From IMG/VR virus record IMGVR_UViG_2877285697_000005: 14,720 bases of DNA; one strand, 5' to 3'. Position 1 is the stretch's first letter. Each line of letters opens with the position of its first letter. Positions 1 through 14,720 of the stretch are shown here, piece after piece. The DNA is from a virus (taxonomy: Duplodnaviria; Heunggongvirae; Uroviricota; Caudoviricetes). Position numbers and translations under genes: made by a program. The notes under the pieces were generated by a model. The model did not search any database and was not told where the DNA came from. It saw nothing but the letters and a program-made list of their open reading frames with translations.

Positions 1-7181: not shown

Positions 7182-8339
7182 ATGCCGAGAATAATCGAAT
7201 TACGCCAGCAGAAAACCGCCATTAAAAATCAGATGCGCGACATGCTGGAGAACGCGGAAAAAGAAAACCGCAGTCTTAACGATGCTGAGGGCGCAAAATT
7301 TGACGAATTACGCGCTAAAGCTGAATCCCTCGATAAAGACATTTCCCGCCTTGAAGCCATTGCAGACGAAGAGCGCAGCAAGCCAGGTAAAAGCAGCCAG
7401 ACCACTGACCCGGCAGAACTCCGCAACTACATCCTGACAGGTGAAACCCGCGCATTAAGTACAGGCGTTCCCGCTGATGGTGGTTATACCGTTATCCCCG
7501 AACTGAACACCGAAATCATGCGAATGCTGACGGATGAATCCACCATGCGCCGCATCTGTACCGTGAAGAAAATCAGCAGCAACGAGTTTAAGCAGCTTGT
7601 TTCCGCTGGCGGTGCGACCGTTAACCACGGTGAAGAGGGTAAGACACGCGAACAGACCAGCACCCCGCAGATTAACGAGGTGAGCATTAAGCTGTATCCG
7701 GTCTATGCGTACCCGCGCACCACACAGGAAATCGTGGATTTTTCCGATGTGGACATCCTTTCATGGCTGACGGGTGAGATTGGCGACACCTTCACGGAAA
7801 CCGAAGAAAGCGATCTGGTTGTGGGCGACGGTGACAAAAAAGCAAAAGGCTTTTTATCCGTACCCCGTGCAGAGAAGAACGACAAAGAGCGTGATTTTGG
7901 TACGTTACAGGTAATTAAACCTTCCGAATCTCTGGCGTGGACATCTGCTGACCCGCTGATCGACCTGAAATTTGCATTACGTAAAAAATACCGCAAAAAC
8001 GCGGTCTGGGTGGTTAACTCCACGACGGCGGCAAAACTTCAGAAGGTGAAGAACGCGAACGGTGATTACATCTGGCGCGACCGTTTACAGGCGGGTGATC
8101 CTGATACGTTGCTGGGCCTTCCGGTCGAATATCTGGAGTTTATGCCTGATAACGTTATTGCCCTGGGTGACTTCAAACGCGGTTACTACATTGTTGATCA
8201 CGAAACAGGTGTTCGCACCAGACCGGACAACCTCACAGAGCCGGGCTTCATCAAAATTTTCACGCAGAAATATTTAGGCGGTGGCGTGGTGGATTCGAAC
8301 GCGATCAAGATTCTGGAACTGCCACAGGACGACGATTAA
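7182..8339 (+). CDS. Major capsid protein, HK97 family
   Basis: 385-aa ORF. N-terminal coiled-coil delta/scaffold-like region (ELRQQKTAIKNQMRDMLENAEKE...), then a body typical of HK97-fold capsid proteins. Gene order and size consistent. Confidence 0.85.
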   Translation: MPRIIELRQQKTAIKNQMRDMLENAEKENRSLNDAEGAKFDELRAKAESLDKDISRLEAIADEERSKPGKSSQTTDPAELRNYILTGETRALSTGVPADGGYTVIPELNTEIMRMLTDESTMRRICTVKKISSNEFKQLVSAGGATVNHGEEGKTREQTSTPQINEVSIKLYPVYAYPRTTQEIVDFSDVDILSWLTGEIGDTFTETEESDLVVGDGDKKAKGFLSVPRAEKNDKERDFGTLQVIKPSESLAWTSADPLIDLKFALRKKYRKNAVWVVNSTTAAKLQKVKNANGDYIWRDRLQAGDPDTLLGLPVEYLEFMPDNVIALGDFKRGYYIVDHETGVRTRPDNLTEPGFIKIFTQKYLGGGVVDSNAIKILELPQDDD

Positions 8340-8350
8340 CAGCATACAGA

Positions 8351-8378
8351 AGGGGCTTAAAAGCCCCTTTAGTGTTTT
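8351..8378 (+). terminator. Hairpin plus T-rich tract after the capsid gene (candidate partial terminator)
   Basis: AGGGGCTT (8351-8358), AAGCCCCT (8361-8368), then TTT AGTGTTTT. Confidence 0.4.
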
Positions 8379-8951
8379 ATGGGTGAAAAAATTATGAAGA
8401 GTATGGAAATCCGGTCATCGGAAATCACCACCAGCGCCAGCAACACGCTTACAGGCTACGTTGTTCGCTGGGATAAGCTTTCAGAACTGCTATGGGGGGA
8501 GTTTTACGAAAAATTCCAGCGGGGGGCGTTTACTGAGTGGCTTGCGGCGGGTAATGACGTTCGCGGCCTGTATGAGCATGACCACAGCATGTTACTGGGG
8601 CGCACCCGTTCCGGCACGCTGAAACTGGAAGAGGACGAAACAGGGTTACGCTTTGAACTGACCCCACCGGATACCAGTACAGGGCGCGACGTTATCGAAC
8701 TGGTTAAGCGTGGGGACATCTCGGGGATGAGCTTTGGCTTTCGCTCCCGTAAGGATGTATGGGATACCACAACAGATCCATGCGTGCGCACCGTGCTGGT
8801 GGCGGAACTGTACGAAATTACCGTTACATCGGTACCGGCTTACCCCGATTCCTGCGTGGAGCTGGCCCGCCGTTCCCTGTATGAGCAGCACCCCGAAAAA
8901 ATGCCGCGTGCGGATAATCGCCGCTGGTGGGCGGATTTAGCGGGGGTGTGA
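8379..8951 (+). CDS. Prohead maturation protease, HK97 family (S78-like)
   Basis: 190-aa ORF. Motifs GYVVRWDKLSEL, HDHSMLLGRT and GDISGMSFGF match the HK97 prohead protease pattern with catalytic His and Ser. The start may instead be ATG 8394. Confidence 0.85.
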   Translation: MGEKIMKSMEIRSSEITTSASNTLTGYVVRWDKLSELLWGEFYEKFQRGAFTEWLAAGNDVRGLYEHDHSMLLGRTRSGTLKLEEDETGLRFELTPPDTSTGRDVIELVKRGDISGMSFGFRSRKDVWDTTTDPCVRTVLVAELYEITVTSVPAYPDSCVELARRSLYEQHPEKMPRADNRRWWADLAGV

Positions 8952-8952
8952 T

Positions 8953-10164
8953 ATGTGGCCTTTCAGAAGAAAAAAAGAGCAGCGCAGCATGACGCTTGAT
9001 GAGTTTATGGCGCTGGCTGGCACATCGAACACGGGGGCGGGTGAGTACGTATCATCGGGGACAGCGGAATCACTGCCCGCCGTCATGAACGCCGTGACGG
9101 TCATCTCTGAGGCGGTGACTACCATGCCGTGTTACCTGTACCTGGTACGCAATGAGAAGGGGAAGGAGGCCCGAGAGTGGCTTGATTCTCATCCGGTCGA
9201 TCACATCCTCAACGAGCGCCCGAACGCATGGCAAACCCCCTACCAGTTTAAGCGAATGATGATCCGCCACTGCCTGTTAAACGGTAATGCTTATGCGGTG
9301 ATTCAGTGGGGGCGTGATGGTTTTCCGGTCGCTTTGCATCCTTACCCGCCGCAGTCGGTGAACGTTGAGCAGACAGGTGAGCATAACTGGCGCTACTGCA
9401 TCACTGACGCCTACACCGGAAACACCCGCAACTATTTACCGTGGGAGGTTCTCCACCTTCGTTACTCCACGGATGACGGTTTTATGGGGCGCTCACCTGT
9501 AACCATCTGCCGCGAATCGCTGGGGCTTGGGCTGGCCCAACAACGCCACGGCGCGAGCGTGATGCGTGATGGCATGATGGCGGCAGGGGTTATCACGTCA
9601 GGCGAATGGCTGGACGGCGTGAAGGGCAAACAGGCATTAGCCGCACTGGAACGCTACAAAGGGGCCAGAAACGCCGGAAAAACGCCCATCCTTGAAGGGG
9701 GTATGAGCTATCAGCAGCTGGGCATGAGTAATCAGGATGCTGAATGGCTGGCCTCCCGTCGCTTCACCATTGAAGACATCGCCCGAATGTTCAACGTCTC
9801 GCCGATTTTTTTGCAGGAATACAGCAACAGCACCTACAGCAATTTCAGCGAGGCAAGCCGCGCATTTCTCACCATGACGATGCGCCCGTGGCTGGCGAAC
9901 TTTGAGCAGCAGATAAAAAACGCCCTGCTGGTGGCCTCGCCTGTACCTGGTATCCGGTATCAGGTGGAGTTTGACAGCGCGGACCTGTTACGGGCCACAC
10001 CTGGCGAACGCTTTGCCACCTATGAACGCGGCATCAAATCCGGCGTTATGTGCCCGAACGAAGCCCGCGAACGTGAAGGGCTGTCCCCGCGTGATGGTGG
10101 TGATGAGTTCAGCCAGGCATGGAAACAGGAAGTAAAAATCAGCGAGGGAGAAAAACCGGAATGA
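8953..10164 (+). CDS. Portal protein, HK97 family
   Basis: 403-aa ORF immediately after the protease with GGGGGTG Shine-Dalgarno. Size and position typical of HK97-type portals. Confidence 0.8.
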   Translation: MWPFRRKKEQRSMTLDEFMALAGTSNTGAGEYVSSGTAESLPAVMNAVTVISEAVTTMPCYLYLVRNEKGKEAREWLDSHPVDHILNERPNAWQTPYQFKRMMIRHCLLNGNAYAVIQWGRDGFPVALHPYPPQSVNVEQTGEHNWRYCITDAYTGNTRNYLPWEVLHLRYSTDDGFMGRSPVTICRESLGLGLAQQRHGASVMRDGMMAAGVITSGEWLDGVKGKQALAALERYKGARNAGKTPILEGGMSYQQLGMSNQDAEWLASRRFTIEDIARMFNVSPIFLQEYSNSTYSNFSEASRAFLTMTMRPWLANFEQQIKNALLVASPVPGIRYQVEFDSADLLRATPGERFATYERGIKSGVMCPNEAREREGLSPRDGGDEFSQAWKQEVKISEGEKPE

Positions 10165-10499
10165 ACATAGGGCGACTGCGTGACAGGGTAACGATTCAGA
10201 CCCTGAAACAGACCAGAGCCATGACGGGCGAAATACTCGAAACGTGGGTGGACGGTCACACACTCTGGGCAAGCGTGAACATGATCAGCAGCAAGGAGGC
10301 CATTTCATCGGGTGCAGAACTGGCGACTGGAACGGTAAGGGTATGGATACGCTACAGGAAGGACATCAACGCCACCAGCCGGATAAAGGTCAATACGGGG
10401 CCGCTGGCGGGGCGTGTACTGAATATCATCGGGCAGCCGCTGCCGGATGCCGCCAGGACACGCCTTGAAATTCTTTGTCGTGAGGGCGCGGAAAAATGA
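10161..10499 (+). CDS. Head-tail adaptor / head closure protein
   Basis: 112-aa ORF from ATG 10161, overlapping the portal stop (ATGA). LRDRVTIQ ... LWASV ... VRVWIRYR pattern resembles head-tail joining proteins. The track start at 10119 lies inside the portal gene and is rejected. Confidence 0.6.
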   Translation: MNIGRLRDRVTIQTLKQTRAMTGEILETWVDGHTLWASVNMISSKEAISSGAELATGTVRVWIRYRKDINATSRIKVNTGPLAGRVLNIIGQPLPDAARTRLEILCREGAEK

Positions 10500-10792
10500 C
10501 AGAAGAACTTATCACCCTGGAAGAAGTGAAACTCCATTGCCGCATCGATGGCGACGAGGAAGACCAGTTAATCAGCGGATACATTGCCGCATCGCTTGAG
10601 GCGTGCCAGATACACATAGGCAGGCGCTTTGATGACGGGCTGGAGTTCACGCCAGCCATAAAGATTGGCTGCATGATGTTTATCGCTCACCTGTATGAAA
10701 ATCGCCAGATTGTCGCGGATAACGCAAAAACACGCGTACCCATGACGATTGGTGCACTCTGGACGGCTTACCGTGATGTGGGGGTGTACTGA
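10496..10792 (+). CDS. Head-tail connector protein, gp6-like
   Basis: 98-aa ORF, ATGA-coupled to the previous gene. N-terminus ITLEEVKLHCRIDGDEEDQLISGYIAAS matches the characteristic start of gp6-like connector proteins. Confidence 0.6.
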   Translation: MTEELITLEEVKLHCRIDGDEEDQLISGYIAASLEACQIHIGRRFDDGLEFTPAIKIGCMMFIAHLYENRQIVADNAKTRVPMTIGALWTAYRDVGVY

Positions 10793-11232
10793 TGCCGTGG
10801 CAACCATTAAGACGATGCACAGAACCAGGCTGTAACAGGCGCGTGAAGTCCGGCAAGTGTGAGGAGCACAGGCGGGCGGCATGGCGTGCAGAGGATGCCA
10901 GACGAGGACACCGCCGCGCGCGTGGGTACTCCAGACAGTGGGACAAATACCGCGCCATGTATCTGAGTAAAAACCCGTTATGCGTGCGATGCCTTGAGAA
11001 GGGGATATATACGCCCGCCGTGGTGGTGGATCACATTATCCCCATCGATGGCGGTGATGATGTTCTCTTCTGGCCCGAATGGAACCATCAACCATTGTGT
11101 CAGGCGTGCCATAACCAGAAAACGAAATGGCTTGATCCGGCAACAAAAAGCAAGCGTGCCGCAGGTGGATTTCGTGAAGAGGAAGAACGGGCCGCTAACC
11201 GCAATAACTGGATGTATGACGCTGATGAATGA
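10792..11232 (+). CDS. HNH endonuclease, terminase-associated
   Basis: 146-aa ORF with paired Cys (C-x2-C) and the DHIIP ... N ... CQACHNQKT HNH motif. Located just upstream of terS/terL as in HK97-like cos phages. Confidence 0.85.
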   Translation: MPWQPLRRCTEPGCNRRVKSGKCEEHRRAAWRAEDARRGHRRARGYSRQWDKYRAMYLSKNPLCVRCLEKGIYTPAVVVDHIIPIDGGDDVLFWPEWNHQPLCQACHNQKTKWLDPATKSKRAAGGFREEEERAANRNNWMYDADE

Positions 11233-11398
11233 GCGGGAACAAAACCGCCTTATCCGTGGACTGATAAGGCAGCGTGACGCATGGAAGACACAGGAAACAG
11301 GGCATAAAGATAAAGCGTCAGGACGCGCAGAACGCATCACAGCGAAGCGATTAACCGACCGTGACCGCGAGGTTATGGAATGTTTCCGCAATCGCTGA
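11225..11398 (+). CDS. Hypothetical small protein between HNH and terS
   Basis: 57-aa ORF from ATG 11225 (alternative ATG 11216), overlapping the HNH stop. Arg/Lys-rich. No family recognised. Confidence 0.4.
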   Translation: MNEREQNRLIRGLIRQRDAWKTQETGHKDKASGRAERITAKRLTDRDREVMECFRNR

Positions 11399-11410
11399 TG
11401 AGGCTGTATG

Positions 11411-11453
11411 ACGGGGTGGGGGGCGTTTTCAGGACAAACCCGACCCCGCCGGG
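11411..11453. other. GC-rich imperfect inverted repeat upstream of terS, candidate cos region
   Basis: ACGGGGTGGGGGG (11411-11423) and CGACCCCGCCGGG (11441-11453) contain complementary CGGGGT/ACCCCG arms. Position between HNH and terS is where HK97-like phages carry cos. Not demonstrable from sequence alone. Confidence 0.25.
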
Positions 11454-11521
11454 CACCGAACGCCTCCTCAAATTTTTATGCACGGGAATTTTTTGAAAAA
11501 TAATCTGGCGAAAAAATAAGT

Positions 11522-11878
11522 ATGGCAAGACCACCGAAAGCCCCCGCCTACCTGGATGACATCGCCGTGAAGCAGTGGCGGGAAAAATCGCGGCAGCTTG
11601 CGGAACGGGGAGACCTGACCCCCGCCGACTGGAGCAATCTGGAACTGTATTGTGTCAACTACTCCATTTACCGGAAAGCCGTTGCAGACCTTGCGGCGCG
11701 CGGGTTCAGCATTGTTAACAGTCAGGGCGGCGAGAGCAGAAACCCCACATTAAGCGCAAAATCCGACGCTGAAAGGGTGATGATAAAAATGGCCTCCTTG
11801 CTCGGTTTTGACCCGATAAGCCGCCGTAAAAATCCACCGGAAACAGAAGAAGAGGACGAGCTTGACCGCCTGGAATAA
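11522..11878 (+). CDS. terS: Terminase small subunit, P27 family
   Basis: 118-aa ORF. MARPPKAP...W......L...G.L...D...L..YC ... NP ... LGFDP.SRRK matches the P27-family small terminase pattern. Confidence 0.8.
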   Translation: MARPPKAPAYLDDIAVKQWREKSRQLAERGDLTPADWSNLELYCVNYSIYRKAVADLAARGFSIVNSQGGESRNPTLSAKSDAERVMIKMASLLGFDPISRRKNPPETEEEDELDRLE

Positions 11879-13523
11879 GTACGCAGAAGACGTAAAAACG
11901 GGCAAAATTCCGGCCTGTAAACGGCTGAAACAGGCCGTTAAACGGTACTTTTCGGACCTTGAAAGCCCCCTTTACACGTTCGATCGTGAGGTTGTGGAGC
12001 GGTTTATTGCCTTTTCCAGGGTGTGCCCGCACGTAAAAGGGCCGATGCGTGGCAGACCCATTGAGCTGGAGCCGTGGCAGCAGTTCGCCTTTGCGTGCAT
12101 CCTCGGCTTTAAGGTTAAGTCCACCGGACGGCGCAAATACACGAGCGTCTTTATCGAAGTGCCGCGCAAAAATGCGAAATCCACGACCGCCGCGATTCTG
12201 GCTAACTGGTTTCTGATTATGGAGAACGGTCAGCAGGATATTTACACCGCAGCGGTGAGCCGTGACCAGGCGCGGATCGTCTTTGATGATGCGCGTCAGA
12301 TGTGCCTTTTATCCCGACCGTTACGCAGGCGGGTGAATATTCAGGCGCATAAGGTGATACACCCGAAAAGCAACAGCCTGTTAAAGCCGCTGGCAGCAAA
12401 AGCGGCAACCATCGAGGGAACAAACCCCAGCCTTTCCATCGTGGACGAATACCACTTGCACCCCGATAACGGCGTTTATTCCGCGCTTGAGCTGGGGATG
12501 GGCGCACGTCCCGAAGGGCTGTTATTTGCTATTACCACATCAGGCAGTAACGTCGTTTCAGCCTGTAAGCAGCACTATGATTATTGCTGCCAGATCCTGG
12601 ACGGCGAAGAGGTCAACGATTCAATTTTTGTACTGATTTACGAACTGGACGACGAAAACGAGGTTGATGATCCGGCGATGTGGATAAAGGCGAACCCTAA
12701 TATTGATGTTTCCGTGGATCGTGAAAAACTGGCCTCAACCATCCAGAAAGCGCGGGGTATTCCGTCGCAGTGGGTGGAGATGATGACAAAGCGATTTAAT
12801 ATCTGGTGTCAGGGGACTACCCCGTGGATGGGTAACGGCGCATGGGCTGAGTGTGCCGGAACGTTCACGGAGGAAGATTTACACGGCCAGGAGTGTTACG
12901 CGGGGCTGGATTTATCATCCACAAGCGATATTTCCAGCGTGTGCTATGCCTTTCCGGTCGGTAAAACCATTATGCTGGTTTCCCGTCATTATCTGCCGGA
13001 GTTCCAGCTACAGAACCCCGCCAATAAAAACCGCGCTGTCTATCGTCAGTGGGCTAAAGCAGGCTGGATACGCACAACGCCTGGCGACTGCATTGATTAC
13101 GACCGGATCAGAGATGACGTCATGCAGGACGCGGAGAATTTCAATATCAGGCTGGTGGGCTTTGATACGTGGAACGCCACGCATCTCAGGACGCAATTAC
13201 AGGGGGCAGGTTTTGAGGTGGAGCCGTTCCCGCAAACCTACCTCAGATTCAGTCCGGCGGCGAAATCGTTCGAAGTTTTTGTTAACCGCAGGGTGATTGT
13301 GCATCGTGGCGATCCGGTGTTGTCCTGGTCGATGAGTAACGTCGTGATGCAGAGTGACGCGAACGCCAATATCAAGCCGAACAAGAAAAAATCACCGAAC
13401 AAGATAGACCCGAGCGTGGCGGCGCTGATGGCGTTTGGTACATTCCAGGCAGAGCATGAGGATTTTGCTTTTGATATAAGCGACAGCCACCGCCAGAAAC
13501 TGGAAGAATTTAGCGGGGTGTAA
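11862..13523 (+). CDS. terL: Terminase large subunit
   Basis: 553-aa ORF overlapping the terS 3-prime end. Divergent Walker A-like VPRKNAKST and a C-terminal nuclease-like region. Size typical of TerL. Confidence 0.85.
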   Translation: MTAWNKYAEDVKTGKIPACKRLKQAVKRYFSDLESPLYTFDREVVERFIAFSRVCPHVKGPMRGRPIELEPWQQFAFACILGFKVKSTGRRKYTSVFIEVPRKNAKSTTAAILANWFLIMENGQQDIYTAAVSRDQARIVFDDARQMCLLSRPLRRRVNIQAHKVIHPKSNSLLKPLAAKAATIEGTNPSLSIVDEYHLHPDNGVYSALELGMGARPEGLLFAITTSGSNVVSACKQHYDYCCQILDGEEVNDSIFVLIYELDDENEVDDPAMWIKANPNIDVSVDREKLASTIQKARGIPSQWVEMMTKRFNIWCQGTTPWMGNGAWAECAGTFTEEDLHGQECYAGLDLSSTSDISSVCYAFPVGKTIMLVSRHYLPEFQLQNPANKNRAVYRQWAKAGWIRTTPGDCIDYDRIRDDVMQDAENFNIRLVGFDTWNATHLRTQLQGAGFEVEPFPQTYLRFSPAAKSFEVFVNRRVIVHRGDPVLSWSMSNVVMQSDANANIKPNKKKSPNKIDPSVAALMAFGTFQAEHEDFAFDISDSHRQKLEEFSGV

Positions 13524-13536
13524 TGAGGTCAGCAGC

Positions 13537-13818
13537 ATGACAGAAGCCGAAATAACGGGATTAATCCGCCGCGTTGCCGGAATCAGCCAGCAGGCTGACG
13601 AACAGGCCACGCAGCCGGACAGCGTGACAGCCGAAAACTATGCGCGTGTTGTTGCTGAGGTGATGCGCCGTGATGGTATAGAACTTAATGGCGTGGATAT
13701 GCGCAACATACGAACCAGAGTTCTTGAGTTGCTGGCCTACCGTCGCCGCGTGGAGATGTATCGGGAGAAGGAGAAAATAACGTACCACTGGAAGAAGCCG
13801 GAGCGGTTGCGGCGGTAA
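13537..13818 (+). CDS. Hypothetical protein downstream of terL
   Basis: 93-aa ORF, helical and charged. No family recognised. Last gene before the palindrome-rich right arm. Confidence 0.45.
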   Translation: MTEAEITGLIRRVAGISQQADEQATQPDSVTAENYARVVAEVMRRDGIELNGVDMRNIRTRVLELLAYRRRVEMYREKEKITYHWKKPERLRR

Positions 13819-13873
13819 CTGGTTGATATTCCCGACGGACCAAAAATGGGTGGCTACATCCCTCGCTTCTGAG

Positions 13874-14376
13874 GACTGTTAACAAGCTGCCTGAAAGACA
13901 GTCACAAACTACGAAATTTTCGCAGTTTAATTAATGATCAGCTTAATCGCTAACCCGCTGATATTTTCGGAAACCTCAATTTGAGGAAGTCGGCGCGGTA
14001 ACTCGCTGAACTTTAAGCAAAGCGCAAAATTGCGCTTGCTGAATAATCATTATGATTACGCAGATGATTAAGGAATGACCGAAGGCGGAAATTCGCCTGT
14101 GGTTAATGGGGGAGTTGCAGATCTGCAACTCGACCATGAAACTACGGAAACTACCCGTAGTTTGGGTAGTAAGAGTAACACCCAGATTTTGGGGCTTACT
14201 CGTGATACCCAAATTTGGGGTATCAGTGGCAACCATAACGACTTTCGTTACGGTTGATGCTTTTACCCCATTGGGGGAAAGGTATTACGATAATCATAAC
14301 ACCTACCGAACAGGTAAAGCCCACCAGCCTGATTAACGTTTAACCGGAAAAAAATTCCGGTAGGTGGGGATCCCCA
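13874..14376. repeat. Non-coding right arm densely packed with inverted repeats and perfect palindromes
   Basis: GACTGT/ACAGTC (13874-13903); CCTCAATTTGAGG (13974-13986); AGCGCAA-AA-TTGCGCT (14021-14036); 18-bp perfect palindrome AGTTGCAGATCTGCAACT (14113-14130); overlapping alternative stems AAACTACGG/CCGTAGTTT and CTACCC/GGGTAG (14139-14169); CCCAGATTTTGGGG (14181-14194) and CCCAAATTTGGGG (14208-14220); CCGGAAAAAAATTCCGG (14344-14360); TGGGGATCCCCA (14365-14376). Confidence 0.6.
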
Positions 14377-14451
14377 TATCGACATTAACGCCCCTCATGA
14401 ATTGGTGCGCTTCCCCCTGGAAAGATGATCCGCCTGTATATTTCTTGTGTC

Positions 14452-14509
14452 TATTTGTTCCACGTTGTTTCATACAGTGCACCGAACGGTGTAGTCACTG
14501 GTGTAGTCA
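14452..14509. repeat. Repeat block near the right junction
   Basis: TATTTGTTCCACGTTGTT (14452-14469) shares the 15-mer TTGTTCCACGTTGTT with 6952-6966. Tandem GGTGTAGTCA at 14488-14497 and 14500-14509. Confidence 0.5.
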
Positions 14510-14555
14510 TTTTGCGATTTTTGGCACTTTTTGCGGTGAAAATTATTTAATTAAA

Positions 14556-14720
14556 TCAACGTGTTATGTGAAATAAGTTATATATAACAGCAATAAATAA
14601 TGCGAGAATAAACGGCACGATGATCTCGGCGGCAAAACGGATACCGCAGAGAATAATGACCAGCATTCCCAACATAATGACGATTTTTAGGCCATTGAGC
14701 GTGATGATCGGCTTTGCCAT
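14556..14720 (-). pseudogene. tqsA: Truncated 5-prime fragment of a host inner-membrane transporter gene, probably tqsA (ydgG)
   Basis: The minus strand from 14720 reads [46 protein letters not shown], which matches my recollection of the E. coli TqsA N-terminus. It then diverges (YNLFHITR) and stops after 54 codons. Identity rests on recalled sequence, no search run. Confidence 0.45.

Follow-up and report, generated by a model that had tools for sequence, protein, structure and literature searches.

What is the role of a region of about 760 nucleotides that carries many palindromes at the right end of a viral sequence? The earlier note placed the palindromes at 13819–14580 of the window (the whole stretch of 14,720 nucleotides analysed here), and suggested an attP arm, a partition or packaging signal, a structured RNA or, if it were refuted, ordinary host DNA. 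We compared the region with related loci and found that it is made up, as judged from these alignments, of two parts, a hairpin array (13816 to about 14300) and an attP arm (about 14300–14583).

Identity of the element and its attachment site

The window is identified by its genes and its flanks as a capsid-forming PICI satellite (cf-PICI) inserted in the tqsA gene of E. coli. Locus L001 is 99.8% identical to the window, and the two halves of tqsA flank its element. Its annotation includes int, an HTH regulator, primase, SSB, PerC, capsid, protease, portal, connectors, HNH, TerS, TerL and a 93-aa ORF. We considered as cf-PICIs the islands of 10–15 kb that have int at one end and an AlpA-type regulator, contain a primase/replication module together with ori, and encode capsid, protease, portal, connector, HNH, TerS and TerL of their own, but neither tail nor lysis proteins. 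The L001 annotation shows this gene set and the prototype EcCIEDL933 has the identical gene order. EcCIEDL933 is described as being induced by a helper phage, forming small tail-less capsids and packaging exclusively its own DNA (bioRxiv 10.1101/2022.09.08.507074).

The earlier note had suggested mapping the att core against an uninterrupted host locus. The intact tqsA of K-12 aligns to the window only from 14584 onwards, and the attL side overlaps by the same 9 bp. The core is thus ATAACAGCA (14584–14592), the junction with host tqsA (attR); it is identical in attL (L001 2007–2015) and occurs once in the empty site. Host DNA, namely the 5' part of tqsA split by the insertion, occupies 14593–14720 on the minus strand. 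Because the core lies at 14584–14592, the whole of 13819–14580 belongs to the element and is not ordinary host sequence. In an excised PICI, represented by a circular record of 10.79 kb, the tail is located directly upstream of int in the same orientation. A search of a phage database at distant sensitivity gave no match, and a plasmid database yielded nothing but excised PICIs and pieces of chromosome that had been mis-binned.

The last gene of the satellite is ORF93 (13537–13818, plus strand, 93 aa, PHROG 1561), and the tail is always 3' of it. Homologues of ORF93 precede similar tails in PICIs at phoQ, clpS, caiT, yejO, tRNA-Ile and prophage-capsid-gene sites. The family is narrow, with no PDB or Pfam relative in sequence searches. 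The protein is predicted to be helical (pLDDT 70), and the predicted structure has no significant fold match and no recognisable DNA-binding fold; its C-terminus is an arginine-rich tail (RRSQQRRESAKNTYQWKKPERLRR). We also considered whether ORF93 is Rpp and rejected this, as it has no sequence match in the PDB though the RppC structure is solved; RppA is c1503 (PMC6739421).

Density and arrangement of the palindromes

We counted inverted repeats with perfect stems of at least 7 bp and loops of at most 12 nt. Eight are present in 13819–14580, compared with 0.55 ± 0.72 in 300 dinucleotide shuffles, none of which reached eight, and the remaining 762-nt slices of the window hold 0–2 each. The claims of at least eight inverted repeats and of a density too high for ordinary intergenic DNA are therefore borne out. 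The single-strand fold of 13810–14300 is also far more stable than that of shuffled sequences on both strands (z = -8.1 for plus and -9.2 for minus). As for their spread over about 750 bp, the palindromes are indeed dense, but the perfect repeats cluster at 14020–14225, with one more at 14343–14361. The palindrome reported as 18 bp long is present and proved to be part of a perfect one of 20 bp, GAGTTGCAGATCTGCAACTC (14112–14131). The 12-bp palindrome is CCCAAATTTGGG (14208–14219), and another of the same length, ATTTAATTAAAT, lies at 14545–14556. The two mutually exclusive stems were recovered as well, at 14139–14163 (AAACTACGG/CCGTAGTTT) and 14150–14170 (ACTACCC/GGGTAGT).

The attP arm

We assign about 14300–14583, and most securely 14455–14583, as the attP arm, which is part of attR when the element is integrated. 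The suggestion of an attP arm therefore holds for the right end, while the densest palindromes (14020–14225) are outside the block of arm-type sites. This block (14455–14509, plus strand) consists of putative integrase sites, TTGTTCCACGTTGTTTCA ... CGGTGTAGTCACTGGTGTAGTCA, and ends in two tandem copies of the arm-type repeat GGTGTAGTCA (14488–14497 and 14500–14509). The other attP arm, just upstream of int, carries a second copy of the block in the same orientation (L001 2098–2165), in which GGTGTAGTCA also occurs twice (L001 2144–2165). The 23-nt CGGTGTAGTCACTGGTGTAGTCA is shared by both arms, within a block of about 55 nt in the window and about 68 nt in L001. Between this block and the core (14510–14583) there are phased T-tracts (14510–14535), the above-mentioned ATTTAATTAAAT and a match to the IHF consensus, AATCAACGTGTTA (14554–14566). 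From this anatomy, which was obtained by comparison, we infer that the two GGTGTAGTCA sites are bound by a P4-type tyrosine integrase.

The arms vary together with the integrase. Elements at tqsA and phoQ have integrases that are 91% identical and both of their arms are conserved, the core alone being different. Elements at tRNA-Ile, at yejO and embedded in prophages have other integrases, and different repeats near att. Farther from the core, the block at 14300–14385 is conserved and common even to tails with other integrases. It contains a Chi site on the minus strand (14321–14328), the hairpin ACCGGAAAAAAATTCCGGT (14343–14361) nested in CACCTACCG/CGGTAGGTG (14300–14308/14358–14366) and the palindrome TGGGGATCCCCA (14365–14376). 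A hydrophobic ORF of 41 codons (14425–14550) is found inside the att arm.

The hairpin array

The array is composed of short co-oriented modules on the plus strand, including units of a leader and a variable hairpin, motif C and the 123-bp module M2. The leader, of about 19 nt (TAAC..G.TGATATT..CG), is conserved in sequence and recurs about every 48 bp, and the hairpin that follows it varies in stem sequence with the pairing kept. Unit 1 (13816–13853) has the leader TAACTGGTTGATATTCCCG, which overlaps the stop codon of ORF93, and a degenerate hairpin of the HP-A type (GGACCAAAAATGGGT). It is followed by a block (13861–13922) common to the tails of EDL933, S. flexneri and RM10042, with the small hairpins CCTC-GCTTCT-GAGG (13861–13874) and CGAAATTTTCG (13912–13922). 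Unit 2 (13951–13998) comprises the leader TAACCCGCTGATATTTTCG, the hairpin CCTCAATTTGAGG (13974–13986) and GTCGGCGCGG, and unit 3 (13999–14041) the leader TAACTCGCTGAACTTTAAG and an intact HP-A hairpin, AAGCGCAAAATTGCGCTT (14020–14037); the block of unit 3 (14000–14041) is found alone in other genomes. Motif C (14039–14097) contains the hairpin TAATCAT-T-ATGATTA (14044–14058), a second copy of ATGATTA (14064–14070) and the hairpin GGCGGAAATTCGCC (14084–14097), and recurs in EDL933, Oki, 94-3024, KY174 and CB6837. After M2 (14107–14229) come an imperfect hairpin, AACCATAACGA-CTT-TCGTTACGGTT (14231–14255), and CCCCATTGGGG (14266–14276).

Leaders are confined to tails and to the plus strand. Among 36 distinct units, 24 have a perfect stem of at least 5 bp right after the leader, compared with 2.7 ± 1.6 in controls, and the perfect-stem units have about 10 different stem sequences. 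Of 49 tails, 47 carry the HP-A hairpin on the plus strand; in 27 of these 47 the intact form starts 19–20 nt past the stop codon of ORF93. The first pair of its stem is G-C, T-A or C-G, and mismatches are G.T in 17 cases and A.C in 2, among instances that are related by descent. When all tail hairpins are pooled, G.T (13) and A.C (10) mismatches are balanced, and therefore an RNA of defined strand is demonstrated for HP-A at most. Compensatory changes are seen in just a few stems; template-switch "correction" can also produce such changes in palindromes without selection. We found it unconvincing that the units are fossils of the ORF93 3' end, as there are only 7/11 and 10/13 matches, in GC-rich sequence.

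Module M2 and the mosaic structure of the tails

M2 holds the 20-bp palindrome, the two alternative stems, a stem around 14172–14201 and a last hairpin, H4 (TGATACCC/GGGTATCA, 14203–14225). We found 803 copies in 706 (13%) of 5,426 complete E. coli genomes, with the full length present in 692 genomes. It is 91–97% identical where the adjacent ORF93 is 80–85% identical, so that M2 is more conserved than the gene. The conservation is mainly in sequence, loops and non-paired linkers included, and this is easier to reconcile with binding by a protein or with an RNA that base-pairs than with a generic barrier. The 20-bp palindrome is invariant in 32 of 35 variants, and four ACTAC/GTAGT pentamers start at 14141, 14150, 14157 and 14166. 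Compensation is found only in H4 (T-A to C-G, with T.G intermediates), G.T and A.C mismatch sites number 6 and 5, and RNAalifold gave weak consensus folds that differ between the strands. A Dam-dependent role of the GATC-centred palindrome is unlikely, as GATC is changed to GATT or AATT in 9 of the 35 variants.

Tail matches are present in 1,326 of the 5,426 E. coli genomes, with a PICI in every locus inspected. The modules always follow ORF93, irrespective of how the element is packaged or integrated, and have been shuffled by recombination among the PICIs of E. coli. They occur alongside three different packaging systems, identical ORF93 is paired with three different att sites, and M2 accompanies unrelated integrases and packaging modules. 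The edges of the mosaic blocks coincide with module boundaries.

Search for known functions

Known types of function were then considered for the tail. The earlier note saw no convincing ORF in the region, and we agree: the small ORFs of the tail have no Pfam or PHROG hits and lack conservation, their frames being disrupted in variants; the one of 76 codons (14106–14336), for instance, is broken by stop codons in aligned variants. A structured RNA of a known family was not found, with no match to Rfam 15 at the gathering score in the whole window, and only chance-level matches (E > 3) in 13700–14720 at E ≤ 10. The search for tRNA and tmRNA found none. A scan for intrinsic terminators detected one weak site (13804–13821) and none at the palindromes, which are not followed by a U-tract. 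Known EHEC sRNAs are encoded outside the island, Esr41 by SpLE1 and the Pas sRNAs by Stx phages.

Possible functions of the tail

Most likely, in our view, the hairpins of the array would act on the sense transcript, separating the late operon from attP/int as a barrier or insulator. Taken together, the reading in which the gene-free right end of the cf-PICI combines an attP arm with an array acting as a transcript barrier is the one we tentatively prefer, at somewhat less than an even chance. The array is assumed to form the untranslated 3' part of the transcript of the rightward operon, and its hairpins would block exonucleases and/or elongating polymerase. In the circle, they would keep read-through of the late operon from reaching attP and the co-oriented int immediately downstream; in the integrated state, host genes would be shielded from it. 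The conserved leaders could serve as homology for swapping integration and packaging modules.

The sequence-level conservation of M2 with its linkers, pentamers and nearly invariant palindrome would also suit a cluster of operators on double-stranded DNA. Bound by a host protein or by one of the satellite (ORF93, Int/Xis or the AlpA-type regulator), they would control int or attP recombination, or form a nucleoprotein structure. The balance of G.T and A.C is as expected of constraint at the DNA level, the leader is conserved and regularly repeated, and the tail is upstream of int in the circle. We nevertheless regard operators as rather unlikely. The hairpins after the leaders have stems of at least 10 unrelated sequences and loops of several types, and it is therefore implausible that one protein recognises all of them. 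The palindrome motifs and their half-site have no copies elsewhere in the element, for example at promoters, M2 is found beside unrelated integrases and packaging modules, and no DNA-binding fold is recognisable in ORF93. Another explanation, that the tail is largely non-functional debris, would make it an empty 3' hotspot for accessory (defence) genes. Scars of recombination and remnants of earlier att arms would have accumulated there, along with quasi-palindromes that template switching made perfect, and would be tolerated as stuffer. Accessory and immune genes are described at the 3' end of PICIs (PMC11364771), and a helper-embedded relative has a convergent Abi gene at the tail position. 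The mosaic is extreme with sharp block edges, the length ranges from about 370 to 1300 nt across relatives, the yejO tail of KY174 holds blocks typical of another integrase type, and wobble pairs are without overall strand bias. On the other hand, M2 is better conserved than the adjacent coding gene and full-length in 692 genomes, in 27 tails HP-A lies at a fixed distance past the stop codon, and all 10 sampled places with identical ORF93 retain a gene-free tail of 800–1250 nt despite the size constraint of small capsids; debris appears improbable to us.

The modules, and M2 especially, might instead encode a discrete small RNA regulating genes of the helper phage, the host or the satellite. 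M2 is compact (123 nt), sharp-edged, highly conserved and spreads independently of its flanks, with several stable stems, one of which has a compensatory change, and the V. cholerae PLE offers a precedent for a satellite sRNA (bioRxiv 10.1101/2022.04.08.487710). We consider an sRNA distinctly unlikely, since in addition to the Rfam result M2 has no promoter-like site flanking it and no intrinsic terminator after it, its consensus fold is weak and discordant between strands with balanced wobble evidence, and the review PMC8565820 reports no sRNA in the homologous O-island 51 of EDL933. It is very doubtful that the leader and HP-A units, perhaps with M2, are cis RNA elements read by the arginine-rich C-terminus of ORF93, forming a nut/boxB- or sib-like switch that decides whether the late operon passes over attP into int in the excised satellite. 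Least probable is a signal for packaging (cos/pac) or replication (ori, crr or single-strand initiation), although the tail is hairpin-rich non-coding DNA adjoining the terminase genes and has a Chi site. A lambda-type cos consists of cosN, GGGCGGCGACCT, with flanking cosQ and cosB; with up to 2 mismatches cosN is absent from the tail, and its matches in the window are at chance level. In HNH-dependent cos phages, cos lies between hnh and terS, and the window has a G-rich inverted repeat (11412–11448) in this gap. The related EcCICFT073 has two experimentally defined sites, cos1 and cos2, upstream of ORF93 (PMC6092414, PMC6739421), and we located its exact cosN there. Seven P4-alpha-type iterons, TGTTCACC, are present in the window, two of them inside the primase gene (4113 and 4818) and the other five, that is, all the non-coding ones, at 5406–5552, which is assigned as the ori on this basis; 13819–14592 contains none. 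Together with the occurrence of the modules beside three packaging systems, these results speak against the packaging or partition signal proposed in the earlier note.

Significance and comparison with known systems

In Enterobacteria, PICI satellites play a major part as carriers both of horizontal transfer and of defence against phages, and their protein-coding modules are well mapped. The gene-free hairpin tail, whose 0.8–1.3 kb make up 6–8% of a size-constrained genome, is undescribed in the literature searched. Were its elements to govern read-through into int, or to bring about module exchange, this would explain how satellites uncouple late transcription from integration and how identical packaging genes become linked to different chromosomal sites. 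In practical terms, the mapping yields the att core of a cf-PICI targeting tqsA, along with probable arm sites for its integrase.

The right end resembles the attP arms of P4-family integrases (P4, CP4-57 and other PICIs or islands, with the lambda attP as model) in the short core shared by attL and attR, the direct arm repeats distinct from the core, the IHF-like site and bent AT-rich DNA by the core, the int-side sites just upstream of int and the co-variation of arms and integrase. However, this model fits only the last 130–270 bp or so, and the dense palindromes are farther from the core than the arm sites identified here. Like REP/BIME elements and lambda sib, the array is a cluster of co-oriented short hairpins with GC stems after the last gene of an operon, without a U-tract; as with sib, the structured region and int are on one transcript path across att in the circle. 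The tail differs from REP in having no sequence similarity to it and in being in PICIs at all loci inspected, and from sib, which is downstream of int, in that the satellite hairpins are upstream of int in the circle. Compared with lambdoid nut sites, the linear motif of the unit, CGCTGATA, agrees by eye with boxA, CGCTCTTA, at 6 of 8 positions, and after about 10 nt there is a 5-bp GC-rich hairpin with an A-rich loop, ORF93 having its arginine-rich tail. A nut site requires boxA CGCTCTTA, a 5-bp stem, a GNRA-like pentaloop and an N-type protein, whereas the units have tri- and tetraloops (AUU, AAAU, AAAA, AGC, AAC, GAC), are in tandem at the 3' end of the operon, and ORF93 has no detectable homology to N. 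Finally, the tail shares with the accessory hotspots of P4/P2 and of PICI 5' and 3' regions its location between the last core gene and att, the mosaic breakpoints at short conserved motifs and, in one relative, a defence-type (Abi) gene at the site, but the window and 10 of 10 places with identical ORF93 are gene-free there, with 0.8–1.25 kb of structured non-coding DNA.

Structure of the palindrome-rich region

Positions 13700-14720, at the right end of the window, match loci in 192 complete E. coli genomes at 99.8% identity. In the best match, L001 of O157:H7 strain PV15-279, the window's counterpart is an island between the two halves of tqsA, annotated with integrase, HTH regulator, Icd-like protein, DUF4222, primase, SSB, PerC, major capsid protein, HK97 protease, portal, head closure, connector, HNH, TerS (P27 family), TerL and a 93-aa hypothetical protein (here ORF93; 13537-13818, + strand). 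[quoted passage not shown] Both junctions were compared with the uninterrupted tqsA of K-12, as the earlier note had proposed, and the att core ATAACAGCA was mapped to 14584-14592, a 9-bp overlap common to attL and attR. Since host sequence restarts at 14584, the region 13819-14580 is wholly satellite DNA, lying between the last gene and the core; the last ~140 bases of the window are host DNA, because they are present in 5,424 of 5,426 E. coli genomes. The insertion cuts tqsA after its 5' part, and the N-terminal remnant reads into the satellite (14556-14720, - strand) as an ORF of 54 codons with its stop at 14556-14558. At the other end, the left 2.7 kb of the window is only 95.8% identical to the closest relative (remainder 98-99%), and a ~180-bp segment near the YlcI/YnfO-Icd region (window 2741-2916, L001 4958-5143) has been replaced, which is more mosaicism, within the regulatory module.

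The region had been described as unusually dense in palindromes and free of any convincing ORF, and both descriptions hold. When perfect stems of at least 7 bp with loops of at most 12 nt were counted, 8 inverted repeats were found, compared with 0.55 +/- 0.72 in 300 dinucleotide shuffles, none of which reached 8; the remaining 762-nt slices of the window contain 0-2 each, and the folding z of 13810-14300 is -8.1 for the + strand and -9.2 for the - strand. Candidate ORFs of the region have no match in Pfam or PHROG and are interrupted by stop codons in alignments of related variants. The palindrome CCCAAATTTGGG was located at 14208-14219 and the overlapping alternative stems at 14139-14163 and 14150-14170, while the reported 18-bp palindrome is present within a 20-bp perfect one (14112-14131).

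The integrase arm

The 23-mer CGGTGTAGTCACTGGTGTAGTCA (14487-14509) has a second copy at L001 2143-2165, in the interval that separates the attL core from the start codon of int, and it is nested in a longer direct repeat, TTGTTCCAnnTTGTTTCA...GTGCAnCGAnCGGTGTAGTCACTGGTGTAGTCA, on both arms (window 14455-14509, ~55 nt; L001 2098-2165, ~68 nt). Next to the core lie phased T-tracts and a match to the IHF consensus (14554-14566). The integrases of the tqsA and phoQ (EDL933) elements are 91% identical, and both arms of these elements stay conserved until ~25 bp short of the cores; the cores themselves are different. Other repeats occur near att in tails (the gene-free DNA between ORF93 and the core) of elements at tRNA-Ile, yejO or within a prophage capsid gene. 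By its sequence, the right part is built like a classical attP of a tyrosine integrase, to which binding is predicted. The arm most securely covers 14455-14583 and may begin at about 14300; a conserved block farther left than the arm repeats (14300-14385; - strand Chi site, ACCGGAAAAAAATTCCGGT and TGGGGATCCCCA) is assigned to it only uncertainly, because it is also common to tails with other integrases. The attP-arm reading of the earlier note thus fits the right third, but not the remaining hairpin array.

Leader-hairpin units and mosaic tails

From 13816 to about 14300, a recurrent unit opens with a ~19-nt leader (TAAC..G.TGATATT..CG), separated by a few bases from a hairpin, and GTCGGCGCGG often follows. 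Three units start at 13816, 13951 and 13999 on the + strand, the first leader overlapping the stop codon of ORF93, and the EDL933 tail has seven. Leaders are confined to tails and to the + strand, and a perfect stem of at least 5 bp lies directly 3' of the leader in 24 of 36 distinct units, compared with 2.7 +/- 1.6 in controls of shuffled or coding sequence. The stems have about ten unrelated sequences (2 of the 13 stem/loop combinations in the unit survey were tRNA false positives). HP-A, a hairpin sub-family following leaders, has a conserved CAAAAWTG top above a variable stem. In 47 of 49 tails it lies on the + strand, and in 27 it starts 19-20 nt past the ORF93 stop codon.

In many E. coli PICIs the ORF93 gene comes last, and 0.4-1.3 kb of DNA with no genes lies beyond it. 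These PICIs differ in packaging module (TerS/TerL of their own, the Rpp type of EcCICFT073, a Nu1-like TerS, or a ClpP-capsid fusion with DUF1441), and they are inserted at tqsA, phoQ, clpS, caiT, yejO, tRNA-Ile or a prophage capsid gene, identical ORF93 being linked to clpS, tqsA and phoQ. ORF93, which closes PICIs whose packaging modules are of at least four kinds, forms a narrow family (36 cluster representatives) and is predicted to be helical, with no fold match for its predicted structure; its C-terminus is Arg-rich and conserved (...Y(H/Q)WKKPERLRR), and its identification as Rpp was rejected.

The tails are mosaics of a limited set of blocks whose edges fall sharply at 14041/42, 14107/08 and 14229-31. 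Among the blocks is M2 (14107-14229), a 123-bp module holding the 20-bp palindrome and the alternative stems. M2 is present in 706 of 5,426 complete genomes (803 copies, 692 nearly full-length), always 3' of ORF93 and in the same orientation, and reaches 91-97% identity at loci where ORF93 stays at 80-85%. Two M2 copies with the same orientation, ~435 bp apart, are found in some elements (IMG/VR contigs L020, L040, L061 and L093). Chi GCTGGTGG is strongly over-represented in the window (14 exact sites in 14.7 kb, 10 + and 4 -, compared with 0.40 +/- 0.58 in shuffles); a + strand Chi stands immediately 5' of M2 in many related tails and the - strand Chi at 14321-14328 is conserved, the pair facing inward around the palindrome cluster.

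Possible functions

A packaging or replication signal in the tail is largely excluded. The packaging signal considered earlier found no support, as lambda cosN is absent from the tail and the functional cos1 and cos2 of EcCICFT073 are upstream of ORF93 (PMC6092414, PMC6739421). On sequence grounds, the probable origin is a TGTTCACC iteron cluster at 5406-5552, 3' of the primase gene, and the tail has no such iteron. Five iterons, in inverted sets around AT-rich DNA, and tandem GGTGAATAGTT repeats occupy 5400-5565, TGTTCACC being the octamer bound by P4 alpha protein. A G-rich inverted repeat, CGGGGTGGGG / CCCGACCCCG (11412-11448), lies where the HNH-associated ORF and terS are separated (11399-11521), the position at which an HNH-dependent terminase would be expected to have its cos site. 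The tail has no similarity to phages or true plasmids. Another rival takes the array as debris in an empty accessory hotspot; it is favored by the immune genes that PICIs carry at their 5' or 3' ends (PMC11364771) and by an Abi gene at the tail position in one related locus (L007).

Two further rivals are a discrete sRNA from M2 and clusters of DNA-level operators. Neither the window nor the tail matches any Rfam family; no tRNA or tmRNA was found, and no intrinsic terminator at any palindrome. The 35 distinct M2 variants show mostly sequence-level conservation, with two-sided compensation only at the last hairpin (T-A 5, C-G 27, T.G 2; A-T 30, C-G 1, A.G 4); the 3' arms of the alternative stems could not vary here, because they were inside the exact pattern used for retrieval. 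Wobble-type changes in M2 are even between strands (6 vs 5 sites), and RNAalifold gave weak folds that differ between strands. Pooled over all tail hairpins, G.T and A.C number 13 and 10. In HP-A, pair 1 of the stem is G-C in 14, T-A in 5 and C-G in 4 of 24 distinct instances, and pairs 1-5 have 17 G.T vs 2 A.C, counts that are not independent because the instances share ancestry.

NZ_CP148328.1 (10,790 bp, circular), deposited as a non-mobilizable E. coli plasmid, carries a full PICI set (int, alpA, primase, capsid fusion, DUF1441, ORF93) and, from this content, is evidently an excised circular satellite caught by assembly. Its order is ORF93, tail with M2, attP and int, all in one orientation, and ORF93 is 721 nt away from int; the tail is therefore at once the 3' end of the long rightward operon and the region preceding int. 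From the observed anatomy, conservation, orientation and covariation of the tail, we propose, with moderate to low confidence as to function, that the right third is the integrase arm and that the remaining array, which would be transcribed together with the late operon, may serve as a barrier or insulator in the sense transcript and protect its 3' end. Transcription running on through attP to int in the circle, or to host genes in the integrated state, would thereby be limited. The conserved leaders could also offer homology for exchange of integration and packaging modules, compare the identical ORF93 at clpS, tqsA and phoQ.

No mention of leader-plus-hairpin units, HP-A or M2 was found in the searchable cf-PICI, PICI, HE-PICI and EHEC O-island literature. 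Both the family of satellites and the architecture of the att arm are already known. The palindrome-rich region is real and partly ordinary, in its attP arm; the rest is an unexplained, widespread and conserved non-coding feature of E. coli PICIs.

Follow-up and report, generated by a model that had tools for sequence, protein, structure and literature searches.

The right end of this DNA raises the question of whether a mobile element has split a host gene and, if so, which element, at which base and with what consequence for the protein. The window, that is, the whole stretch of 14,720 nucleotides that was analysed, ends on the start codon of a minus-strand open reading frame. A preliminary description had likened the beginning of this frame to the AI-2 exporter TqsA. 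It had proposed that an island entered a protein-coding gene rather than a tRNA, that export of the quorum signal is probably inactivated, and that tandem repeats nearby could be integrase arm sites.

A tqsA gene divided between the two ends of a satellite

The frame at the right end starts with the ATG at the window's last base and stops with the TGA at 14556..14558 (Table 1). Its residues 1-46 are identical (46/46) to TqsA of the island-free E. coli strain 7A, after which it reads YNLFHITR, encoded by the island, and then stops. The likeness to TqsA followed by divergence, as described beforehand, is thus borne out, while its extent is 46 residues and not the approximately 47 that had been estimated. 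At the nucleotide level the host-derived portion comprises tqsA codons 1-45 and 2 nt of codon 46, and is 100% identical (137/137 nt) to the tqsA start in thousands of island-free genomes. The similarity ends sharply, the first mismatch to the empty site, walking back from the window end, being 14583, and within the window there is no other host DNA. In the RefSeq annotation of PCN033 and O26 RM10386 the equivalent fragment is a pseudogene, 'pheromone autoinducer 2 transporter, missing C-terminus'. The alternative that the 54-codon frame is a complete, unrelated small gene resembling TqsA by chance has a negligible probability. It is refuted by the 137/137 nt identity and by the other 907 nt of tqsA, which sit at the opposite end of the island; the chromosomal context is also the same, with ydgV and mdtJI downstream.

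The window begins at the start codon of int and so does not reach the left junction. This junction is seen in a public contig (L005) that codes for exactly the window's integrase, has 0 mismatches to window 1..5218 and extends into the chromosome. Its chromosomal part, upstream of int, holds pntA, pntB and a truncated AI-2E transporter gene, which is the 3' part of tqsA, separated from int by 187 bp. The same arrangement is annotated in PCN033 and O26 RM10386, where the order is pntB, tqsA 3' pseudogene, int, island, tqsA 5' pseudogene, ydgV, mdtJI, and where RefSeq labels the 3' piece 'missing N-terminus' and the 5' piece 'missing C-terminus', both as pseudogenes. In island-free strains the order is pntB, tqsA, ydgV, mdtJI. 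The halves of tqsA therefore flank the island, and the insertion lies within a protein-coding gene and not at a tRNA, as had been proposed. It is confirmed that the satellite entered tqsA by site-specific recombination, splitting the gene after codon 46.

The gene content identifies the element. At its left end stands an integrase with an N-terminal arm-binding domain and a tyrosine-recombinase catalytic domain, a combination expected of the heterobivalent lambda/P4 class; its alignment contains the HDIRR and GH...RVY motifs, and RefSeq sets its start 12 nt further upstream than the frame in the window. An AlpA-family regulator follows. AlpA is the master activator of PICIs and has an excisionase-type HTH. 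Further on there are a replication module and the element's own HK97-type head and packaging module, while tail and lysis genes are found neither in the window nor in the RefSeq annotation of close relatives. The full length of 14,779 bp falls within the size of about 10-15 kb of the capsid-forming PICIs (cf-PICIs). All residues of the capsid protein (385/385) agree with PDB 9GYI, which is the capsid of EcCIEDL933, the prototype capsid-forming PICI (depositors' preprint, bioRxiv 10.1101/2025.02.11.637232). The genes also stand in the order that has been published for this family. On this basis the element is classed as a capsid-forming PICI of the EcCIEDL933 type, integrated into the chromosome.

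Three variants of this island have identical junctions and lengths of 14,779 (window), 15,303 (PCN033) and 14,878 bp (O26), and the PCN033 and O26 islands differ from the window in the replication module. Among the complete RefSeq E. coli genomes none carries an element identical to the window, the best match being 98.5%. The closest relatives of the satellite are found in Shiga-toxin-producing strains of the O26, O111 and O157 groups.

Table 1. Features of the satellite, its junctions and the sister elements. Coordinates refer to the window unless a locus is named; strand is + or -, or a point where none applies.
Feature	Coordinates	Strand	Remarks
Element left end (attL core + 187 bp P' arm)	-195..0		outside the window; from L005
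Integrated satellite body	1..14583	+	full element 14,779 bp
Tyrosine integrase, N-terminal arm-binding domain	1..1218	+	Pfam Arm-DNA-bind_3 1.4e-18, Phage_integrase 1.1e-16
AlpA-family regulator	1573..1761	+	Pfam Phage_AlpA 5.4e-17
DUF4222 protein (replication module)	3278..3577	+	
D5-type primase/helicase (replication module)	3559..5391	+	
SSB	5847..6257	+	annotation transferred from L003
PerC-family transcriptional activator	6268..6540	+	Pfam PerC 2.7e-44; annotation transferred from L003
HK97-type capsid	7182..8339	+	
Prohead protease	8379..8951	+	
Portal	8953..10164	+	
Head closure	10161..10499	+	
Head-tail connector	10496..10792	+	
HNH	10792..11232	+	
TerS	11522..11878	+	
TerL	11862..13523	+	
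Conserved 93-aa hypothetical gene	13537..13818	+	no Pfam match
P-arm block of ~59 bp, repeated imperfectly in P' arm	14451..14509	+	from alignment of the arms
Tandem GGTGTAGTCA-CT-GGTGTAGTCA, candidate arm-type sites, P arm	14488..14509	+	75-96 bp from core
Truncated tqsA ORF	14556..14720	-	54 codons: TqsA residues 1-46 + 8 island residues + TGA stop
Host-derived DNA, chromosomal side of attR	14584..14720	-	first 137 nt of tqsA
attR core, 9-bp block ATAACAGCA	14584..14592	.	identical in attL, attR and attB
Inferred 7-bp overlap AACAGCA	14586..14592	.	intersection of tqsA and sister identity blocks
Sister element loci	L004 6280..7494 and 16980..17300; L007 2760..4215		

Some parts of the satellite deserve separate mention. 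A 379-aa open frame at 1819..2958 (+) is without a Pfam match, and an exact look-up of it found nothing on record; in this region gene callers and RefSeq place small Icd-like genes and an opposite-strand gene of the YlcI/YnfO family (2262..2567, -), and relatives have pseudogene fragments there. At the other end, the 93-aa gene stands last among the genes of several E. coli satellites that otherwise differ, and in every case a block of hairpins directly follows it. In the window this block (14097..14270) contains four to five dense hairpins and lies between the last gene and the P arm. Folded as RNA, the + strand is predicted to reach -88.5 kcal/mol (z = -8.9) and the - strand -78.3 kcal/mol (z = -8.4); across five copies 3 pairs are compensated, and the most divergent copy breaks 7 pairs. 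Among the 5,426 E. coli genomes, 1,122 have parts of the block, located at the right ends of diverse satellites inserted at diverse att sites; neither the block nor the right-end non-coding region has a match in 50,697 phage records. No Rfam family reaches its gathering score in the window, with chance-level hits only in 13800..14620, and a scan of 13500..14720 gave no more promoters and terminators than shuffled sequence. In E. coli strain EC190486 (L010 2097..3536) a satellite right end, with the conserved small gene and a divergent hairpin block, adjoins an abortive-infection gene and then prophage head genes, which points to a satellite lodged within a prophage, like the helper-embedded PICIs of PMC10111431.

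Cores, arms and a sister integrase with another target

The alignment with the island-free locus, which the preliminary description had recommended, defines a 9-bp direct repeat, ATAACAGCA. In empty-site coordinates the match to the chromosome at the left junction runs up to 2509 and that at the right junction starts from 2501, so that 9 bp are common. A short identity block duplicated at attL and attR and present in the empty site is the pattern typical of tyrosine integrases. The core corresponds to tqsA nt 129..137, in codons 43-46. The attL copy lies outside the window at coordinate -195..-187, from which the length of the element follows.

A sister group of satellites helps to narrow down the point of exchange. 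These elements occupy a site between roxA and phoQ in E. coli strain 132 and Shigella flexneri SFBU1023 (L004 and L007 in Table 1, respectively), and their integrases are 89-91% identical to that of the window. Their P' arm is nearly identical to the one described here up to the core, where it switches abruptly, and their P arm is about 90% identical. Their core is GGACATATTT, unlike the tqsA-type ATAACAGCA, and was confirmed by the predicted empty site, which was found as a contiguous 100% match; 4,822 genomes, in which the site is empty, cover at least 80% of it, and in about 600 genomes it is not contiguous. Counted from the common P' arm, the tqsA block occupies -9..-1 and the sister block -7..+3, leaving an intersection of 7 bp. 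If both integrase types cut equally far from the common P' arm, strand exchange is likely to take place within these 7 bp, AACAGCA. The sister target is harmless, since its overlap with phoQ is confined to the stop codon and the gene is preserved, whereas tqsA is split by the element of the window. The strain 132 element carries a lambda-like capsid and decoration gene and a RepA helicase, without portal and TerL. A wholly genuine N-terminus of its integrase was rejected, the first ~13 residues being distorted by an adjacent IS3. In a scan for the integrase with one genome per species, covering close relatives only, a single locus was found, a Shigella flexneri pseudogene at roxA-phoQ; the scan thus gave no indication that the tqsA site is used in species other than E. 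coli. The tqsA-type and phoQ-type integrases form a natural pair for studying how an integrase changes its choice of target.

The arms of the attachment site contain the tandem repeats noticed beforehand. Exact copies of GGTGTAGTCA occur twice in the window, at 14488..14497 and 14500..14509, with a 12-bp period. With one mismatch allowed there are 3 matches against 0.54 expected, a number reached by 3 of 200 shuffles and thus modestly unusual. The case for a non-random motif comes from the tandem layout and from its recurrence at the opposite end of the island. An identical pair, oriented like that of the P arm, is found in the P' arm shortly before int, at 137 and 149 bp from the attL core, in three island variants (L005, L001 and L003). 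The longer block of ~59 bp that is shared by both arms reads TTGTTyCACGTTGT ... GTGCAmCGAwC and ends in the tandem 10-mers. In the sister elements the tandem 10-mer takes the form GGTGTAGT(T/C)A, most copies being GGTGTAGTTA, with one C-to-T change.

The presence of the pair on both attP arms, together with the arm-binding domain of the integrase, renders the arm-site reading proposed in the preliminary description plausible, and the tandem GGTGTAGTCA pairs may be regarded as putative arm-type integrase sites. It could also be imagined that the pairs bind AlpA, an excision factor or a host bending protein, or that they are a role-free part of the duplicated 59-bp segment. The location of the 10-mers inside a longer block repeated in both arms speaks for such an explanation, as does the position of the P' copy 28-49 bp ahead of the first codon of int, a suitable place for a regulator of that gene. 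Arm sites, in turn, usually take the form of short tandem repeats in both arms, some 75-160 bp away from the core, the integrase has an arm-binding domain, and the C-to-T change of the sister 10-mer accompanies about 13 substitutions in that domain, the IS3-distorted N-terminus set aside. The arm region is ~90% conserved between the sister elements, and conservation of the 10-mer is therefore not specific evidence. On balance a role other than arm binding appears rather doubtful, and the reading as arm-type sites is preferred.

The P' arm also harbours an annotated frame. RefSeq lists a 60-aa 'hypothetical protein', WP_001332680.1 (L001 2996..3178, -), opposite int and at about -181..1 in window coordinates. 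The frame extends over the entire P' arm with its tandem 10-mers as far as the TGA TAA next to the core, and is unlikely to be a genuine gene.

The fate of TqsA and the question of a switch

The attP site of the satellite does not provide any substitute for the lost 5' end of tqsA. At attL, the island contributes an in-frame TGA TAA directly before TqsA residue 44, and within the 3' part Met54 provides the earliest in-frame ATG; at attR, the tqsA frame continues for 8 codons into the island and then stops. Against the Pfam AI-2E_transport profile (cut-off 34.3 bits), the intact protein scores 268.8 bits, the Met54 product, which is the longest possible 3' product, 235.5 and the 54-aa fragment 14. 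In the cryo-EM structure of TqsA (7NB6) helix H1 comprises Thr7-Phe29 and H2 Ala31-Trp57, and the H1 helices of five protomers make the main cytoplasmic contact and bear the Met19 filter (PMC9475539). A break after residue 46 thus falls within H2 and separates the pentamer-holding H1 from the rest of the protein, so that the function of TqsA has very likely been lost by the insertion. The absence of a restoring fragment, the two stops at attL and the cut helix together argue strongly for the probable inactivation suggested at the outset. Deletion of tqsA leads to higher intracellular AI-2, biofilm formation and motility (Herzberg et al. 2006, summarised in PMC9475539).

Survival of the function, through a truncated protein started at Met54 or through the assembly of the 54-aa and 291-aa pieces, would find some footing in the 3' part, which retains AI-2E profile positions 43-326 at 235.5 bits and in which one automatic gene caller predicted a 291-aa frame from Met54, and in the native promoter and start codon that are still on the 5' fragment. 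The 3' part is, however, without promoter and ribosome-binding site and is preceded by two stops, while H1, with its pentamer contact and Met19 filter, would be absent or no longer connected and the break falls in the middle of H2. A functional TqsA in these strains is thus very unlikely.

A 220-bp probe centred on the core was used to survey 5,426 complete E. coli genomes. The tqsA site is contiguous in 5,170 of them and about 253 are without a contiguous site, and 233 of the latter (about 4% of all genomes) bear the attR junction of the island. The possibility that an intact tqsA lies elsewhere had been raised beforehand as an objection; no genome has more than 2 probe matches, and the split genomes are therefore without a spare intact copy. 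One hit (H56), in which the 220-bp site is spread over 428 bp, was considered as an excision scar and rejected, since it is a 208-bp tandem duplication off the core. It represents an independent inactivation of tqsA, in E. coli strain 2 HS-C (L008 401..828), where the gene is annotated as frameshifted.

When the two halves are rejoined in silico across one core, a 1,035-nt frame results that encodes a 344-aa TqsA with 0 amino-acid changes. The rebuilt gene of the window island has 11 nucleotide differences from the K-12-type gene, all synonymous; for the O26 island the rebuilt protein is identical and for PCN033 it has one substitution. Decay is thus absent in either half, which is also what a recent insertion predicts.

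Taken together, we are highly confident in the overall explanation, according to which an EcCIEDL933-type cf-PICI was integrated by its tyrosine integrase into tqsA and disrupts the gene. In the proposed course of events, the integrase would recombine the attP of the satellite with an attB in tqsA codons 43-46, its N-terminal domain presumably binding the tandem GGTGTAGTCA pairs on both arms to build the recombination complex. AlpA-dependent induction by a helper phage may later lead to precise excision, by which an intact tqsA would be rebuilt.

Such reversibility invites the speculation that the gene is subject to regulated gene integrity, with the satellite as a switch: its excision would restore tqsA, and AI-2 export, biofilm formation and motility would depend on whether it is integrated. 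A conserved domain is disrupted and attP brings no restoration, which corresponds to the definition in PMC7192596, and three variants in different strain backgrounds share the same junctions, presumably through independent events. In Mageeney et al. 2020 (PMC7192596) tqsA is among 19 new candidates, with disruption of the domain by a tight integrase clade. Interrupted and intact alleles coexist (233 vs 5,170 genomes), and the undecayed halves rejoin to a perfect frame, although recent insertions predict undecayed halves equally well. Induction of PICIs normally goes together with lysis by the helper phage, and the cell would then rarely profit from a repaired tqsA. Excision has not been tied to any phenotype or physiological signal, and Bobay et al. 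2013 (PMC3603311) take such poorly populated disruptive sites to be likely secondary sites. A regulatory switch is therefore considered unlikely. If it did exist, integration would silence tqsA and should raise intracellular AI-2, biofilm formation and motility. Less likely again is the combined proposal that the satellite is a reversible switch of AI-2 export, with non-lytic excision in a fraction of the population, and that its integrase was recently retargeted from the harmless phoQ-end integrase. Were the retargeting to be true, specificity would reside in a handful of substitutions outside the catalytic domain. The simple disruption of tqsA by an integrated cf-PICI remains the preferred explanation.

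Comparison with known elements

Disruption of tqsA by mobile elements is already published. In Bobay et al. 2013 (PMC3603311), tqsA is among the conserved E. coli genes disrupted by integrated phage-like elements, and Mageeney et al. 2020 (PMC7192596) present it as a new regulated-gene-integrity candidate. The latter describe the TIGER-mapped E. coli islands Eco33.11.tqsA, Eco557.15.tqsA and Eco282.16.tqsA, of 11, 15 and 16 kb, in which the UPF0118 domain is disrupted. Given these publications of 2013 and 2020, the present finding is correct but not new. What is added here is a map of the att sites at the level of single bases, the absence of a restoring fragment, a structural reading of the break point, the identity of the element as an EcCIEDL933-type cf-PICI, indirect support for the putative arm sites and a closely related integrase with a harmless target. 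Of these, the satellite type, the arm motif and the 7-bp overlap are not described in the available text of PMC7192596 or PMC3603311. The tqsA attachment site is not named by Fillol-Salom 2018, and the cf-PICI family is credited with six E. coli attB sites.

The finding matters wherever tqsA is treated as a core gene or quorum-sensing phenotypes are compared across strains. The gene is split by the satellite in about 4% of complete E. coli genomes, including Shiga-toxin-producing O26, O111 and O157 strains, and, if TqsA is lost, such strains may differ in AI-2 handling, biofilm formation and motility.

With EcCIEDL933 the satellite shares int, alpA, primase, capsid, protease, portal, connectors, HNH, TerS and TerL, as well as the absence of tail and lysis genes; it differs in length, with 14.8 kb here against the 15.5 kb reported there. 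Induction by a helper phage via AlpA, and packaging into small capsids that are joined to helper tails, have been demonstrated by experiment for EcCIEDL933 only (bioRxiv 10.1101/2022.09.08.507074). In comparison with the TIGER islands, made at the level of genes, the target gene, the size class of 11-16 kb and the disruption of AI-2E/UPF0118 without restoration are alike, and the Pfam comparison made here (268.8 vs 235.5 bits) points in the same direction as the published domain disruption. A further parallel exists with the Listeria comK prophage and the mlrA, hlb and sigK elements (PMC7192596). In those systems excision is tied to a known physiological programme, whereas no such programme is known for tqsA. 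The architecture is the same, in that the elements are inserted site-specifically into a conserved coding region without a restoring fragment, and in both cases precise excision would rebuild the gene.
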